64,000 bases of DNA from an uncultured Candidatus Saccharibacteria bacterium (lineage in GTDB: Bacteria; Patescibacteriota; Saccharimonadia; Saccharimonadales; CAYVSP01), in the NCBI GenBank assembly GCA_964584265.1, contig CAZOZI010000002.1, positions 2,340-66,339 of the forward strand, in the 5' to 3' direction. The translations under genes and the position numbers were made by a program. Shown piece by piece: positions 1-64,000 of this stretch. Numbering within the stretch: position 1 is the first letter of the stretch; the number at the start of each line of letters is the position of its first letter. The notes beneath the pieces were generated by a model. It was not told where the DNA came from. It made no database searches and worked only from the letters and a program-made list of their open reading frames with translations.

Positions 1-1529
1 CCATACATTTGCTGCAGCCAAGGACCGCGTATAAGACCGTCATTGTGTTCTCCCGACAAAGATCCTTTGTAGCGTAGTACTAGCTCATTGACCTCACGCA
101 TGGCCGGTTCCAATTTAGCACGCTCCTTCGGGTCTTCAATCTTCATGAGGGGGATTATATGGAAGTTGCCATCGCCCATGTGCCCAGCGACCGTAGCCAC
201 AAGTTTGTATTTATTAACAATCTTGCGAAGTTTTGGCAAAAAGGCTGGCAAATGCTGCGGTGGCACTACTAAGTCATCAATAAATGGCGCGGTGTGTTTA
301 TCTTTGACCTTTTTTCTAAGTAAATTAAAACTTTCACGCCGCATAATTCTAAATTTCCAGGCTTTCGCCACGGTTTCATCCTCTTCCATAGCTTCCATAC
401 GGTATGGTTTTAGAATCTGCTTTAGCGAATGAATTTTTTGGCTAACCTCGTCTTGTGATTGGCCGCTAAATTCCACTAGTAGCACGAGTTTTGGAATACC
501 TTTGAAGAGAATAAGAGCGTCCGGGATCAATTGAAAACCCAGTTTTATGAGCCCTTTCCAGCCCAGCGTTTTACGAAAATATGGGAAGAACTTTATGGAA
601 AGTTTAAGCGTGTAATTATCAAAGGACTCGAAACTGGTAGGGTGAGTAGTAAGCACTGCATTGATGATATCGCCCAAGCCATCCATAGATTTCATAAAAC
701 AGACCAAGACACCCGAGTAAGGTTCTACGGGTACCAGCCTAAGTTTAATGTCGGTAATAAGACCAAGTGTGCCTTGTGAGCCAACGAACGCTTTTGTAAG
801 ATCAAAGATCCCAGTCTCGCGGTCCCAAATATCCCAAAGATTATAGCCAGTCGAGTTTTTAGAGACGTGTGGTTTGGCTTTCTTGATTTTGTCATAGTGA
901 GCGTCAACCAGCTTAAAGACTTTACGATATATTGTTCCTTCAAAGTCCTTTTGCTGCATTTTTTTATCCAGTTCGGACTTGCTAAGCGGTCTCACGACAT
1001 ATTCTTTGCCATCAGCTAGTACAACCTTAAGCTCATTTACATAATTAAGTGTCTTGCCATAGCGCAAACTCATTTCGCCACCAGAATTATTGGCAACCAT
1101 GCCGCCAACGGTGCAAAGTTCTCTAGACGCCGGAAAGCTGGGCATCAAGGCCTTACGTTTGAGAGTTTTTGGTTCAAAATTACGGTAGTAGACGCCCGGT
1201 TGCAGATGTGCCCTGCTATCGGTCACCGATTCGATTCTATTAAAATGTTTGGTGAAATCCACTAGGATTGATTCGCTCAAGGCAGCGCCTGACATATCAG
1301 TACCGGCACTTCTGGCAGTTAGCGATAGGTCTGGTGAGGCATCTTTGTGAGTAGATACAAAACGCACCAACGTTTGGACATCTTTTGTATCTTTGGGATA
1401 TACGATTACTAATGGCTTAACCTCAAAGAGGCTGGCATCATGACTATACGTTTCGCGCGCTAGCTCACTATCATCAATCTCTCCACGGATAATGTCCTGG
1501 AGGTCTCGTTTGAGACTTATTGAGCCCAT
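1..1529 (-). CDS. FAD-binding oxidoreductase (FAD-linked oxidase / GlcD-like), N-terminal ~509 codons; C-terminus lies beyond the window edge
   Basis: Absent from the ORF track because it runs off the edge. Hand translation of the minus strand from ATG at 1529 gives an open frame to position 3: MGSISLKRDLQDIIRGEIDD...VIVYPKDTKDVQTLVRFV...LTARSAGTDMSG...CTVGGMVANNSGGE...VGSQGTLGLITDIKLRLVP. This is the PCMH-type FAD-binding domain pattern. Paralog of 34041-35681. Confidence 0.8.
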   Translation of the reverse strand, partial: MGSISLKRDLQDIIRGEIDDSELARETYSHDASLFEVKPLVIVYPKDTKDVQTLVRFVSTHKDASPDLSLTARSAGTDMSGAALSESILVDFTKHFNRIESVTDSRAHLQPGVYYRNFEPKTLKRKALMPSFPASRELCTVGGMVANNSGGEMSLRYGKTLNYVNELKVVLADGKEYVVRPLSKSELDKKMQQKDFEGTIYRKVFKLVDAHYDKIKKAKPHVSKNSTGYNLWDIWDRETGIFDLTKAFVGSQGTLGLITDIKLRLVPVEPYSGVLVCFMKSMDGLGDIINAVLTTHPTSFESFDNYTLKLSIKFFPYFRKTLGWKGLIKLGFQLIPDALILFKGIPKLVLLVEFSGQSQDEVSQKIHSLKQILKPYRMEAMEEDETVAKAWKFRIMRRESFNLLRKKVKDKHTAPFIDDLVVPPQHLPAFLPKLRKIVNKYKLVATVAGHMGDGNFHIIPLMKIEDPKERAKLEPAMREVNELVLRYKGSLSGEHNDGLIRGPWLQQMY

Positions 1530-1684
1530 CTCATGTCTCCGCTTCAGCCTCGGTTCCTGATTCTGGTCTACAGCGACTATACCGCTCTTCACCGTATCTT
1601 ACAGATACGCCTCCTCGCCTGATAGCCGCTTCGACTTCAGAAACAGGACCCTTACTTAACAAACCTGATACATGAGGTGGGCTC
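1522..1684. ncRNA. Candidate structured RNA / leader element, class unknown
   Basis: 14-nt terminal inverted repeat: gagcccatctcatg (1522-1535) pairs with catgaggtgggctc (1671-1684) with one G-U. Internal local hairpins include cgtatc-tgtaa-gatacg on the minus strand. It lies between divergent genes, and on the minus strand the 3' arm covers the GGAGA Shine-Dalgarno and ATG of the FAD oxidase gene. Confidence 0.3.
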
Positions 1685-1765
1685 ATCATAGCTTAAGCTT
1701 AACTGTTACGAACAAACTGGGCAAGTTGCTTGTGCTTATTGGGCACGGTACACTGGTAAAGTAGC

Positions 1766-2986
1766 ATGACAAAAGAGAAAAAACACATTGTTATAGTAGG
1801 TGGCGGCTTTGGCGGCATAAAGTTGGCCCGCGAACTGGCTGGCACCCCTAGTTTGCATATAACACTTATTTCAGACCGCGCTTCTTTCCGCTATTCGCCA
1901 GCTCTATATCGTACAGCTACGGGGCATCGTAATAAAGAATCTAGTGTTCCACTTAAAATGTTATTAGAGAACATACCCGACCTTCACCTTGTGATAGCTA
2001 GAGCGACCCACATTGATCGAGATAAGCGAGTTATCAAAACGGCTGGTGGCACTTCATTTGCATATGACTATGCGGTGCTAGCATTGGGTGTTGTAACTAG
2101 CTATTTTGGTATAGAAGGGCTGGAACGGTTTTCTTACGGTATAAAATCCGCTGATGAAGTAGACAAGCTGCGTGCTCATCTGCACGCGGAGCTTATTGAC
2201 GCCCAAGCTTTCGATAAAAACTACGTTATTGTTGGAGGTGGACCAACTGGTGTAGAGCTATCAGCTGCCTTGATTCATTACCTCAACCGTATGGCCAAAC
2301 GCCACCATATCAAACACCATAATATACACATTGAACTTATTGAAGCTGCACCGCGTCTGCTCCCGTCGGCTGATCGGCGTGCCTCTACGTTAGCCCGAAA
2401 ACGTTTGAGGAAACTAGGGGTTAAAGTTGTTACAAATTGTCGGGTGCAAGGAGAGACCAAAGAGACTTTGGTGGCCAATGGCAAATCTATACCTAGCCAC
2501 ACGGTTATTTGGACCGCTGGCGTCACAAACAGTCCATTCTATACTAAGAATGCGAGTCAATTCCGCTTAGATGAACACAAAAAAGTGTTGGTTGATGGCT
2601 ATTTACGAGTTGATGAACGCACGTTTGTAATTGGCGACAATGCGGCTACGCCTTATAGCGGTCTAGCTTTGACTGCTATCCACAACGCTGGGTACGTTGC
2701 GTACTATGTAAAAAGTAATCTTCGTAATAAAACAATCAAACCATATAAAGCCAGCCCACCAATCAGCGCCATACCTATTGGACCACACTATGCAGTAGTG
2801 CAGTGGCGACGTTACACTTTCGGCGGCATTATAGCATCGCTGGTACGCCTGTTTGCTGATTTAATCGGCTACACCGATATTATGGGATTGAAGCGAGCTA
2901 TACGGCTTTGGTTACGCCGTTACGAATACGAAGAAATATGCCCAGTCTGCAAAGCTTTGACACTACGCGATGTTATGGATACGTAA
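1766..2986 (+). CDS. ndh: Type II NADH dehydrogenase (NDH-2) / FAD-dependent pyridine nucleotide-disulfide oxidoreductase
   Basis: N-terminal HIVIVGGGFGG dinucleotide-binding motif, second VIVGGGPTGVE motif, 406 aa, typical NDH-2 layout. Confidence 0.85.
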   Translation: MTKEKKHIVIVGGGFGGIKLARELAGTPSLHITLISDRASFRYSPALYRTATGHRNKESSVPLKMLLENIPDLHLVIARATHIDRDKRVIKTAGGTSFAYDYAVLALGVVTSYFGIEGLERFSYGIKSADEVDKLRAHLHAELIDAQAFDKNYVIVGGGPTGVELSAALIHYLNRMAKRHHIKHHNIHIELIEAAPRLLPSADRRASTLARKRLRKLGVKVVTNCRVQGETKETLVANGKSIPSHTVIWTAGVTNSPFYTKNASQFRLDEHKKVLVDGYLRVDERTFVIGDNAATPYSGLALTAIHNAGYVAYYVKSNLRNKTIKPYKASPPISAIPIGPHYAVVQWRRYTFGGIIASLVRLFADLIGYTDIMGLKRAIRLWLRRYEYEEICPVCKALTLRDVMDT

Positions 2987-3016
2987 TATATTGCGGATGC
3001 TCTATACTAAAAGATA

Positions 3017-3613
3017 ATGATCCTAATGGCACAACGTTCAAATTTATTGATTAAGGTATGGTTGCTGCTATCCTTACTTGCCACCATTTTTGCTCTACTT
3101 ATTTATATAGTCGTTCAACAACAACTGCGGCTCGGCGCCAATGATGTACCACTGCAGCTCGCCGAAGATACTGCCACAAGTTTAAGTCAGGGGCAAAATC
3201 AGACTGACACATTACTGCCACAACAAGTTAATATCGCCGCCAGTTTAGCGCCGTTTGTAGTTATCTATGACGAAAGTGGCAGACCAATAAGCGGCTCTGG
3301 CCAGCTACACGGACAGTTACCCGCACTGCCAAACGGTGTTTTCGCCTATGCCAGGCGCCACAGCGATGATCGTATTACCTGGCAGCCCGAAGCAGGTGTT
3401 CGAGTCGCTAGTGTTGTAAAGCATTTTGATGGTTCAACTAGTGGTTTCGTGATGGCCGGCCAATCACTGCGCGAAGTTGAAAAGCGCGAGAACCTACTTA
3501 CTTTTCAAGTCTTAGGTGGTTGGATCACAGCCCTCTTAGCCACCTATCTAAGTGTTGCAATACTCTCGCAAGCGTCGCCTAAAGAGGAAAAACATGCACC
3601 CCGAAAAAATTGA
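3017..3613 (+). CDS. Hypothetical membrane protein (N- and C-terminal TM helices flanking a soluble domain)
   Basis: 198-aa ORF with hydrophobic segments LLIKVWLLLSLLATIFALLIYIVV and LGGWITALLATYLSVAIL. No recognisable catalytic motif. Confidence 0.5.
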   Translation: MILMAQRSNLLIKVWLLLSLLATIFALLIYIVVQQQLRLGANDVPLQLAEDTATSLSQGQNQTDTLLPQQVNIAASLAPFVVIYDESGRPISGSGQLHGQLPALPNGVFAYARRHSDDRITWQPEAGVRVASVVKHFDGSTSGFVMAGQSLREVEKRENLLTFQVLGGWITALLATYLSVAILSQASPKEEKHAPRKN

Positions 3614-4244
3614 ACCACTATGGCATGTTCAGTTGGCGGTTCTTTGCGCTATTGCATTACAACTTGTACTTGTTGATAAGCTGTCTGCCGGCCCAAAGTA
3701 TTTAATAGCTGGTCTGGAGTTTTTTCTACTTATAGTCTTAACCATCACAACCCATAACGCCCTTATCTATAGAAGTGGTCGGTTACGCCGAATGGCTGGC
3801 CTTATCCTGACGGGTCTTATATCTATGGCCAATCTAACATCGCTGATTTTAGTCATCACCTACTTGTTAACAAAGTCACACCACATTGATGGTCATTCTC
3901 TAATTGTTTCAGCTCTGGCAATCTTCATAACTAACATCATTATGTTCGGTCTGTGGTACTGGGAACTCGATGGTGGTGGACCAGGTGGGCGGGGTACTCA
4001 TAGACCACCGGTTGATTTCTTATTTCCTCAAATGAATAACTCTGAGGTTATAACTGAGCAGAAACATTGGCAACCTACTTTTTTTGACTATTTATATGTA
4101 TCTATCACCAACGGCACAGCCTTCAGCCCAACTGACACATTGCCTTTGACGCACCGTGCTAAATTTCTGATGAGTGTCCAAGGTATTGCCTCACTACTCA
4201 CCATTGCTTTAGTAGCTGCCCGGGCAATTAATATCCTAGCTTAG
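3594..4244 (+). CDS. DUF1345-family integral membrane protein
   Basis: ORF 3552-4244. I prefer the ATG at 3594, preceded by GAGGAAAAAC. Multi-TM, with the C-terminal pattern WYWELDGGGP...DFLFP...FFDYLYVSITNGTAFSPTD typical of DUF1345. Confidence 0.65.
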   Translation: MHPEKIEPLWHVQLAVLCAIALQLVLVDKLSAGPKYLIAGLEFFLLIVLTITTHNALIYRSGRLRRMAGLILTGLISMANLTSLILVITYLLTKSHHIDGHSLIVSALAIFITNIIMFGLWYWELDGGGPGGRGTHRPPVDFLFPQMNNSEVITEQKHWQPTFFDYLYVSITNGTAFSPTDTLPLTHRAKFLMSVQGIASLLTIALVAARAINILA

Positions 4245-4525
4245 GCTCGAGGCCAAACTATTTTAGCTACTACCGAAGCATGATCTAGCCAGCCAAAATC
4301 AGAGCTGTCAGTGCTACGAGATTTGTTATCACCCTGCACAAAAACATATTTCTTTTGCAGCTGCGTAATTCGCTTAACTTTCTCAAGGCCGTTATGTTCA
4401 ATAACAACAACGTCGCCTATTTTAAGAGGCCAGTACCAGCGAGTTATAACTACAATGCTGCCAGGCATTAAAAGAGGCATCATACTTTCACCCTCAACAC
4501 GACGAAGCCCTAAGGGCAATCTCAT
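4241..4525 (-). CDS. sodX: S26-family signal-peptidase-like protease, probable Ni-SOD maturation protease
   Basis: 94 aa with a GESMMPLL (Ser) motif and a downstream Lys region. It sits immediately downstream of sodN (3-nt gap), the arrangement known for sodN-sodX. Confidence 0.75.
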   Translation of the reverse strand: MRLPLGLRRVEGESMMPLLMPGSIVVITRWYWPLKIGDVVVIEHNGLEKVKRITQLQKKYVFVQGDNKSRSTDSSDFGWLDHASVVAKIVWPRA

Positions 4526-4528
4526 GGA

Positions 4529-4918
4529 TTATTTAGCCTTTTTGGTTTCCCAGAATATCTTACTAATTTCATCTATCAAATCAAGCAGTTTTTGTCCTAC
4601 CGCCGGATCGACTGACTTTTTAGTGTCGCCAGCCGCTTTGGTTGCGCGCCAAAACAAGTCATGCAAGTCAGGATACTTCTCCAGGTGCTCTGGTTTGAAA
4701 TAATCAGTCCATAGTACCCATAAATGGTGTTTTACAAGTTCAGCCCGCTGCTCTTTAATGAAAATGGCCCGGATCTTATCTTCATCGTGCAGGCCATCAT
4801 TATACTTCTTCATAATTTCGTGCACCGATTGTGCTTCAATCTTAGCTTGGGCCGGGTCGTACACTCCGCACGGCAAATCACAATGCGCATAAACTGGTTT
4901 AATGAATTGTCTTATCAT
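4529..4918 (-). CDS. sodN: Nickel-containing superoxide dismutase precursor
   Basis: An 11-residue leader MIRQFIKPVYA is followed by the Ni-hook HCDLPCGVYDPAQAKIEAQSV, near-identical to the canonical NiSOD mature N-terminus. Confidence 0.9.
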   Translation of the reverse strand: MIRQFIKPVYAHCDLPCGVYDPAQAKIEAQSVHEIMKKYNDGLHDEDKIRAIFIKEQRAELVKHHLWVLWTDYFKPEHLEKYPDLHDLFWRATKAAGDTKKSVDPAVGQKLLDLIDEISKIFWETKKAK

Positions 4919-4935
4919 ATAAGTATCCTCCTTAC

Positions 4936-5550
4936 CTATTGTAATACATGATGTAAGCGGGGCATGTCATATTCGGAGGCAGGGTTTTGTAATCCGGCCA
5001 GGTGAGGTAAGGTAGGATTTGGTACATCAATTTGCGGTGGAGTTGAGATATTCGTTGCTTCCAGAGCAATTAGACCAGCCACTCGGTATGGGGTTGCCTG
5101 CCCACTGCATTGGTCTTGATATTCCGGCAACCACAATCCACTTTGTGGGTTTGCTGATAGTCGAGGTAATCTTCTACCATAGTGTATAGATTGGCGTAAT
5201 CTATCATAAGTGTGTGCGAAGGCTGCTACAAAAAGGACTGCGGCATCTATAGCTGCATCGCGGGAAAGCGTACTTCGTGTTGCTAGCGTTTCCGCAAAAG
5301 CCGCGTCAATTGCTAGTATTAATTCACTTTTAGCTCCTTTGATAGGATATACGACACCGTGTTTAGACGGTTTGCTCGGCACAATGAGACGAACATTATT
5401 ATGACTACGCTTTGGTACATGTATATGGCACAATGAGGCTATAGCGCCACCAACTCTTTCTTGTGTAGCTGGGTGATCAACTCTACTAATAAACTCCTCG
5501 TTCGGAAACTGACGTGGCCCTCTACTAAATGATAATACTTTGCCTGTCAT
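4936..5550 (-). CDS. Hypothetical protein
   Basis: 204-aa ORF that exactly fills the gap between trmD and sodN on the same strand. No motif recognised. Confidence 0.5.
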   Translation of the reverse strand: MTGKVLSFSRGPRQFPNEEFISRVDHPATQERVGGAIASLCHIHVPKRSHNNVRLIVPSKPSKHGVVYPIKGAKSELILAIDAAFAETLATRSTLSRDAAIDAAVLFVAAFAHTYDRLRQSIHYGRRLPRLSANPQSGLWLPEYQDQCSGQATPYRVAGLIALEATNISTPPQIDVPNPTLPHLAGLQNPASEYDMPRLHHVLQ

Positions 5551-5553
5551 TTT

Positions 5554-6195
5554 TTAGCTCTGGCTTTTACGCCATTTGGCAATCTCAGCGTGGTTGCCGG
5601 TTAACAATACTTTTGGCACTTTCATGCCCTGAAAATCTTCTGGACGAGTGTATTGGGGAAACTCTACAGTTTTATCATCTTGTTGGAAGGACTCAATCTC
5701 TGTTGATGCTTCTCCGCCAAGCACTCCTGGCAATAACCGAATGACGCTATCAATAATCACCATTGCCGGTATTTCACCGCCGGTTAGCACATAGTTTCCT
5801 ATGCAGTATTGTTTATCCATCCATTTTGTAACCCGCTCATCATAGCCTTCGTAGCGTGCACATACTAGAATCATACCCTTGGATTTTGTGGCAAGATGCT
5901 TCGCATCGGATTGCTTGTATAGTTTGCCGCGCGGCGTAGGCAAAATAACTATGGCATCCGGATCATTGGCTTTGGCCTTCTCTATCGCAGCTGCTAGCGG
6001 TTCTGGCTTGAGTAACATACCATCGCCCCCGCCGTATGGTGTGTCGTCTACAGTTTTGCGTTTGCCCAAACCAAAATCACGCAAATTAATATAGCTAATA
6101 TTTACAATTTTGCGGTCCTGGGCTTTCCACAGCATGCTGGTATTGAGCACACCAGAAAACATATCTGGGAAAAGTGTAATTATTTGCACTTTCAT
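5554..6195 (-). CDS. trmD: tRNA (guanine37-N1)-methyltransferase
   Basis: MKVQIITLFPDMF...TPYGGGDGMLLKPEP...ARYEGYDERV are the TrmD signature regions. The start is moved to the MKVQ ATG at 6195 inside ORF 5554-6222. Confidence 0.9.
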   Translation of the reverse strand: MKVQIITLFPDMFSGVLNTSMLWKAQDRKIVNISYINLRDFGLGKRKTVDDTPYGGGDGMLLKPEPLAAAIEKAKANDPDAIVILPTPRGKLYKQSDAKHLATKSKGMILVCARYEGYDERVTKWMDKQYCIGNYVLTGGEIPAMVIIDSVIRLLPGVLGGEASTEIESFQQDDKTVEFPQYTRPEDFQGMKVPKVLLTGNHAEIAKWRKSQS

Positions 6196-6213
6196 TAAAA
6201 TTATTATACCAGA

Positions 6214-6242
6214 TATAAACAAAAAGAACCTCTATGAGGTTC
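6214..6242 (-). terminator. Intrinsic terminator/attenuator between the KH-protein gene and trmD
   Basis: Minus-strand RNA GAACCUC-AUA-GAGGUUC (7-bp stem, 6226-6242) followed by UUUUUGUUU. Confidence 0.5.
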
Positions 6243-6308
6243 ATTCTGTCACATAAAGCTCCCACCGTCAGTGGCTCGCAATGAGCTTTTCTATTTTTAA
6301 CTTGCTAA

Positions 6309-6791
6309 TTATACGTCTAAATCGTCTAATTCTTCAAGTTCTTTTCGAGTTTTGCTAACAACGTCGCTATGTTCATCTTCTTCTTGCTCAACTGCTGCAT
6401 TGGGCGTATCTTCATTTGCCTTGTCGTTATCGTCATCATCTGCATTGCTGTTTTCGTCGTTAGTAGATGAGCTAGCAGGTTGGCCGGCATCGTCATTTGA
6501 GGCTTCTACATCTCTGGGCTCGCTTCGCTCTGGCCGTGGTACTCCGTTATCGACGATTTTAAGATTATAACGAGCGTCATTCTTGGTACCAAGTGCTCGG
6601 AGCAGTGTACGTAAGCTTTGAGCTGTGGCACCACGCTTACCAATCACCCGCCCAAGATCTTCTGGGTCAACGGTGAGTTCAAGCAGCACACCTTTTTCAT
6701 CAATGCGGCGCTCAATTTTAACCTCATCTGGTTTACTAACAAGGGACTTAACGACGAATTCGACAAATTGTTGGTCAATAGTAGCACTCAT
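6309..6791 (-). CDS. KH-domain RNA-binding protein (YlqC/UPF0109-like) with a long acidic C-terminal tail
   Basis: VDPEDLGRVIGKRGATAQSLRTLL is the KH GXXG motif region. Conserved position between rpsP and trmD. Confidence 0.8.
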   Translation of the reverse strand: MSATIDQQFVEFVVKSLVSKPDEVKIERRIDEKGVLLELTVDPEDLGRVIGKRGATAQSLRTLLRALGTKNDARYNLKIVDNGVPRPERSEPRDVEASNDDAGQPASSSTNDENSNADDDDNDKANEDTPNAAVEQEEDEHSDVVSKTRKELEELDDLDV

Positions 6792-6859
6792 GGGGCAGAT
6801 ATTCCTCCAATTACTCCGGTATGTTTTTTATTATAGCAAAATTTATAGCAAAACCACTT

Positions 6860-7441
6860 TTAGGAAGTGGTTTTTTCATCAACCGCTTTATCATCAGGCT
6901 TATCAGCTTGGGCCGCTGACTCATCCTGTGTTTCCGGCTCATTATTCGCTGCAACAGTTTCAGTTTCCTTTTCGGGCGAGGCTTCAGACGCTAGTTGATC
7001 GTTGTTTTCTGTTACCACTGGTGTTTCGGCTGTGGTTTCAGCCGCTGCTTGATCATTGTTCTCAGCTTCAGCCGGCGTTTCCTCTATAGCAGCCTTTTCA
7101 GCTTTGGTTGGAGGTGCCTCTGCACCTGCCGGACGATTTTTGCGTAACTTTTCAGGACTACGGATAGCGCCTTTTTTCTTTGGTTCCAATACTACCCATT
7201 TTGGGAGTTTAACTCCTTCATCTTTGAGTAAACGTGCAGCCCGGTCGGATGGTTGGGCGCCATGGTCTAGATAAAAACTGGCTTTCTCATTATCCAGTTG
7301 CGCTGTTTTGGTATGTGGATTGTAGCTACCAAGCAAAGCCACAATATTGCCACTGCTGGGATGCCTGTGGGCATCCTGAACGATAACACGAAATTGAGCG
7401 TGCCCTTTGCGACCGGTTCGTTTAAGACGAATAGCTAACAT
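6860..7441 (-). CDS. rpsP: 30S ribosomal protein S16 with a ~110-aa low-complexity acidic C-terminal extension
   Basis: MLAIRLKRTGRKGHAQFRVIVQDAHRHPSSGNIVALLGSYNP matches the S16 N-terminal core. Confidence 0.9.
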   Translation of the reverse strand: MLAIRLKRTGRKGHAQFRVIVQDAHRHPSSGNIVALLGSYNPHTKTAQLDNEKASFYLDHGAQPSDRAARLLKDEGVKLPKWVVLEPKKKGAIRSPEKLRKNRPAGAEAPPTKAEKAAIEETPAEAENNDQAAAETTAETPVVTENNDQLASEASPEKETETVAANNEPETQDESAAQADKPDDKAVDEKTTS

Positions 7442-7501
7442 GCGTTATTTACTTGTTGCTCCCCATGAGTTTAGGCTTAAGTTATTAAAACAAGTCGCCT
7501 T

Positions 7502-7530
7502 ATTCTACAGATATGCTCCCCTGTTGTCAA
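7502..7530 (-). promoter_or_regulatory. Sigma70-type promoter for the rpsP operon
   Basis: Minus strand TTGACA (7530-7525), 17-nt spacer, TAGAAT (7507-7502), about 60 nt upstream of the rpsP ATG. Confidence 0.45.
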
Positions 7531-7561
7531 CCGCGGCAGGGTGACGCTTGTTTGGTGAAGA

Positions 7562-8272
7562 CTAGGAACTTAAGTTTTTGAAAGCTTGTTCGGCGGCGGC
7601 AACTTGGGCCGCTTGTTTACTTGGGCCCGTACCTTTGCCTTTGAGGTCATTATTAACATATACGCCAACTGTGAACACTTTGTCGTGATCAGGACCTTCC
7701 TCACTCATAACTCTATACACTGGCGTAAAGCCTTCACGACTTTGGACTAGTTCCTGCAATTGTGACTTTGGATCCTGCCACGAGCCTGACTCAAGAATAT
7801 CTTTGAACGTAATCACCAGGCTAGTCTCAATAAAGCGTTTGGCTTCGTCGTAGCCTTGGTCGATATAGATTGCTCCAACAACCGCTTCGTAACAGTTGGC
7901 CAGGATCTGTGCCCGTGCTCGCGGTGTGCCACGCTTTTCTCCGCGGCTTAAGCGCAGTAAAGGTTCAAACTCAAAACGGCTGGCTGCATCACTAATACTT
8001 TCCGTTCTCACTAAGGCACTACGCCAATTGGTCAATACCCCTTCTGGTTCGCTGTACGTAGTGTATAAATATTCAGTCACAATAAGTTCCAGCACAGCAT
8101 CACCCAGAAACTCCAGGCGCTCATTATGCTCTTTTACGGTCTTGCGATGTTCGTTAACGTAACTGCGATGCGTAAAGGCTGTAACAAGCAGCCCCAGATC
8201 ATGGAACTCAAGACCAAGTTTATCTTTGGCAAAAATACGATAGGTACTTACGTCTTGCATGTTTTGGCTCAC
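7562..8272 (-). CDS. rnc: Ribonuclease III
   Basis: NERLEFLGDAVLELIV is the RNase III signature. C-terminal dsRBD (PSKQAAQVAAAEQA). Confidence 0.9.
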   Translation of the reverse strand: MSQNMQDVSTYRIFAKDKLGLEFHDLGLLVTAFTHRSYVNEHRKTVKEHNERLEFLGDAVLELIVTEYLYTTYSEPEGVLTNWRSALVRTESISDAASRFEFEPLLRLSRGEKRGTPRARAQILANCYEAVVGAIYIDQGYDEAKRFIETSLVITFKDILESGSWQDPKSQLQELVQSREGFTPVYRVMSEEGPDHDKVFTVGVYVNNDLKGKGTGPSKQAAQVAAAEQAFKNLSS

Positions 8273-8766
8273 TTAGTTTGGCGAATTTTCTTAAGGCCAA
8301 GCAGGATTATTTTACCAATATCATCGTATTCGATTTTATCCAACGCTTCGGCAGCTGAAAACCACTTAATACCATTCATCCAATCCTCTGGTTTGAGTTT
8401 GTCGGTATCTCCTTGAGCATGTATCAGAAAAATTTCGGTCGTCATAAGTACCAAGCTAGTTGCCCGCCTATAACGAAAGTTAATTTTACCGAGCCAGCTC
8501 ATTACTTTCATCTGCTTTAGGCCTGTTTCTTCGCGGACTTCACGCTCAGCTGTATCACGGGCACTCTCGCCCTCTTCAATATGACCTTTGGGAATTGTCC
8601 AGCGGTTCTTGGCATCTTGAATAAGTAAAATCTGAACTTCTTTTGTCTTTGGGTGATTGCGAAACACGATACCGCCAGCGGTAGGTTCACGCACCACCTC
8701 GTTTATGGCTGGCCGGCGCCGCGATACGAACCGCTTGATGCCGCGAATTGGTTTAGGTCTCTTCAT
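8269..8766 (-). CDS. NUDIX hydrolase
   Basis: Nudix box GHIEEGESARDTAEREVREETGL. 4-nt overlap with the rnc start. Confidence 0.8.
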   Translation of the reverse strand: MKRPKPIRGIKRFVSRRRPAINEVVREPTAGGIVFRNHPKTKEVQILLIQDAKNRWTIPKGHIEEGESARDTAEREVREETGLKQMKVMSWLGKINFRYRRATSLVLMTTEIFLIHAQGDTDKLKPEDWMNGIKWFSAAEALDKIEYDDIGKIILLGLKKIRQTK

Positions 8767-8768
8767 AA

Positions 8769-9233
8769 TTACTTCTTAGCTTTCTGCTTGGGTTGTTTTG
8801 ATGCTTTTTCCTCGTGCTGTCTCAGAACCGTTCCGAGCACACCGTTTACAAATTTAGAGCTGTTATCGCCGCCAAAAGCCTTTGCTAGTTCCACTGCTTC
8901 ATTGATGACTACCTTTGGCGGGACTGAGGTTTCATAAAGTAGTTCGTAAAGCCCGATTCTTAGTACCACACGGTCCATGCGGGCAATTTGGTCTATTGGC
9001 CACTGTGGTGCTGCCGGTTGCAAAATAGCATCTAGCTCGGTTTGATTCTTATGGACACCATTGACCAATTGTTTGGTGAAAGCAACATCGTCGAGCGCTC
9101 GTTTATAGCGATTGATATTACGCTCAAGAGCCTCACTCAACTTAAAGCGTTTATCACCGCTGTTTAAGCGAAAATCCTGCTCGTATAGCGTTTGCAATGC
9201 AACGATGCGACCAAGATGACGATTAGCACTCAT
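8769..9233 (-). CDS. nusB: Transcription antitermination factor NusB
   Basis: 154 aa; RIVALQTLYEQDF...INEAVELAKAFGGDNSSKFVNGVLG is the NusB family pattern. Confidence 0.85.
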   Translation of the reverse strand: MSANRHLGRIVALQTLYEQDFRLNSGDKRFKLSEALERNINRYKRALDDVAFTKQLVNGVHKNQTELDAILQPAAPQWPIDQIARMDRVVLRIGLYELLYETSVPPKVVINEAVELAKAFGGDNSSKFVNGVLGTVLRQHEEKASKQPKQKAKK

Positions 9234-9290
9234 TGTTAAATTTCCTTAGGAACTACTTATATAAAGTATAGCGCGCCGGTGCTATCTTGC

Positions 9291-9437
9291 CTACTTTGTT
9301 GTTTTGGCCGACTCACGTCGGGTAGTGTAGACCTTAACGGGTGATTTCGCGTTTACGCGGCGGGCCAAATTAAGCACAAGGTGGCTGCGACGAACTCCGG
9401 TGCGACGATGACTTGTCCGTTTCTTAGGCTTCCCCAT
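9291..9437 (-). CDS. rpmF: 50S ribosomal protein L32
   Basis: Below the ORF-track size cut-off. Hand translation gives MGKPKKRTSHRRTGVRRSHLVLNLARRVNAKSPVKVYTTRRESAKTTK. The PKKRTSxxR motif is diagnostic, and AAAGGAG lies upstream of the ATG. Confidence 0.85.
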   Translation of the reverse strand: MGKPKKRTSHRRTGVRRSHLVLNLARRVNAKSPVKVYTTRRESAKTTK

Positions 9438-9528
9438 AGTAAGCAGCTCCTTTCACATTAACAGATGATATTTAGTTATAGCTTAACGGAATATGCATCA
9501 AAACTCAAGTGCGAAGGCCTCTGAATAC

Positions 9529-9557
9529 TTGACAAATACTACGCTTACTTTTATAAT
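9529..9557 (+). promoter_or_regulatory. Consensus sigma70 promoter, leaderless geometry
   Basis: TTGACA (9529-9534), 17 nt, TATAAT (9552-9557), then only 8 nt to the ATG at 9566. Confidence 0.5.
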
Positions 9558-9565
9558 TTGTCTTT

Positions 9566-9970
9566 ATGCCAAATTTTTCGTCTGGTGCAGAGCTACTGAA
9601 AGATCGTCTTTTTAAATTCGCCCTTATCTTTGGACTTGCTAGTGTATCTCTGACTACAGCTGGTGTGGTTATGGCCGATAGAGCCGCTCCAGATCCAGTA
9701 AGGCGTGTAGGACCTAATTGTGAGGTGACTGGTGAGGCAAAAGTTATACTGAGTGGTGAAACTTTGGACATGCTACTTAAACTAGCTAATCAAACGCAGT
9801 TGTGCGACAGAAGTGCTGTTCAAGCGGAACTTGATATAGAGAACGAACGCGCTTGGGGTGACATTGGGTCAAGTAAACACTTCGGTGAAGAGGTAATTGT
9901 GCCGTTGGTAACACCAGATAACATGCCCACGACAGATCAAGATACACTGACGCTGACTTTAACTGGCTAG
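9566..9970 (+). CDS. Hypothetical secreted or membrane-anchored protein
   Basis: 134-aa ORF with an N-terminal hydrophobic segment FKFALIFGLASVSLTTAGVVMA, directly served by the consensus promoter. Preferred over the overlapping minus ORF 9505-9771. Confidence 0.5.
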   Translation: MPNFSSGAELLKDRLFKFALIFGLASVSLTTAGVVMADRAAPDPVRRVGPNCEVTGEAKVILSGETLDMLLKLANQTQLCDRSAVQAELDIENERAWGDIGSSKHFGEEVIVPLVTPDNMPTTDQDTLTLTLTG

Positions 9971-9980
9971 CTTTAGTCAG

Positions 9981-12479
9981 CTAAATAACGAAGTTGACCA
10001 ATTTATTAGCAACAAAAATTGTCTTCTTTATGTTCTGATTTTTTAAGTAACCGGCCACTTTTTTATCAGCATGGGCTGCCTTTACAACTAGTTCTTCTGA
10101 GCTGTCATTTGCCAAGGATACATTAGCTCGAACTTTGCCATTCACTTGTACCACTATGGTGATCGTGTCATTGACAATATAGGCGTCATCCCAGATTGGC
10201 CAATGGTCTACATGTACGCTGTCTTCGTGACCAAATTTATGCCACAGCTCTTCGGCTGTGTGTGGAGCAAAAGGTGCAACTAACATAACTAAGCTCTCCA
10301 AACTATCCTGCCAGGTTTTTTTATCAGTAAATCCCTTGGTTTTGAATTTATAGAAATCATTGGTGCACTGCATCATGGCGGCAATCGCTGTGTTGTATTT
10401 TTGCGACTCTAGATCATCAGTTACTTTTTTGATTGTCCGGTCTATTGATTGCAACACATCCTCAGATTTTGCCGATTGACTTTGCTTAGTGTCATCTGTT
10501 AAAAATTCTTCTACCAAGTTCCATAAGCGTGACAAAAAGCGGTGTGTGCCTGGCACGCCCTGCGGATCCCAACGTACCCAGAGATCAAGTGGGGCAGCAA
10601 ACATTAAGTAAGTTCTCAATGCATCGGCGCCATAGCCTTGGTCAATTATTTCTAGTGGATCAACGCCGTTACCCTTACTTTTGCTGAACATTCGGCCGTC
10701 TTGGGCGGTAACTTTGCCGTTGAATAAGAACTTTTTGAAAGGTTCTGGATTATCTACTAGACCTTTTTTGTGTAAAAAGCTTGTTACAAAACGTGCATAT
10801 ATCATGTGGGCTGTTGCGTGATCCGCACCGTTATAAAAATCAATCGGCATCCATTTATTGACAATGTTACTTTCAAAAATCTTCAATGAGTTGTCTGGAT
10901 CAAAATAGCGCAGCATATACCAACTGCTGTCTATATAGGTATCAAGTGTGTCAGTTTCACGTTCACCCGGCTTACCACATTTTGGACAAGGCGCCTTTAG
11001 CCAGTCAGTTGCTCTGGCTAGTGCACTACGGCCATCACCGCTTGGTTCGTAGTCTTTAATCTCAGGCAAAACGACTGGTAGGTCTTTGTCGGGCACTAAC
11101 ACAGGACCGTGGTCTTTGCAGTAAATAATTGGAATGGGTGCGCCCCAGTAGCGTTGACGACTGATGCTCCAGTCTCTCATGCGATATGTAGTTACTCTTT
11201 TACCCATATCGTGCTTCACCATGTAATCCATAATTTTTTTTGTGGCCTCATGTATACCTAGGCCATTCAAAAAGTCAGAATTGATTATCTTGCCTGTTTC
11301 TTCTTGAACTTGAGATATATTAGTAATTGGAGAGTCGTCAGCATCTTCACCTACAACCACCCGTACAATAGGTAAGCCAAACTCTTCGGCAAATTCAAAG
11401 TCACGCACATCATGACCAGGCACACCGACGACTGCTCCTGTGCCAAAGCCAGACAACACAAAATCCGCTACCCATATAGGAAGTCTCTCGTTATTAAGTT
11501 TATTTACCGCATATAAACCAGTGAACACACCAGTCTTCTTACGGCCCTCTTGCTGTCGCTCAACTTCAGACTTGGCAAGAGCTTTCTTGATGTAGTTACC
11601 AACTTTTTGTGAATTATCTTCACCATCCTTTGACATAACTTTCTTCTCAACAACTTGGCGAGCAAGTTCATGCTCCGGTGAGAGCACAATAAAGGTAGCT
11701 CCAAAGTTAGTATCTGGTCTTGTGGTAAAGCAAGTTACTGCCGCTGCCTTGTTAGCATTGTCAACTTCATAGGTTATATTGATGCCGTGTTTACGGCCAA
11801 TCCAGTTTTTTTGCGCCAACTTAACGCTTTCCGTCCAATCCAAATCATCAGTTGCTTCTAATAATTCGTCAGCATAGTCAGTGATTTTAAAGAACCACTG
11901 CTTAACTTCCTTCTGAACCGCTGGTGGATCATCCGAGCCATCGTGGCGCCAGCATTTGCCATCAATAACTTGTTCATTGGCTAGTACGGTTTTATCGATT
12001 ACGCACCACCACTGTAAGCGAGTATCCTGATAGGCCAAACCGGCTCTGAACATCTCGGAAAATATCCATTGAGTCCATTTGTAGTAGGCAGGGTCGTGGG
12101 TGGCAATTTCTTTGCTCCAGTCATTGCTCCAACCCATCGCTTTGTATTGTTTATGATAATTAGGGATAATCGTGGCCATAGATTGCTGTGGAGAGACGCC
12201 TGCTTTTATGGCATAGTTTTCGGCCGGTAACCCAAAAGCATCCCAACCTACTGGATGATAGCTTTCGTATCCCTGCTGCCGTTTGAAACGAGCCAGCACA
12301 TCGCTAATGGTGTAATTCATAGCATGCCCTATGTGGATGCCTGCCCCGCTTGGGTAGTTAAACATGCTCATAGCAATATACTTAGGCTTTTTGCTCTGCA
12401 AGTTAGCCTTATAGGTCTGATGCTTATCCCAATATTTTTGCCAGCGCGGCTCAATATCTTTAGGATTATATCGTTTCAT
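9981..12479 (-). CDS. leuS: Leucyl-tRNA synthetase
   Basis: 832 aa with the HIGH-type motif (GIHIGHAMNY), KMSKS-type motif (RMFSKSKGN) and CP1 editing domain. Confidence 0.95.
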   Translation of the reverse strand: MKRYNPKDIEPRWQKYWDKHQTYKANLQSKKPKYIAMSMFNYPSGAGIHIGHAMNYTISDVLARFKRQQGYESYHPVGWDAFGLPAENYAIKAGVSPQQSMATIIPNYHKQYKAMGWSNDWSKEIATHDPAYYKWTQWIFSEMFRAGLAYQDTRLQWWCVIDKTVLANEQVIDGKCWRHDGSDDPPAVQKEVKQWFFKITDYADELLEATDDLDWTESVKLAQKNWIGRKHGINITYEVDNANKAAAVTCFTTRPDTNFGATFIVLSPEHELARQVVEKKVMSKDGEDNSQKVGNYIKKALAKSEVERQQEGRKKTGVFTGLYAVNKLNNERLPIWVADFVLSGFGTGAVVGVPGHDVRDFEFAEEFGLPIVRVVVGEDADDSPITNISQVQEETGKIINSDFLNGLGIHEATKKIMDYMVKHDMGKRVTTYRMRDWSISRQRYWGAPIPIIYCKDHGPVLVPDKDLPVVLPEIKDYEPSGDGRSALARATDWLKAPCPKCGKPGERETDTLDTYIDSSWYMLRYFDPDNSLKIFESNIVNKWMPIDFYNGADHATAHMIYARFVTSFLHKKGLVDNPEPFKKFLFNGKVTAQDGRMFSKSKGNGVDPLEIIDQGYGADALRTYLMFAAPLDLWVRWDPQGVPGTHRFLSRLWNLVEEFLTDDTKQSQSAKSEDVLQSIDRTIKKVTDDLESQKYNTAIAAMMQCTNDFYKFKTKGFTDKKTWQDSLESLVMLVAPFAPHTAEELWHKFGHEDSVHVDHWPIWDDAYIVNDTITIVVQVNGKVRANVSLANDSSEELVVKAAHADKKVAGYLKNQNIKKTIFVANKLVNFVI

Positions 12480-12530
12480 GGTCAGCTATCACCTTATCAT
12501 AACAGAGGTGAAGCCACAACTATGGCTGGT

Positions 12531-13334
12531 TTAGTGCGGTGGGTGGCCGAAAAATTCACCTTGAGCTTCTGGTGATAGTTGAAGCAGCTGTGTAACTGTT
12601 ACCAAGTGATATTTAGCTTTTAAGTCATGGATCATTTGCGATGCAGCGCTGACCGTAGTTGGCAACGTATCATGCATAATAATAATGGAGCCATTATGTG
12701 CTTGAGATTCAACGGTTGAGATCAATGTTGCCGGATTCTTTTCGCGCCAATCCTTCGGATCGACATTCCACAAGATGATTGGCATGTGAATAGTAGAAAG
12801 CATGGTTTGGTTAGCACCGCCGTAAGGAGGCCGGAAAAGATGAGGCGCAGGCACACCACTCGCGGTAATAGTACTTTGAGTAGCATTTATTTGATCTAAC
12901 ATTTGCGCTGGATTCAACTTAACAAAATTGGGGTGGCTCCAGCTATGGTTGCCTATTTCATCACCGTCCGCATGCATACGACGCAATATGTTTTCGTGGC
13001 CAGCGACCCGGTTACCAATCACAAAGAAGGTTGCGGTGGCCTGTTCTTTTTCAAGTACATCTAGTATGTGCGGCGTGGTTGCCGGGTCAGGTCCATCATC
13101 AAAGGTAAGAGCCACACAAGCCTCAGCCTGACAATTAACAGGTGGCGGGGGTGGCAATTTTACCACCATGTTCAACGCAGTGGCCTCAAGAGAAGAAGCG
13201 TACACCTTCGTTTGGCTGTTTTGATATTGCCCTTTTTGAGTCAACACCAAAACAACGCCCAAAACTGCCGCTAGTAGTATTCCACTTACCCGTGAGAACA
13301 CAATGCGGCGCCCAAACTCCTGCACACGCTCCAT
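12531..13334 (-). CDS. Polysaccharide / peptidoglycan deacetylase (NodB homology domain), N-terminal TM anchor
   Basis: VALTFDDGP...IGNHSWSHP...LFRPPYG are the NodB catalytic motifs. Confidence 0.85.
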   Translation of the reverse strand: MERVQEFGRRIVFSRVSGILLAAVLGVVLVLTQKGQYQNSQTKVYASSLEATALNMVVKLPPPPPVNCQAEACVALTFDDGPDPATTPHILDVLEKEQATATFFVIGNRVAGHENILRRMHADGDEIGNHSWSHPNFVKLNPAQMLDQINATQSTITASGVPAPHLFRPPYGGANQTMLSTIHMPIILWNVDPKDWREKNPATLISTVESQAHNGSIIIMHDTLPTTVSAASQMIHDLKAKYHLVTVTQLLQLSPEAQGEFFGHPPH

Positions 13335-13373
13335 GTGTAAAACTAGTGTACGCCGTTAATGGCTATTTTTCTA

Positions 13374-14399
13374 TTACAATTTTCGCAGTTTACGCCTGGC
13401 TGTTTCAAACAAATAAGTTAGAGCATAGCGTTTGTGATCGATTACAAAGTCGTGAGCCGGTAGATAAGCTACATCCTCACCACCAAATCCACGTTTGAAC
13501 ACTGAAACGCCGTAAAAGCGGTGCTTTGTTTGGCCATGTCCAGTTACACCCCAAAGGTTATAACGCATACAACCCCGTCTTCTCGCCTCAACGATGGCTT
13601 GCCATTGTATGGCGTATGCTCCTGGAAATTGGCGTGCCAGATCAGTGCTCGCACCATAATGATAAGCCGCCTCAGAACCGTAAAAAATAATGAAAGCCAT
13701 GGCAAGTAATTTGTCGTTGTAAGTTGCCCTATACATTAATACCTTATCTGCTTGCGCAAATGCCTTGAACTGTTCACTTAAAAATCGTTTAGAAAAGGGT
13801 ACAAACTTTTGGCGCTTCGCGGTTTGTAATTGTAAATCATAGAATTCATTTAAATATTGATCATCATTTACGGCCTCAACTTTAATGCCCAGCTTCTCAG
13901 CCCGATTGAGTTCATAGCGCGCTCCTTTGCGCATACTGCGTTTTAATTCTTCATCACTCTTACGAAGATCAAGTTGAGTAGTTAGATCCGCTGTTACATG
14001 CATAGGCGAAGGCCGAAAACCAAGTCTTTTAAATAAAGCTTGGTTGTCTGGTGTATCAAGCAGTTGAGGACGCACACGCACAAAAAGACAATGGTGTTGT
14101 TTGGCAGTTATTTTTAATGTCTCCGCCCACTTATGGACCAATTCTTTATTTGCCCAATCTATGATAGGCCCACCCGACACCACTAAGTGCCTTCCACGAC
14201 GGGCTGGCTCTACTACTGCCAATAACACGCCGGTTAGTTTTTCTTGTTCGTAGAAACCCATACGTTCAACGGTATGGTCAAGACCTTTATGAAACTCCCC
14301 CCAATACCACGAATGTAAGAAATTAGCCTCAGGGTGTTGAGCAATAAACGCTTCCCAGATTTCTTTATCCTCTATGTTTTTTACTTCGATTTGAGCCAT
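13374..14399 (-). CDS. FemAB-family peptidoglycan interpeptide-bridge aminoacyltransferase
   Basis: 341 aa; N-terminus FLHSWYWGEFHK, C-terminal GAYAIQWQAIVEARRRGCMRYNLWG and FKRGFGG typical of the FemAB family. Confidence 0.75.
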   Translation of the reverse strand: MAQIEVKNIEDKEIWEAFIAQHPEANFLHSWYWGEFHKGLDHTVERMGFYEQEKLTGVLLAVVEPARRGRHLVVSGGPIIDWANKELVHKWAETLKITAKQHHCLFVRVRPQLLDTPDNQALFKRLGFRPSPMHVTADLTTQLDLRKSDEELKRSMRKGARYELNRAEKLGIKVEAVNDDQYLNEFYDLQLQTAKRQKFVPFSKRFLSEQFKAFAQADKVLMYRATYNDKLLAMAFIIFYGSEAAYHYGASTDLARQFPGAYAIQWQAIVEARRRGCMRYNLWGVTGHGQTKHRFYGVSVFKRGFGGEDVAYLPAHDFVIDHKRYALTYLFETARRKLRKL

Positions 14400-15568
14400 G
14401 TTTTTACCTTGCCTGCTATAAACTCGACATCTTTTTCATTAACATGTGTGTGTGTAGGTAGATTAACAATATGCTGTGCTAGTGCTTCTGCATTAGAGCA
14501 TGAGCCCTGTTGGTAACTGGTTTGAGGCAAATAACGTTTTGGGCCAATTGGCGCATCGTACCACGTATCACCAATGTATATATGAAAGCGTTTGAGGTAA
14601 GCAACTAGACTCTTCCGGTCTTCGACCCACAACGGAAAACGTAGGTAAAGCGGTTGGCTATTTTCATTAATACTGAACATAATTTCTTTTGGCAGTTGCG
14701 CAGTATATATAGCAGCAATCCTCTGACGATGCGAAAGCTCAGCGCTGGCTGAATCCCATTTACTTATGAGTAGCCCGGCTGCCGAATCAGTCATTTGCTG
14801 AATGCCCTGCAAATTATCACCCATTGGTGTGGACATGAAGTGGAGTTTTTTAAGAATTGTATGCAAGATGCGGCCTAGCCCAAATGAGTATGTAGCGCGA
14901 ATAAGACTGGTCCAAAAAGGATACAAGCGATTTTTGAAACGAAGCCAAAGACCCACATGCGTCGACACATCAAGCGATTTTGAATTTGCTGAACGATTCA
15001 CAACGGCTCCGCCTGCAACCACATCTAGTGGTTTATCTTGGCTGAATGATAGCATTGTGAACTGACCCACTGTACCTACTTCACGTCCATCGCTGTATCG
15101 GGCACCAAAACTATGAGCCAGATCTTCAATTATAGTAATGTTGTGCTGTTTACAGTAAGCCTCTAGCGCTAGCATGTCAGCCACTAAACCGAGTGTGTTC
15201 TGCACAATAATCGTTTTAAGGTTTGGGTTATTTTTATGAGCTGTTCTCAACTCTTCAACCCCAAAATTAAGCTGTTTTGACGCGACGTCTATAAATACAG
15301 GCTTATAACCTGCTCGCTCAACTGCCTGATAAACTACATAGCAAGTAAATCCGTTAATGCCAACCGTTGAGCCTTGTGGTAAGTTCGCACCGCGAACTGC
15401 TAGTTCTAAAGCCTGGCGTCCTTTATAGGTCAGAGCCACGCTACCGCCATAGCGTTCACCGAGAAGTTCTTCAAGTTTTGTTTTAGCCCCGTGGCCCCCC
15501 GGCCAAAACAAACTGCGCAAAATAAATTTGCCGGAGTAATTTGAGCCAAGCGAATTAAAAATTGCCAT
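14381..15568 (-). CDS. DegT/DnrJ/EryC1/StrS-family PLP-dependent aminotransferase
   Basis: 395 aa; TMLSFSQDKPL (PLP-lysine region) and IIEDLAHSFGA. 19-nt overlap with the Fem gene. Confidence 0.8.
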   Translation of the reverse strand: MAIFNSLGSNYSGKFILRSLFWPGGHGAKTKLEELLGERYGGSVALTYKGRQALELAVRGANLPQGSTVGINGFTCYVVYQAVERAGYKPVFIDVASKQLNFGVEELRTAHKNNPNLKTIIVQNTLGLVADMLALEAYCKQHNITIIEDLAHSFGARYSDGREVGTVGQFTMLSFSQDKPLDVVAGGAVVNRSANSKSLDVSTHVGLWLRFKNRLYPFWTSLIRATYSFGLGRILHTILKKLHFMSTPMGDNLQGIQQMTDSAAGLLISKWDSASAELSHRQRIAAIYTAQLPKEIMFSINENSQPLYLRFPLWVEDRKSLVAYLKRFHIYIGDTWYDAPIGPKRYLPQTSYQQGSCSNAEALAQHIVNLPTHTHVNEKDVEFIAGKVKTWLKSK

Positions 15569-16251
15569 CAGCCGATCACCTTTGCAATATAATCAGCAAC
15601 TTCTGCAGGATGGGAAAATTGGGGACCATGATGCGCGTCTTCAATAATAAATGGCTCATGTGCCAATGGTATGCGACGTCTCATCGTAAAGGCATCCTTC
15701 AGCGGAGTCATAGGGTCGTGGCGACCCCAGATGATGAAGGTGGGCGCTTGCACTTTATCAAGCGCTAATTGGTAGTCTGATTTAAGCAGATTAATCATAG
15801 TAGTACGGCCAATTGGTTCAGCATTAAGATAGTCACGCGCTCGGGCGATTTTGTATAACCAGCGTCTAGCTGATTCAGATTTAGTAAGCGGTTTGCCAAT
15901 TTTAGCGAGAGTTTTAAAAGTAGCCCGTTTGACTCTTGACTTGAGCTCCGTCCTCGGTATGCCAGCACTATCAATCAGAATTAACTTCTTAACTTTGTCG
16001 GGATAACTAACAGCAAAGTTAAGCGCCAAGCGGCCCCCGTTAGAATGTCCAACAAGCACCACTGGCTCGCTACCAACTTCGCCTTCCAACCATTTCATAT
16101 ATCGATCAATTGTCCACGGCTCAGTCTCTCTCTTTGTCAGAACAGGAATATCCGGCATTTCGGGATTAATACTGCGCTTTTTCAGCTCACCTAATACCGG
16201 TTGCCATTTGTCTTTATCATAGGCCCAACCATGCAAAATGATAACTCTCAT
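15568..16251 (-). CDS. Alpha/beta-fold hydrolase
   Basis: Nucleophile elbow VLVGHSNGG with a C-terminal His region. I prefer the start MRVIILHGW at 16251, which forms an ATGA overlap with the upstream Mur-ligase stop. Confidence 0.8.
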   Translation of the reverse strand: MRVIILHGWAYDKDKWQPVLGELKKRSINPEMPDIPVLTKRETEPWTIDRYMKWLEGEVGSEPVVLVGHSNGGRLALNFAVSYPDKVKKLILIDSAGIPRTELKSRVKRATFKTLAKIGKPLTKSESARRWLYKIARARDYLNAEPIGRTTMINLLKSDYQLALDKVQAPTFIIWGRHDPMTPLKDAFTMRRRIPLAHEPFIIEDAHHGPQFSHPAEVADYIAKVIG

Positions 16252-17564
16252 CGAGGCAATCCCCACTGTTGGCGTCTTTTAGTCCAAACCGGTTCGCGTC
16301 GTACTAAATATTTAGCGTCGGCTGGGTCAGCCAACAGTTGCTCAATAACACCCTCCAAAAACCGGCCACCCTTAAAAAACAAAGTTTCGCCGCCACGCAT
16401 GTTTTTCTCAATAAAATCGAGCACCTCTTTGGGACTTTCGAAACTATCAATTGGTATAGAAAGTTGTTTCTTGAGCAATGGGTAGGTGTGTTTACGCGTT
16501 CTTGTACCCAGTAAAATAACGCGTTCGGCCTTAACTCTTGCTATTGCTTCGGCTAATTTTTCATGCTCCTCGGCTTCCAAGCTACCCTGCTCAAGGATAT
16601 CCCCTATAATCAGCCATTTTTTATTTGCTGGGTAATCATTAAAAAGTTCCAGCAGAGCCTTCATGGCACCTAATCCAGTGTTATATGTACTGTCAATAAT
16701 TGTAGTGTCATGCTTACCCGCAAACACACTGCTACGGCCTGGTGGCATGGCCAGCGCTTTGTATTCAGAATCTGGAGAATAGCCAAGATAATCTAGTAGT
16801 TTATTAACCATCTGCAAGCTCACACCCAGCTCTTTTGGGTGCAATCCAGGCAAATGAATGGTCTCGCCGCCAACGATATAAACGGTCTGTGTCTCTTCAA
16901 TCTTATGTTTGCTGACTGCCTTGCTGGATACTCTAATAACTTTTGCGTTTTCTGGCACGCGCGTAAGTTGGGCTGTAAGATCAGACTGATCCGCATTAGC
17001 GATAACTAACTTGCTAGTATTTGCTGCAAAGTTACCAAAATCGTAAGCAATTGCCTGCTCATGCGTTTTAAAGTGGCCTGAGTGAACAAGTGCATCGAAG
17101 TTCATACTATGCGTACGATAAACGCTTATCCAGAGGGTAACTTCGGGCCTTAGAAATCGTGCCAAAAAATACCCCTCATGAGGGCGATCCGTATCTGCTT
17201 CAACAATGTAGAGTTTTGTAGCTGGTACTTTGCGCCATGCCTTAATTGGTGCGAGCAAAAAATGGCTCAGCCACTGTTTCCTATCAAGAATGTTTGGTGA
17301 TAAACCTAAAATATGAAACGGTAACCCTATCGAACTATTGGCATGGTGTGAATAGATAGCTTTGTCTCCCAACTGAGCTTCTACCAATTGCAGCAGAGTT
17401 GTTTTTCCAGATGAGCCTGTTATGACAACTATACGCGGTTTCCAGCGCCTCAGCACAAAACGTGCCCAGAAAGCAAAATAACTGGCCACGACGAAATATA
17501 GACGCTTCTTCAGGCTATGTAACACTAGTCCTATTCTACCGTAAAAGTTATCGATTGAGCGCAT
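16248..17564 (-). CDS. Mur ligase family protein (MurF-like amide ligase)
   Basis: P-loop VVITGSSGKTT, central and C-terminal Mur-ligase domain pattern (DSTYNTG, WLIIGDILEQG). Confidence 0.7.
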   Translation of the reverse strand: MRSIDNFYGRIGLVLHSLKKRLYFVVASYFAFWARFVLRRWKPRIVVITGSSGKTTLLQLVEAQLGDKAIYSHHANSSIGLPFHILGLSPNILDRKQWLSHFLLAPIKAWRKVPATKLYIVEADTDRPHEGYFLARFLRPEVTLWISVYRTHSMNFDALVHSGHFKTHEQAIAYDFGNFAANTSKLVIANADQSDLTAQLTRVPENAKVIRVSSKAVSKHKIEETQTVYIVGGETIHLPGLHPKELGVSLQMVNKLLDYLGYSPDSEYKALAMPPGRSSVFAGKHDTTIIDSTYNTGLGAMKALLELFNDYPANKKWLIIGDILEQGSLEAEEHEKLAEAIARVKAERVILLGTRTRKHTYPLLKKQLSIPIDSFESPKEVLDFIEKNMRGGETLFFKGGRFLEGVIEQLLADPADAKYLVRREPVWTKRRQQWGLPR

Positions 17565-17683
17565 TTACAAGCCAATATCAATTCTGTTACTATCAACCGC
17601 GCATGGGGTCTCAAAGGTTAATCCTGAGAGACTCCACCATATAGAACAATCATAATGGCCTTAGGATTTCCTAGAGGCTATTT

Positions 17684-18610
17684 TTATTGCAACTGTTGAA
17701 GGCGTGTCTGCAGTTCACTGACCGGTACGGTATGAGTCGGGATATCAGTTATAGTTTGCAGACCGTAGCTAGAATATTGCTCGTCGCGATTTGTACCAGT
17801 GTAATGTATATCAGTAAGCTCCCTGGATGCCACATCCACCGTAAATACAACTTTTTGGGTGGGGCGGCCGGCATAATCTGCCGGGTTAACGTTGTCCAGC
17901 TGTTTTAGCCCCAGGCCTTTGGTAAAGGTTTTGAGCATTGCCACGTAAGCCTCGGGCTTTATTGTTACCTCATAATCGTAGACCAGCCGGCCAGTTTGAT
18001 GACGCCGCGTAACCTTTTTGTAATCAGTCGTATAAACCTGCTGAGTGCGTATCATATCCAATAAATGCTGCCTTGATTGCTTATCTAACGGTGCAAACGG
18101 TATAACACCAATGATACTTTGATTAAGAAGCTGGGCGCCGGTTTGTCCGCTCAAGGCACCCGACTCTCCTTTGCCCCATACGCCCAAGACATTCGTAAAA
18201 TTTAGTGGCTTTCCGTCTTTGTCCCTTTGGGAAGTATCAATGCTCTGATAACGCACATAATCAGCATCAGGTGTACCAATATTTTCTGTGACCACTGTAT
18301 CGTTACCGGCAGCCCCTGGCTGCGAAAGAGTTGTTAGGCTGTGAGCGGTGCTTTGGCTGCCAAGGCTAAGCATTGTGGTCTGATCAAGTTTGCCTTCTTC
18401 GCTTGACTGTATAACACGCCGAGTGACGCTTTGGGTACTTAGGTTGGAGCTCAACATTCCCCAAAATACCCGCCCAGGATCGCTGTACACCTTACGCCAC
18501 CACACGCAACCAGACACAGCCACTACTATAAGAACGACTATGCATATCAAAATACTCGCGCGCCCAGCTGAAAATTTGGTTTGCTTTTTGGAACTCCGCT
18601 TCTTAGCCAT
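17684..18610 (-). CDS. Hypothetical membrane-anchored extracytoplasmic protein
   Basis: ORF 17684-18685 trimmed to MAKKRSSKKQTKF...ILICIVVLIVVAVSG (ATG 18610), because the longer form would overlap tRNA-Ala. Confidence 0.55.
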   Translation of the reverse strand: MAKKRSSKKQTKFSAGRASILICIVVLIVVAVSGCVWWRKVYSDPGRVFWGMLSSNLSTQSVTRRVIQSSEEGKLDQTTMLSLGSQSTAHSLTTLSQPGAAGNDTVVTENIGTPDADYVRYQSIDTSQRDKDGKPLNFTNVLGVWGKGESGALSGQTGAQLLNQSIIGVIPFAPLDKQSRQHLLDMIRTQQVYTTDYKKVTRRHQTGRLVYDYEVTIKPEAYVAMLKTFTKGLGLKQLDNVNPADYAGRPTQKVVFTVDVASRELTDIHYTGTNRDEQYSSYGLQTITDIPTHTVPVSELQTRLQQLQ

Positions 18611-18640
18611 GCAGTTATTGTACCAGTAACACGTAAAATA

Positions 18641-18717
18641 TGGTGGAGCTACGCGGGCTCGAACCGCGGACCTCATGCATGCCATGCATGCGCTCTAGCC
18701 AACTGAGCTATAGCCCC
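18641..18717 (-). tRNA. tRNA-Ala (anticodon GGC), CCA encoded
   Basis: Hand-folded cloverleaf GGGGCUA/UAGCUCC with G3:U70, anticodon loop AUGGCAU, T-loop UUCGAGC. Confidence 0.9.
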
Positions 18718-18729
18718 TAGTTAGTTGAT

Positions 18730-18805
18730 TGGTGGAGTGTACCGGACTCGAACCGGTCACCTCGGCAATGCGAATGCCGCGCTCTACCAGATGAGCTAAC
18801 ACCCC
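18730..18805 (-). tRNA. tRNA-Ala (anticodon CGC), CCA encoded
   Basis: Acceptor GGGGUGU/ACACUCC with G3:U70, anticodon loop UUCGCAU, T-arm ACCGG-UUCGAGU-CCGGU. Confidence 0.9.
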
Positions 18806-18845
18806 ATTTTATCTTAAATATTATATCAAAACTACCTCTTAAGTG

Positions 18846-19015
18846 AGGCAGTTTTGCTCGTGCGCGCCCACCGAAGCGGCGGAGCCACCTATTTTGTTTT
18901 GAATGTTTTTGTTCCTGTCCCTTACCTTTTCCGCTTCTGAGTAGTCTGTAATCAGATTACGATGAAGAGTGATAAGGTGTGGGATCACGCGCCGCGTGCG
19001 CACGATTACCTGACA
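18846..19015 (-). ncRNA. Candidate structured small RNA (class unknown) between ligA and the tRNA-Ala pair
   Basis: Long-range pairing tcgtgcgc (18858-18865) with gcgcacga (18998-19005), continued by gcggcg (18876-18881) with cgccgc (18990-18995). Apical hairpin GUAAU-CUG-AUUAC and a UUCG-capped local hairpin. The strand is guessed from the flanking stable-RNA genes. Confidence 0.3.
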
Positions 19016-19023
19016 AGCATAAC

Positions 19024-21075
<2,052 letters not shown>

Positions 21076-21086
21076 TCACGCTCATA

Positions 21087-22049
21087 TTACAAAAGTTCTC
21101 TGTATAAGGTATATACATAACTATGGATGATGGCCAGTGCCGCCATAGTGCATATAAAGAAAATCCACTGCGCTAAGGATGTAAGTAAGATAATGAGCGG
21201 GACCATAATCACACCTGCCGCCAGCAAGAGCAATACCGGCAACAGCACAATCTTACGCAGCACTGTCCAGCGGCGGTAACGCACAAGCTGACGGGCGGAG
21301 CGTAGTGCACGCAGCGGTGTCATATCTGGTAAAGTTACAATATACAGCGCAAAAATAGATGAACTCAGCATGTAGAGTGATAGTAGCGATAGGCAGAAAA
21401 ACAATAAGCCCCAAACAAACTTCTCAATAAATGAAACGGCAATGCCATTGGTGATAACCAGATTAAATATCGAGCTGCCGATAGCAAGAGGTATTAGTTG
21501 TAGGCCTATGACCATGAGTACCAATAAAAAAGGTATAAGCGGATACATGCTGTTATAGAAAGCACTTCGCATAGTTATCTTATTGTTGGCTTGTTGCTGT
21601 CGTAAGCTCCAAATCAAAACCAAACTAATCACAATCATCAAGATGGTTTGGTAAATGCTAGCTGTTCCATTGGCGCTGCTGCCGGCTGAACCAAGCAACA
21701 CACCGAAGAGTGTTACCCCAGTGGATAATTGGCTCCAACGCCCCTGAGAAAGTTGATGTAGATTGTCTTTTAGACCCCCTAGATTCAGCCCCCCGCCAAA
21801 GCCACGCACTAAGATAATCGTTAAGAGACCATAAATGAGAATAATACCGCCGAAAAGACGCCAGCCCTTTTTTAGACGAACTAAGGCTGCTTGAAAGAGC
21901 CGTAAAACATTTGGCAGTTTTGGTGCAGGATGCTTAATGCGCTTGCTCAGCTTGAGCGAGCGGTATCGAGGTATTTTTAGCCGCCGCGGCTTTGCTTTGC
22001 TTTTTGTCAGAGCAAGACTTTTTTTGGTCGCTTTTTGTTTCTTAGCCAT
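21087..22049 (-). CDS. Hypothetical polytopic membrane protein
   Basis: 320 aa, basic N-terminus followed by at least 6 hydrophobic helices. Confidence 0.6.
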   Translation of the reverse strand: MAKKQKATKKSLALTKSKAKPRRLKIPRYRSLKLSKRIKHPAPKLPNVLRLFQAALVRLKKGWRLFGGIILIYGLLTIILVRGFGGGLNLGGLKDNLHQLSQGRWSQLSTGVTLFGVLLGSAGSSANGTASIYQTILMIVISLVLIWSLRQQQANNKITMRSAFYNSMYPLIPFLLVLMVIGLQLIPLAIGSSIFNLVITNGIAVSFIEKFVWGLLFFCLSLLSLYMLSSSIFALYIVTLPDMTPLRALRSARQLVRYRRWTVLRKIVLLPVLLLLAAGVIMVPLIILLTSLAQWIFFICTMAALAIIHSYVYTLYRELL

Positions 22050-22067
22050 AAAATCAAAAAGTCCTAC

Positions 22068-22943
22068 TTAGGCGTGCTGTTCCATATTTTTTAGGCGAGC
22101 AATACGCTCATCAATTGGTGGATGAGTGCTGAACAAACTAGCTAAACTGTGACCCTTTAGAGGATTAGCAAAGAATAAGTGTGCTGTTGAAGCATTCTGG
22201 CGTTTAAGTACGCTGCCGGTTTTACCGATTTTGGTCAGAGCACTCTCCAGACCCTCTGGGTAACGAGTTGTTAAAGCGCTAGTAGCATCAGCCAAGTACT
22301 CACGCTGGCGCGAAACCGCTAATTGGATGAGTGTGGCAACAATGGGTGCCAGTATTGCAGCTGCGATGCCAAGGATAAGAAATAACTGATTATTATCATT
22401 ATCGTCATCATGACGAAACCACGTCATCCTAAGCATGATATCGGCAAACAAGCTCACCACAGCTACCAGTGCGAAAGCTAGTATAGCTACCCTTATGTCA
22501 TAGTTCTTGACGTGCCCTAATTCATGGGCAAGAACGCCTTCTAACTCCTTATCATCCATGATATCAAGCAGACCACTGGTTACGGCGACCGAGGCGTGTG
22601 ATGGATTACGTCCCGTGGCGAAGGCATTGGGCGCGGGATCATCCATGATATAAATTTCCGGCGTTGGCAAACCGTCTGTTATGGCCAGATTCTCGACAAT
22701 TCTATACAAACGCGGATTGTCGCGTTTAGCTATTGGTCGTGCCTGGTTTACCGCTAAAGCCAATCGACTACCAGACAAGTAGGTAATTGTTACATAGATA
22801 ATAGCCCCAATTAAAACATACGGTGTTATGGCGGGATTACCAATGTAGCCGGCAAATATCCAACCAACAAGAGTTACGAACGCAACAAACAACACCATCA
22901 TTATTACTGTTTTTCGTTTGTTACTAGCTATCGAACTATACAT
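22068..22943 (-). CDS. htpX: M48-family zinc metalloprotease HtpX
   Basis: HELGHVKNYD zinc motif and the TM topology typical of HtpX. Confidence 0.9.
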   Translation of the reverse strand: MYSSIASNKRKTVIMMVLFVAFVTLVGWIFAGYIGNPAITPYVLIGAIIYVTITYLSGSRLALAVNQARPIAKRDNPRLYRIVENLAITDGLPTPEIYIMDDPAPNAFATGRNPSHASVAVTSGLLDIMDDKELEGVLAHELGHVKNYDIRVAILAFALVAVVSLFADIMLRMTWFRHDDDNDNNQLFLILGIAAAILAPIVATLIQLAVSRQREYLADATSALTTRYPEGLESALTKIGKTGSVLKRQNASTAHLFFANPLKGHSLASLFSTHPPIDERIARLKNMEQHA

Positions 22944-22974
22944 AGACTATGTGACGGTGAAAGAGTTAAGGTTG

Positions 22975-23532
22975 TTAGAATTTTACATCTGTCGGTTCAG
23001 CAATGGCGGCTTGTTCATTCTCACCAACTTCAAAGAATTCGCGTGCTTTAAAGCCGAGCATACCGGCAAATATACTCGTGGGGAAAACTTTGATTTTGGT
23101 GTTCAAGTCTCTAGCAGCACCATTGTAAAAGCGCCTGGAAGCCTGGATTTTGTCCTCGGTATCCACTAATTCATCTTGTAGCTGTTTAAAGTTCTCGTTG
23201 GCTTTGAGCTGTGGGTAGTTCTCGGCAACCGCAAACAAGCTTTTGAGTGCAGCCTGGAATTGATTTTCGGCCTTAGCAGCATCGGCAGGTCCCTGAGCTT
23301 TAAGCGTATTGGCCCTAGCTTCCGTAACTTTTTCAAACACTTCTTTTTCGTGCGATGCATAGCCTTTGACAGTATTTACGAGATTTGGGATAAGGTCAGC
23401 TCGTCTTTTCAATTGAACGGTTATATCACTCCATGCCTCGTCAACACGAACATTATTACGGACCAAGCCGTTATACATAACTACACCAGCAAGTATCAGA
23501 ACAGCTAGAACGACCAGAATAACCACGAGCAT
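22975..23532 (-). CDS. lemA: LemA family protein
   Basis: N-terminal TM followed by NGLVRNNVRVDEAWSDITVQLKRRADLIPNLV, the LemA signature. The lemA-htpX pairing is common. Confidence 0.85.
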   Translation of the reverse strand: MLVVILVVLAVLILAGVVMYNGLVRNNVRVDEAWSDITVQLKRRADLIPNLVNTVKGYASHEKEVFEKVTEARANTLKAQGPADAAKAENQFQAALKSLFAVAENYPQLKANENFKQLQDELVDTEDKIQASRRFYNGAARDLNTKIKVFPTSIFAGMLGFKAREFFEVGENEQAAIAEPTDVKF

Positions 23533-23589
23533 TTTATTCCCCCTAAATTACTCCTTAATTATATCACCGAAGCATTGAAAAACATTGCG

Positions 23590-23625
23590 ATAAAAAACCG
23601 GTTCGTGAGAGGATTCACGAACCGG
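23590..23625 (-). terminator. Intrinsic terminator (minus strand)
   Basis: CCGGUUCGUGA-loop-UCACGAACCGG (11-bp stem, 23598-23625) followed on the minus strand by UUUUUUAU. Confidence 0.55.
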
Positions 23626-23709
23626 AAGAGGAAGAACAATACAAGACCCCGCCAAATTTTGCCCACTGGATTGGCAAAATTTCGGGCGGGGTTGCTATTA
23701 GTTCTGACG

Positions 23710-23730
23710 TGGTGGGCGAGGTGGGACTTG
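23710..23730 (-). repeat. 21-nt direct repeat of the tRNA-Leu(UAA) 3' end (att-like)
   Basis: tggtgggcgaggtgggacttg is identical at 23710-23730 and 23863-23883. The flanking bases differ on both sides. Confidence 0.85.
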
Positions 23731-23862
23731 CCTTGCCTTAAGGCAACTTCCGACATGCCACTGGCATTTCAGAAGCTTCGGGTCCGGGGAGTGCCACAGG
23801 CACTCCCGTTCAAGTCCCCCTGATCAGCTAAAATGCTCCACTTTTCAGTGAAACAATTTAGC

Positions 23863-23950
23863 TGGTGGGCGAGGTGGGACTTGAACCCACAAGGCTTATT
23901 CAGCCAACGGATTTTAAGTCCGTCGCGTATACCAATTCCGCCACTCGCCC
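23863..23950 (-). tRNA. tRNA-Leu (anticodon UAA), CCA encoded
   Basis: Type II tRNA: acceptor GGGCGAG/CUCGCCC, anticodon arm ACGGA-CUUAAAA-UCCGU, long variable arm GGCU-GAAUA-AGCC, T-arm GUGGG-UUCAAGU-CCCAC. Confidence 0.9.
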
Positions 23951-23965
23951 TTGGAACAGTTCAAA

Positions 23966-24358
23966 TTATAGCATTGCAGCCAGCTGCTTTGGTGTTTTGA
24001 TAACCTTATCAATAAGGATGTCTCTGCAAGGATCTCCGGTTTTGTCACTATAGGCAATGATTGGTTTGCCCAGAGCACTTGCATAGGCCATTTCCAGCGT
24101 AACGCTGACACCGGCATAGTCATCACGGTTGTAGATGTAGCAGATTTCAGCTTTGCGTATCCAGTCGAAATGTTCGAGAGTTAAACCTTTAAATATCTTG
24201 CTGGTAGCAAACTCGGAATGAATCACATCATCTTCAGTGATAGGCGGGTCGCTAAAACTCGGTTCAAAAACTAGTACCCCCAATTTTTCCAATTGTTCGC
24301 AAAAAAGCGCCATCTGTTTGCGGTACCGCTTGGAGCCACAGACTACAACTGACTTCAT
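23966..24358 (-). CDS. Hypothetical protein, possibly nucleoside 2-deoxyribosyltransferase-like fold
   Basis: 130 aa; VVVCGSKRY N-terminus and the later EMAYASALGKPIIAY resemble the Rossmann-like deoxyribosyltransferase superfamily. Weak, by eye only. Confidence 0.4.
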   Translation of the reverse strand: MKSVVVCGSKRYRKQMALFCEQLEKLGVLVFEPSFSDPPITEDDVIHSEFATSKIFKGLTLEHFDWIRKAEICYIYNRDDYAGVSVTLEMAYASALGKPIIAYSDKTGDPCRDILIDKVIKTPKQLAAML

Positions 24359-24376
24359 ATATTACCCTGTTTAATT

Positions 24377-24450
24377 TGGAGGCGCCGACCGGAATTGAAC
24401 CGGCATAAAAGGTTTTGCAGACCTCTGCGTAACCATTCCGCCACGACGCC
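24377..24450 (-). tRNA. tRNA-Cys (anticodon GCA), CCA encoded
   Basis: Acceptor GGCGUCG/CGGCGCC, anticodon loop CUGCAAA, discriminator U73 as expected for Cys, T-arm GCCGG-UUCAAUU-CCGGU. Confidence 0.85.
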
Positions 24451-24672
24451 TTACTTATATTTTTTCCTCAGCAATTCTTTCTGTTGGCCCGACTTTAAGA
24501 AGTTCTCAAGCATTGCTGCGGCAGATCTATCCTTGCAAGCTCTGGTTTCAAGCAGCTCCCAGGGTATATAACCCTTGGTTGATTTTACCTTACCGCTGTT
24601 GTGAAGTCTAAGCCTATATTCTACGTTTACTGTACTGCCGATGTATAAATCATCGTTAAATCGACTCTTCAA
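24451..24672 (-). CDS. GIY-YIG nuclease-domain protein, N-terminally truncated or degenerate
   Basis: DDLYIGSTVNVEYRLRLHNSGK...PWELL...SAAAMLENFLKSG matches the YIG / R / H-N / E core. The GIY strand is missing: an in-frame stop lies 9 codons upstream and the start is TTG. The stop codon abuts the 5' end of tRNA-Cys. Confidence 0.6.
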   Translation of the reverse strand: MKSRFNDDLYIGSTVNVEYRLRLHNSGKVKSTKGYIPWELLETRACKDRSAAAMLENFLKSGQQKELLRKKYK

Positions 24673-24711
24673 TATATTGTCGTCTACTTTTCTGGATTAA
24701 AAACAGAGCAC

Positions 24712-25089
24712 TTATTTAATCCTTCTCCCGTCCCATGTGAAGTAATTAGTAACCAATTTTCTGAGCGCCTCTAGTGATAATCTGCCCTCTTCATCGTATA
24801 ACTCCCGCACAGCATTGGGCGAAAAACCCTGTTCACCCCTGTCCAGTTCCATAGCTATAGCGTCAGCTCGCAAATCCTGCTTATCTCCAAAAACAGCCGG
24901 TGCTAGATAACGAATACCCAGCATATTAGATGCTAGTGCTGTTGGTCTACGGTTTAAGCCAAGTTGCTGTGCTTCAAGATCTGTCTGTCTATCTGTAAGA
25001 TCAATGATATGCGATTCGTCTGTTAGGTCTATATCCTGGCCACTATCAACAAATCTTGGTGTTTCATCATGTGATACTACTTGATTCAT
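24712..25089 (-). CDS. Hypothetical protein
   Basis: 125-aa ORF with an acidic N-terminal half. No motif recognised. Confidence 0.5.
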   Translation of the reverse strand: MNQVVSHDETPRFVDSGQDIDLTDESHIIDLTDRQTDLEAQQLGLNRRPTALASNMLGIRYLAPAVFGDKQDLRADAIAMELDRGEQGFSPNAVRELYDEEGRLSLEALRKLVTNYFTWDGRRIK

Positions 25090-25195
25090 CTAACTCCTTA
25101 AGTAATTTTTAAGTAAGTAAAATATAGTATCATGTGCGGTGGTTTTCTGCCGGAATTTTTATAGACGCTTATGCATAGTGTCAGATAGGTTCACC

Positions 25196-25224
25196 TTGCT
25201 AGCTAAACATAAGGTGCGTATAAT
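25196..25224 (+). promoter_or_regulatory. Sigma70-type promoter about 210 nt upstream of tRNA-Gly
   Basis: TTGCTA (25196-25201), 17 nt, TATAAT (25219-25224). Confidence 0.4.
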
Positions 25225-25308
25225 CTACCACTGTTCTTGAAGATGGTCGTTCTTGTAAACCAGTTTTCCTAACAAATAGGCGTTTTGCAAAAAGCAACTA
25301 CTTTGCGA

Positions 25309-25345
25309 CAATAAAACCAAAATCGTGAGGGGATTCACGATTTTG
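25309..25345 (-). terminator. Terminator-like hairpin, homologous to the one at 23598-23625
   Basis: CAAAAUCGUGA-loop-UCACGAUUUUG (25318-25345), followed on the minus strand by GUUUUAUU. It shares the core cgtgaGRGGAttcacg with 23598-23625, while the stem base is changed in a compensatory way. Confidence 0.45.
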
Positions 25346-25433
25346 AGAGGAGAGGGCTTGATTTGATAATGAAAATTGCTGAGCAAATTTATTTTGTCAG
25401 CAATTTGGTTGTCAAATCATCACACCTCGACGA

Positions 25434-25509
25434 GCGGGTGTAGCTCAGCTGATAGAGCGCTTCCTTGCCAAGGAAGAGGCCAGGGGTTTAAGTCCCCTCA
25501 CCCGCACCA
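25434..25509 (+). tRNA. tRNA-Gly (anticodon GCC), CCA encoded
   Basis: Acceptor GCGGGUG/CACCCGC, anticodon arm CUUCC-UUGCCAA-GGAAG, T-arm AGGGG-UUUAAGU-CCCCU. The D-loop AGCUGAUA and T-loop UUU imply an A19:U56 elbow pair instead of G19:C56. Confidence 0.9.
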
Positions 25510-25531
25510 AGCATAAGCACTTAGACCTCTG

Positions 25532-26185
25532 TTATTTGGAAATCTTTATATTGTTGTTAGATTGGTCGTGTTGCCGCCAATATTGATACATAGGTGCATC
25601 GTAGAACTTACCATCTAGCCAGTTATGATTACCATCCGCCATAGGTTCTAAGAAAGCACTCTGTATTTTAAGTGTGTGTGACTCGTTATAGGTACTGCCA
25701 GTCTTGGAAGAAATACTCTCAAAGTCGCACATATAGTCTTTTCCTAAGATCCGCTTGCATAAAAACTGAAGTCGTGGGATACGAAATTCAGCTACCACAA
25801 AGAGAAGGTACTTCATTTGCTGGGGAATAAAGACTTGAGTTTTGAGATAATAAAGATTGCTGATGGTGTCACGAGACTCGCCTTCTTTTAGGATTTTGTC
25901 CGATGGTACGCCTCTCTTCAGTAGATAGTCGGCCAGTACATCACACTCCTTAAAGGGTTGTTTGATATTCAGGTTATCTAGCTTAATCCCATGATCTCCC
26001 GACACAGATATATGGCTTGCGTTATCTTGATTAAGCAGCTCCATGGCACGGTCAAGACAGTCGTATACCTGCTTTGGGAACTTCCATGTTGCTGGGTCTG
26101 GCTGTGAGCCAAGCACTACAATTGCATCATACGTCTTCACAATAGGCAGTATAGCAATCACGACGACAAAGAATGTAACTCCCAC
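25532..26185 (-). CDS. DUF218 (YdcF/SanA-like) domain protein, GTG start
   Basis: N-terminal TM VGVTFFVVVIAILPIV, then YDAIVVLGS...ISVSGDHG...ESRDTISN, the DUF218 pattern. Confidence 0.7.
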   Translation of the reverse strand: MGVTFFVVVIAILPIVKTYDAIVVLGSQPDPATWKFPKQVYDCLDRAMELLNQDNASHISVSGDHGIKLDNLNIKQPFKECDVLADYLLKRGVPSDKILKEGESRDTISNLYYLKTQVFIPQQMKYLLFVVAEFRIPRLQFLCKRILGKDYMCDFESISSKTGSTYNESHTLKIQSAFLEPMADGNHNWLDGKFYDAPMYQYWRQHDQSNNNIKISK

Positions 26186-26292
26186 CTCTTATCTAGCCAG
26201 CAACCACTCCCGATACGGCACTTCCAAAACCTGCCTCCAACGACCTAGCTCACTAGATATAAGGTGTAAGTTTTTACCCATGTAGTGCACCA
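26174..26292 (-). repeat. 119-nt module, copy A (contains small ORF A; abuts the DUF218 start)
   Basis: Aligns without indels to 27128-27246 and 27725-27843. Begins tgtaactccc and ends catgtagtgcacca. Confidence 0.85.
26189..26281 (-). CDS. Conserved 30-aa small ORF, copy A (upstream ORF coupled to DUF218)
   Basis: MGKNLHLISSELGRWRQVLEVPYREWLLAR. Its TAA stop is followed by GAG, then the GTG start of the DUF218 gene in the same frame. Three paralogous copies show a synonymous/conservative substitution pattern. Confidence 0.5.
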   Translation of the reverse strand: MGKNLHLISSELGRWRQVLEVPYREWLLAR

Positions 26293-26330
26293 ATAGACAA
26301 ATACCACTTAATGTGGTATTGTTTTAATCT

Positions 26331-27119
26331 ATGGCTTATGAAAACCCTCTGATGACAGAGTTAATGGTCCCGCGTCATCCTGTTGTGGCGGCTCGTATAG
26401 TAGACTTTTATGAGCTTATTGACTGGGATGTCCGCAACTCAACTGGCTCTGAATATTTTACATATGTAAACCCGCAAACTAGTGAAGGTGTGCCGCCTAC
26501 CGTTGCCTACTGGCAAACAGAGAATACGGATAAAATAGCTCGTTTTGAGGAACATGATGATATTAGGCCTTCTGTATTTGCACAAGGACTGAGGTTGTCT
26601 AACCTGCAGGATCTCATTGAAGTTTGTCTCGTTGTTCCCTCAGACGATAATGTTCATGCAATATTTGAGCGGGGTGGCAGACTGCTAGAGCGGCATACTC
26701 ATATTCTTCCAAGAGATCACGCTGGTAGTCAGGAATTTCGTTTCTCAGACCCTTTCAACTACTCACTTAGAGTTACGGCAAATCCAGGCTGGGAGATTAC
26801 ACCGTCAGATCCTTCTTTGGAATTGCAGTTAAGCGACCCTGTAGATGTGCCGCCTGAGCAAGTAGTTACCAAGGACGATTTTCGCCAACTTAGGGGCAAC
26901 CTCGGGTTTGCAGGACTTAGTTGGAATGGAATGATTAGAAATATAGTAGAAAAAGGTGGGGATGATTGCCCGTTGAGTTTAGTCAAAAAAGACGATCAAT
27001 TAATAGTAGTTGGGGATCTAGAAGCGGGCGTTGAATGGTTCAAGGAAATCAAAAAGGGCACAGGGGAAAGTCCATTGTTTATAGGATTACTAGAAGAATT
27101 GCATCAACAGAGGGGTTAG
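26331..27119 (+). CDS. Hypothetical protein (cassette gene 1)
   Basis: 262-aa ORF. Own promoter TAGACA-17-TATTGT, then 8 nt to the ATG. No recognisable motif. Confidence 0.6.
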   Translation: MAYENPLMTELMVPRHPVVAARIVDFYELIDWDVRNSTGSEYFTYVNPQTSEGVPPTVAYWQTENTDKIARFEEHDDIRPSVFAQGLRLSNLQDLIEVCLVVPSDDNVHAIFERGGRLLERHTHILPRDHAGSQEFRFSDPFNYSLRVTANPGWEITPSDPSLELQLSDPVDVPPEQVVTKDDFRQLRGNLGFAGLSWNGMIRNIVEKGGDDCPLSLVKKDDQLIVVGDLEAGVEWFKEIKKGTGESPLFIGLLEELHQQRG

Positions 27120-27127
27120 GCTGTAGG

Positions 27128-27246
27128 TTTAACTCCCACCTCTTACCTAGACATCAGCCACTCCCGATAAGGTACTTCCAAAACCTTCCTCCATCTAACT
27201 ATTTCATCTCCAATAAGGTGTAAGTTTTTACCCATGTAGTGCACCA
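27128..27246 (-). repeat. 119-nt module, copy B
   Basis: Starts 9 nt after the stop of ORF 26331-27119 and ends in gtgcacca. The following 13 nt, agcataagcactt, are identical to the 3' flank of tRNA-Gly. Confidence 0.85.
27143..27235 (-). CDS. Conserved 30-aa small ORF, copy B
   Basis: MGKNLHLIGDEIVRWRKVLEVPYREWLMSR. Of 14 codons differing from copy A, 7 are synonymous (including CGT versus AGA for Arg). Confidence 0.45.
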   Translation of the reverse strand: MGKNLHLIGDEIVRWRKVLEVPYREWLMSR

Positions 27247-27319
27247 AGCATAAGCACTTCAATCCCTATAGGGTTTATAGATTTGCAATTAGTCAATACT
27301 AATCTTATGCTGTTACATA

Positions 27320-27724
27320 ATGTCAAACGATAAAAAAGTAAAAACGATATCTCAGCAGCAACCACTTTTATATCTTTACTCAATCGTTTTAATAGTTGCA
27401 GAGCTGGCTACTTTTGTTATTTATGTCAAAAACTGGCAGCAACACGTACAGCACTATGAGAATCTCACCAATAGTGTGGTCACAGCAAACATAGAAGCAG
27501 CAACTACGTTTATTATTGTAGTGACAATTATTATGTACCCTCTTATTTATCTGTTAGTAGGCAAAGAACTTAAGCATGTAAAATACGTACTAAAATTTTT
27601 TATGGTTCTATTCTTTCTAGGAGTTGCCGTGACATTCATAAGGGGTTCGCTTTATGGAGTTATACTTGCCTTTGTTGAATTTGGATTTACGTATTATATG
27701 TTTAGGCTCGTAAATGAAATGTAG
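27320..27724 (+). CDS. Hypothetical membrane protein, about 4 TM (cassette gene 2)
   Basis: 134-aa hydrophobic ORF. Promoter TTGCAA-17-TATGCT, then 8 nt to the ATG. Confidence 0.6.
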   Translation: MSNDKKVKTISQQQPLLYLYSIVLIVAELATFVIYVKNWQQHVQHYENLTNSVVTANIEAATTFIIVVTIIMYPLIYLLVGKELKHVKYVLKFFMVLFFLGVAVTFIRGSLYGVILAFVEFGFTYYMFRLVNEM

Positions 27725-27843
27725 TGTAACTCTCGCATCTTACCTAGATAGCAACCACTCCTGATACGGCTCTTCCAATATTTTCCTCCATCTCACTACC
27801 TCATCTCCAATAACGTGTAAGTTTTTACCCATGTAGTGCACCA
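27725..27843 (-). repeat. 119-nt module, copy C
   Basis: Starts at the base after the stop codon of ORF 27320-27724 and ends in gtgcacca. Confidence 0.85.
27740..27832 (-). CDS. Conserved 30-aa small ORF, copy C
   Basis: MGKNLHVIGDEVVRWRKILEEPYQEWLLSR. The region after the stop has decayed (GAT GCG instead of GAG GTG). Confidence 0.45.
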   Translation of the reverse strand: MGKNLHVIGDEVVRWRKILEEPYQEWLLSR

Positions 27844-27846
27844 GGA

Positions 27847-27875
27847 TTGACATAATACATTGAAAATATTATAAT
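27847..27875 (+). promoter_or_regulatory. Perfect-consensus sigma70 promoter, near-leaderless
   Basis: TTGACA (27847-27852), 17 nt, TATAAT (27870-27875), 11 nt to the ATG at 27887. Confidence 0.55.
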
Positions 27876-27886
27876 TTGCTTCACTT

Positions 27887-28810
27887 ATGTCGGATTTTGG
27901 AAATTATCGTTTAGAAGATATTGCAAGAAACCCCGAAAGGGGAGTTTATGATCTTGCGGATGGTTTACTACCAGAAATGGCACATGCCATGGGCTACGAA
28001 CTTAGTGAGGTGCCTACTACTGAAACATTGCAAGGATTTATTGGCCACATTGGGCCGGCAAAAACTTTGCAAGATAATTTCAGCTTGGTTCAAGAGCGTC
28101 TGGCTACCCAAGCCGACGCAACAACCATTGCTGCGGATTGGGTAGATCGATCAGGTAGTCTACTTACTTTAGGCAGAAGCTTTAGAGGGAGGCTTGTTGC
28201 CTCTGCTCAACCTCTTTTGCCTCGTCGGCTTGACAGTGCTGTTTTCAACACTGCCGTAGGACGCTGGCAGGAACGTCGAGCACGAAAACTAATAGATTTA
28301 GCAGAGCAAGGTAAAAAAGTTGGTCGGGTTATCATACTAGCTGGAAATCGTACAATGGGCGAAAACGAACACCCAGAAGTCGCAAAAATGGCAAATGCGG
28401 ATGGTGAGCTGCCAACAGAGGCTCGTTTTGCGGCCGCTTATATAGCCGATATGTTAAAAGCTAACGACGTAGCTCCTGTACATGTCGTGCCTGTGGAAAG
28501 TTCAGTGGGTGATGAGATTTTTAAACAAGGTATAAGCCTGCGTGGACACTTGCTAAACGATGCAGTTTTAGCCGTTGGCAATGCGCCCGCTACGATCCAA
28601 GTAGCTGGTCAGTTTCGTAAAGCAGCGAGAAGTATAAAGCCAGGTTTTGACGATGCCGGTCTTCAATTGTTCATGGCAGGAGATACCATTGAAGTTGCTA
28701 GACACGGCGAAAGCCCTGCTACCCACCAAAATCCGTTTACGGCACTTGGTCAAATTGCCCGCAACGCTCTTGTTCTACATCAAGAAGCGCAGTCTCTAAG
28801 AGAACAATAA
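27887..28810 (+). CDS. Hypothetical protein (cassette gene 3)
   Basis: 307-aa ORF. A weak resemblance to a DUF218-type fold (RVIILAGNR...PTEARFAA) is not convincing. Confidence 0.6.
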   Translation: MSDFGNYRLEDIARNPERGVYDLADGLLPEMAHAMGYELSEVPTTETLQGFIGHIGPAKTLQDNFSLVQERLATQADATTIAADWVDRSGSLLTLGRSFRGRLVASAQPLLPRRLDSAVFNTAVGRWQERRARKLIDLAEQGKKVGRVIILAGNRTMGENEHPEVAKMANADGELPTEARFAAAYIADMLKANDVAPVHVVPVESSVGDEIFKQGISLRGHLLNDAVLAVGNAPATIQVAGQFRKAARSIKPGFDDAGLQLFMAGDTIEVARHGESPATHQNPFTALGQIARNALVLHQEAQSLREQ

Positions 28811-28811
28811 A

Positions 28812-28845
28812 AGTAATCCCCATCTCTTACTTGGTTAGCAAACCT
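28812..28845 (-). repeat. Truncated module copy D (about 34 nt)
   Basis: agtaatccccatctcttacttggttagcaaacc aligns to the first ~34 nt of copies A-C. On the minus strand it reads ..LLTK-TAA-GAG-ATG-GGG-ATT-ACT-TTT, i.e. the uORF end plus a start-codon junction (MGITF versus VGVTF in copy A). Confidence 0.6.
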
Positions 28846-28890
28846 GGAATTTGGTGTACAATTGCATTAGAAATCAATAAGGGGGTTATC

Positions 28891-29118
28891 ATGTGGTATT
28901 TGCTCGGACTTATTCTTTGGGTAATTCTGGCTTTTTGGCCAGCTATAGTAGCAAATCGCAAGGGCTACAGCTTTTTATTGTTCCTTTTAGTTAGTATCCC
29001 GTTCTTCTGGATAACTTTAGTAGTCGTCTATTTACTTAAAGACAAAAATCAAACTGCAGCCGATAGGGCTGCAGATCGTGCAGCCGAAAAAGCCCTTGAT
29101 CGAGAAGAAAACGCTTAA
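28891..29118 (+). CDS. Small membrane protein (2 TM)
   Basis: MWYLLGLILWVILAFWPAIVANRKGYSFLLFLLVSIPFFWITLVVVYLL. GGGGG Shine-Dalgarno 6 nt upstream. Trimmed from ORF 28831-29118. Confidence 0.5.
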   Translation: MWYLLGLILWVILAFWPAIVANRKGYSFLLFLLVSIPFFWITLVVVYLLKDKNQTAADRAADRAAEKALDREENA

Positions 29119-30377
29119 GCAGCTTTTTGTTTAGTTGGTAGCTCGACTCGAACTTTGAATACTTTGCCGCTTGGAATTTTAAAAGACGTTTCCCAGGTTT
29201 CGTTATTGTCATCAAGAATTTGTTGGGTAGCTGGTTCTATATCCTGCCAGGACTTCACAGAAGCGCCCTGAGCACGTAAAGCACGAAAAGCAAGATCCGA
29301 CGGGGTTAAGCCAGGAGTCAGTTCCATCTCTTCAAATTGCGCGGTTGCTTCAGGAGGCAGGGTTGGAGGTTGATTAGGCACAGTTACGGGTGTCGCTGAA
29401 CGAGCAGTTTCAGGTGAGAGCGCTGGACTTGCTGCCTCAGTTCCCGAACCTGCAGAAGACAATGTTACTGGTGCCGCAGGAGCAGTCGCAGCTACTGGTA
29501 CCCGGGCTTGATCCTGGTTACTATTATCCATTTCTTTTAAGCCGAAGCTTGCTAGGAGCACAGCACCAATGGCCATAGCCCCGATTGCTATTTCGGCCCC
29601 TTTATCATGCCAAAATCCTAAAGCCCGCTCAACTGAACTCTGCCACCTGGCCTGTGCCCTTATAAGCACGTTTGGAGTAGGTGACTCATTGCTATGCTTA
29701 GTTGTAATTGCATGAGCTGGCCTGTGTCGCCCGAGTGCATGGGCTGGTTTAAGAATTTTCGGGAATAGAGCCTTTGCCCCTGCATACAATCCACCTAATC
29801 CGTATTGTTTCTTAAAATGCTTAGGTCCAGAGCTTTCGTGTTGAGCCGATAACAAATTTACCTCATCCAATATCTTTCTACCTTCTTGTTGTAAAGTATC
29901 ATCTAGTACAACCTCAGCCTTAGCCTTTGGTTCTTCTTCAACCCCATCTATAATGTCTCTTATGCGCTTCTCCACATCAGTTTCACTTAAACCAGATACC
30001 AGTGAATTCATTTGAGTTGCTTCAGGAATAGCAGCTTCAACAGCCTCACGAGCAGCACTTATCTTAAACTGGCTTGGAAGCTGCGCGGTCATTTCACGAT
30101 AGAGGTGCTCATATGCTTCAACTAATCTATCGTCAGCTTCCTTTAGATCTGAATATAAATCTAAGTCCGAATCAATTTCTGATCTTACTTCTGTCGAAAG
30201 CGGTGATGAAACTCGATCTCCTTTAAAAGAGACGGAATTTTGGTTTTGGACAAGAGCTCTTTTAGCACTAAATTCCTCTCTTAAGTCGTAAACTACCCCG
30301 CCAGTGTCATCAATTTGAACAACTTCGGGTTGTCGAACTTCAGTTATTTGGTCATGGATAGTCTTAAGATCATTCAT
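29115..30377 (-). CDS. Hypothetical protein with a central TM helix and a Pro/Ala/Thr-rich linker
   Basis: 420-aa ORF; IAIGAMAIGAVLLASFGL TM followed by a low-complexity PAAPVT region and a ~90-aa C-terminal domain. Confidence 0.6.
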   Translation of the reverse strand: MNDLKTIHDQITEVRQPEVVQIDDTGGVVYDLREEFSAKRALVQNQNSVSFKGDRVSSPLSTEVRSEIDSDLDLYSDLKEADDRLVEAYEHLYREMTAQLPSQFKISAAREAVEAAIPEATQMNSLVSGLSETDVEKRIRDIIDGVEEEPKAKAEVVLDDTLQQEGRKILDEVNLLSAQHESSGPKHFKKQYGLGGLYAGAKALFPKILKPAHALGRHRPAHAITTKHSNESPTPNVLIRAQARWQSSVERALGFWHDKGAEIAIGAMAIGAVLLASFGLKEMDNSNQDQARVPVAATAPAAPVTLSSAGSGTEAASPALSPETARSATPVTVPNQPPTLPPEATAQFEEMELTPGLTPSDLAFRALRAQGASVKSWQDIEPATQQILDDNNETWETSFKIPSGKVFKVRVELPTKQKAA

Positions 30378-30512
30378 ATATTAACTCTACTTTACCTTAA
30401 TTTTACTCTAAGCACAAAATTATTGCGATACAATAGTGAAGCAAATGGAAATTCTTGTTGATTGTTGCTTGACGTAGTTGAGTACTAAGAAAAAACAAGC
30501 TACTATTTATGT

Positions 30513-31124
30513 ATGAGGAAACTAGTCGTTCTGACGTTTGTATCGCTCGACGGGGTTATGCAAGCTCCGGGTGGATCAGACGAGGATAAGGCCGAAGGCT
30601 TTAAATACGGCGGCTGGACCTTCCCCTATTTTGATGAAGAGTCGGGCAAGGAAATGGGCAAGCAGATAAGTGGGTCTTTCGACCTGTTGTTGGGGCGCAA
30701 GACCTATGATATCTTCGCTCCGTATTGGCCGCAGCAAGATCCAAAAACCAATCCGGTGGCGGGCCCCTTCAACAAGGCTAAGAAGTATGTGGTGTCGCAT
30801 GGCTCGCCGAATCTCAGCTGGGATAATAGCGAGCTTATAACCGGTGATGTAGTCGCCAAGTTAAAGGAGTTGAAAGCGCAGGCCGGGCCGGTGTTGCAGG
30901 TACACGGCAGCAGTAAACTTGTCCAAACACTGTTACAGAACGACCTGGTAGATGAGCTCTGGCTAAAGACATTCCCTGTTATCTTGGGCAAGGGTAAGCG
31001 CCTATTTGACGACAATGCCATCCCCCACACTTGGGACCTAACGTACTCTAACGTTACGCCGAGTGGCGTTATCTTCGCCAACTATAAAAGATCGGGCGAG
31101 GTCAAAACCGGTTCGTTTGTCTAA
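30513..31124 (+). CDS. Dihydrofolate reductase family protein (RibD C-terminal domain type)
   Basis: MRKLVVLTFVSLDGVMQAPGG...LLLGRKTYDIF...VHGSSKLVQTLL is characteristic of the RibD_C / YwjB-like family. Confidence 0.8.
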   Translation: MRKLVVLTFVSLDGVMQAPGGSDEDKAEGFKYGGWTFPYFDEESGKEMGKQISGSFDLLLGRKTYDIFAPYWPQQDPKTNPVAGPFNKAKKYVVSHGSPNLSWDNSELITGDVVAKLKELKAQAGPVLQVHGSSKLVQTLLQNDLVDELWLKTFPVILGKGKRLFDDNAIPHTWDLTYSNVTPSGVIFANYKRSGEVKTGSFV

Positions 31125-31222
31125 CAGCTGTAATTCTTAGCCTTCACCAAATGGTTTAAAGTTCTGGGAGTCACTATCTAAGTTGTTGCTTTTATTTTGT
31201 TTTATATTATAGTAGTTAAATC

Positions 31223-31918
31223 ATGGCCTCTGTGGAGTTATCCGAGTCTGTATTACCTACACCCCTTTCTGGTGGTGGCTTTAAGCCCCCCGAGAAAGTC
31301 TTTACGGTAGCTCAGTTAGAGCCGCCTGAACTGGACCACCTTACCAGAGTCGTAAAGTCGTTACTAGCCCGAACCGCCGGAAGCCCCAATCAAGCTAAAT
31401 GGGATATTACAACAAACCATATGCTTGATTTACTACCGTGGCTAAGGCCGTGGTCTCAGTCAGTCGACGCTTTCTTATCACAGCACGGTAGATCGTTCAC
31501 GCCGCCAATTCGGCGAGATGAGGGATTTTCGTTAAAGGCCTTCTTATCGAGGCCTTCTGAAGACCATATGGATATACCGCGTTTTTGGCCGGCCGCGCTC
31601 ACCATCGGTTTAATTGGTACGCGTGAGCTGGTTGGGATTGTGCAACCTTCACCCGAAGCAACCATAGAACTAGCAGCCAAATTACTTACAGATAAAACAC
31701 CTCTGCGCACACTTGAGGAGGTTGACGGTGTCCCAGTGGAGCGCCACATTCAACAACCTGGCGAAGTAATCACAATCGGCAATTTTGCCACCCTTCACTC
31801 AGGCTATCCGCTAGAAAAAGGTACCGCCTTGGCGATTGCCAACCGAAACCAGCAGAAAGGCAGTGATCCTAGGTACATCATCGATCACTATAAGCGGTTT
31901 TATCCCGAGGTAATGTAA
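31223..31918 (+). CDS. Hypothetical protein
   Basis: 231-aa ORF. TATAGT -10 element 9 nt upstream of the ATG. No motif recognised. Confidence 0.55.
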   Translation: MASVELSESVLPTPLSGGGFKPPEKVFTVAQLEPPELDHLTRVVKSLLARTAGSPNQAKWDITTNHMLDLLPWLRPWSQSVDAFLSQHGRSFTPPIRRDEGFSLKAFLSRPSEDHMDIPRFWPAALTIGLIGTRELVGIVQPSPEATIELAAKLLTDKTPLRTLEEVDGVPVERHIQQPGEVITIGNFATLHSGYPLEKGTALAIANRNQQKGSDPRYIIDHYKRFYPEVM

Positions 31919-31986
31919 CCCGCAATTTAACTTAATACAACCCTTCCAAAAAATGGCTCTATCTGTTAATCTCTTCACAGAGGTAC

Positions 31987-32062
31987 GGCGCTTTAGCTCA
32001 GTTGGTAGAGCAGAGGCTTGAAGAGCCTTGTGTCCCCAGTTCGAGTCTGGGAGGCGCCACCA
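31987..32062 (+). tRNA. tRNA-Phe (anticodon GAA), CCA encoded
   Basis: Acceptor GGCGCUU/AGGCGCC, anticodon arm GAGGC-UUGAAGA-GCCUU, T-arm CCCAG-UUCGAGU-CUGGG. Confidence 0.9.
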
Positions 32063-32093
32063 AGCAAATTGTGAGTGGGCTAAGAAAATTGAA

Positions 32094-32909
32094 ATGAATA
32101 CACCCGTCATAATAGCCGCACATAATGAATCGGCAGGACTCGCTAAAACCCTTGATCGTCTTACGAATGATGTTGAGCCAATTGTAGTTGCAAATGGCTG
32201 TAACGATGATACTGCCGAAATTGCTCAGGCCTTCGGCGCCACCGTAATTGAGTTAGAGGAAAAGAGTAAAACACGAGCGATTCAATATGCTCTAGGATAT
32301 CTTGGTGATAGATCGCTCGAACCTGTGCTATTTTTGGATGCCGACACATACCCAATGAGCAGTAAATGGGCAACCATCATGACTCGGGCGGTAGACACTG
32401 CGGATATCACTCCAAGATTTTCATCAAGCGGAGCTTGGTTTAGGGATGGTAACAGTGTGTTATATGATGGTTTGAGAACAGTCCATTTTATCCAAAAAGT
32501 TATGCAAGCCCGCCGGGTAAAAACAGCTTTACCATCCGGCCGGAATATGGCAACTAGATTCAACTATGAAACACTAGATGCAGTTCTCAGTATGCCTGAT
32601 TATTGGCCCGGGGAAGATCAAGCCATTCGAGACATCATCGTCAAAGCGGGAGGTATAGCATTAGAGGTCATAAACCCCTTTGCTTATGCTATAACTACAG
32701 ACGATAGGGGCGTTGGTATACTGACACGTTTGGTTAAGGGTCCTGATTATGTTGCTCGCACTTATTGGGAAAGTTATTTGGCTGAAGCCCCGCGCGGTTC
32801 AGAACCCTATAATCCTCCATCATGGTATGTCGATAAACTCCAGAAACAGGAGGAAAATCTTGCTCTTACTTCGACTAATGTACAGCTTGGTGGGCGAGAG
32901 AGGACTTGA
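32094..32909 (+). CDS. Glycosyltransferase family 2
   Basis: MNTPVIIAAHNESAGLAKTLDRL...FLDADTYP (DXD-type). Trimmed from ORF 32028-32909, whose 5' part overlaps tRNA-Phe. The last 22 nt overlap the 3' end of the convergent tRNA-Leu(GAG). Confidence 0.7.
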   Translation: MNTPVIIAAHNESAGLAKTLDRLTNDVEPIVVANGCNDDTAEIAQAFGATVIELEEKSKTRAIQYALGYLGDRSLEPVLFLDADTYPMSSKWATIMTRAVDTADITPRFSSSGAWFRDGNSVLYDGLRTVHFIQKVMQARRVKTALPSGRNMATRFNYETLDAVLSMPDYWPGEDQAIRDIIVKAGGIALEVINPFAYAITTDDRGVGILTRLVKGPDYVARTYWESYLAEAPRGSEPYNPPSWYVDKLQKQEENLALTSTNVQLGGRERT

Positions 32910-32973
32910 ACCTCCAAACCTTTCGGCACTACCACCTCAAGGTAGCGTGTTTACCAAATTTCACCACTCGCCC
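32888..32973 (-). tRNA. tRNA-Leu (anticodon GAG), CCA encoded
   Basis: Type II tRNA: acceptor GGGCGAG/CUCGCCC, anticodon arm CUACC-UUGAGGU-GGUAG, long variable arm, T-arm GGAGG-UUCAAGU-CCUCU. Confidence 0.9.
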
Positions 32974-32982
32974 GACAAAGTA

Positions 32983-33630
32983 CTATTTAGCATACGGATC
33001 TGTCGCAAAAACTTCAAGATATCTTTGTCGTTTTCGATGTAGACAAAGCACAGTGTCATTGTAGTACATAAAATTAAATAATTTACGTGAATCATGCTTC
33101 GCATAACTTAGTTGGTATGTACCCTTTCCTGAGAAACGTATACTCCCCTCAACTTCAGGAAGATTCAGCGATATCTTTAATTGTAACCATTTCAAAAAAG
33201 GCAGGCTTGCGCAAACAAAACTAGTATAAAACATGTAACTATTTTTCCATCTTTTATCCCAAACTCCATAAATACAGCCATCCCCATCAAAGTACCCCCT
33301 TAGAAAGTCTGCAAAAAAATCTGACGGTATTTCAATCTCACTTATAGTTAGGCTCTTATTCTGAGTTAATCCTATGGATAAAAGAAAATCGTAAAATGCA
33401 ACATCACCGAATTGAACACGGTAACAAGGTAACCCCGAGCCATTGAACTTAATACCAACTTTAACACTGGGGCGTATGGTATCTCTGAATAACGTGGCAA
33501 GCTGTATGTCCTTAGATGTAAAATCGATATGCCTATTATCATTTAGCAAGCAACCGTCAGCTGTAATAAGTCCAACTATATATGCTAAACTTTCGCTCCA
33601 TTTATAGATTTGACGTGCCTTATACCTCAT
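32983..33630 (-). mobile_element. Free-standing LAGLIDADG homing endonuclease gene (215 aa, two-motif monomeric type)
   Basis: Two LAGLIDADG motifs, LAYIVGLITADGCL and FLRGYFDGDGCI. GGAGGG Shine-Dalgarno. Sits between tRNA-Leu(GAG) and tRNA-Val(UAC). Confidence 0.85.
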
Positions 33631-33680
33631 CCCTCCAGTATATAGCGTCTACCATTAGCTATGCTATACTCAAACAGATC

Positions 33681-33757
33681 GGGCGATTAGCTCAGTTGGC
33701 TAGAGCACCTCGTTTACACCGAGGGGGTCGTAGGTTCGAGTCCTTCATCGCCCACCA
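33681..33757 (+). tRNA. tRNA-Val (anticodon UAC), CCA encoded
   Basis: Acceptor GGGCGAU/AUCGCCC, anticodon arm CCUCG-UUUACAC-CGAGG, T-loop UUCGAGU. One U-U mismatch in the T-stem. Confidence 0.85.
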
Positions 33758-33759
33758 AA

Positions 33760-34044
33760 TTACTGTTCGCTTAAGTGTTTTTGTTGCTCGCGGTAGCGTT
33801 CAGCAAATGAAGTTATACCTTTAAAGGCCACTGTGGCCCAGACAATATTCAGCGTTACGCTGATATATGCGTGCAGATGCAGCTGGTAAATGATTAATAG
33901 CAAAGCGCCGACTAAATTATCAAGCTCATACCAGAAAGATTTATTCTTCCACTTGCCGATACTAATTCGGTAAAAACCAAACAGTAAGCAACACGCTCCA
34001 ATCAATCCAGCAACATTAAAAAAGAAATCTTCACCCACGCTCAA
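33760..34044 (-). CDS. Small membrane protein (3 TM)
   Basis: 94-aa hydrophobic ORF. 4-nt overlap with the upstream FAD oxidase gene suggests co-translation. Confidence 0.55.
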   Translation of the reverse strand: MSVGEDFFFNVAGLIGACCLLFGFYRISIGKWKNKSFWYELDNLVGALLLIIYQLHLHAYISVTLNIVWATVAFKGITSFAERYREQQKHLSEQ

Positions 34045-35681
34045 CTCCGTGGCAAGTGATCATACCACTGCTGCATAGTATATTCGTGGCGCAATAGCGG
34101 CTTAATACTATCCAGGGTTACATCAATTTTAACCCCTGGGTTAAGTATGTGATACGGATCAAAGATGTGTTTGACCCTGCGAAACAGCTCATAGATTTCA
34201 TTGCCGTATAGCTGCGGAAGATATGGTGCCCGTAACCTGCCATCATTATATTCACCACTAGTACTGCCTCCAAAACTCATAACCAATTTGTAGTAGTCCT
34301 CCATTAGACGGAAGACCTTTTGCCGGTCGCCGACTTGGCTTAAATCCAGCAGTGGGCGGGTATATAGATTAGCGTTACCAGCATGGCCCCAGATTGGGGT
34401 ACGTACATGAGATTTAGCAAAAAGCTCGTAAAGTGCGCTCATAAAATCGTGCAATCGATCTATTGGCACAACGCCGTCTTCTACAAATGGCACAGCTTTG
34501 GCATTGCCCTCAGTATGAGCCAAAAAAGCGGTGATACTATGACAAATTTTCCAGAGCTGCTCTTTACGTTGTTCATCGCTTTCGACCTGATAAGTAACAT
34601 TGTACTGATTTAGCAGCTTAGTTAGCTTTTTTACTAAGCGCTTTTGTAGTCGTTCATTGGAATCATCAAATTCAATGAGGGTAATGAGCTTGGGCATTGG
34701 TTTACTAACCACGCCTTTTAAAAGATTTGGGTTATGTTCTTCAATGAACTGCAATAAAACTGCGTCAATCATTTCAACAGCGCTCGGCGCATCAGACAAA
34801 TTACGCAATTCACCCATAAGCTGTTCAGCCACCCGAGTGTCATCAAAGAAGACAGCGATTAGCGTTGTATTAGGATTGTATGGTTCGGAGCTAAGTGTAG
34901 CCTCGGTGATAATGCCAAGGGTGCCCTGTGAACCAACCAATAGTGGTGTCAGATCAAACGAGCCGTCTTTGCGACGTACATTCCACAGGTCATACCCTGT
35001 CGCATTTTTGCTGACGCTACCCAAGGGTGAGTTACCCAGAAGTTGCTCATTTTCTTCTAACAACTTATCAAGAGACCGATATATCTCACCTTCAAGCGTA
35101 GCGAGGCCAAGCTTTTTATTAAGCTCGCGTTTGTTGAGGCGACTGGTCACAATAACTTCGCCATTTGCCAGTACAACACGCAACCCTTTCACATAATCAC
35201 GCATGCAGCCGTATTTGGTAGCCTTTTCTCCGGCCGTATTGTTGGCAATTGCACCCCCAACTGTGGTGTATTCTAGCGACGACGGAAAGGCTGGCAAGAA
35301 ACGACTGTGCGTATGAAGGGTTTGCTGCAACTTGCCAAAATTAATGCCAGGCTCAATTGTCACGATCCCGGTTTTACTATCAAACTCAAGCACGCGGTTC
35401 ATGTGAGCTGGGAAAACCAACATCATGCCCTCGCCAATGGCCGCGCCACTCTCATCGTTACCAAGCCCACGCGGGGTTATGGGTACGAGTCGTCCGCGTT
35501 CTGCTAGCTGCCAACTAAACCGTGCAGTCTTACGTACATCGTTTTCATTGCGTGGATAGGCAATGAGTGTTGGTGTCAGCGTAAAAATGCTGCCATCGGT
35601 GGAAAAATATTTGCGCGCATCGCTTGATGTTAAGACCTCACCAACCAAATGTTCTTGCAAATAGTGCGCTACTTTACTCAT
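34041..35681 (-). CDS. FAD-binding oxidoreductase (FAD-linked oxidase / GlcD-like)
   Basis: 546 aa; ITPRGLGNDESG...TTVGGAIANNTAGE...VGSQGTLGIITEATL are FAD-binding PCMH domain motifs. Paralog of the gene at 1-1529. Confidence 0.85.
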   Translation of the reverse strand: MSKVAHYLQEHLVGEVLTSSDARKYFSTDGSIFTLTPTLIAYPRNENDVRKTARFSWQLAERGRLVPITPRGLGNDESGAAIGEGMMLVFPAHMNRVLEFDSKTGIVTIEPGINFGKLQQTLHTHSRFLPAFPSSLEYTTVGGAIANNTAGEKATKYGCMRDYVKGLRVVLANGEVIVTSRLNKRELNKKLGLATLEGEIYRSLDKLLEENEQLLGNSPLGSVSKNATGYDLWNVRRKDGSFDLTPLLVGSQGTLGIITEATLSSEPYNPNTTLIAVFFDDTRVAEQLMGELRNLSDAPSAVEMIDAVLLQFIEEHNPNLLKGVVSKPMPKLITLIEFDDSNERLQKRLVKKLTKLLNQYNVTYQVESDEQRKEQLWKICHSITAFLAHTEGNAKAVPFVEDGVVPIDRLHDFMSALYELFAKSHVRTPIWGHAGNANLYTRPLLDLSQVGDRQKVFRLMEDYYKLVMSFGGSTSGEYNDGRLRAPYLPQLYGNEIYELFRRVKHIFDPYHILNPGVKIDVTLDSIKPLLRHEYTMQQWYDHLPRS

Positions 35682-35773
35682 CGAATTATAGACCTCTAGT
35701 CCTCGGGGTTAATAAGTACCTAGCTAATATAGCACAAATTAAGAAGTTGGATATGACGTCTAATTTTTGGAAA

Positions 35774-36190
35774 TTAGATGCCTATAGCCCACCGTTTTTG
35801 TTCGAAAAAGTCTGCTTCCTCCTGCCATGTTAAAAGGTCAGCAAGATTGTCAGGGGCAACCCAATTAGCTTCTACTACATCACTAGCCAAAGGACAAAGC
35901 GCTATCTCACCAGTAATACAGAAAAACATATCAATATGCTTTTTTACTGAAGGGAATCGATCATTGTTAGCCGTAAATCCCATCCGCGACACAAGGCCGA
36001 GATAGCATATAACTTCTATTCTAGTAAGGCCGCTTTCTTCGTGTATCTCCCGAAGAGCATTCTCTTCTGGTGTCTCTCCTGTTTCGCGCTCTCCTTTAGG
36101 AAAAGTATGTTTACCAATTTGATTAGTAACAACTAGAACCTGTCTATTTGGATTAAGCACAATCCCGCCGGCAGATGTTATATGTCTCAT
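35774..36190 (-). CDS. NUDIX hydrolase
   Basis: Nudix box PKGERETGETPEENALREIHEESGL. Confidence 0.8.
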   Translation of the reverse strand: MRHITSAGGIVLNPNRQVLVVTNQIGKHTFPKGERETGETPEENALREIHEESGLTRIEVICYLGLVSRMGFTANNDRFPSVKKHIDMFFCITGEIALCPLASDVVEANWVAPDNLADLLTWQEEADFFEQKRWAIGI

Positions 36191-36207
36191 AATCGCAATA
36201 ATTTTGA

Positions 36208-36225
36208 TGGTGCGCGAGAGAGGAC
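36208..36225 (-). repeat. 18-nt direct repeat of the tRNA-Leu(CAG) 3' end (att-like)
   Basis: tggtgcgcgagagaggac is identical at 36208-36225 and 36340-36357. Confidence 0.85.
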
Positions 36226-36339
36226 AGCGCTCCGGCTTTGCGCGGAGCTAACCTCCTCGTTCGCTGACGCTCACTTCATGGAGCTTCAAGAATCTATCAT
36301 ACCAGTCCTACTTCCGACCACAAGGGTCTGAACTAGGAC

Positions 36340-36426
36340 TGGTGCGCGAGAGAGGACTTGAACCTCCATGAACCGAAGTCCACTAGCTCCTGAAGCTAGC
36401 GCGTCTACCAATTCCGCCACTCGCGC
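36340..36426 (-). tRNA. tRNA-Leu (anticodon CAG), CCA encoded
   Basis: Type II tRNA: acceptor GCGCGAG/CUCGCGC, anticodon arm CUAGC-UUCAGGA-GCUAG, long variable arm, T-loop UUCAAGU. Confidence 0.9.
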
Positions 36427-36470
36427 AAAGAACAGAGGTTATTTTAGTCTAATTAGGCTGTATTAGAAAG

Positions 36471-38258
36471 CTATTTGTATACTTTGGTTTGTTTAATCAT
36501 CCAGTTTTGGACGTTGGCGTAGCGATCAACGTCAGCATTCATAGTAGTCGGTGAAAAGTTAAATAATTTTCCACGAGTTATATACAAAAAGCGCGGTTGA
36601 TACAGCGCCAGAGCCGGCGCATCATTGCGCCAGGCACCCAAAAAAGCTCTGTATTTAATAGTTCGCAATGCGGAGTCGGTGCGTGTCCGTCCTGCCTCCA
36701 AACTGCTGTCGGCAACCGAGGAACGGTATTCTGAGAAATTCAGACGGTTATTAGCCCGCACATCAGCTTGTGAGCTATGCCAATAGGCAAACACATCAGG
36801 ATCTGTCCCGATAGCAATACCATAGAGCAGCGCGTCGTAGTTATGGAAAGCCAGCGCTCCTTGTAGATCGCTGCTCGGCTCAAGATAAACCTGGACGTCA
36901 ACACCAACTGCTCGCCACTGTTTTTGTAGGACTTGAGTGACAAAAGTGTACTCGCTGGTGTTTTGGGAGTAAAGCCGAAAGCTCAACGTTTTACCGTTTT
37001 TAGTTCGTAGGCCATCGTTGCCCATATGCCAGCCTGCCCCATCGAGCAGTCTATTTGCCTCGGCAACGTTTTGCATAGGTTGTTGCAAATTTTTATCAAA
37101 ACCAATCTGGCTACTGAGAATCGGTTCGCGAACGGGTATAACCGGATAGCCCAATCGTTGCAGTACCTCGTTGGTGTTACTAGCCAACACTAGCGCTTTG
37201 CGCACATTTACATCTTGCAGAACTTCTTGAGAGGTTTTGAAAAAGACAAAAACTGCACTGGTAAGAGGAATGTTGTAATCAAAAACAGTGTGGTCTGATT
37301 TAACCGCTTCGGGCACAGAACTAAGCCCGGCAACGGCTGTAAGCTCTTGATGATTAAAGCTGTCGACCATATGTTTCTCATCATGAAAGGCACGAATGAT
37401 AAAACTACTCAACCTTGGGCTTCCCTGGTGATATTGGGTGAATGGTATAAGGCCCACACGTTCTTCGCGCGTTTCTGGCGTGTCACCAATTACTTCTATG
37501 TCTTTCCATTGAAATGGGCCGGAGCCAACTGGATGTACGCTATTAAACGGCACCGAGCGCAATTGAGCAGGTGGTAGTCCATCGAGCAGGTGCTGAGGGA
37601 CGATTCCGTTAGTTAAACTATACATAAACGCACTCAGTGAATTTGGTAGCGTAAAGGTAACAGTCAGAGGGTTGGGTGCGCTAACCTTGATACCCTGCCA
37701 GCTACTACGAAGTGGTGACTGTGCATCAGGATTTTGAATAACATTGTAAGTAAAAGCTACATCTGCGCTTGTTAACGGCTGACCGTCTTGCCACATTAAA
37801 TTTGGTCTCAAATGAACGGTATAGAGTGTGCCATGTGGATCAACTTCGTAGCTTTGGGCTAAATCACCGACGAGATGGTTACCACTATCAAAACTAAATA
37901 AGCCTGAAAAGACCAAATGAGTCACAGCTGCATCCACAGTTCCCGTGGCATATAGTGGATTAGCGTTGGTGAACGCGCCGAGTATACCTTCGGTATAGAT
38001 GCCCCCAGGCGACGGTTCTGATTTTTGGTAGTAATGACCCAGATTGTGTATTTGCAAAATAACACCACCAATCAGCAGCAGCACCAAGAGCAGCCATGCC
38101 ACAATAAAACGTCGAACCCCCCACAACTGATTAAGGCGCTTGAAAAAATGGCGTTCTAAATGCTGTTCGGCCTGTTGGCCTGCACCCTGTACTTGCTGAC
38201 GTTTGCGGCGATAGCGGCGGCGCCAGCGTAACTTTACTGCTCTATTTATTATCATCAA
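36471..38258 (-). CDS. ABC-transporter substrate-binding protein, family 5 (peptide/nickel type), N-terminal TM anchor
   Basis: 595 aa; LVGDLAQSYEVDPHGTLYTVHLRPNLMWQDGQPLTSADVAFTYN is typical of SBP_bac_5. No permease or ATPase genes are adjacent. Confidence 0.8.
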   Translation of the reverse strand: MMIINRAVKLRWRRRYRRKRQQVQGAGQQAEQHLERHFFKRLNQLWGVRRFIVAWLLLVLLLIGGVILQIHNLGHYYQKSEPSPGGIYTEGILGAFTNANPLYATGTVDAAVTHLVFSGLFSFDSGNHLVGDLAQSYEVDPHGTLYTVHLRPNLMWQDGQPLTSADVAFTYNVIQNPDAQSPLRSSWQGIKVSAPNPLTVTFTLPNSLSAFMYSLTNGIVPQHLLDGLPPAQLRSVPFNSVHPVGSGPFQWKDIEVIGDTPETREERVGLIPFTQYHQGSPRLSSFIIRAFHDEKHMVDSFNHQELTAVAGLSSVPEAVKSDHTVFDYNIPLTSAVFVFFKTSQEVLQDVNVRKALVLASNTNEVLQRLGYPVIPVREPILSSQIGFDKNLQQPMQNVAEANRLLDGAGWHMGNDGLRTKNGKTLSFRLYSQNTSEYTFVTQVLQKQWRAVGVDVQVYLEPSSDLQGALAFHNYDALLYGIAIGTDPDVFAYWHSSQADVRANNRLNFSEYRSSVADSSLEAGRTRTDSALRTIKYRAFLGAWRNDAPALALYQPRFLYITRGKLFNFSPTTMNADVDRYANVQNWMIKQTKVYK

Positions 38259-38264
38259 TAAAAA

Positions 38265-38477
38265 TTAGGAAACGACTCCTAGAATGAGCGACAATGCAAA
38301 AATTACCACTAGAATAATAGTCAATTGATGCAGCGTTTTGTCGGAACCTCGCCGGACCGTGTTGACCTCACCACCACCACCTAATCCAGCCCCTAATGAA
38401 GCTCCTCTGGTCTGAATTAAGATTAAAATCGTAAGCAGTATCATTGATCCGATAGAAACATAATTGAGCCAGCTCAT
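38265..38477 (-). CDS. secG: Preprotein translocase subunit SecG
   Basis: MSWLNYVSIGSMILLTILILIQTRGASLGAGLGGGG is the SecG hallmark (TM, G-rich loop, TM). GGAGGG Shine-Dalgarno. Trimmed from ORF 38265-38525. Confidence 0.8.
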   Translation of the reverse strand: MSWLNYVSIGSMILLTILILIQTRGASLGAGLGGGGEVNTVRRGSDKTLHQLTIILVVIFALSLILGVVS

Positions 38478-38836
38478 TTTCCCTCCAATATGGTTGTCAC
38501 TAAATAGTTTACTAAGCCGATGCATAATCCGGCAAGCATAGCAGCGCCAAAATTACGAACATAAAGTTCAGGGTACAGTTTACTTACTAACAAAACCATG
38601 AGCCCATTGATAACAATCATAAACAGCCCAAGGCTAAAAAGTATAGCAGGTAAGGACAAAATAACTACTATTGGTTTAATGATCGTGTTAACAACAGCAA
38701 GCATGAGCCCAGCGATAATAATGACCACGAGTCGACTACCGTATGTAATTTTACTTTCTAGCAAACCGGCCGCAATCCACAGCCCAAGACTACAAACAAA
38801 CCAACGAACCAAAAAACGGCTACTAGGACTATTCAT
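38474..38836 (-). CDS. Phage-holin-family-4 / DUF360 membrane protein
   Basis: 120 aa, 4 TM; IIKPIVVILSLPAILFSLGLFMIVINGLML resembles the YvlD/DUF360 family. Confidence 0.65.
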   Translation of the reverse strand: MNSPSSRFLVRWFVCSLGLWIAAGLLESKITYGSRLVVIIIAGLMLAVVNTIIKPIVVILSLPAILFSLGLFMIVINGLMVLLVSKLYPELYVRNFGAAMLAGLCIGLVNYLVTTILEGK

Positions 38837-38841
38837 GCTTG

Positions 38842-40086
38842 TTATATTTTATCATCACGCTTAAGCTCACGGCTCAAACTATCACTGAGAACTTTAATGC
38901 CTGTTGGAACTACGAGAACATCATCCTCAATGCGCACACCAATACCCTCCTCGGGTATATATATGCCTGGTTCGACAGTAAGTACCATGTTAGCCTCAAG
39001 TGGGCGCTCATAATCGGCTGCGTCATGAGCATCCAGGCCTAGGTGATGCGAAGTAGCATGTGGGAAATATTGACGAATCGCTTCATGCTCAGAGTTTTTA
39101 ATCAGACCCAGCTCACGAAGTTTTTCTCCCATGTATTCTTCAATCAGTTTTTCATATTCCTTAATAAGAACTCCCGGTTTGAGCTGGCTGTAGGCAAATT
39201 GTTGCGCATCGATGACGGCTGCGAAAATCTGTTTTTGCCGCTTTGTCGGTTGCTGAAGAGTATATGTCCGTGAAATATCAGCTGCGTAGTTTTCTACTTC
39301 TGCTGAAACATCCAGCAAGAGAAGTCCTTTGGGCTCTAACGGTGCATTATTAGCTACATAGTGAATAGTGCAAGCATTGTTACCACTAGCCACAATTGGG
39401 GTAAAGCCGTGGCCAGCCGCGCCTCTTTTGCGGAAACCGGCGGTAATGGCTGCCTCAATTTCATACTCATATCGGTATTGGGTAAAACCACGACGACTGA
39501 CGGACCGCAGAGTATCCATAGTTACACCGATAGCTTGTTTTAAAGCAGTTAACTCAACTGGTTGCTTGACCATGCGCAGAATCGCAAGATGCTGTCGCAG
39601 ATCAAGTGGCTCAATAGCCGGATTTATTTCTTTGACTCTCCCCAATAGCCTTGCGCGGGCAGGGTTAGTATACAGTCCGTAAAACTCCAAATAAGCTGCA
39701 GGGGGTGCCAGTGTAGCAAAGTGCTTTGCGCGTTTCATTCGAGCACCGAGCTGACGCCAGCCTTCCTTTTCATTCAATACCGTTGTAATACCAGAACGCC
39801 GTGTCATGGCCTCAGCCTGAAGAGTACCATCAAACTTTTCCATCACCTCTTCGCGCGCGGGCAATATGAGATACTCTTTTTGTTTGTCCATCACCAGAAC
39901 GATATCTGGATCGTTAATACCAGTAAGGTACCAAAAATTGCTGTCCTGCCGGAATAAGTAATTAGCGGTGCCATTGCGTTGCAATACCCCATTGGCAGCA
40001 ATTACTATCGGAGCGGTACCCTTAAACAGACTACGTAGCTTTTGACGATTCTGCACAAAGAAATCACTAGTGAACAATGACTCCAT
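38842..40086 (-). CDS. pepP: Xaa-Pro aminopeptidase (M24B family)
   Basis: Metal-ligand motifs DVSAEVENYAADISRT, HATSHHLGLDAHD, TVEPGIY and VRIEDDVLV. Confidence 0.85.
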   Translation of the reverse strand: MESLFTSDFFVQNRQKLRSLFKGTAPIVIAANGVLQRNGTANYLFRQDSNFWYLTGINDPDIVLVMDKQKEYLILPAREEVMEKFDGTLQAEAMTRRSGITTVLNEKEGWRQLGARMKRAKHFATLAPPAAYLEFYGLYTNPARARLLGRVKEINPAIEPLDLRQHLAILRMVKQPVELTALKQAIGVTMDTLRSVSRRGFTQYRYEYEIEAAITAGFRKRGAAGHGFTPIVASGNNACTIHYVANNAPLEPKGLLLLDVSAEVENYAADISRTYTLQQPTKRQKQIFAAVIDAQQFAYSQLKPGVLIKEYEKLIEEYMGEKLRELGLIKNSEHEAIRQYFPHATSHHLGLDAHDAADYERPLEANMVLTVEPGIYIPEEGIGVRIEDDVLVVPTGIKVLSDSLSRELKRDDKI

Positions 40087-40107
40087 AATCAGCGCCTAGT
40101 ATACCAG

Positions 40108-41616
40108 TTAATGCGAGCGTTCTGTGCGAGTGGGATGTAGATATTGTTTCAAAGTAGCTGCTTTTTTTGTGCCGACTGCTTTTTCGACTTCAGTCTGTTG
40201 GGCCTGTAAAAGTCCCTGCATACTACCGAAAGTCTTGATGAGCTTTTTACGAGTAGCTGGCCCGATGTTTGGAATGTCGTCGAGCAGGCTGGCTGTTTGG
40301 CGCTTAGTTTTCAACACCGTGTGATAACTGACAGCAAAACGGTGTGATTCATCGCGAATTCGCTGCAGTAATTTAACAACATGTGTGCTTTTTGGTAGTG
40401 ATATGACGCCAAATTCTTCATTGGTTTGCAAAAAACCGCCGCGTTCTTGTATAAATTTTTCATCAAGTTGAGCACCTGAGAGCTTTAAGTGCACAATGAT
40501 CTCCTCATCACGTTTAGCTAGTCCTATCATTGGGACAGTAAGACTAGCTGCATCTCTAGCTTTGAGAGCTGCTGTGAGCTGACCTTTACCACCGTCAATG
40601 AGCAAAAGGTTTGGCTCTCCCCAATCTTTACGATTTTGCTCACTCAAACGGCGACTGACTGCTTCTTCCATGTGTGCAAAGTCATTGTTGCCGGGTAGAC
40701 GTAATTTGAATTTTCGATATGCTGTTTTATTTGGTACGCCGCTCATAAAGACGACCATGCTAGCTACATTGTCAGTGCCAGACATGTGGCTTATGTCATA
40801 TCCTTCAATGCGACGTGGAATCTCTTTTAGACCAAGTACACCAGTTAACTCTACGAGTCCTTGGTCTTTACTGATATCCATAAATTCACGATCGCCAAAT
40901 ACCACTTGTTTACTGAGACTTTTAAGGGCAAAAAGCTGATTGCGGTATATACCGGCAGCTTCAAAATCCTCTTGCTTAGCTGCTTGCTTCATATCTTTTT
41001 CGATTTGCTGCATAAGTCTTACCCGCTCGCCTTTAAGATATTGCATCAACTTTTTTAGATTGGCTCGGTAGTCTTTTAAAGAAGTTTTGTTTTCTTCCAA
41101 ACCCGGGCACAGGCCTAAGTGGTACTGCAAGCAAGCTCGCTTGGGTATAACGCTTAGGTGTGTTGAATAAGGGAAAATTCGCCGCAGGTACTTCAAGGCT
41201 TTTTTGACACTTATGGCACTGAAATACGGACCAAAATACTGCGCTCCATCATCCAGCGGACGACGCGTTAACGTAACTGTGGGATGTGGCGAGCTATAGC
41301 TTATACGAACATAAACCAGGCTTTTATCATCGCGAAGCAGAATGTTATATGGGGGCAAGTATCGCCGTACCAATTCAGCCTCTAAAAATAGAGCATCAAG
41401 TTCCGTCTCAACTTCTGTCCAGTCAACGTCCGCAATATCTGCCACCAATGCATCTGTTTTAATGTCCCGTGTACGGCTTTTTTGGAAGTATTGCTTTACA
41501 CGGTTGCGCAAATTGGCTGCTTTGCCAATATAAATAATGTCACCAACTTTATTTTTATGAAAATACACACCGGGCGATTTAGGCAGCTTTGTTAACTTGC
41601 TTTCGAGTTTTGACAC
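40108..41616 (-). CDS. uvrC: Excinuclease ABC subunit C (short form, 502 aa)
   Basis: N-terminal GIY-YIG domain SPGVYFHKNKVGDIIYIGKAANLRNRVKQY, endonuclease V-like domain and C-terminal HhH (IPNIGPATRKKLIKTFGS). Confidence 0.9.
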   Translation of the reverse strand: MSKLESKLTKLPKSPGVYFHKNKVGDIIYIGKAANLRNRVKQYFQKSRTRDIKTDALVADIADVDWTEVETELDALFLEAELVRRYLPPYNILLRDDKSLVYVRISYSSPHPTVTLTRRPLDDGAQYFGPYFSAISVKKALKYLRRIFPYSTHLSVIPKRACLQYHLGLCPGLEENKTSLKDYRANLKKLMQYLKGERVRLMQQIEKDMKQAAKQEDFEAAGIYRNQLFALKSLSKQVVFGDREFMDISKDQGLVELTGVLGLKEIPRRIEGYDISHMSGTDNVASMVVFMSGVPNKTAYRKFKLRLPGNNDFAHMEEAVSRRLSEQNRKDWGEPNLLLIDGGKGQLTAALKARDAASLTVPMIGLAKRDEEIIVHLKLSGAQLDEKFIQERGGFLQTNEEFGVISLPKSTHVVKLLQRIRDESHRFAVSYHTVLKTKRQTASLLDDIPNIGPATRKKLIKTFGSMQGLLQAQQTEVEKAVGTKKAATLKQYLHPTRTERSH

Positions 41617-41738
41617 AATCTTATTATAGAAGAAGTATATGACGCGTTAAGAAGGATCGTGGAATAAGTTTTCTAAAAACTGAACGCCCATTGTTTGCAT
41701 CTGAGCCAAGACTGCACTAGCTGCGTCTACAACGTGAT

Positions 41739-41855
41739 TCACTTCAACAACAGCGCCAACATGGCAATAACACCCGCAAACATCAAATAGCCTGGAATAT
41801 CTTTATGATTTCTTAAGCGATCAATAGCAGAGCCATTTTTTTCAGATTCAGTCAT
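41739..41855 (-). CDS. Possible leaderless 38-aa tail-anchored micro-protein
   Basis: MTESEKNGSAIDRLRNHKDIPGYLMFAGVIAMLALLLK. Minus-strand promoter TTGCGC (41893-41888), 17 nt, TATAAT (41870-41865), 9 nt to the ATG. Below the ORF-track cut-off. Confidence 0.3.
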   Translation of the reverse strand: MTESEKNGSAIDRLRNHKDIPGYLMFAGVIAMLALLLK

Positions 41856-42091
41856 TTCATGCTAATTATACACTATTAATAATACTTGCGCAAGTAAACT
41901 ATTTGCTCTCCTTGGGCCAGATATGCTACACTCTTAAACTGTAATTACTTAAAGGAAAGGGCGGTATTTTAAAATGTACAAAACATTAAATTCTGTGTGC
42001 TTGGGTGCCGTCCAATCGGCTCTCTAGCTTAATCGAACAAAAATAAACTTAAAATATTAATAATCTAAGCCGCTGCAGGAGGCAGCGCGCT

Positions 42092-43870
42092 ATGAAATCA
42101 CGTTCTACAACTTCTAAAACCCTGCGACTCTATTGGCACCACATGTGGCGCTATCCTTTGTATGTCATTGGCATACTCTTAGTTACGCCCATATCAATTC
42201 TCTCAGAACAATACTTAAGTGTGCTGATACTGGCTGGCGTATTGGATCGACTCTCTAAAGGTAACTTTACGCCCAATCATTTTTGGGCTGATTTTGGTGC
42301 CAGCGTTTTGCTCTACGCTGTTCTTATGCTAGTGGGGACCATTGGTTGGCGTATTATTGACGCCTTCAACTGGCGGCTTGAGGCAGGAGTCCAGCGTGAC
42401 ATTGCTCAGCGAGTTTATGCTCATTTGATTGATCAAAGCGCTAACTTCCATGCTAACCGTTTTGGCGGCTCATTAGTTTCACAGACCAACAAACTGATGG
42501 GTAGTTATATCCGCTTTGCCGATACTACTATTTATCAAGTACTCCAACTGGTAACTGGTCTGATCTTTACTATTATTATCCTAGCCCCCAGAGTGCCCTT
42601 GTTTGTACTGCTACTGGTACTATTCTCTTTAACTTATATTGTCAGCGGCTTTTTTGTAACGCGCAAAGTCCGCTTTCTCAGCAGCGAACAGGCCAGCCTT
42701 GAAAGTAAGCAGACCGGTTATTTAGCCGACAGCGTTACTAACATTATGGCCATTAAAAGTTTTGCCGGTGGACACTATGAGCGTGGTCGCTTTGGTAGAA
42801 TTGCCGGCATGACGCGCGAGGGCACTTTAGCGGTCATGCGGGCTAGCCAGAAACAAATGGCCTATTTCAGTGTTATGAACAGACTTATTCTAATTCTGGC
42901 AATGATTATGGCGATAATTAGCGTCACGGTGTTTAACGTTAACATTGGGATTACGTTTTTAATCTTTAGCTACACCGGCAACTTAGTCGGACAACTCTGG
43001 AACTTCTGTAACAGTAGCCTGAAAAATTACAATCGCTCGTTTGGCGATGCGGCTGACATGACAGAAATCTTGCAACTTGAACCCGAGATCAAAGATCCGC
43101 AGAATCCTGAAAAGCCTATGATTAAAGATGGAGCGATTGCTTTCAAGCACGTAGCGTTCACCCATCAAGATGCCGGCGAAACACTTTTTGAAGATTTGAA
43201 TATTGATATTACAGCAGGTCAAAAAGTCGGCCTTGTAGGACATTCAGGCTCTGGCAAAACAACTTTCACTCGGCTACTGCTACGTTTTAGTGATATTGAT
43301 GGAGGTGAAATCTTAATTGATAGGCAAAATATAGCCCACCTAGCGCAAGATGATCTACACAAACATATTGCATATGTGCCTCAAGAACCAATCATGTTCC
43401 ACCGAACCCTAACGGATAATATTCGCTATGGCAATTTTAAAGGCAGCGATGAAGATGTTATTGCAGCAGCTAAGGTAGCACATGCTCACGAGTTTATTAT
43501 CAAATTGCCACTTGGCTACGAGACCATGGTGGGAGAACGTGGTGTTAAGCTTTCCGGCGGTCAGCGCCAGCGTATCGCCATTGCTCGCGCCATGATTAAA
43601 AACGCGCCGATTTTAGTGCTGGATGAAGCAACTAGCGCACTGGACAGCGAGAGTGAGTTACTAATTCAGCAAGCATTGTGGAAGTTGATGGAAGGACGCA
43701 CCGCTATTGTTATTGCCCACCGCCTAAGCACCGTGCAAAAAATGGACCGTATTGTTGTGCTTGAGGACGGCAAAATTGTTGAGGAAGGTTCTCATAAAGA
43801 GCTGCTCGCTCAGAACGGCGTTTATGCAAATCTATGGGCCCACCAAAGCGGAGGCTTTTTAGATGAATGA
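42092..43870 (+). CDS. ABC exporter, fused permease/ATPase (MsbA/MDR type), subunit 1
   Basis: 6-TM domain followed by Walker A GHSGSGKTT, signature LSGGQRQR and Walker B ILVLDEATSALD. GGAGG Shine-Dalgarno. Confidence 0.9.
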   Translation: MKSRSTTSKTLRLYWHHMWRYPLYVIGILLVTPISILSEQYLSVLILAGVLDRLSKGNFTPNHFWADFGASVLLYAVLMLVGTIGWRIIDAFNWRLEAGVQRDIAQRVYAHLIDQSANFHANRFGGSLVSQTNKLMGSYIRFADTTIYQVLQLVTGLIFTIIILAPRVPLFVLLLVLFSLTYIVSGFFVTRKVRFLSSEQASLESKQTGYLADSVTNIMAIKSFAGGHYERGRFGRIAGMTREGTLAVMRASQKQMAYFSVMNRLILILAMIMAIISVTVFNVNIGITFLIFSYTGNLVGQLWNFCNSSLKNYNRSFGDAADMTEILQLEPEIKDPQNPEKPMIKDGAIAFKHVAFTHQDAGETLFEDLNIDITAGQKVGLVGHSGSGKTTFTRLLLRFSDIDGGEILIDRQNIAHLAQDDLHKHIAYVPQEPIMFHRTLTDNIRYGNFKGSDEDVIAAAKVAHAHEFIIKLPLGYETMVGERGVKLSGGQRQRIAIARAMIKNAPILVLDEATSALDSESELLIQQALWKLMEGRTAIVIAHRLSTVQKMDRIVVLEDGKIVEEGSHKELLAQNGVYANLWAHQSGGFLDE

Positions 43871-45662
43871 CGAAACGCTATCAATCGGCCGTAGCTTTAC
43901 AATATTCTTACGCATCTTAGCCGTGGGATGGCAGATACGATCCCGGGCAGTCATAGGTTACTTTATAGGAGCACTGATTGAAATCAGTGGCATGCTTGTT
44001 TCAATCTTTGCTACTGCCAAGCTTGGAGCTCTGCTAGCAGGATTCATAACAACTGGCAGAACTGACTATATTTGGTTTTGGCTGATAATAGGTGTGGTTG
44101 CTAGCGCATGGTCGGGTCTAGGTTTCTTAGCAATGAATTATGCCAAGCGCATGATTTATTTCGCTTTTGTAGGTTGGGACATTAACACATTTCTATCAAC
44201 AGTTTGCCATATGGATATTGCTGACTTTTATGATCCGAAGTTAAGAAACCAGCTCAATAAAGTTGGCGCTACCTATATTTGGCAATTGCCTAATCTATCA
44301 GATGCCTGTCTAGATCTGCTCTATGGAATATTGCGTTTTATTGCCATTACGATAGTGGTAGCACAAATTACCTGGTGGCTTGTTCCCTTAATTGCCTTGT
44401 TTTTACTACCAACACTCATTGGCGAAAGCCGAATGGCTAAAATGCAGTGGTTTGTATGGGATAGTAAAGGCGATTTTAGGCACATTTTCTGGGGGCTTGA
44501 ATATATTATCAAGCAAGCCAAAGGCCAAATGGAACTGCGGAGTACACAAGCAACTAATTTTGTTCTTAGCAAAATTGATCAAATGAATGCTAGCTTTTAC
44601 CGAGAGCAAGAAAAAAAGTATAGCGATGCAAGTAAAGCACTCATAGGTACACGAATCATGGAAGTGTTTGGAACGGCTATTGGCTCAGTTGTTGTTTTGA
44701 AACAATTTCTAAACCATACAATTTCACTTGAGCGTTACTTCTTTCTATCAGGCGCACTATTCCGTATTGGCGGGGCCCTAAATAATATCTTCGGGACTTT
44801 GTCGCGCATGCAAGAAAGTTTGCTGTTTGCACACAGTTATTTCCAACTAGCTGAATCAGCCCCTAAACTGACTGATAAACAAGACGCAGTGCTACTGCCT
44901 AAAGCACAGGTACCAACTATTTTATTTAAAGACGTGTCGTTTGTTTATCCCGGCCAAACCGAGCCCGTTGTTGAAAACTTAAATCTAGAAATTAAAGCTG
45001 GAGAGCATGTTGCTTTAGTCGGAGAAAATGGTGCTGGCAAAACTACCATCATTAAATTACTACTCCGTTTCTACCAACCAACTACTGGTGAAATACTTGT
45101 TAATGGTAAGAATATTAACGATATCAATATTGAAAGCTGGTATGCTCAATTAGCTACCTTATTCCAAGACTTCAACCATTATCCTTTGACTATTGCAGAG
45201 AATATTGAGATTGGAAGATCTGGTGAAAAACCCGATGCTAAAATGCTAAAAAAAGCTGCCACATTTGGTAGCGTTGATCGAATGGTTAAAGATTACGAGC
45301 ATGGCTGGGATACGGTCCTGGACAGTAGTTTTAAAAAAGGCATTGAGCCTAGCGGCGGGCAATGGCAACGTGTAGCATTAGCCCGTGCTTTTTATAGAAA
45401 CGCAAATATGATTATTCTTGATGAGCCAACTTCAGCCATAGACGCCAAAGCCGAATACGAGATTTTCAACAACATCTTCAATCATTACGATAACAAAACA
45501 GCTCTGATTGTAAGCCATCGTTTTAGTACTGTCCGACGTGCTAACCGAATAGTAGTGCTTGATAGAGGTAATATTATGGAACAAGGAACACATCAGGAAC
45601 TACTGGAAAATAAAGGCATCTACCACGAAATGTTTACTAAACAAGCCGAAGGCTATAGATAA
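43863..45662 (+). CDS. ABC exporter, fused permease/ATPase, subunit 2 (heterodimer partner)
   Basis: Walker A GENGAGKTT, degenerate signature PSGGQWQR, Walker B IIILDEPTSAID. 8-nt overlap with subunit 1. Confidence 0.9.
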   Translation: MNDETLSIGRSFTIFLRILAVGWQIRSRAVIGYFIGALIEISGMLVSIFATAKLGALLAGFITTGRTDYIWFWLIIGVVASAWSGLGFLAMNYAKRMIYFAFVGWDINTFLSTVCHMDIADFYDPKLRNQLNKVGATYIWQLPNLSDACLDLLYGILRFIAITIVVAQITWWLVPLIALFLLPTLIGESRMAKMQWFVWDSKGDFRHIFWGLEYIIKQAKGQMELRSTQATNFVLSKIDQMNASFYREQEKKYSDASKALIGTRIMEVFGTAIGSVVVLKQFLNHTISLERYFFLSGALFRIGGALNNIFGTLSRMQESLLFAHSYFQLAESAPKLTDKQDAVLLPKAQVPTILFKDVSFVYPGQTEPVVENLNLEIKAGEHVALVGENGAGKTTIIKLLLRFYQPTTGEILVNGKNINDINIESWYAQLATLFQDFNHYPLTIAENIEIGRSGEKPDAKMLKKAATFGSVDRMVKDYEHGWDTVLDSSFKKGIEPSGGQWQRVALARAFYRNANMIILDEPTSAIDAKAEYEIFNNIFNHYDNKTALIVSHRFSTVRRANRIVVLDRGNIMEQGTHQELLENKGIYHEMFTKQAEGYR

Positions 45663-45689
45663 ATGCTTTAATTAAAGATTATCTACGAG

Positions 45690-46253
45690 ATGGCACATCC
45701 AAAGCAAATTACCTACATTAGTCTTGCAAAACTATACTTCAAAACTGGGCTTTCTGCTTTTGGTGGCTGGTCGACCACAGCGCTTTTGTTGGAAAAATCC
45801 TTAGTTGATGAGCGACACTTATTAACGAAGAGGCAACTCCAGGGTGCTGTTAGTTCAGGCCAGCTCTTGCCTGGTGCCGCGCAAGTTATTATTGCAGCGC
45901 AGACTGCCTATTACGTACGAGGGAAACGTGGCGCGTCGGTTGCTATGATCGCTTATTTGTTACCAACAGTAACGTTAACAATCATATTTTCTATTATTTA
46001 TTTCCATTTTTTACGCACGAGCAACTTTGCTAATTACACTCTTGGTCTGCAGGCGGCAGTGGGGGGCGTTATTTTAGGTAATGCATACCGTATCGGTCGC
46101 ATTCAAATTCAAAAAAAGTGGATGTGGCTAATAGCAGCATTAGCTTGTTTAGCCAAACTCGTTTTAGGTATACCTGTTATCGTGCTCCTACTAGCAGCCG
46201 CCTTTATTGGACTTATCTGCGTACCTTTACTAAAGAGACCGAGACATGCCTGA
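45690..46253 (+). CDS. chrA: Chromate transporter (CHR family), half-size subunit 1
   Basis: KLYFKTGLSAFGGWSTTALLLEKSLVDERHLLTKRQL is the CHR domain pattern. Confidence 0.8.
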   Translation: MAHPKQITYISLAKLYFKTGLSAFGGWSTTALLLEKSLVDERHLLTKRQLQGAVSSGQLLPGAAQVIIAAQTAYYVRGKRGASVAMIAYLLPTVTLTIIFSIIYFHFLRTSNFANYTLGLQAAVGGVILGNAYRIGRIQIQKKWMWLIAALACLAKLVLGIPVIVLLLAAAFIGLICVPLLKRPRHA

Positions 46254-46764
46254 ACAAATGCTACAGATCTTTGGGTACATGTTTTTAATTAGTCTGACGG
46301 CATATACGGGTAGCGCTCAAGCGCTTTTTTACGAAGTTGGCGTACAGCAAACACACTGGTTAATGCCTCAGGATTTCTCAACGTTCTTGGCCTTTGGTTT
46401 TGCAACACCAGGACCACAAGTGTTTACGATAGCAACTTTTATTGGCTACAGTGCAGGGGGTATCATCGGTGCTTTAGTAGCGACTATAGCCATTTTCATA
46501 ACGCCGATAATATTAGCTATTGTAGCTGGCCGCTACTTGAAAGGTTGGATTGAGGGTGAAAGAGCTGGTTATTTTGTGCAAGCTGTTGGTATAACAGCAG
46601 TTGGGTTATTAGTTGCCATAGGATTACGTCTACTTGGTGCGAATCCAATAACCATAGAATATGGCATTATTGCAGCATTATCTTTTCTGGCGGTTGGTTT
46701 TTGGAGAATAAACCCCTTTTTTGTAATAGTAATTGGTGGTTTGGCTGGTGTTTTTATTAAATGA
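46246..46764 (+). CDS. chrA: Chromate transporter (CHR family), half-size subunit 2
   Basis: Second CHR half-domain (TAYTGSAQALFYEVGVQQTHWLMPQDFSTFLAFGFATPGP). 8-nt overlap with subunit 1. Confidence 0.8.
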   Translation: MPEQMLQIFGYMFLISLTAYTGSAQALFYEVGVQQTHWLMPQDFSTFLAFGFATPGPQVFTIATFIGYSAGGIIGALVATIAIFITPIILAIVAGRYLKGWIEGERAGYFVQAVGITAVGLLVAIGLRLLGANPITIEYGIIAALSFLAVGFWRINPFFVIVIGGLAGVFIK

Positions 46765-47445
46765 CTATTCTTCGTTGTTGCTAGCTTGTTTGTTATCGGC
46801 AGATGGTTCTTCTTCAGTGCCTTCAGCGGCTTCTTCGCTGTCCTCTGTTTCTTCACCTTCAGCTTCTTCAGTTTCTGGTTCTTCTTCTTGAACTCTAGGT
46901 TCTTCAACCACGGCAATCATTTGCTCAGGATCATCTTTTATAGTCACTCCATCTGGCACACCAAGATCTGCAACTGTAACACGGTCACCAATCTCGGCCA
47001 ATCTAGCGCCATCGATAGTAAGCTCATCAGGTAGATCCCTAGGAAGTGCTTCAACCGTCACATGGTCAAGTGTTTTGAGTACCATAAGATTAGCCATTTC
47101 AGCTGGAATGTCGCCGGTTATGACAATCGGCACTTCGGCTTCAACCGCCTCATCTTGTTTGATTGCGTTAAACACCACATGTCGCAATTGGTGTTTTTTA
47201 GGGTCAAAGTCAACGTCTTTAATAAGCGCTAGGTGCTCGACCTGACCAACTTTGAGCGAAACCGGATGATGTTTGCCAGCGTGCTGGTAGGCTTTTAGCA
47301 TATTAAGGTACGGCGCCATAACATGCACAGACGCTTTACCGTGATCGTGGATGACAGCTGGCACTTGGCCGTCGCGGCGCAAATGCTTAACCGCCTTACC
47401 AACTACCTCGCGTTTTTCTAAGGTCAATGTAATATCTTCAGCCAC
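46765..47445 (-). CDS. rplY: 50S ribosomal protein L25 / general stress protein Ctc, acidic C-terminal tail
   Basis: LEKREVVGKAVKHLRRDGQVPAVIHDHGK...HVVFNAI matches L25/Ctc. Confidence 0.85.
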   Translation of the reverse strand: MAEDITLTLEKREVVGKAVKHLRRDGQVPAVIHDHGKASVHVMAPYLNMLKAYQHAGKHHPVSLKVGQVEHLALIKDVDFDPKKHQLRHVVFNAIKQDEAVEAEVPIVITGDIPAEMANLMVLKTLDHVTVEALPRDLPDELTIDGARLAEIGDRVTVADLGVPDGVTIKDDPEQMIAVVEEPRVQEEEPETEEAEGEETEDSEEAAEGTEEEPSADNKQASNNEE

Positions 47446-47528
47446 AAAAGAAATCTCCTAAAGTTTGGGCACATTATATCAGTTAGGACTGGATATTTAA
47501 AGGGTAAAAAGGTAGGCTTACATGGTAC

Positions 47529-48125
47529 ATGCCAGACGTTCAACACTTGATACAAAGCGGTGGTTTGCTTCTTGTTACAATCATCATTTTTGCCGAGTCG
47601 GGTTTGCTACTAGGCTTTTTCTTGCCCGGCGATACATTGCTTTTCAGCGCTGGGTTTTTTGCGGCCCAAGGTAAATTACCGTTTTGGTGGTTAGCTATCT
47701 TGGTTTTTTGTGCAGCCGTTGCGGGCTACTACGTTGGCTATGCAATCGGTAGGAAGTTTGGCCCGCGACTGTTTAGCAAACCTAACGGAGTACTTTTTAG
47801 ACAAGAATATCTAGTCCGAAGCGAGCAGTTTTACAAAAAGCATGGTGGTAAAACCGTTTTTCTGTCCAGATTTATACCTATAGTGCGAACTTTTGCTCCG
47901 GTCGTTGCTGGTATGGGCAAAATGGATATGAAGCGTTTCAACATGTTTAACATTTTAGGCGCATTTGTGTGGGGCATTGGTGTGCTTCTACTAGGCCATT
48001 GGCTTGGTAGCCGTATCCCAAACATTGATAGCTACATTTTGCCCGTTATCCTAGCGGCAATGGTTATAAGTTTCGGGCCGACGGTCTATCATCTCTTAAA
48101 AAGCATTTTTCAGCACAAAAGTTAG
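47529..48125 (+). CDS. dedA: DedA family membrane protein
   Basis: FAESGLLLGFFLPGDTLLFSAGFFAAQGKL and FLSRFIPIVRTFAPVVAGM are the DedA/SNARE-associated motifs. Confidence 0.85.
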   Translation: MPDVQHLIQSGGLLLVTIIIFAESGLLLGFFLPGDTLLFSAGFFAAQGKLPFWWLAILVFCAAVAGYYVGYAIGRKFGPRLFSKPNGVLFRQEYLVRSEQFYKKHGGKTVFLSRFIPIVRTFAPVVAGMGKMDMKRFNMFNILGAFVWGIGVLLLGHWLGSRIPNIDSYILPVILAAMVISFGPTVYHLLKSIFQHKS

Positions 48126-48697
48126 ATATCGTCATTGCTAACTAGAGTAAGGCCAGGGACCTCATGTTCAACATTAGCTTGGTAACCAAGCGTTCGCTGT
48201 GATAACAAAGGTGTGAACTCAGAAGCCGGTAGGAGCAAATCCATTAAGCGCAGTGTACGAATGTGATCCAATCGGCCATGGCAAATATAGTTGTAGATTA
48301 CACGATCCGTCATTGGAGCTGGGCGCAATAAATCAAGTCCGGAGTTTAGTAATGTCAAACGTTCGTTTTCCGTTTCATATGTTCTGGCAACAGTAGCTTG
48401 CATATTTGGTAAGGCTCGATCGAACTTCTGTTCAAGCGGGCTCAAGGGTCGCGTACCATCATCACTAGCAGGTTGGGAAAATCGGATGACGCCTTTGAGT
48501 CCATTAAGCATGAGAGTCTCCGCGTAAAGCAAAATTAATCGACAGCCGGCAGAATCAGTCGGATCCAGGTTATGAACTACGCGCATTCTATGTGGGTCAT
48601 GCAGCATCGTAGTACCAAGCAAATATCGTATATAGGCCTCGCTAGCTTGTATCTGTTCTGCCTCTGTTGGTATGAATTCACTATCAGGCAATGTCAT
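48122..48697 (-). CDS. Hypothetical protein
   Basis: 191-aa ORF immediately downstream of uvrA. No motif recognised. Confidence 0.5.
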   Translation of the reverse strand: MTLPDSEFIPTEAEQIQASEAYIRYLLGTTMLHDPHRMRVVHNLDPTDSAGCRLILLYAETLMLNGLKGVIRFSQPASDDGTRPLSPLEQKFDRALPNMQATVARTYETENERLTLLNSGLDLLRPAPMTDRVIYNYICHGRLDHIRTLRLMDLLLPASEFTPLLSQRTLGYQANVEHEVPGLTLVSNDDI

Positions 48698-48705
48698 AGT
48701 TAAAG

Positions 48706-51678
48706 TTATAAAACTTTTTTGAGAAACTGACCAGTATAAGATTTATTATTCCTCACAACTTGTTCGGGAGTACCTTTGGCAATTACTTCCCCGCCGGCGT
48801 CGCCGCCTTCCGGTCCCATATCAATTATGTGGTCGGCTGATTTAATAACGTCCAGGTTGTGCTCAATTATAATCATGCTATTACCTGCGTCGACTAGCGC
48901 GTGAAGAACATCTAGCAATTTTTGTACATCTGCCATATGTAGGCCAGTTGTGGGCTCGTCGAGAATATAGAGCGTGCGGCCAGTGGCTCGGCGAGACAGT
49001 TCAGTAGCTAGCTTCACACGCTGCGCCTCGCCGCCAGACAGCGTGGTGGCAGGCTGCCCAAGTGTTATATAGCCAAGCCCAACATCTACTAAAGTTTGCA
49101 GTTTTCGGGCAATGGCGGGTATGTTACTAAAAAAATCGAAGGCCGTTTCGCAGGTCATTGCCAGCACATCGCTAATAGTCTTTCCTTTATAGTGAATCTC
49201 CAGCGCTTCACGATTATAGCGTTTGCCCTTGCACTCCTCGCAGGGTACATAGACATCCGGCAAAAAGTGCATTTCAATCTTGATGATGCCATCACCGGCA
49301 CAGTTTTCACACCTGCCACCACGCACATTAAAGCTAAAACGCCCAGGGCTGTAGCCACGAATCTTAGCCTCTGGAGTACTGGCAAATAACTCACGAATTG
49401 GTGTAAATAAACCAGTGTAGGTAGCCGGATTGCTTCGTGGCGTACGGCCAATCGGGGATTGATCAATCACGATAGCTTTATCCAGTTGCTTAATGCCTTC
49501 AATGTCGTCATGGCGGCCCGGGACCACATTAGCCCGCATTAGCCTAGCTGAGAGTTCGTTGGCAAGAATATCATTAATAAGGCTCGATTTGCCGGAACCG
49601 GATACACCACTGACTACAATCAATAGTCCAAGCGGAATTTCAACATCAAGGTTCTTTAGGTTGTTTTCCCGTGCACCCTTAATAACAAGTGATTTGCCAT
49701 TACCCTTTCGACGCTTAACGGGTGTCGGGATAGTTTTGTCGCCGCGCAAGTACTGACCCGTAATACTTTGTTTAGATTTGGCAACATGCTGAGGCGTACC
49801 AACCGCTACAACTTCGCCACCATGGATACCAGCACCAGGGCCAATATCCAACAAATAATCGGCGGTTCGGATAGTCTCCTCATCATGCTCCACAACAAGC
49901 ACTGTATTGCCAATATCTCTCAGGTGCCTCAGGGTATTGATAAGACGGGCATTATCGCGTTGGTGCAAGCCAATTGAAGGTTCATCCAGCACATAGAGCA
50001 CACCTTGTAAACCTGAGCCAATCTGTGTTGCTAAGCGGATACGCTGCGCCTCACCACCAGACAGAGTAACCGCACTGCGCGCCAGATTGAGATAGTTGAG
50101 CCCAACATCTTTGAGAAATTGCAGACGGGCTTTAATCTCTTTAAGAATTTGGTGAGCTATTTTGGTTTCTTTTTCATTAAGTTTTACAGAGGCAAAAAAA
50201 GACACTGCGTCATCAATGGATAGTTCACAAATATCTGTAATGGAATAGTCATTGACGCTTACCGCTAGAACTTCTGGCTTAAGTCGTCGCCCTTCACAGG
50301 CATGGCAAGGCCGTTCTTGCATAAAGCGCTCAATATCGCGTCTAATAAAATCGCTTTCAGTTTCCCGGTGCCGCCGTTCCAGATTTGGTATAACACCTTC
50401 ATAAGTGGTCTCAAATGAGCGGCCTAAGCCTAAACTAACCCGAAATTTTTCATTGCCCGTGCCATACAGAATTTTATGAATCTGGTCTTTACTCAGCTCA
50501 GACGTTGGTACCTGCAAACTAAAGCTGTATTTATCAGCCACTGCTTGCAGCTTTTTGATGTACCAATTATCAACATTAATTCGGTTGTACGGGCGAATGG
50601 CGCCTTCAGCAATTGTCAGCCGGCCGTTAGGTATAACAAGATCCGGGTCAACTTCTAAGCGTGACCCCAAACCCGTACAGACTGGGCAGGCTCCGTGTGG
50701 GCTGTTGAAGCTAAAGGTGCGCGGTTCCAGCTCAGGTATGGCAATATCTGGGTGATCAAGACAGGCATACATAAGAGAGTAATTGATTAATTTATTGTTG
50801 TCGACATTGAGTACGTGGACTTTGCCTTCGGCAATATCCAACGCCTGTTCAACTGACTGGCTCAAGCGTCCTCGACTCGCGGCATCATTAACCAAGCGGT
50901 CTACTACCACCTCAATGGTATGTTTGAAGTTTTTATCAAGTGTTGGGAACTCATCAAGCGCATAGACCACACTGTCCACTCTTACGCGGGCAAAACCGGC
51001 TCGTTGGTATTGCTCTGGTATATGCTCAAAAGCGCCTTTTTTGTCTATGATCACCGGTGCCAAAATCATCAGTCTAGCTCCTCCAGCCGTGCTCGCCTGT
51101 CTGCCTGCCAAGCCGTCAGCACTGCGAGCACTCTTGGCGGATTGCTTCGTTGCTGGCTGTGCTACTCGTTCATCGTATTGTTGATACGTCTCTCTGCGTT
51201 GCTCGCCAGCGCCTTGCACTCCATCCAAGCTGGAAGAGCTGACGTTATTCCCAGCCACTATTTGGTCGACAATGGCTGCAGTTGTCTGCCGCGTCACGGG
51301 TTTACCGCAGACAGGGCAATGCGGGATACCAATGCGAGCAAACAATAGACGCAGGTAATCATAAATTTCAGTCACCGTTGCAACTGTGGAACGCGGATTT
51401 CGTGAGGTCGATTTTTGGTCAATACTAATAGCTGGGCTTAGGCCATCAATTTGATCGACATCGGGTTTCTCCATGAGACCCAAAAACTGGCGGGCATAGC
51501 TACTCAGTGATTCCACATAGCGGCGCTGGCCTTCAGCATAAATAGTGTCAAAGGCTAAGCTGGATTTTCCTGAGCCAGATAGTCCCGTAATTACCACCAG
51601 TTTGTTACGTGGAATCTCTACCTCAATATTTTTCAGGTTATGCTCACGCGCGCCTTTAACGACAATTTTCTCACTCAT
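48706..51678 (-). CDS. uvrA: Excinuclease ABC subunit A
   Basis: Two ABC ATPase modules ([18 protein letters not shown]; LSGGEAQR twice) and zinc-finger CxxC pairs. Carries a ~58-aa low-complexity insertion at residues ~143-201. Confidence 0.95.
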
Positions 51679-51722
51679 AAAGTCGGGTTATTATACAGGA
51701 TAACAGAGAAAAATTCTAGTCT

Positions 51723-52337
51723 CTAGGGATTAGTGGCGCGGTCAACAATATCAGCACTGATACCATCCAATGCAACTTCACAGGGAATAATTAGACCTTT
51801 GGGTACCAACAGGTGGGGGTTTTCACTCTGCCCTTTCAAGATTCTCTCCAGATAGACATCACCGAACGTTATATGCCTATCAAAGTTTGCAAAATTAGGA
51901 GATGGCACATGGAATTCATCCAATACTTCACGTATTGCCGCCTCATCTTCATTTACAAGCTCGTTATCGTCAGCAATAACAAAGGCAATTTTGGCTGTAC
52001 CGAATTGTCGCCCTCGGCGAACCTGAGTACCATAGAGCCCTAGACCTTCTATTTCAATTGGAGTACCTTGAGGGCGTTTGTTTAGTCTCTCTTGCATAGC
52101 TTTCTCTAAATCTGCAAGGTCAATTTTTGCTCTCTCTTCTTTGGCCATGCGTATCCTGACTCTATGGAATTGGTTACCTGTCAATTCGCCTAATGCCATT
52201 GAACCCAATGAATGTGTAATACCTTTTCCTCGCAGGGCATAGCCAAAGAGATCTGTAAAGTCATGCATTGCTTCACTGTCTGTATTGACCCTTCGCTCTA
52301 CACGAAGTGTATCTTGTTGAGTGTATCTTCTCGTCAT
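51723..52337 (-). CDS. Hypothetical protein
   Basis: 204-aa ORF. A single H-I-T-F motif is not enough for a 2H-phosphoesterase call. Confidence 0.55.
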   Translation of the reverse strand: MTRRYTQQDTLRVERRVNTDSEAMHDFTDLFGYALRGKGITHSLGSMALGELTGNQFHRVRIRMAKEERAKIDLADLEKAMQERLNKRPQGTPIEIEGLGLYGTQVRRGRQFGTAKIAFVIADDNELVNEDEAAIREVLDEFHVPSPNFANFDRHITFGDVYLERILKGQSENPHLLVPKGLIIPCEVALDGISADIVDRATNP

Positions 52338-52405
52338 ATCAATTGTCTAATAAGCATTAATATAACATTTTAAACTACTTTCCAACACCCCACGCAAGTT
52401 TATAA

Positions 52406-53050
52406 CTAGTGAATTAATCGCTCAATAAAATGAATGGTCAAATCGCCGGTGCCAATAACGATACCAACTCCGACTGCTCCCACTAAACAACCGAACGCCA
52501 ACAAAGCTATATCTCCTAATATAAGCGAAAGAGCCACTATAACCGCCCCCATAGATGGCAGAGTATCAAGACCTGCGAAGGGTGGCGCCAAAAAGGCGCC
52601 TAGAGCAAATAAGAAAAATATCAACCCCAAAAAGCGTAGCGCCAATGGATGATTAATGACTTCTCCTAAGCGTGGTTTAGAATGACGCTCAAACCACTCA
52701 ATACGCTTGATCACAAATGGGATAAGCTTTTTTTGCATCGCTTTACCTAAGTGCATATCATTCCATTTGTTTGGCAGCCAAATAGTACGCTTGCCAAGCA
52801 TCAATTCAATAGACAGCAACATCACGATAAGCTCAAAAATGTGAGTAATGCCGCCAGTGGGAAGTGGTAAAGCCGGTAAAAACATCAATACCAACACCAC
52901 AATCGCAAAGCTCTTTTCGGCAAATACACTGGTGAGAGCGCGAATAGTTTTAGGGCTGCTACTTTTTAGCCAGTGTTCTAATTGTTGGCTAAATGTCTCT
53001 TGGTTCACACTTCTATAGTAGAGCACAAGGTGTTTACTACAAAGCTCCAT
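52406..53050 (-). CDS. ExoD-family (exopolysaccharide synthesis) membrane protein
   Basis: FAIVVLVLMFLPALPLPTGGITHIFELIVMLLSIELMLGKRTIWLPNKW matches the ExoD core pattern. I prefer the ATG at 53050 over the TTG at 53116. Confidence 0.65.
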   Translation of the reverse strand: MELCSKHLVLYYRSVNQETFSQQLEHWLKSSSPKTIRALTSVFAEKSFAIVVLVLMFLPALPLPTGGITHIFELIVMLLSIELMLGKRTIWLPNKWNDMHLGKAMQKKLIPFVIKRIEWFERHSKPRLGEVINHPLALRFLGLIFFLFALGAFLAPPFAGLDTLPSMGAVIVALSLILGDIALLAFGCLVGAVGVGIVIGTGDLTIHFIERLIH

Positions 53051-53295
53051 AATGCTATTGCTTAATAATATTTTTGATTTATTTGCGATTTTGTGTAAAA
53101 TAATTCTAAACTTCAAAAGGATTCAGGAAATGCTGAACTTTATCGTACTGGGACTCGTACCAGGCACCCACTTTCAAATCACCTTTGCAGGGCTTATCAC
53201 CTTCGTGCTGGTATTTACAGCCATTGCTATCACTTTTGTGGATACTAAACTACTGCATCATCTGCAACTGGCTAAAGCGCAAAGCGAACTTCCCA

Positions 53296-54738
53296 TTACT
53301 CATCCACGGTTGGCGCAATTGATTCAGCGTATAAGCGTAGTTCTTCAAGTACAAATTGCTCGTGTGAAGTCAAATTTGGTTCGTTGGCGAGTTGGCTAAG
53401 ACGGGTTGAAAAACGAGCCGCTCGACTTTTTTGATCACCACCAAAAATTCTATCAAATCGGTATTTCTCCCATATAGCCCTCTCTTCATCAGTCAAATAA
53501 TCTGAGAAATTACGGGCTTTATAAAGTGGTATAAGTGTTTGCAGGCGCATATCTTTAAACTGAGTCCGCAGTTCGCTGAGTTCTTCTGGCTTGGCAGTTT
53601 GTACATGATGTAACTCTTCCCTGTCACGGCGCTCAAAAAAACCGTCATAAAGCTGTTCATCAACGCTGCGCTCGTTTAGCAACAGACTAGTTTGTTGTTG
53701 TTGGTCAAGTATGTCTAGTGCTTGGCAGACTCGTTTTACCCAGTCTTTCATAGTTGTTAATTCTTGAGCGTGCATGTTAATAGCGTCAAGTTTAAGATTC
53801 AGCCGCTGTTGGCTATCTTTATCAAGCACGCTAAGTGGTGCAACCGCTGGACAGCGGTTAAATTGAAGTGTTTTGACCGGAAGCCTTATGCCTTCCTCGT
53901 TCCACTTACGCTTCCACGCTTCAGCCAGCTCTTGAACCGACATAGCTACAAATTGGCTGGGATCTTCGCGTAAGTCATAAACTAAAGCGCCACGCCCGTT
54001 AGGATGCTCTGCGATCATAATAGCAACAGTTGTTTTTTCAAATTCACTTGGATACTTGCCAGAGGTGTACATAAATGGCTGCTTACTCAGCACCAGCTGA
54101 GCAATTTTTTGCTTATTACGAAGCAGTAGCAAATACTGGAAGAGTTTTGGTTGTGTTTTACGTAAAAGCCGGGCGACTGCAATAGACGCCTCAACATCAT
54201 TAAGTGCATCGTGAGCGTGGTCGTGTCCCAGTTTATTAAGCGCTGTAATTAGTTCCAGGCGGTTAGTCGGTCTACCTTCCGCATCAAACGGCCATTTAAT
54301 ACCTTTTGGTCGAAGTGCTCGAGTCATGCGCACCACATCCAGCAAATCCCAGCGACTACGGCCATCTTTATACTGCCACTCATATGGATCGTAAAAGTTA
54401 CGGTAGTGTAGATAGCGCATAAATTCATCATCAAAACGCACTGAATTATAGCCAATAAAAATCGTGCCAGGCGTAACCACTTCTTCATGAAAACGTTTCA
54501 AGAAGTCAGCTTCTGATACTCCGGCTTGCAATGTTTTCTGAGGTGTAATCCCGGTTACTAAAATGGCGTCTGGGTCTGGCAAAATATCTTCAGTAATTTT
54601 TATAAGGCAATCCAGTGGTTTGCCAACTGGTTTAAGCTCCATGTCGGTACGCTGTCCGGCAAACTGCATAATCCGCGCTTCACGCGGGTTAAAACCGGTG
54701 GTCTCAAGATCATAAAAATAAAACGTCTGTTGTTTCAT
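53296..54738 (-). CDS. sbcB: Exodeoxyribonuclease I
   Basis: FYFYDLETTGFNPREARIMQFAG (DEDDh Exo I motif), YNSVRFDDEF, and HDALNDVEASIAVARLL. Confidence 0.85.
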   Translation of the reverse strand: MKQQTFYFYDLETTGFNPREARIMQFAGQRTDMELKPVGKPLDCLIKITEDILPDPDAILVTGITPQKTLQAGVSEADFLKRFHEEVVTPGTIFIGYNSVRFDDEFMRYLHYRNFYDPYEWQYKDGRSRWDLLDVVRMTRALRPKGIKWPFDAEGRPTNRLELITALNKLGHDHAHDALNDVEASIAVARLLRKTQPKLFQYLLLLRNKQKIAQLVLSKQPFMYTSGKYPSEFEKTTVAIMIAEHPNGRGALVYDLREDPSQFVAMSVQELAEAWKRKWNEEGIRLPVKTLQFNRCPAVAPLSVLDKDSQQRLNLKLDAINMHAQELTTMKDWVKRVCQALDILDQQQQTSLLLNERSVDEQLYDGFFERRDREELHHVQTAKPEELSELRTQFKDMRLQTLIPLYKARNFSDYLTDEERAIWEKYRFDRIFGGDQKSRAARFSTRLSQLANEPNLTSHEQFVLEELRLYAESIAPTVDE

Positions 54739-56009
54739 CAGTACTTGATTGTTTGATTATCAATAGTAATAGTTGCGCCTGGTTCAATTTTTTTACGTTC
54801 TAATTCATGCATAATGCCCATTTTGTGCATAATATCACGCAGCCGCGCCACACCTTGCGGATTGGTAAAATCGGTTCGAGCAGCAAAGCGTTCAATCTTG
54901 GGCCCCGTAACTTCGTAGCCAGTTTCTGTTTTGGTAACCCGCCAGGATTCGCTGTCATTGAGACGAAAAACGGGTAGTGCAATCTTGGGTTTTGTTTTTT
55001 TGGCCCGTTTGAGCTGCTGCTGATCAACAACTTTCTTAATAGCAAAAAGCATGTCCTTTACCCCTCCTTTACTCTGAGACGAAAACGCCAGTATTGGTGT
55101 TTTGGCTGGCACTACTTTCTTTAATTCACCTAACTTGTCGTCTATTATGTCTTCATCAAGACCGTCTACTTTGGTTAGTGCTACCAATTGAGGGCGTTTG
55201 CTCAAGTCCACATTATAATCGGCCAACTCTTTTTGGATAGTCTTATAGGCGCTTGGTATGTCCTCATTATAGATGTCAATTAAGTGCAGTAGCACAGCCG
55301 TGCGTTCAACGTGACGTAAAAAAGCGTCGCCCAGTCCTTTGCCCTGGCTGGCGCCTTCAATTAAACCAGGTATATCAGCAAAGAGCAGAGAACTGTTGCG
55401 AGCCAGATCAACTACACCAAGATTGGGAGTTAGGGTAGTAAATGGATAGTCGGCAATCTCCGGTCGGGCATTACTCACGGAAGCTAGCAGGGTAGATTTG
55501 CCGGCATTCGGCAGACCAATAATACCAACGTCGGCTATCATTTTTAGTTCAAATACGGCTGATAACTGTTCCCCAGTTTCCCCCTTTTCGGCTACCCGCG
55601 GTGTTTGGCGAGTAGAACTTGTGAAGTGGGCATTACCAAACCCACCCTTGCCACCCAGCGCAATTGTTGCTTCTTGTCCATCAGTTATTAAGTCGGCAAT
55701 CACTTGATCACTTGCGGTAACTATTGTACCGACGGGCACTGGGACAATAAGGTGCACGCCACTTTTGCCATGCTTTTTAGCCTTCCCACCAGCTTGGCCA
55801 TTCTCCGCCTTAAGCAGTTTCTTGTAGCGGAAGGCAGCCAACGTATTTTGATTACGGCTAGCAGACAAAATAACATCACCGCCATTGCCGCCGTCACCGC
55901 CATCAGGTCCACCCTTTTGGATAAATTTTTCATGGCGAAACGACAATTTGCCATTACCGCCATTGCCAGCTTGAATACTAACCTCAACCTTATCTACAAA
56001 CATACCCAA
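54738..56009 (-). CDS. obg: GTPase Obg/CgtA
   Basis: Glycine-rich Obg fold GGNGGNGKLSFRHEKF...GGPDGGDGGNGGDV, then G-domain GLPNAGKST, DIPGLIEGA, TKVD. Confidence 0.95.
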   Translation of the reverse strand: MGMFVDKVEVSIQAGNGGNGKLSFRHEKFIQKGGPDGGDGGNGGDVILSASRNQNTLAAFRYKKLLKAENGQAGGKAKKHGKSGVHLIVPVPVGTIVTASDQVIADLITDGQEATIALGGKGGFGNAHFTSSTRQTPRVAEKGETGEQLSAVFELKMIADVGIIGLPNAGKSTLLASVSNARPEIADYPFTTLTPNLGVVDLARNSSLLFADIPGLIEGASQGKGLGDAFLRHVERTAVLLHLIDIYNEDIPSAYKTIQKELADYNVDLSKRPQLVALTKVDGLDEDIIDDKLGELKKVVPAKTPILAFSSQSKGGVKDMLFAIKKVVDQQQLKRAKKTKPKIALPVFRLNDSESWRVTKTETGYEVTGPKIERFAARTDFTNPQGVARLRDIMHKMGIMHELERKKIEPGATITIDNQTIKY

Positions 56010-56198
56010 AGTTTCGCACCACTTTAGCCTGCTGTCCAGCGTAGCTGGTCACGCCGCTAAAGTTTTTGGCGCATTGCAGCGTCAAAAGTTGCGGTGCTCC
56101 TTCACCGTATAAGCAAATACGATTCAGTCCGCTTCTCACTTTTTCCTTGCACTGCACCCAAATGCGAAAGCTTTGGAGTCTGCTTGTGGGTAATGGGT

Positions 56199-57059
56199 TT
56201 ACGATCTGTTTTCCAGTAAATAAAGCGGTGTGTATTGACCGTAGGGATGATCCTTTGCCTCGAAGGTCTCTATTATCTTAAAGTTGGGTAAGTATAAGCT
56301 AGCTTCTTCATTGGCTCGAAGATCATAAACCCACACTTTGTCAGAAATATCCTTTAGCCAATATTCCCATAGAATATTTAGTAGTTCATTCTCTTTGGTA
56401 TTTCCCCGCGTGAAGCTATTACCAATTCGCAATTTTTCAACAGCGGCTCTTACTTTTGGCATGCTACCTAGATGATCTTTGGCGTCCCAAGTTAAAATTT
56501 GAATTTCAAACACCAATTCTAAAGCCGTTGTTTCGTTTGTATCTTTCTCTCTAAAGTTCAGTAGGATCTCATTGATCGAATCATATGGTTTCTTTGCCGG
56601 TGCATTAAAGGCCCTGTTTAAAAATAACCCGTCGGGTTTCAGAATCCTTTTTATCTCACGGATAAACTGATGCCTGGATTCATATGGCACATTCGGGACA
56701 ACAGCATCGCCCAACACTAGGTCATAAGTGTTATCTTTAAATGGCATCTCTAGCCAATTACCTATAGTTACACCACGTTTTGCGGCTGGATCCTTAGTGA
56801 TTGCAGTCATTGCCTGGACCATTTCCTTGTTGATATCGATAAGATCAGACTCAATATGTTCTTCGCTCAAGATATCCAGCAATTCAGGCGTGGCGCCCAA
56901 AACCAATGCTTTCTTCGACTTAGGCGCATATGACTTTAGCCATTTATGATATGTTTTTACTTCCTGGATTGACGGCCGACTCGGTGGCTTGAAGTAGGTT
57001 AGCCATTTTTCAGCAATCTTAGACCATGGTTTTGAAGTATCTTTTAGTGATGTAGGCAT
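56199..57059 (-). CDS. Class I SAM-dependent methyltransferase
   Basis: ALVLGATPELLDIL...DINKEMV...YDLVLGDAV correspond to motif I, post-I and motif II. Confidence 0.75.
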   Translation of the reverse strand: MPTSLKDTSKPWSKIAEKWLTYFKPPSRPSIQEVKTYHKWLKSYAPKSKKALVLGATPELLDILSEEHIESDLIDINKEMVQAMTAITKDPAAKRGVTIGNWLEMPFKDNTYDLVLGDAVVPNVPYESRHQFIREIKRILKPDGLFLNRAFNAPAKKPYDSINEILLNFREKDTNETTALELVFEIQILTWDAKDHLGSMPKVRAAVEKLRIGNSFTRGNTKENELLNILWEYWLKDISDKVWVYDLRANEEASLYLPNFKIIETFEAKDHPYGQYTPLYLLENRS

Positions 57060-57081
57060 AGTTAATTATTTAAGTGTGTGA

Positions 57082-58122
57082 TCAGTAGATAAACTTGAGG
57101 CTACCAACTGATGTAAAGAGTTTATAATCGCGTACGGCCCAGCCTCCCCAAGGGGTTGGATCGGTCATTGACTTCTGGCCACGGGAATTCATTTCGCTAA
57201 CCCAGAAGCTTCCGTCCGAATTAACTACTTCTACTATCGACACGTGATTGCCGGCAGTATTTACAGCAACTGCACCTACTTGTGGAGTACTACCCGTTGG
57301 TAAACCAGCGCGTTGTGCCAGATAATACCAACTATAAGCATTACCTAAGTTACTGGGGACTGGACGGCCAAGTTCAGCCCGACGGTTAGCAGCGTACCAA
57401 GTACACCAACCATAGTCATAGCCATTGAATCCATAAGTGGCTGAGAAGCCGAATGCAAAACCAACTGGTATTGTTGATTGACGAGAGGCCACAACCTGCA
57501 TACCTGAAGGAATAATAATCTGTTGTCCGACGGGTAGCCCACCTACTTCTGCGTCATTATAGGCAATAATCTGATCTTTATTAGCCTGGTAGCGACTGGC
57601 CAGGATCTCTGGTGTATCGCCAGGTTTAACAGTATAGATAACGCCATTAACTCCAGGTAAAACCCAGATTGCTTTACCCGCAGGGAGGTTATCGCTATTT
57701 CCAAGACCATTTGACCAACGGATCGTGTTAGAAGTCACACTGAATTTAGCAGCAATGCTGGAGACGCTGTCGCCTGCGACTGTAATATACTTTTGGATAT
57801 CCTTACGAGACTTCAGGCCAGTAGCCACAATCTGAGGTTTAGCTACTACGCTTGTATCAGCAGGTGTAATTGATAATTGTGCATTGACCGAGTCAGCTTG
57901 GTTAGTAACTGATGTGGCTTCGGGCAAGTGGGTCATGCGCGCTACGTTCACGGCAATATCAGCTGAAGATACCTGGTCAAGTGGGTCAGTCGCAACACTG
58001 TTGGAATTAACGGCCGCGGCATTTTGTTGGACAGCCTGGCTGGTATTAGGATTACGGATAACGAAACTGGCTACTGCTCCGATAACTAAGAGGTTAGCAA
58101 TCAATAAACTGTAGCGAAGCAA
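57082..58122 (-). CDS. Secreted peptidoglycan hydrolase: two LysM repeats plus a C-terminal CHAP domain (TTG start)
   Basis: LysM: YITVAGDSVSSIAAKFSVTSNTIRWSNGL and YTVKPGDTPEILASRYQANKDQIIAYN. CHAP: GWCTWYAANRR...GNHVSIVEVV. Confidence 0.8.
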   Translation of the reverse strand: MLRYSLLIANLLVIGAVASFVIRNPNTSQAVQQNAAAVNSNSVATDPLDQVSSADIAVNVARMTHLPEATSVTNQADSVNAQLSITPADTSVVAKPQIVATGLKSRKDIQKYITVAGDSVSSIAAKFSVTSNTIRWSNGLGNSDNLPAGKAIWVLPGVNGVIYTVKPGDTPEILASRYQANKDQIIAYNDAEVGGLPVGQQIIIPSGMQVVASRQSTIPVGFAFGFSATYGFNGYDYGWCTWYAANRRAELGRPVPSNLGNAYSWYYLAQRAGLPTGSTPQVGAVAVNTAGNHVSIVEVVNSDGSFWVSEMNSRGQKSMTDPTPWGGWAVRDYKLFTSVGSLKFIY

Positions 58123-58456
58123 ACGTTTTTGGGAATGGCGAAAAAGACGCCTGTAGATACCAGTCGTCTTAATTGTATTGAGACGTGGACGAGCCTCGTT
58201 GAGGCCTATCGTGCTACGAATATTCAGCTCCGTGCCCGCTTTTTAGCGGGCAAACCCATACTGGTTTACTACACGATCCAAGCTGTTCGACCATGGCTTG
58301 GCCTCTAGTTGTATAGCGCAGTTTAGGGTTTGGCCTCCAGATAATTTGACAAACGCCACATCTGTTAGCCATAGGCGTTATGATAGCAAAAATGGTACCT
58401 CAAAGCAACGCAAAAAGCGATTTTTTTACCCCCGTTAATAAAGTAGATTACCGATG

Positions 58457-59515
58457 TTATTGAGCGTTATTACAGAGCTTTTTACAATGTGCTTGGATAT
58501 TAGCTTGATGTTCCTCGGCAGTATGTGCGAAATAAGTGTTACCATCATCTCCGGCCACAAAGTACAGATAATCGGTGTTTGCCGGATGTGCAGCAGCCTG
58601 CAAACTGCTGGCAGATACATTACTAATCGGCGTCGGTGGTAACCCCTGATGAAAATGAGTGTTATAAGGTGAATCGTAAGATACTGAGGGAGCTTTACCG
58701 GCTAAGATAGCGCCGTATATGGCAGTTACATCAGATCCTAGCACCATATTTTGACGCAAACGACTTAAGAAAACCTGAGCCACCACTGGGCGATCAGCCG
58801 GCTTTGAAACTTCCATTTCAACCATAGAAGCCAGTTTTATGCCATCATAAACGGATAGACCTTCTTGAGCAAAAGCGGCTCGCAGCTCCGGCGTTAGCCG
58901 CTTCTGCATTTCGTCCAAATACTTTGTAACAATATCTTGAGACGACGTATTGGCATCCTTTTGGATGGATTCAGGATAAATATAGCCCTCAAGTGTTGAT
59001 ACGTCTTTAGGAACATCGACAAGTGCGGGATGATTTCGATACAGGCCGGGGTTAAGTGCCTGGTCAACGTCAGTCGCTACAAACCCATTGTTAATCAGAA
59101 TGCTCCTCACTTGGTCTATGCGGCGCCCCGGAGGAATAGTAACTAGCGCTGTTGCTACTCGACCTTGTGTCATTATACTAACAATTTCCGGCACGGTTTG
59201 ACTAGGTGTTAATGCATATGTGCCAGCTTGTAGCTTTTCACGTACTTCTTTGCTGCCAACATACCACTGAAAAGCCCAATCGCTACGAATTAAACCCTGT
59301 TGCTTTAAAAGGGTTGCTATTTTGCTGGTTGAAGCACCGTTTGGAACGGTAACCAATTTTACAGTCTGAACCTTGCTAACCGGTTTAAGGTTTTCATGAT
59401 AAACATGCCGTACTAATACCATCGCACTAATTGATAGGATTATCAGTACAACAAGACTAATCATCAGCAGGAAAGGCCACCGACGATCTCGTATATGTAA
59501 TTTATACTTCGCCAT
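58457..59515 (-). CDS. mltG: Endolytic murein transglycosylase MltG (YceG family)
   Basis: N-terminal TM, LysM-like fold and catalytic region LASMVEMEV...YNTHFHQGLPPTPISN. Confidence 0.85.
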   Translation of the reverse strand: MAKYKLHIRDRRWPFLLMISLVVLIILSISAMVLVRHVYHENLKPVSKVQTVKLVTVPNGASTSKIATLLKQQGLIRSDWAFQWYVGSKEVREKLQAGTYALTPSQTVPEIVSIMTQGRVATALVTIPPGRRIDQVRSILINNGFVATDVDQALNPGLYRNHPALVDVPKDVSTLEGYIYPESIQKDANTSSQDIVTKYLDEMQKRLTPELRAAFAQEGLSVYDGIKLASMVEMEVSKPADRPVVAQVFLSRLRQNMVLGSDVTAIYGAILAGKAPSVSYDSPYNTHFHQGLPPTPISNVSASSLQAAAHPANTDYLYFVAGDDGNTYFAHTAEEHQANIQAHCKKLCNNAQ

Positions 59516-59517
59516 AT

Positions 59518-59946
59518 TTAAGAGTGCGAATGAGAGCGCAAAAAATCCTCCAAAATTATGCAGGCTGCCAACTCATCAACCGCCTCTTTATTATAGCGTA
59601 TTCCTCGTTGACGAAGCTCCTCTTTCGCCTGGACAGAGCTGAGTGTCTCGTCTTGCCATTCAATATCAACACTAAGTTTTTCATCCAACGACTGTAACAA
59701 ATGATTGGTTTTGGTTGTCTGCTCGGTTGTTTGCCCTTGCATGCCGCGCGGCAAGCCAACGACAAGCGTATCAATATCGTGCTGCTTGATCAGTTTGGCT
59801 AGCTCATCGGCGAGTACCTCATTGTTGACTAAAGTGGTGAGTGGTTTAGCTAAGCGAGCAACCCAGCCAGCATAGGCTATCCCAATACGCTTGTCGCCCA
59901 CATCCAGCGCTAGAACGCCCCTATTATTGTTTAGATGGTTGGCCAT
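59518..59946 (-). CDS. ruvX: Putative pre-16S rRNA nuclease / Holliday-junction-resolvase-like YqgF
   Basis: VLALDVGDKRIGIAYAG...LVVGLPRGMQG is the YqgF pattern. Confidence 0.85.
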   Translation of the reverse strand: MANHLNNNRGVLALDVGDKRIGIAYAGWVARLAKPLTTLVNNEVLADELAKLIKQHDIDTLVVGLPRGMQGQTTEQTTKTNHLLQSLDEKLSVDIEWQDETLSSVQAKEELRQRGIRYNKEAVDELAACIILEDFLRSHSHS

Positions 59947-61591
59947 TGGGTTGAATAAAGGTGATTTTTATACGGCTAGTTCGGTGCGGTGTACCGCCTA
60001 TCCAGAACGGACTATAAGTAATCTTTACGTCTTTAATGCCCGGCCGCGCTGTGATAATTGACTGGGTGTCACCTCGCTTCTTACCGGCAATGGCTTTTTT
60101 AATAGCGTCGCTGTCTAGTTGCGGGCCAGCTTCAGCGTTTGTTGATAGATTTACTTTAACGTTAGTGTCAGATTTTTTATCAGTTACATGGCTTTGGGCT
60201 TTGTCTAAACCATTATTGAGAATGGTCTGTTTGCCTGTATCGATATGCTTCTTGACTTCATTTTCAAGAATTTTATTCAGATCATCATTTTTAACACCGA
60301 GCATAGTGTAATTAATTGCTGCATTTACTGTGACGTCGCTGGCTTCCTCACCAACATTTGGTGAACTAGTGATAGTAGGACTACCAGCGTTAAACGTATC
60401 AGTAATACCGAATAGTTTGCCTGCTTGCAGCTGCTTGGTGAGCTCGGCTTTGGCAGGCTCGCTGTTGCGATCAAGGATTTTTTGCTTGGCACCGTCAACA
60501 TCTGCCTGTGACACTACTTTGACAACTTTCGTAGTACCGCCTGTCATAGCACTACTATCAACCCCATTAACATTAGGATAGCCGTTGACTGTAAATGTTC
60601 TCCCTCCACTAAGGTTATATTGATCTCCGGCATTTTGGGCCTGTACACCTACATCTTTTGTGCCACTAATACAACTTCCACCGCCGCTAAAAGCACTGGC
60701 GGGTAAGGCTACGTCTGACTGCGTAATAAAAGTTAGGCTACTTGTCGTTACGCTTGTTCCAGCGGGGACAGTAACACCACCGTCAGCATGGGCGCAATTC
60801 TTGAGCGTAACAGTCCCCTTAGCTTTGGTGCCTAGGTCCTTTTGTCCAGAAGCAGTTACTTTCTCGCTGTCAGTTTTACTAAAGGTTTTCTGCGTGGCAG
60901 GTAAAATTTTGGCCGATTCATCCAGCGATTGCGCTCCCGAATCAGACGTAAAGTCTACACTGGCGCTGACCGTAGAGCTGTCAGTCGTAATAACTATATT
61001 GGCTTTGGGCAAAACTTTGGTGAAAAGTATCCAAAGTAGTATTAGTAAGATAAAGCCGCCTACACCTAAGAACAATTTTGCACGAAAGCTCTCGAAGTTA
61101 GGTACTTTGAGTTTCTTGTTTTTTTTCTTTTTGGAACCCTTCTTGGATTCGTCTTCTGCTTCATTATCAACATTAATGGTTTCTTCCTCGGGCGCGGCAG
61201 GCAATCCGGCAAGTTCACCTACCGGTTTTGTCTCATCAACAGGCGCATCTCCAACCTCATCAGCTCCAACAGTCTCCATAATTTCATCAGAAGTTTCTGG
61301 CGGCTCTGGAACTGCAGGTTTACTTTGAAGGGTTTTAGCAACATGCAAACCGACGGCACCAGCTAGCGGTAGCAAACCAGCTTCGGAAGTTATAAGCACT
61401 AGATTCTTATGAGACTCATCAACTGAGCGTTTCAAAAGTTTCATGTTAACAATACTCTGCAAAGCGCTTGCCCGTTTTGGTAGCACTAGCGCTACAATTT
61501 TATCTTTGCTCGTGCGGACTTTATCGATGATGTTGGTAATATCATCATCAACGTCTATATAAATGGTGTCCTTGGTGCTATTCGTATTCAT
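59924..61591 (-). CDS. Hypothetical single-pass membrane protein, large extracytoplasmic Thr/Ser/Gly-rich domain
   Basis: 555-aa ORF between ftsA and ruvX, with a cytoplasmic ~90-aa N-domain and the TM LFLGVGGFILLILLWILF. No FtsZ motifs. Confidence 0.6.
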   Translation of the reverse strand: MNTNSTKDTIYIDVDDDITNIIDKVRTSKDKIVALVLPKRASALQSIVNMKLLKRSVDESHKNLVLITSEAGLLPLAGAVGLHVAKTLQSKPAVPEPPETSDEIMETVGADEVGDAPVDETKPVGELAGLPAAPEEETINVDNEAEDESKKGSKKKKNKKLKVPNFESFRAKLFLGVGGFILLILLWILFTKVLPKANIVITTDSSTVSASVDFTSDSGAQSLDESAKILPATQKTFSKTDSEKVTASGQKDLGTKAKGTVTLKNCAHADGGVTVPAGTSVTTSSLTFITQSDVALPASAFSGGGSCISGTKDVGVQAQNAGDQYNLSGGRTFTVNGYPNVNGVDSSAMTGGTTKVVKVVSQADVDGAKQKILDRNSEPAKAELTKQLQAGKLFGITDTFNAGSPTITSSPNVGEEASDVTVNAAINYTMLGVKNDDLNKILENEVKKHIDTGKQTILNNGLDKAQSHVTDKKSDTNVKVNLSTNAEAGPQLDSDAIKKAIAGKKRGDTQSIITARPGIKDVKITYSPFWIGGTPHRTSRIKITFIQPNGQPSKQ

Positions 61592-62883
61592 ACTTTCAGA
61601 ATTCTATCGATCCGTTCTTTGATTGAACCGCCTTGGTTGGCGCCAGTTTGATGCATTGTATCAACACCAACACGTAACAAACCCATTGCAGTTATGAATG
61701 TATGATCTGTCACTGAGCCGGTTTTGTCCAGAATGCCTGCCACTTGCTCCGGTTGAATGTGCTGTACAATTGGCTTTCGCGTAAACGGCAACTCTCGATA
61801 CCAACTACCCTGTTCCAGCTTATCCATAAGCATATCTAAACTTGAGCCACCACCACATAGCAGCAAACGGTGTGGCAGATGATCTAGTTTATCAAACTCA
61901 CCGAGTGCAAGTTCTACACCACTAAGCCATACATCCAAGGTCTTGTGCAAAGCTGCTTCAATGGGCTCCACTTTAGAATGCGGAATTTTGTTAGTTCCAA
62001 GTGATAACTTAGCCGCCTCGGCTTGCTCAAATTCCAGACCAACGTCTTTTTCAATTGACCGTGTATAGGCACGCCCACCGATGCCAAACATTTTCGTACC
62101 CTGCACACCACCATCGTTAATTACAGCAATGTCAGTAGTACCACCGCCTACGTCCATCAGTATGGCGCTCATATTAGCGTTCGGGTCATCACCAATGACC
62201 GAACGGGCAACGGCAAATGGTTCTGCGGCCACTGCTAGCAGATCAAGATCAAGTTCGTGCGCGGTGCGCTCTAATGCCCCTATATGAATCATCGGTGCAA
62301 AAGCCGTATATAGCTGCACAATAACTTCTTTGCCCTGAAAACCAACCGGATTAGTCACCTTATAGCCGTCAATTTCAATGCTCACAAGCGCACTGTTAAC
62401 CATACGTATCTCAACTTTTTTGCCACCCATTTCCCAAGCTAATTGTTGTCTAGCGCGAGCCGAGGCGCGTTCTTGAACTAAACCAATAATCTGCTCGACC
62501 TCGGCCATATCTAAGGGCTTATCGGTATTCTTTCGATTGGCCCGAACAGTGGTGGTCGTACCCTTAACAAGCTCACCAGCAATCCCGATAACTGCTGTTC
62601 GCACACTCAAGCCAGCTTGTTGTTCGGCTTGGTTAAGTGCCTGATCACAATTAGCGACCACTGAGCCAATATCAGAAATAGCTCCTGCCTGCATATCAGT
62701 CAGTGATTGGTGGGACCGTCCGACCCCTAAAATCTCTACGCCATCATCAACAACCTTACCGATGAGAGCTTTCACAAATTCAGTACCAATATCTAGTGCT
62801 ACCAGATGCTCAGCGGTATCTTTCTTTTTTGTTTTGTTGCGAGCCAGTGCACGGCTGCTAATGGACTTAACCTTATCAAGCAT
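61588..62883 (-). CDS. ftsA: Cell-division protein FtsA-like (actin/HSP70-fold ATPase)
   Basis: LVALDIGTEFVKALIG, MDVGGGTTDIAVI and LLCGGGSSL are the actin-fold phosphate and adenosine motifs. Start set to MLDKV (62883) rather than 62952. Confidence 0.75.
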   Translation of the reverse strand: MLDKVKSISSRALARNKTKKKDTAEHLVALDIGTEFVKALIGKVVDDGVEILGVGRSHQSLTDMQAGAISDIGSVVANCDQALNQAEQQAGLSVRTAVIGIAGELVKGTTTTVRANRKNTDKPLDMAEVEQIIGLVQERASARARQQLAWEMGGKKVEIRMVNSALVSIEIDGYKVTNPVGFQGKEVIVQLYTAFAPMIHIGALERTAHELDLDLLAVAAEPFAVARSVIGDDPNANMSAILMDVGGGTTDIAVINDGGVQGTKMFGIGGRAYTRSIEKDVGLEFEQAEAAKLSLGTNKIPHSKVEPIEAALHKTLDVWLSGVELALGEFDKLDHLPHRLLLCGGGSSLDMLMDKLEQGSWYRELPFTRKPIVQHIQPEQVAGILDKTGSVTDHTFITAMGLLRVGVDTMHQTGANQGGSIKERIDRILKV

Positions 62884-62899
62884 AATCTTAATGATTATA

Positions 62900-63199
62900 T
62901 CATGACAGGGGTGGAAGGTCTTGTATCTTCGGTTTCGGTGGCTCAATAACAATATGCGCCGGTTTTATTCTGTCAGTTCCAACTTTTGTAATCATGCGAT
63001 GGACCGCTACAGCATGGTAAGTGGCCAGTAAAATAATGCGTTCAGGCAGAGCGACTTCATCATGAGGAATGCCCAGATTAGGAAGGTTTGTTATAAGTTG
63101 TTGCCTAGCTTGTTCTGAAAAAGATTGAAATAAAACTTCAGTTGTTTGTGCTATACCTGTTTCTTGATAAGGATCAAGAAATCCGTATTTGAGCTCCAT
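62900..63199 (-). CDS. Hypothetical protein
   Basis: 99-aa ORF filling the alaS-ftsA gap on the coding strand. No motif recognised. Confidence 0.4.
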   Translation of the reverse strand: MELKYGFLDPYQETGIAQTTEVLFQSFSEQARQQLITNLPNLGIPHDEVALPERIILLATYHAVAVHRMITKVGTDRIKPAHIVIEPPKPKIQDLPPLS

Positions 63200-63202
63200 A
63201 CC

Positions 63203-64000
63203 TCATTGTAACACTGCTTTAATTCGGCGTATTCCTGCTGCACTAGATTCTTCTTTAATGATTTTGAATTTCTTACCATCTTCGCCCAGTACACTTGTGT
63301 GTTCGACGTGTGGGCCACCGCATAGTTCCATGGTATACGGGTTATCTTCTGGCCCCATAATGTACACCTTAACTGTGTCACCATACTTTTCACCGAAATG
63401 ACCCCTAGCACCAGTTGCTAAGCCTTCTTTGGTCGGCATTTCCTTCCAGGTTACTGGCAGATCTTTTTTAATCTGCTCATTAACAATATCTTCCACTTTT
63501 TTAATTTCTTCAGGCGTCATTTTACTAGGATGGTTAAAATCAAAGCGCAAGCGCTCATTAGTAATGTTGCTGCCACGCTGCTCAACATGATCACCTAAGA
63601 CCAAACGAAGCGCTTTATACATTAAATGCGTTGCAGTGTGATATTTAATGGTCTGCTCAGAATGCTCAGCCAAACCACCTTTAAACATGCCGGCTGCTGC
63701 GCTGCGAGATCGATTACGCTGTTTTTCTAGTTCTTGTTTATACTCTGTTTGCCAGTTTTCATTAATCTTCACACCTGACTCCTTGGCTTCTTCTAAGCTG
63801 AGTTCTGGAGGAAAACCATAGGTATCAAAGAGTTTAAATACATCTGTGCCATTCAACATGAGTTCATACACAATTTTTGGCTTAGCCTTATCATCTTTCT
63901 CAATAGATCTCGGTTTAAATACGGTTGCGCCGGGACTATGAGCAATTTTATTGAACTCTCGTAATCCCTTTTTCAAAGTTTGGCGGAACAATTTTTCCTC
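63203..64000 (-). CDS. alaS: Alanyl-tRNA synthetase, C-terminal part (5' end beyond the window); ends right after the editing domain
   Basis: FKLFDTYGFPPELS, editing-domain HTATHLMYKALRLVLGDHVEQRGS and ELCGGPHV motifs. The frame stays open to position 64000, and the track start at 63991 is an internal TTG. Confidence 0.85.
   Translation of the reverse strand, partial: EEKLFRQTLKKGLREFNKIAHSPGATVFKPRSIEKDDKAKPKIVYELMLNGTDVFKLFDTYGFPPELSLEEAKESGVKINENWQTEYKQELEKQRNRSRSAAAGMFKGGLAEHSEQTIKYHTATHLMYKALRLVLGDHVEQRGSNITNERLRFDFNHPSKMTPEEIKKVEDIVNEQIKKDLPVTWKEMPTKEGLATGARGHFGEKYGDTVKVYIMGPEDNPYTMELCGGPHVEHTSVLGEDGKKFKIIKEESSAAGIRRIKAVLQ

Follow-up and report, generated by a model that had tools for sequence, protein, structure and literature searches.

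The window, a stretch of 64,000 nucleotides from a Saccharibacteria (TM7) genome, carries an intact gene for tRNA-Leu(UAA) on the minus strand, followed by a 132-nt insert without any ORF. A preliminary description, made from the sequence alone, had reported a 21-nt duplication of the 3' end of this tRNA; the 21-mer TGGTGGGCGAGGTGGGACTTG was indeed found to be exact at both 23710-23730 and 23863-23883, with flanks that differ on both sides. The copy termed R1 represents the last 21 nt of the functional tRNA (C56 to A76, CCA included). A match to the 21-mer was obtained in 0 of 100 shuffled versions of the window, and its sole other near-match is the 3' end of tRNA-Leu(GAG), which shows three mismatches. 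At window positions 24451-24672, about 500 nt from tRNA-Leu and adjoining a tRNA-Cys gene, lies an ORF of 73 aa that encodes a GIY-YIG nuclease domain (E = 1.4e-10). The following features were assigned to the locus:

23863-23950, minus strand: intact tRNA-Leu(UAA), the probable integration target (ARAGORN; Rfam RF00005, 63.4 bits)
23863-23883, minus strand: R1, CAAGTCCCACCTCGCCCACCA, running from C56 in the T-loop to the CCA end, attL-like side (exact repeat)
23827-23862, minus strand: terminator-like hairpin GCTAAATTGTTTCACTGAAAAGTGGAGCATTTTAGC directly after CCA, GCTAAA..TTTAGC around CACT-GAAA-AGTG (terminator scan 23855-23834, TTTT tail)
23808-23826, minus strand: spacer TGATCA (23821-23826), then arm S5, GG-GGGACTTGAAC (23808-23820) (inverted repeat)
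23787-23807, minus strand: hairpin 1 with a perfect 9-bp stem and the 3-nt loop TGT (sequence; family variants)
23776-23786, minus strand: unpaired conserved linker CGGACCCGAAG (CCGG(A/G)CCC identical in all type-A copies)
23747-23775, minus strand: hairpin 2 with ATGCC-AGT-GGCAT at its top (folds; repeat)
23731-23746, minus strand: hairpin 3, TTGCC-TTAA-GGCAA (23733-23746), and GG (folds; family comparison)
23710-23730, minus strand: R2, second copy of the 21-mer, attR-like side (exact repeat; fold)
23598-23709, minus strand: ancestral tRNA trailer consisting of CGTCAGAAC, hairpin A, GTTCTTCCTCTTCC and terminator hairpin B with loop GAATCCTCTC (homology; terminator scan)

The insert had been described as hairpin-dense, and all four hairpins listed for it are present. 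Folding of the 153-nt minus-strand stretch gave -75.6 kcal/mol as compared to -47.5 ± 4.2 kcal/mol for shuffled sequences (z = -6.7); when the tRNA and the insert were folded together, z was -8.0. Furthermore, positions 23808-23818 repeat 11 nt of the tRNA T-arm (GTTCAAGTCCC) perfectly in inverted orientation, a feature which the preliminary description had missed; arm S5 corresponds to T-arm positions 53-63 in inverted form. With the CAGG preceding it, S5 pairs with R2, the first 8-12 nt of which form the closing stem, and pairing with the T-arm of the tRNA itself is also possible. With RNA as well as with DNA energy parameters, the S5:R2 pairing closes the three inner hairpins to a cloverleaf. 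This stem comprises 8+3 bp in the window and up to about 18 bp in the related loci L047 and L101. It is irregular in that AAC faces AGG in a bubble, an A is bulged in the window, and the consensus AGG[C]TGGG has a bulged C. In full-length copies the two arms are about 90 nt apart, an arrangement corresponding to the inverted site pair of a folded single-strand att site.

The top of hairpin 2 repeats the GCC-AGT-GGC motif of hairpin 1 in the window; the hairpin of relatives differs in sequence here, its stem changes being compensatory and its loop GAC(C/A)..GGA. The right end of the insert, conserved as (A/G)AGG, is formed by hairpin 3 and the adjacent GG. As folded strand, the tRNA-sense strand is mildly favored: it folds better in 12 of 16 copies, G-U pairs number 25 versus 17, and DNA-parameter folds reached -29.9 kcal/mol for this strand versus -27.9 kcal/mol for the other one.

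Related modules behind tRNA genes of Saccharibacteria

A scan with the tRNA 3' part yielded 92 loci, almost all of them from Saccharibacteria or Saccharimonadales, and about 100 related loci were compared in all. S5 and hairpin 1 were found directly behind tRNA-Leu(UAA) in 11 of the 92 species loci (L005, L020, L021, L023, L028, L040, L047, L049, L059, L062 and L091), nine of which are full-length; two further loci among the 92, L065 and L069, contain remnants. Additionally, a scan with the type-A pattern identified the module on eight metagenome contigs (L094-L101). With the exception of L096, all related copies lie directly behind a tRNA gene. They share the order tRNA-CCA, terminator-like hairpin, short spacer, S5, hairpin 1, further hairpins, (A/G)AGG and R2; this second tRNA 3' end begins at C56 or A57, about 90 nt of hairpins lying between it and S5. 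A hairpin occupies the terminator position behind CCA in every related copy and is flanked in most of them by an A-tract and a T-tract, resembling a bidirectional terminator. The consensus of S5 is GCCAGG[C]TGGGACTTGAAC; GGGACTTGAAC shows little or no variation among 17 distinct copies. The modules fall into at least three subtypes (A, B and C), which have S5 and hairpin 1 in common and differ in the downstream part.

No prior description of such a module was found in the literature searched, and a search of Rfam 15 at gathering and permissive thresholds together with ARAGORN returned no family, tRNA or tmRNA call for the insert (best matches besides the tRNA itself E = 0.6-8, far below threshold). 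A weak Rfam match to 'permuted tmRNA' (E = 3.6) extended over the tRNA end and a hairpin and was dismissed. Three pattern scans of IMG/VR gave 0, 0 and 4 matches, the latter four being coding sequence without the module; in GenBank phages, blastn matched only the tRNA and detected no phage-borne copy of the module. As far as the literature searched shows, the modules constitute a hitherto undescribed, apparently mobile family specific to Saccharibacteria.

The fold of the module is conserved beyond its sequence. Eight pairs changed on both sides were identified by RNAalifold in 11 type-A copies. For hairpin 1, 15 distinct stem variants were found, each with 8-9 of 9 positions paired; at its top, GCC-NGT-GGC hardly varies, TTC/GGA in one type-B copy being the exception, and the lower five base pairs are variable. 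Among 17 distinct copies of hairpin 1, both-side changes occurred at seven of the nine pairs. The fraction of paired cells was 96.7% as compared to 78.7% in shuffles and at most 52% with slid partners. Of 500 shuffles, none attained the observed covariation score, the share of paired cells, the count of cells changed at both partners or that of further pair types; two attained the number of pairs changed on both sides.

S5 is also tied to the host tRNA. A stretch of 11-18 nt of S5 is complementary to the tRNA, and its duplex with the 3' part of the host tRNA has an energy of -17 to -30 kcal/mol, versus -7 to -13 kcal/mol for shuffles. S5 co-varies with the T-stem of the host: ACAGG lies opposite CCTCT in L043 and GGGG opposite CCCC in L100. 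The terminal AAC of S5 is invariant despite facing AGG inside the element, where it is unpaired; it is complementary to G53-T54-T55 of the tRNA, which would be the recombinant junction.

As an alternative reading, the preliminary description had considered a small structured RNA that ends in a tRNA-like CCA terminus, and it had suggested looking for homologues of the insert in related genomes. The same module was found in many species, and compensatory changes bear out the conserved fold. The tRNA-like terminus was not borne out: the tail ACCTCGCCCACCA is sharply shortened in seven copies (L028, L049, L059, L091, L095, L097 and L101) and hence does not constitute a conserved functional end; furthermore, a terminator lies upstream of the module and a conserved promoter is lacking. 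Retained in all cases is CAAGTCCC, the part of R2 which closes the stem.

The modules are apparently mosaic. Those of L028 (812-923) and L097 (793-906) are identical over about 75 nt, but in hairpin 1 both strands differ at the five variable base pairs (GCCAGCGCC/GGCGCTGGC versus GGGTTTGCC/GGCAAACCC). The exchange of hairpin 1 between otherwise identical modules suggests module shuffling, not point mutation.

Origin of the insert

The preliminary description had proposed that tRNA-Leu(UAA) loci of relatives be compared for an empty site. Such a site, with one copy of the repeat, is present in L078, which among the syntenic species is nearest to the window (73% nucleotide identity over htpX-lemA): the tRNA is followed by a single R and then by the trailer CGTCAGAACTAAC, as found behind R2 in the window. 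The alignment blocks of the window and L078 overlap on exactly 21 nt, and synteny was observed on both sides. The sequence 3' of R2 in the window directly follows the tRNA in L078 and also in L065; R2 is probably the displaced original tRNA end. The ancestral trailer, with homologues in L078, L065 and L098, lies outside the new insert. The empty site of L078 could also have arisen by a precise R1-R2 deletion.

The host tRNAs are Leu(UAA), Leu(CAA) in L094 and L100, Leu(GAG) in L043 and Lys(CUU) in L099. All four have the T-arm GTTCAAGTCC in common, and the module was found only behind tRNAs of this type. R2 matches the 3' end of its own host tRNA at 21 of 21 positions in L099 and L043 and at 20 of 21 in L100; it starts at C56 or A57 in these three loci and ends at CCA in L099 and L043. 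The module of L094 is without R2. Repeats matching each host tRNA require either co-evolved lineages or a target-copying mechanism.

Within the synteny group htpX-lemA-tRNA, the module occurs only in the window (type A) and in L021 and L040 (type B). S5, hairpin 1 and the linker of the window are identical to those of L059, the flanks of which show no nucleotide similarity to the window. As far as these sequences indicate, the distribution of the module is out of step with host relatedness.

Multiple and decayed copies were also observed. L059 (1475-1836) contains 2.4 tandem units of 152 nt, each with terminator, module and 8-11 nt of R, at 100% identity; they represent either a real array or an assembly effect. 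In L062 (5670-6760) a second module with a 0.8-kb cargo is located 1.1 kb behind the first. This second unit has an insertion of about 100 nt inside hairpin 1, and its cargo comprises two opposite-strand ORFs of 166 and 83 aa between terminator and module, for which no Pfam or PHROG match was found. Remnants lie behind full copies in L098 and L069. L020 and L040 repeat the terminator as well, resulting in a repeat of about 60 nt that a simple 21-nt crossover does not predict.

At the window locus, the insert lies between exact direct copies of the 3' part of its target tRNA, and the tRNA is kept intact. We conclude that 23731-23862 together with one copy of the 21-mer probably forms a 153-bp, gene-less, non-autonomous integrated element with attL/attR-like flanks, belonging to a Saccharibacteria-specific family. 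The preliminary description had arrived at attL/attR around a miniature element as one of its readings, and the empty site, the recurrence behind four tRNAs and the tandem and decayed copies all agree with it. A unit of 153 bp is very small for mobile DNA.

Alternatively, the module could be a structured RNA beneficial to the host, a regulator or decoy derived from the tRNA 3' trailer, in which S5 pairs with the T-arm or R2 and the repeat serves the structure. The strong fold of the insert, alone and with the tRNA, fits this explanation, as do the preference for the tRNA-sense strand, the complementarity of S5 to the tRNA and the compensatory changes with invariant loop and linker residues, which would also be expected of a functional RNA. 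However, a terminator separates the tRNA from the module, no promoter is conserved, and Rfam gave no match. Only about 14% of the species with tRNA-Leu(UAA) have the module, the closest relative does not, many copies are shortened or decayed with an unconserved CCA tail, and copies occur behind four different tRNAs and in tandem. A host-beneficial RNA is therefore considered unlikely.

Another possibility is that the insert is the scar of a larger integrase-bearing island or prophage in the tRNA gene, of which an internal deletion spared only the terminator end and the attR-proximal end. The second unit of L062, still holding 0.8 kb and two ORFs between terminator and module, is in line with such a scar; decayed remnants are common, and other tiny scars with duplicated tRNA halves exist (L043 6300-6349 and window 36208-36339). 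However, the layout of terminator and module within 150-170 nt recurs at at least 15 independent loci in different species and behind different tRNAs. Boundaries shared in this way would not result from independent deletions, and the 'heavily deleted island' of the preliminary description is thus less likely. Moreover, an integrase-bearing version was absent from the 100 loci and from the IMG/VR and GenBank phage sequences searched. Altogether, we regard the scar of a larger island as quite unlikely and retain the integrated mini-element as the preferred explanation.

A recombinase was searched for in the surroundings of the copies. Using tblastn with E. coli XerD, no match was obtained in about 730 kb of loci (about 100) and the window, a result to be read with the restriction that the query sequence may be inexact and that tblastn may miss distant integrases. 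Pfam analysis of 17 neighboring proteins (those adjacent to the module in ten related loci and two further L062 ORFs) revealed housekeeping domains or no match and no recombinase. The genes adjoining the copies are unrelated housekeeping genes; apparently, neither the element nor its surroundings encode an integrase.

That the repeat arose by chance, by local tandem duplication or as an artefact of assembly, and has no wider meaning, is very improbable: the L059 tandem units, 100% identical, could be assembly-derived and a Logan contig ends inside R2, but the 21-mer occurred in no shuffle, the insert sequence is unrelated to the tRNA body, and homologous modules are present in more than 20 independent assemblies. 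The Logan contig concerned (SRR9179560_1630882, L001), which is the only public contig with the exact lemA product, corresponds to window 22707-23727 and ends 18 nt into R2. This end could reflect a branch of the assembly graph, with occupied and empty sites in one sample, or low coverage. The contig, of 1 kb, was the single match for the neighboring genes, the upstream gene giving none, and is insufficient to demonstrate a polymorphism.

Several other candidates were rejected. A plus-strand tRNA or a split or permuted tRNA was dismissed since no T-stem is present and ARAGORN was negative, and a self-cleaving ribozyme since neither an Rfam match nor core motifs were found. For a group II intron or an IS605/IS91/IS110-type end the insert is too small, and a 21-nt repeat is not produced by such elements. 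Retro-insertion or a casposase-like staggered cut, resulting in a 21-bp target duplication, would explain host-matched repeats; no reverse transcriptase or Cas1 was seen. Since L020 and L040 have longer repeats and S5 co-varies with the host, a tRNA end copy carried by the element fits at least as well as a target duplication.

Comparison with known systems and possible mode of integration

It is a known general phenomenon that integration into tRNA genes leaves tRNA fragments (PMC9897764). As in islands and prophages of tRNA genes, the direct repeat at the locus consists of the tRNA 3' part from the T-loop to the 3' end, the intact tRNA is regenerated with a displaced tRNA fragment at the far end, and both empty sites in relatives and tandem accretion are found. 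In contrast to these elements, the insert measures 132 nt instead of kilobases, contains neither an integrase nor any other gene, holds, about 90 nt from attR, an inverted copy of the target that is conserved, and occurs as one module at four tRNAs. A 'T-loop sublocation' class of tyrosine-integrase integration in tRNA genes was reportedly defined by Williams in 2002.

CIMEs are integrase-less, att-flanked and non-autonomous elements which are kilobases long and derived from known ICEs. MITEs carry element-borne terminal inverted repeats, produce target duplications of 2-10 bp and are dispersed in the genome. Like both, the module is short and non-coding, has att-like repeats as flanks and is presumably moved by an enzyme encoded elsewhere. 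It differs from MITEs by its 21-nt repeat and by its occurrence within the 64 kb as one clear and one doubtful copy, each behind a tRNA.

The single-stranded genome of CTX-phi forms a forked hairpin of about 150 nt from two oppositely oriented dif-like sites about 90 bp apart, which is recombined by the XerCD proteins of the host (PMC3089051). The module resembles this attP(+) in its paired inverted sites about 90 nt apart, perhaps in the unpaired positions of the stem, and in belonging to an element without its own recombinase. Furthermore, integrated CTX-phi leaves a functional, an inverted and a direct copy of the site, corresponding to the order R1 ... S5, about 90 nt, R2. The target of the module, however, is a tRNA T-arm and not dif, no phage genome is attached, and the 90 nt between the arms consist of conserved hairpins; single-stranded DNA and a Xer-type enzyme are assumed here by analogy only.

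Similarities to integron attC sites comprise the structured imperfect palindrome of about 60-140 nt with a fold conserved rather than its sequence, the terminal inverted motifs ending in AAC and GTT, and perhaps the bulged bases. As with integron cassettes, units occur in arrays at one site with small cargo or none. Unlike integrons, the module is associated with neither intI nor attI, its target is a tRNA gene, and its flanking repeats comprise 8-21 nt (about 60 nt in two loci) as compared to GTT. CTTGAAC of S5 fits the integron consensus RYYYAAC at only five of seven positions.

Based on the repeat, the fold and these parallels, we propose the following course of integration. The element would carry a replacement tRNA 3' end (R), its own terminator and a cloverleaf module of about 110 nt, the closing stem of which is formed by S5, as inverted T-arm/acceptor copy, paired with R. 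It would recombine with the tRNA-Leu(UAA) gene in the T-loop, presumably at or just 5' of C56. Integration would thereby leave an intact tRNA ending in R1 and followed by the terminator of the element, and it would move the original 3' end (R2) with the original trailer 153 nt downstream. A site-specific recombinase, presumably encoded elsewhere, would recognize the T-arm duplex. In the folded tRNA-sense strand, which may be DNA or RNA, the S5:R stem may mimic this duplex, as in single-strand attachment sites; AAC of S5, unpaired in the element, would become complementary to GTT of the tRNA at the new junction.

It is conceivable, although we consider this more specific proposal less likely than not, that the modules are a new class of integrase-less mini-cassettes, in which the att site exists only in the single-stranded tRNA-sense strand and a chromosomal recombinase exchanges one strand with the tRNA gene in the manner of CTX-phi or attC. 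S5 would then fold onto the element's copy of the tRNA 3' end and restore the duplex that T-arm and acceptor form in the target gene. How DNA is acquired by Saccharibacteria, ultra-small epibionts whose genomes are reduced, is little understood. If the mini-cassette proposal were true, single-stranded DNA taken up by naturally competent Saccharibacteria would be captured at tRNA genes and stacked in arrays.

More generally, a conserved gene-less insert in at least four tRNA genes and many species points to an integration system acting from elsewhere in the genome, and the element-borne inverted copy of the tRNA T-arm points to its principle of recognition. If the folded-strand model holds, it would extend single-strand site-specific recombination to tRNA targets and to the Candidate Phyla Radiation, and it would offer a compact landing-pad logic for genetic tools in hard-to-engineer organisms. 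Even if the modules were a family of scars only, they would explain a recurrent annotation oddity, namely partial tRNA 3' ends behind intact tRNAs.

Other tRNA-associated inserts

Another tRNA-Leu gene of the window, tRNA-Leu(CAG), is located at 36340-36426 on the minus strand and is followed by a further candidate:

36208-36339, minus strand: probable second, more degenerate insert behind tRNA-Leu(CAG) (repeat; fold z = -3.7)

An exact 18-nt copy of the 3' end of this tRNA, GTCCTCTCTCGCGCACCA, lies at 36208-36225. The 114 nt between the two copies (36226-36339) start with a hairpin and contain a degenerate S5-like motif only; neither the family HMM nor the covariance model matched 36208-36339. 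This region is probably a second insert of the same kind as 23731-23862, its membership in the family being uncertain.

The ancestral trailer of tRNA-Leu (23598-23709) was found to be a conserved structured module itself. A second hairpin with the loop of trailer hairpin B (GAATCCCCTC) occurs at window 25317-25346. In L065, the trailer module sits between the tRNA and the remnant of the cloverleaf module; because of this position, it may represent the terminator part of an older insert.

L043 (6151-6349) shows a tRNA-fragment scar of another kind: 62 nt downstream of tRNA-Leu(CAG), the 3' half of this tRNA is repeated over 50 nt, starting from the anticodon stem. The acceptor strand TATCCGC of this copy mismatches the 5' strand of the tRNA.

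Follow-up and report, generated by a model that had tools for sequence, protein, structure and literature searches.

A small, apparently undescribed non-coding module behind tRNA genes of Patescibacteria

An exact 18-nt repeat of the 3' end of tRNA-Leu(CAG), found in a 64-kb stretch of DNA from an uncultured Candidatus Saccharibacteria bacterium (64,000 nucleotides, hereafter the window), is, judged from its sequence, one copy of a widespread small non-coding module that lies behind tRNA genes, mostly those for tRNA-Leu. Many Patescibacteria genomes and metagenome contigs carry modules of this type at tRNA-Leu, tRNA-Val and tRNA-Pro genes, and so do Porticoccaceae. The module is apparently undescribed; full-text searches on its architecture found no description in the literature covered. 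As the best explanation we tentatively propose that the modules form a family of small, non-autonomous selfish elements and leave the tRNA unharmed because its 3' end is duplicated.

The two copies of the repeat TGGTGCGCGAGAGAGGAC, at 36208-36225 and 36340-36357, match without a mismatch; they lie 132 nt apart, start to start, and enclose a 114-nt spacer. All features of this locus lie on the reverse strand and are described here along the tRNA strand. The tRNA-Leu(CAG) gene (36340-36426; ARAGORN; Rfam tRNA, 56.7 bits) is intact and encodes its CCA. Its 3' end forms the proximal repeat, R1 (36340-36357), which spans tRNA positions 59-76 as counted by hand and contains the last 2 nt of the T loop, the T-stem 3' strand, the acceptor 3' strand and ACCA. 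The distal repeat, R2 (36208-36225), is a direct copy with 18/18 identity. The first-pass annotation had described an 18-nt duplication of the true 3' end of this tRNA with a 114-nt insert, and its coordinates proved exact, both ARAGORN and Rfam placing the tRNA there. Chance is ruled out as the origin of the repeat by an expectation of about 3e-8 exact 18-mers in 2 kb and by shuffled 18-mers, whose best match still carried 5 mismatches. The order along the tRNA strand is the tRNA, a hairpin that pairs with its ACCA, an inverted copy, 16 nt long, of the T-arm region, a conserved core that we call alpha, and the exact 18-nt copy.

The minimum free energy fold of spacer and repeat (z = -4.0) contains both hairpins that had been named from the sequence. 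The first element, H1 (36301-36343; inverted repeat and folds), stands directly 3' of the tRNA; its 19-nt arms (36301-36319 and 36325-36343) are 89% complementary, and its stem takes in the tRNA ACCA (36340-36343), all 4 nt of which pair with TGGT (36301-36304) in the folds. H1 in the window has no U-run and is not terminator-like, and no terminator was called. The 10-nt linker x (ATGATAGATT, 36291-36300) occupies the place expected for an inverted acceptor part and has no similarity to one. It is followed by element A (CTTGAAGCTCCATGAA, 36275-36290), an inverted copy of the variable-arm 3' end, the T-stem 5' strand and the T loop, which is complementary at 15/16 positions (94%) to the tRNA segment 36357-36372; its variant AAGCTCC is common to the window and locus L165. 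Neither ARAGORN nor Rfam detected a second, degenerate tRNA gene on either strand of the spacer, whose plus-strand similarity to tRNA is confined to this 16-nt inverted copy. A separate promoter in front of the inverted copy was rejected: TGGTATGAT resembles an extended -10 element in the window, and over 35 modules the -10-like motif is not enriched (4 matches vs 3 in shuffled sequence). The TGGT is better explained as the partner of ACCA.

The alpha core (36226-36274, recognised by homologous cores at other loci) runs from GTGAGC..AGCGAACGA through GGAGGTT (36250-36256), a strand resembling the 5' side of a T stem, to the hairpin AGCTCCGCGCAAAGCCGGAGCGCT (36226-36249). The GGAGG just ahead of the distal repeat would remake a T-stem-like helix together with R2. 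Single-sequence folding and RNAalifold both predict a long irregular hairpin from core and R2 (36215-36259), in which CGAGGAGG is paired to CCTC(T)CTCG, comprising the T-stem 3' strand and the first 4 nt of the acceptor 3' strand, leaving CGCACCA as a predicted 3' tail. A cis partner for the whole R2 acceptor strand, which would make a full minihelix, was rejected, as alpha pairs only 4 of its bases. Alpha homologues were found in L109, L165, L166 (two copies), L227, L258, L232 and L276. The RNAalifold consensus of the alpha copies, a very small core with n = 9, has 17 pairs, 3 of them with compensatory changes, one of which tracks an acceptor change in L232. The window and L165 agree at 60 of 70 aligned core positions (86%) and share the derived variant CTTGAAGCTCC; the tRNAs of the two hosts are 89% identical and the flanking proteins only 57% and 38%. 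The alpha core thus appears to be conserved past neutral expectation between these hosts.

The same geometry is present at a second tRNA-Leu gene of the window, as had been claimed. The module at tRNA-Leu(TAA) (23710-23950, reverse strand; repeats and fold, z = -6.7) comprises the tRNA (23863-23950), a 132-nt spacer and a 21-nt exact copy of the tRNA 3' end (23710-23730). In its spacer are a hairpin, an inverted copy of the T loop (23808-23820) and a core of delta-like type; the hairpin GGGAGTGCC-TGT-GGCACTCCC corresponds to the one conserved in gamma and delta cores, described below. The window has three tRNA-Leu genes, two of them with a module. A tRNA-Gly gene, previously taken for a longer version of the arrangement, has no 3'-end copy in the whole window at up to 3 mismatches in 19 nt.

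The first-pass annotation had also suggested scanning all tRNA genes of the genome for copies of their own 3' ends. Our scan covered 270 tRNAs in 119 genome loci and the window, and found a copy of the last 15 nt of the local tRNA (exact or with 1 mismatch) 117-171 nt downstream at 10 of them. At tRNA-Leu(CAG) in Patescibacteria species genomes, modules are sporadic, being present at about 5-8% of the 84 loci with enough downstream sequence. More than 100 metagenome contigs follow the same plan, and it is seen in marine Porticoccaceae too. Of the 122 matches from the metagenome scan, 46 carried an exact 10-23-nt copy and most others were decayed versions, in a sample biased towards the inverted T-loop copy that the search pattern demanded. 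The recurrence at two of the three tRNA-Leu genes of the window, at Leu, Val and Pro genes elsewhere and in Porticoccaceae agrees with the earlier suggestion of a systematic process rather than coincidence. Duplications confined to a few loci, with spacers unconserved among relatives, would have spoken against that suggestion; we saw the opposite, the spacers being conserved in families.

Across modules some parts of the plan are fixed and others vary. The equivalent of A lies 44-62 nt past the tRNA in every module. R2 starts anywhere from tRNA position 54 to 61 and measures 15-23 nt; in L076, L175 and L198 the flanking repeat is longer, at 57-67 nt, and takes in the hairpin. In 34 unique modules R2 matches exactly, whereas the inverted acceptor stretch is at random-level identity (median 3/11) and H1 and H2 are identical at a median of 24/40 positions. 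A few modules (L214, L168) keep the inverted acceptor stretch, inverted copies with local acceptor bases occur in L214, L168, L175, L211 and L164, and in 7-8 modules H2 repeats H1 almost exactly. In L236, an intact convergent pair of tRNA genes shares a terminator. In the delta and Leu(TAA) modules, 8 nt at the start of R2 are complementary to the inverted T-arm copy; in the alpha module of the window, only 1-2 nt are. ACCA lies wholly (4 bases) within H1 in 10/26 modules, compared with 5/61 module-free tRNA-Leu genes, and a terminator-like H1 precedes 23 of 35 modules.

At least five unrelated core families, alpha to epsilon, occupy the same place, and different families are found at the same orthologous site. 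Alpha cores occur at the CAG, GAG and TAG isoacceptors, and delta cores accompany Leu and Pro genes as well as tRNAs whose T loops differ. Some genomes contain several copies. In L021, an identical 116-nt block stands behind both tRNA-Leu(GAG) and tRNA-Leu(CAG), each time followed by the acceptor sequence of its own tRNA; identical cores beside different acceptors exclude an acceptor partner in beta. Cores of several families share one locus in L113, L166, L181, L186 and L226. Tandem arrays are present in both L175 and L223 (96.5% identical), and L203 and L271, which are 99.6% identical, differ in module copy number.

The gamma cores, about 90 nt long, lie within pseudo-tRNAs at the T loop, the anticodon loop or the junction of D arm and anticodon stem. 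All end in GTGAG...GTGAC, and one is nested inside another. Their structure has 35 pairs with 97.4% of cells paired, and 21 pairs show compensatory changes; 0/500 shuffles came up to these values, slid controls were 29-44% paired, and one G-U pair does not vary. In the hairpin shared between families, G-T pairs outnumber A-C pairs 23 to 4 (65 unique copies), and from this wobble excess the structured strand is the tRNA-sense strand. In the beta, gamma and delta families the acceptor part of R2 has no conserved partner. Rfam scans at gathering and E-value thresholds, over the window and 15 loci, returned tRNAs plus spurious miRNA-precursor matches only, the latter falling on the long palindrome formed by R1, H1 and the inverted copy. 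No covariance model of a known RNA family matched the module, and no splicing machinery or ribozyme family matched the cores, nor did an intron or ribozyme model in the E-value scans. The gamma core is accordingly a candidate structured RNA.

The search for protein partners covered the 64-kb window and loci of 8-14 kb. Pfam identified no integrase, transposase or reverse transcriptase among the 60 ORFs of the window, and no recombinase, transposase or reverse transcriptase was present among the recurrent families of the 221 ORFs within 3 kb of 88 modules. The intervals between repeats, 114 nt here, carry no genes. Homologues of a LAGLIDADG endonuclease lie between tRNA-Val and tRNA-Leu(GAG) in 7 loci and have no clear association with modules, and nothing ties the hairpins to a Y1 transposase. 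The tRNA 3' 25-mer GGTTCAAGTCCTCTCTCGCGCACCA had 0 matches in the 2.9 million viral contigs of IMG/VR, which rules out a phage attP among them; 36 viral matches to the gamma-hairpin pattern were all coding sequence lacking the hairpin and are attributed to chance.

The neighbouring NUDIX gene does not seem to belong to the module. Its 138-aa ORF (35774-36190, reverse strand; Pfam NUDIX, 1.1e-15) begins 17 nt past R2, bearing out the earlier placement of the distal repeat 17 nt ahead of an ATG at 36190. The gene is missing from the interval between tRNA-Leu(CAG) and the FAD oxidase in all other loci compared, and it appears to be a lineage-specific neighbour. It was also rejected as linked cargo, given that the NUDIX proteins of the window and L227 share the Nudix box only and that of the window is unique to its lineage. 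An exact-protein look-up of the NUDIX protein gave a single match, on an identical 1.4-kb contig, and look-ups of the FAD oxidase and the solute-binding protein gave none. The nearest nucleotide relative of the locus is about 72% identical over 569 nt, and no pair of filled and empty alleles was found among relatives.

How might such modules arise? The tRNA 3' segment from T arm to ACCA is present three times, as a direct, an inverted and a second direct copy. The first copy belongs to the working tRNA; the second, inverted and decayed, directly follows the ACCA-pairing hairpin; and the third is the exact direct R2, in which a conserved folded core, here alpha, takes the position of the T loop. 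The cores would be a superfamily that lives only in redundant partial tRNA copies and spreads or multiplies at tRNA genes, the working tRNA surviving through its duplicated 3' end or, in mirror-image cases, a duplicated 5' part. The frame of direct, inverted and direct copies may have come from template switching or recombination at the terminator-like hairpin and the T arm, and arrays may enlarge and shrink by recombination between repeats. We infer mobility or selfishness for the cores, as opposed to a function in the host, from their recurrence, multiplication within genomes, the insertion-like positions of gamma, structure, conservation, sporadic presence and the lack of a protein partner. 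Of the two readings offered by the first-pass annotation, a family of miniature elements mimicking the tRNA 3' end fits best, and integration and excision by a recombinase lacks support.

Several observations weigh against the selfish reading. No transposase, integrase or reverse transcriptase lies within the window and loci, no solitary core away from tRNAs was found in about 2 Mb of fetched DNA, and the alpha evidence comes from 9 copies of a tiny core. In addition, the inverted copy and R2 match the local tRNA, in some cases including its acceptor bases, and we know of no transposition chemistry that produces such copies. Finally, the contrast between an exact R2 and an inverted acceptor at random level, with H2 often unlike H1, looks like selection on R2, which favours function.

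Known small elements offer partial parallels. MITEs, palindrome-associated elements derived from IS200/IS605, and REP/BIME sequences are non-coding, hairpin-rich units of about 100-200 nt with strand-asymmetric structure. The modules resemble them in size, in having several copies and families per genome, and in their nested and tandem copies. They differ in being strictly linked to tRNA, in having no solitary copies and no cognate transposase identified, and in target copies of 16-23 nt (direct) and 8-21 nt (inverted) in place of a short fixed duplication or none. Flanks of 15-23 nt that extend to 57-67 nt do not fit the short fixed target duplication of a MITE. Nor does the ever-present long duplication fit an IS200/IS605 or REP-like insertion, which occurs 3' of a 4-5-nt motif and duplicates no target.

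It is also possible, with less confidence, that the modules represent either new RNA-structured elements that target tRNA loops in the manner of introns or retroelements, or a new RNA that mimics the tRNA acceptor and has a cellular role. Elements of the former kind would insert into tRNA genes, at the T loop, the anticodon loop or the D region, and would persist by having the tRNA 3' end re-copied alongside, possibly from the tRNA itself. The repeat starts at positions 54-59, and in the window exactly at position 59, which gives it the 18 nt that retroviruses copy from their tRNA primer. Archaeal non-canonical tRNA introns and the group III introns of Euglena plastids, with their twintrons, offer a further resemblance, as a lead only. 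Like these, gamma cores are about 90 nt long, sit at the D/anticodon junction, anticodon loop and T loop, can be nested, and are bounded by GUGAG...GUGAC. Unlike tRNA introns, they never interrupt the sole complete tRNA, an intact copy always being adjacent; the interrupted copy lacks the acceptor 3' or 5' part, and removal of the core gives an inexact tRNA. A tRNA intron, whether group I or bulge-helix-bulge, was rejected because every core lies in a partial copy beside an intact tRNA. Either version, if true, would be a previously unrecognised tRNA-linked genetic element in Patescibacteria and marine Gammaproteobacteria.

A serious rival, even if rather unlikely, is that the module is an RNA useful to the host, either a tRNA 3' trailer or a small RNA. 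Its 5' part would be antisense to the T arm and its 3' part would form a helix like T stem and acceptor, ending in a single-stranded NCCA tail. Such an RNA might be a decoy, sensor or processing signal for RNase P, 3' exonucleases, the CCA-adding enzyme, LeuRS (encoded at 9981-12479 in the window) or toxins of the acceptor end, and here it would double as the 5' leader of the NUDIX mRNA. The exactness of R2 relative to the inverted acceptor and H2 is in line with this, as are the alpha consensus hairpin, which pairs the R2 T stem and four acceptor bases and co-changes in L232, and the strong covariation with strand-specific wobble pairs expected of RNA. The tRNA-like conservation of the alpha core between hosts with divergent proteins and the frequency with which ACCA falls in H1 point the same way. 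The missing U-run of H1 in the window makes read-through into the module and NUDIX plausible. Against it, a small minority of tRNA-Leu genes have a module and many copies are decayed or truncated; unrelated core families fill the same place; most modules stand behind a terminator-like H1, with no sign of a promoter of their own; and the R2 acceptor is unpartnered in beta, gamma and delta, with no Rfam match. Acceptor/T-arm minihelices, viral tRNA-like structures and mascRNA-type processing signals invite comparison. Like a minihelix, alpha with R2 is predicted to fold into a T stem and partial acceptor helix with a free ACCA tail, as in tRNA-Leu; unlike one, it has 4 of 7 acceptor pairs and an extended helix replacing the T loop. 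Other core families pair R2 differently.

We consider it unlikely that the module is a mutational by-product, in which replication snapped back at the hairpin behind the tRNA and again at the T-arm hairpin to give a tandem inversion duplication. Its copies would have been trimmed by deletions and amplified by unequal recombination, and its cores would be old native trailer sequence, neither mobile nor functional. Duplications of this kind have been described in Salmonella (Kugelberg et al. 2010, Genetics 185:65, cited in PMC3857721). The modules share with them the order of copies that snap-back yields, junctions at hairpins (R1-H1-(TGGT..A)-core-R2), later trimming of the inverted copy and amplification into arrays of varying copy number. 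The TGGT directly after the H1 stem, the modules with near-identical H1 and H2, the five loci whose inverted copies hold local acceptor bases and the convergent tRNA pair in L236 also agree with such an origin. The mechanism is a one-off mutational event in laboratory selection, whereas the module junctions hold conserved, covarying cores common to distant genomes and different tRNA genes. The junction sequence does not all come from the local parent, as cores are common to unrelated loci and hosts. A by-product leaves unexplained the occurrence of one core family (alpha, delta) beside several kinds of tRNA gene and across distant hosts, the three pseudo-tRNA positions and strong covariation of gamma, and the 86% core identity across hosts with such divergent flanking proteins. 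Snap-back at the T arm also predicts an inverted copy abutting the acceptor strand, an arrangement that was not seen.

Equally, it seems improbable that R1 and R2 are the attL and attR cores of a recombinase that targets the tRNA T loop and 3' end, the 115-200-nt intervals being deletion remnants or gene-less, cis-mobilisable mini-elements moved in trans and the arrays arising by tandem accretion. Att repeats of integrative elements are known for P4-type and Ms6 integrases and for Dehalococcoides ssrA islands, which have tandem 20-bp repeats (PMC1762012, PMC3146451). Direct repeats of 16-23 nt from T loop to 3' end are what tRNA- and tmRNA-targeting integrases leave, with the RNA gene intact, tRNA-Leu a common target and tandem repeats downstream; arrays and copy-number change occur here too, and at a tRNA-Val gene (L227) a 1.1-kb two-gene cassette lies between 20-nt repeats. 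Unlike these elements, the modules have no integrase or recombinase and no cargo genes, their units measure about 115-200 nt, and each has an inverted T-arm copy and a covarying core, which are not att features. Their intervals are too short for genes or classical attP arms, the variable start of R2 gives no fixed crossover point, and the tRNA 3' end is missing from the viral contigs. The identical cores beside different proximal acceptors in L021 would be impossible if the element brought its own tRNA 3' end. The repeated integration and excision by a tRNA-targeting recombinase suggested in the first-pass annotation is not supported, with no recombinase among the ORFs of the window or the recurrent families near modules, no attP in the viral contigs, and gene-less intervals.

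Partial tRNA copies are usually taken as the footprints of integrases. No integrase, cargo or phage counterpart is present here; instead, a compact, folded unit, conserved in families, holds the tRNA 3' end in both orientations, forms arrays and occurs in very distant bacteria. Whatever its nature, genome annotators and the designers of tRNA-fragment filters should take heed of the module. If the cores are mobile, they would show a new means by which tiny elements can settle in essential genes and leave them working, and would be a possible model for tRNA gene insertions and split forms. If expressed, the cores would constitute a new mimic of the tRNA end in organisms whose RNA-processing machinery is minimal.

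The exact direct repeat reported for tRNA-Leu(CAG) (36340-36426, minus strand, CCA encoded), one of nine tRNA genes in the window, was confirmed. TGGTGCGCGAGAGAGGAC occurs at both 36208-36225 and 36340-36357, with 132 nt from start to start and 114 nt between. Its sequence on the tRNA strand, GTCCTCTCTCGCGCACCA, corresponds to tRNA positions 59-76: the last two T-loop bases, the 3' strands of the T and acceptor stems, the discriminator base and CCA. We term the copy inside the tRNA R1 and the distal copy R2. An exact 18-mer is expected by chance about 3e-8 times per 2 kb, and the best approach by shuffled 18-mer queries had 5 mismatches. Both hairpins that the first-pass annotation placed in the spacer are present in the minimum-free-energy fold (z = -4.0), tRNA plus trailer folds far better than shuffles (z = -6.3), and the neighbouring NUDIX gene does begin, as a 138-aa ORF, 17 nt past R2. 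Two further tRNAs had been described as similar. For tRNA-Leu(TAA) (23863-23950) an exact copy of 21 nt lies at 23710-23730; the tRNA-Gly case could not be upheld, as the window contains no copy of that 3' end even when 3 mismatches in 19 nt are allowed. The start of R2 at tRNA position 59, directly 3' of A58, gives its 18 nt (other modules start at 54-61). Retroviruses copy 18 nt from their tRNA primer, a coincidence in length that might offer a lead.

The spacer was resolved into discrete parts, all on the minus strand. A hairpin (H1, 36343-36301), whose stem begins within the tRNA with ACCA paired to TGGT, is followed by a 10-nt linker (x, 36300-36291) and by segment A (36290-36275, CTTGAAGCTCCATGAA), an inverted copy, at 15/16 positions, of the tRNA segment TTCATGGAGGTTCAAG. 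The core then consists of a 5' part (36274-36257, GTGAGCGTCAGCGAACGA), a middle GGAGGTT (36256-36250) that exactly repeats the T-stem 5' strand and two bases of the loop, and a 24-nt hairpin as its 3' part (36249-36226), before the module ends with the 18-nt R2 (36225-36208). Based on these parts, the tRNA 3' region is therefore present threefold, as direct, inverted and direct copies, and the third is a T arm with its loop replaced by extra structure. The tRNA-Leu(TAA) trailer follows the same plan (module 23710-23950, z = -6.7); its inverted T-loop copy pairs with the beginning of the 21-nt copy in an 8-bp closing helix, and its core differs from that of the tRNA-Leu(CAG) module. H1 in the window has no U-run. 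Across modules, a terminator-like H1 precedes 23/35 and a terminator-like hairpin (H2) follows R2 in 18/35; all 4 bases of ACCA are paired into H1 in 10/26 modules versus 5/61 module-free genes. No enrichment of a -10-like motif was seen ahead of the inverted copy in 35 modules.

Saccharibacteria (Saccharimonadales) MAGs have the matching tRNA and gene order, with tRNA-Leu(CAG) between the solute-binding protein and the FAD-linked oxidase, at 64-72% nucleotide identity; a search for closer relatives of the window locus found none, and a public read-set assembly held one identical 1.4-kb contig. Scanning one genome per species with the D and anticodon arms of tRNA-Leu(CAG) gave at least 119 loci, Patescibacteria predominating, which were compared as 8-14-kb stretches (L numbers denote these loci and metagenome contigs). 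Among 270 tRNAs in the loci listed and the window, the gene's own last 15 nt are recopied, exactly or with 1 mismatch, 117-171 nt downstream of tRNA-Leu(CAG) (window, L021, L048, L109 and the Parcubacteria genome L089), tRNA-Leu(GAG) (L021, L076), tRNA-Leu(TAA) (window, L011) and tRNA-Val (L028). At every such gene the copy agrees with the local acceptor sequence, whatever that acceptor. Decayed versions occur at L017, L038, L072, L087, L097 and L105, and the module is found at approximately 5-8% of the 84 listed tRNA-Leu(CAG) loci with sufficient downstream sequence.

In metagenomes, a pattern of T arm through ACCA, 38-66 nt and CTTGAASC, which presupposed one particular T arm and inverted motif, gave at least 122 matches in at least 120 contigs. 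Those listed include 64 tRNA-Leu(CAG), 23 Leu(GAG), 18 Leu(TAG) and 8 tRNA-Pro genes; in 46 of the matches the local 3' end recurs exactly, over 10-23 nt, at a distance of 95-430 nt downstream, and the others are mostly recognisable decayed modules. The flanks again encode the solute-binding protein and FAD oxidase, so most contigs are Saccharibacteria. A large group with acceptor CCTGGGC belongs to the Porticoccaceae (SAR92 clade, marine Gammaproteobacteria), and the module architecture therefore extends beyond Patescibacteria. Porticoccaceae arrays with a 16-nt tRNA-Leu(CAG) 3'-end copy (L162, L171, L188, L189, L203, L205, L242, L246, L271) have a core with a terminator-like hairpin of its own at the end, and each unit brings a further copy of the 58 nt that follow the tRNA.

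The cores fall into families whose names and boundaries are our own and informal: alpha (window tRNA-Leu(CAG), L109, L165, L166 in two tandem copies, L227, L258, L232, L276), beta (L011, L021 in two copies, L028, L087, L217), gamma (approximately 90 nt, ending GTGAG...GTGAC; L017, L076, L113, L115, L181, L184, L186, L191, L193, L198, L200, L221), delta (approximately 30 copies, with the window's tRNA-Leu(TAA) module delta-like) and epsilon (Porticoccaceae). The 35 pairs shared by eleven gamma copies form three helices; 97.4% of cells are paired, one G-U pair is invariant and compensatory changes occur at 21 pairs. These values were reached in 0/500 shuffles, and sliding the partners by 1-3 columns reduced pairing to 29-44%. 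The first delta hairpin has double changes in 5/8 pairs. In the hairpin common to gamma, delta and epsilon (65 unique copies), G-T/T-G outnumber A-C/C-A by 23 to 4, and on this wobble asymmetry it is the tRNA-sense strand that folds, as RNA or single-stranded DNA. In the alpha consensus (nine copies), CCTC(T)CTCG of R2 is the partner of CG(R)GGAGG, in a helix made up of the T stem and four pairs of the acceptor, which runs on into the core hairpin; the last 7 nt (CGCACCA) are single-stranded. Double changes affect 3/17 alpha pairs, one of them tracking the acceptor change CTCG to CTTG in L232; covariation support here is modest because members are few and fairly similar. At tRNAs with a TTCGAG T loop the delta inverted copy is CTCGAAC rather than CTTGAAC, and in L214, L168, L164, L175 and L211 the inverted copy extends into local acceptor bases. 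Both inverted and direct copies therefore track the local tRNA.

Between the window and L165, 60/70 aligned alpha-core positions are identical, compared with 78/88 in the tRNA, 57% in the FAD oxidase and 38% in the solute-binding protein. Their inverted copies share the derived AAGCTCC where the tRNA predicts AACCTCC, and their R2 difference mirrors the acceptor difference (CGC versus CCC). In L165, tRNA-Leu(CAG) and its module (9655-9880) are inverted against the solute-binding-protein/FAD-oxidase flanks, relative to the window. When the 34 unique modules whose R2 is exact over 15 nt or more were compared, identity in the acceptor stretch of the inverted copy was at random level (median 3/11). 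The hairpin behind R1 and its counterpart behind R2 agreed at a median of 24/40 positions and were near-identical in only 7-8 pairs. R2 is therefore kept or regenerated, not left to decay. A functional RNA, transcribed from the module and mimicking a tRNA end, would suit the exact R2, the T-stem/acceptor-like helix of alpha and a core conserved at the level of the tRNA, and stays a serious, though less probable, rival to the reading favoured below.

Some loci contain two or three cores, drawn from one family or from several. In L021, two tRNA-Leu genes separated by 2 kb are followed by an identical 116-nt block; the hairpin upstream of the block differs between them, and behind each block comes its own tRNA's acceptor sequence. 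Tandem arrays occur at L166, L175, L189, L198 and L223, and L203 and L271 differ by one module unit at 99.6% identity. Such arrays, the direct-inverted-direct frame and the junctions at hairpins could be accounted for by a purely mutational tandem inversion duplication, but this leaves the shared, covarying cores unexplained.

A mirror-image arrangement was seen at L113, L115, L181, L186 and L191, where a pseudo-copy of the first ~64 nt of the tRNA, often 64/64 identical to the real gene, lies behind the native promoter and its T loop holds a core; after it come a short remnant, the motif CTTGAACC (inverted T loop), ~17 nt and finally the intact tRNA. Within pseudo-tRNAs, gamma is found in the T loop, in the anticodon loop at L113 and where D arm and anticodon stem meet at L186; one gamma is nested within another, with 'double gamma' units common to L113 and L200. 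The tRNA-Leu pseudo-copies of L113 (minus strand, 5680-6440 and 7780-7940) and L186 (2680-3330) contain two or three gamma cores and adjoin an intact tRNA-Leu gene. No core apart from a tRNA was found in ~2 Mb of DNA examined. The arrangement 'tRNA, hairpin, inverted 3' end' is found without decay at L236 (1-120), where a single bidirectional terminator serves two identical, convergent tRNA-Leu(CAG) genes.

The window's 60 ORFs include no integrase, transposase or reverse transcriptase, nor do the recurrent Pfam families of the 221 ORFs lying up to 3 kb from 88 modules; the tRNA 3' end had no match in viral contigs, and the module matched no Rfam family. The window's sole mobile-element-type protein is a free-standing LAGLIDADG_3 ORF (32983-33630, minus strand), with tRNA-Leu(GAG) (32888-32973, minus strand) on one side and tRNA-Val (33681-33757, plus strand) on the other. 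Homologues of 42-46% identity are comparably located in L044, L087 (frameshifted), L096, L097, L212 and L227. In other Saccharibacteria loci examined (L004, L009, L016, L021, L064) these two tRNAs lie in tandem on one strand, separated by 12-22 nt, and the LAGLIDADG gene thus accompanies a rearrangement. The NUDIX gene (35774-36190), lying between module and FAD-oxidase gene, is missing from the tRNA-Leu(CAG)-FAD oxidase interval in all other loci, where oxidase promoter and gene directly follow the tRNA; the window has a second NUDIX gene at 8269-8766. At tRNA-Val in L227 (2250-3590, minus strand), two ORFs (89 aa; 166 aa, NUDIX-like) form a 1.1-kb cassette flanked by the 20-nt direct repeat ACCAAAAATAAAAGGCCAAG, which is ACCA plus the left terminator arm; a module with a 17-nt tRNA 3'-end copy follows the cassette. 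The 6.5 kb from tRNA-Gly (25434-25509) to tRNA-Phe have low GC (0.41-0.42 from 24 to 28 kb) and six ORFs without a Pfam match, and so may be an island of another kind. Leucyl-tRNA synthetase (9981-12479) and RNase III (7562-8272) are encoded in the same 64 kb as both tRNA-Leu modules.

A simple integrase scar failed several of its defining tests, despite a repeat that itself resembles an att core (compare PMC3146451). Given these failures, and shared covarying cores beyond the reach of duplication, we therefore favour selfish elements. The direct-inverted-direct frame would probably stem from template switching or recombination at T-arm and terminator hairpins, with copy number probably shifting through recombination between repeats; a mechanism that copies the target would be a further, putative step. 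Tentatively, then, the modules may be small, non-autonomous selfish elements, whose mobility we infer, occupying redundant partial tRNA copies.
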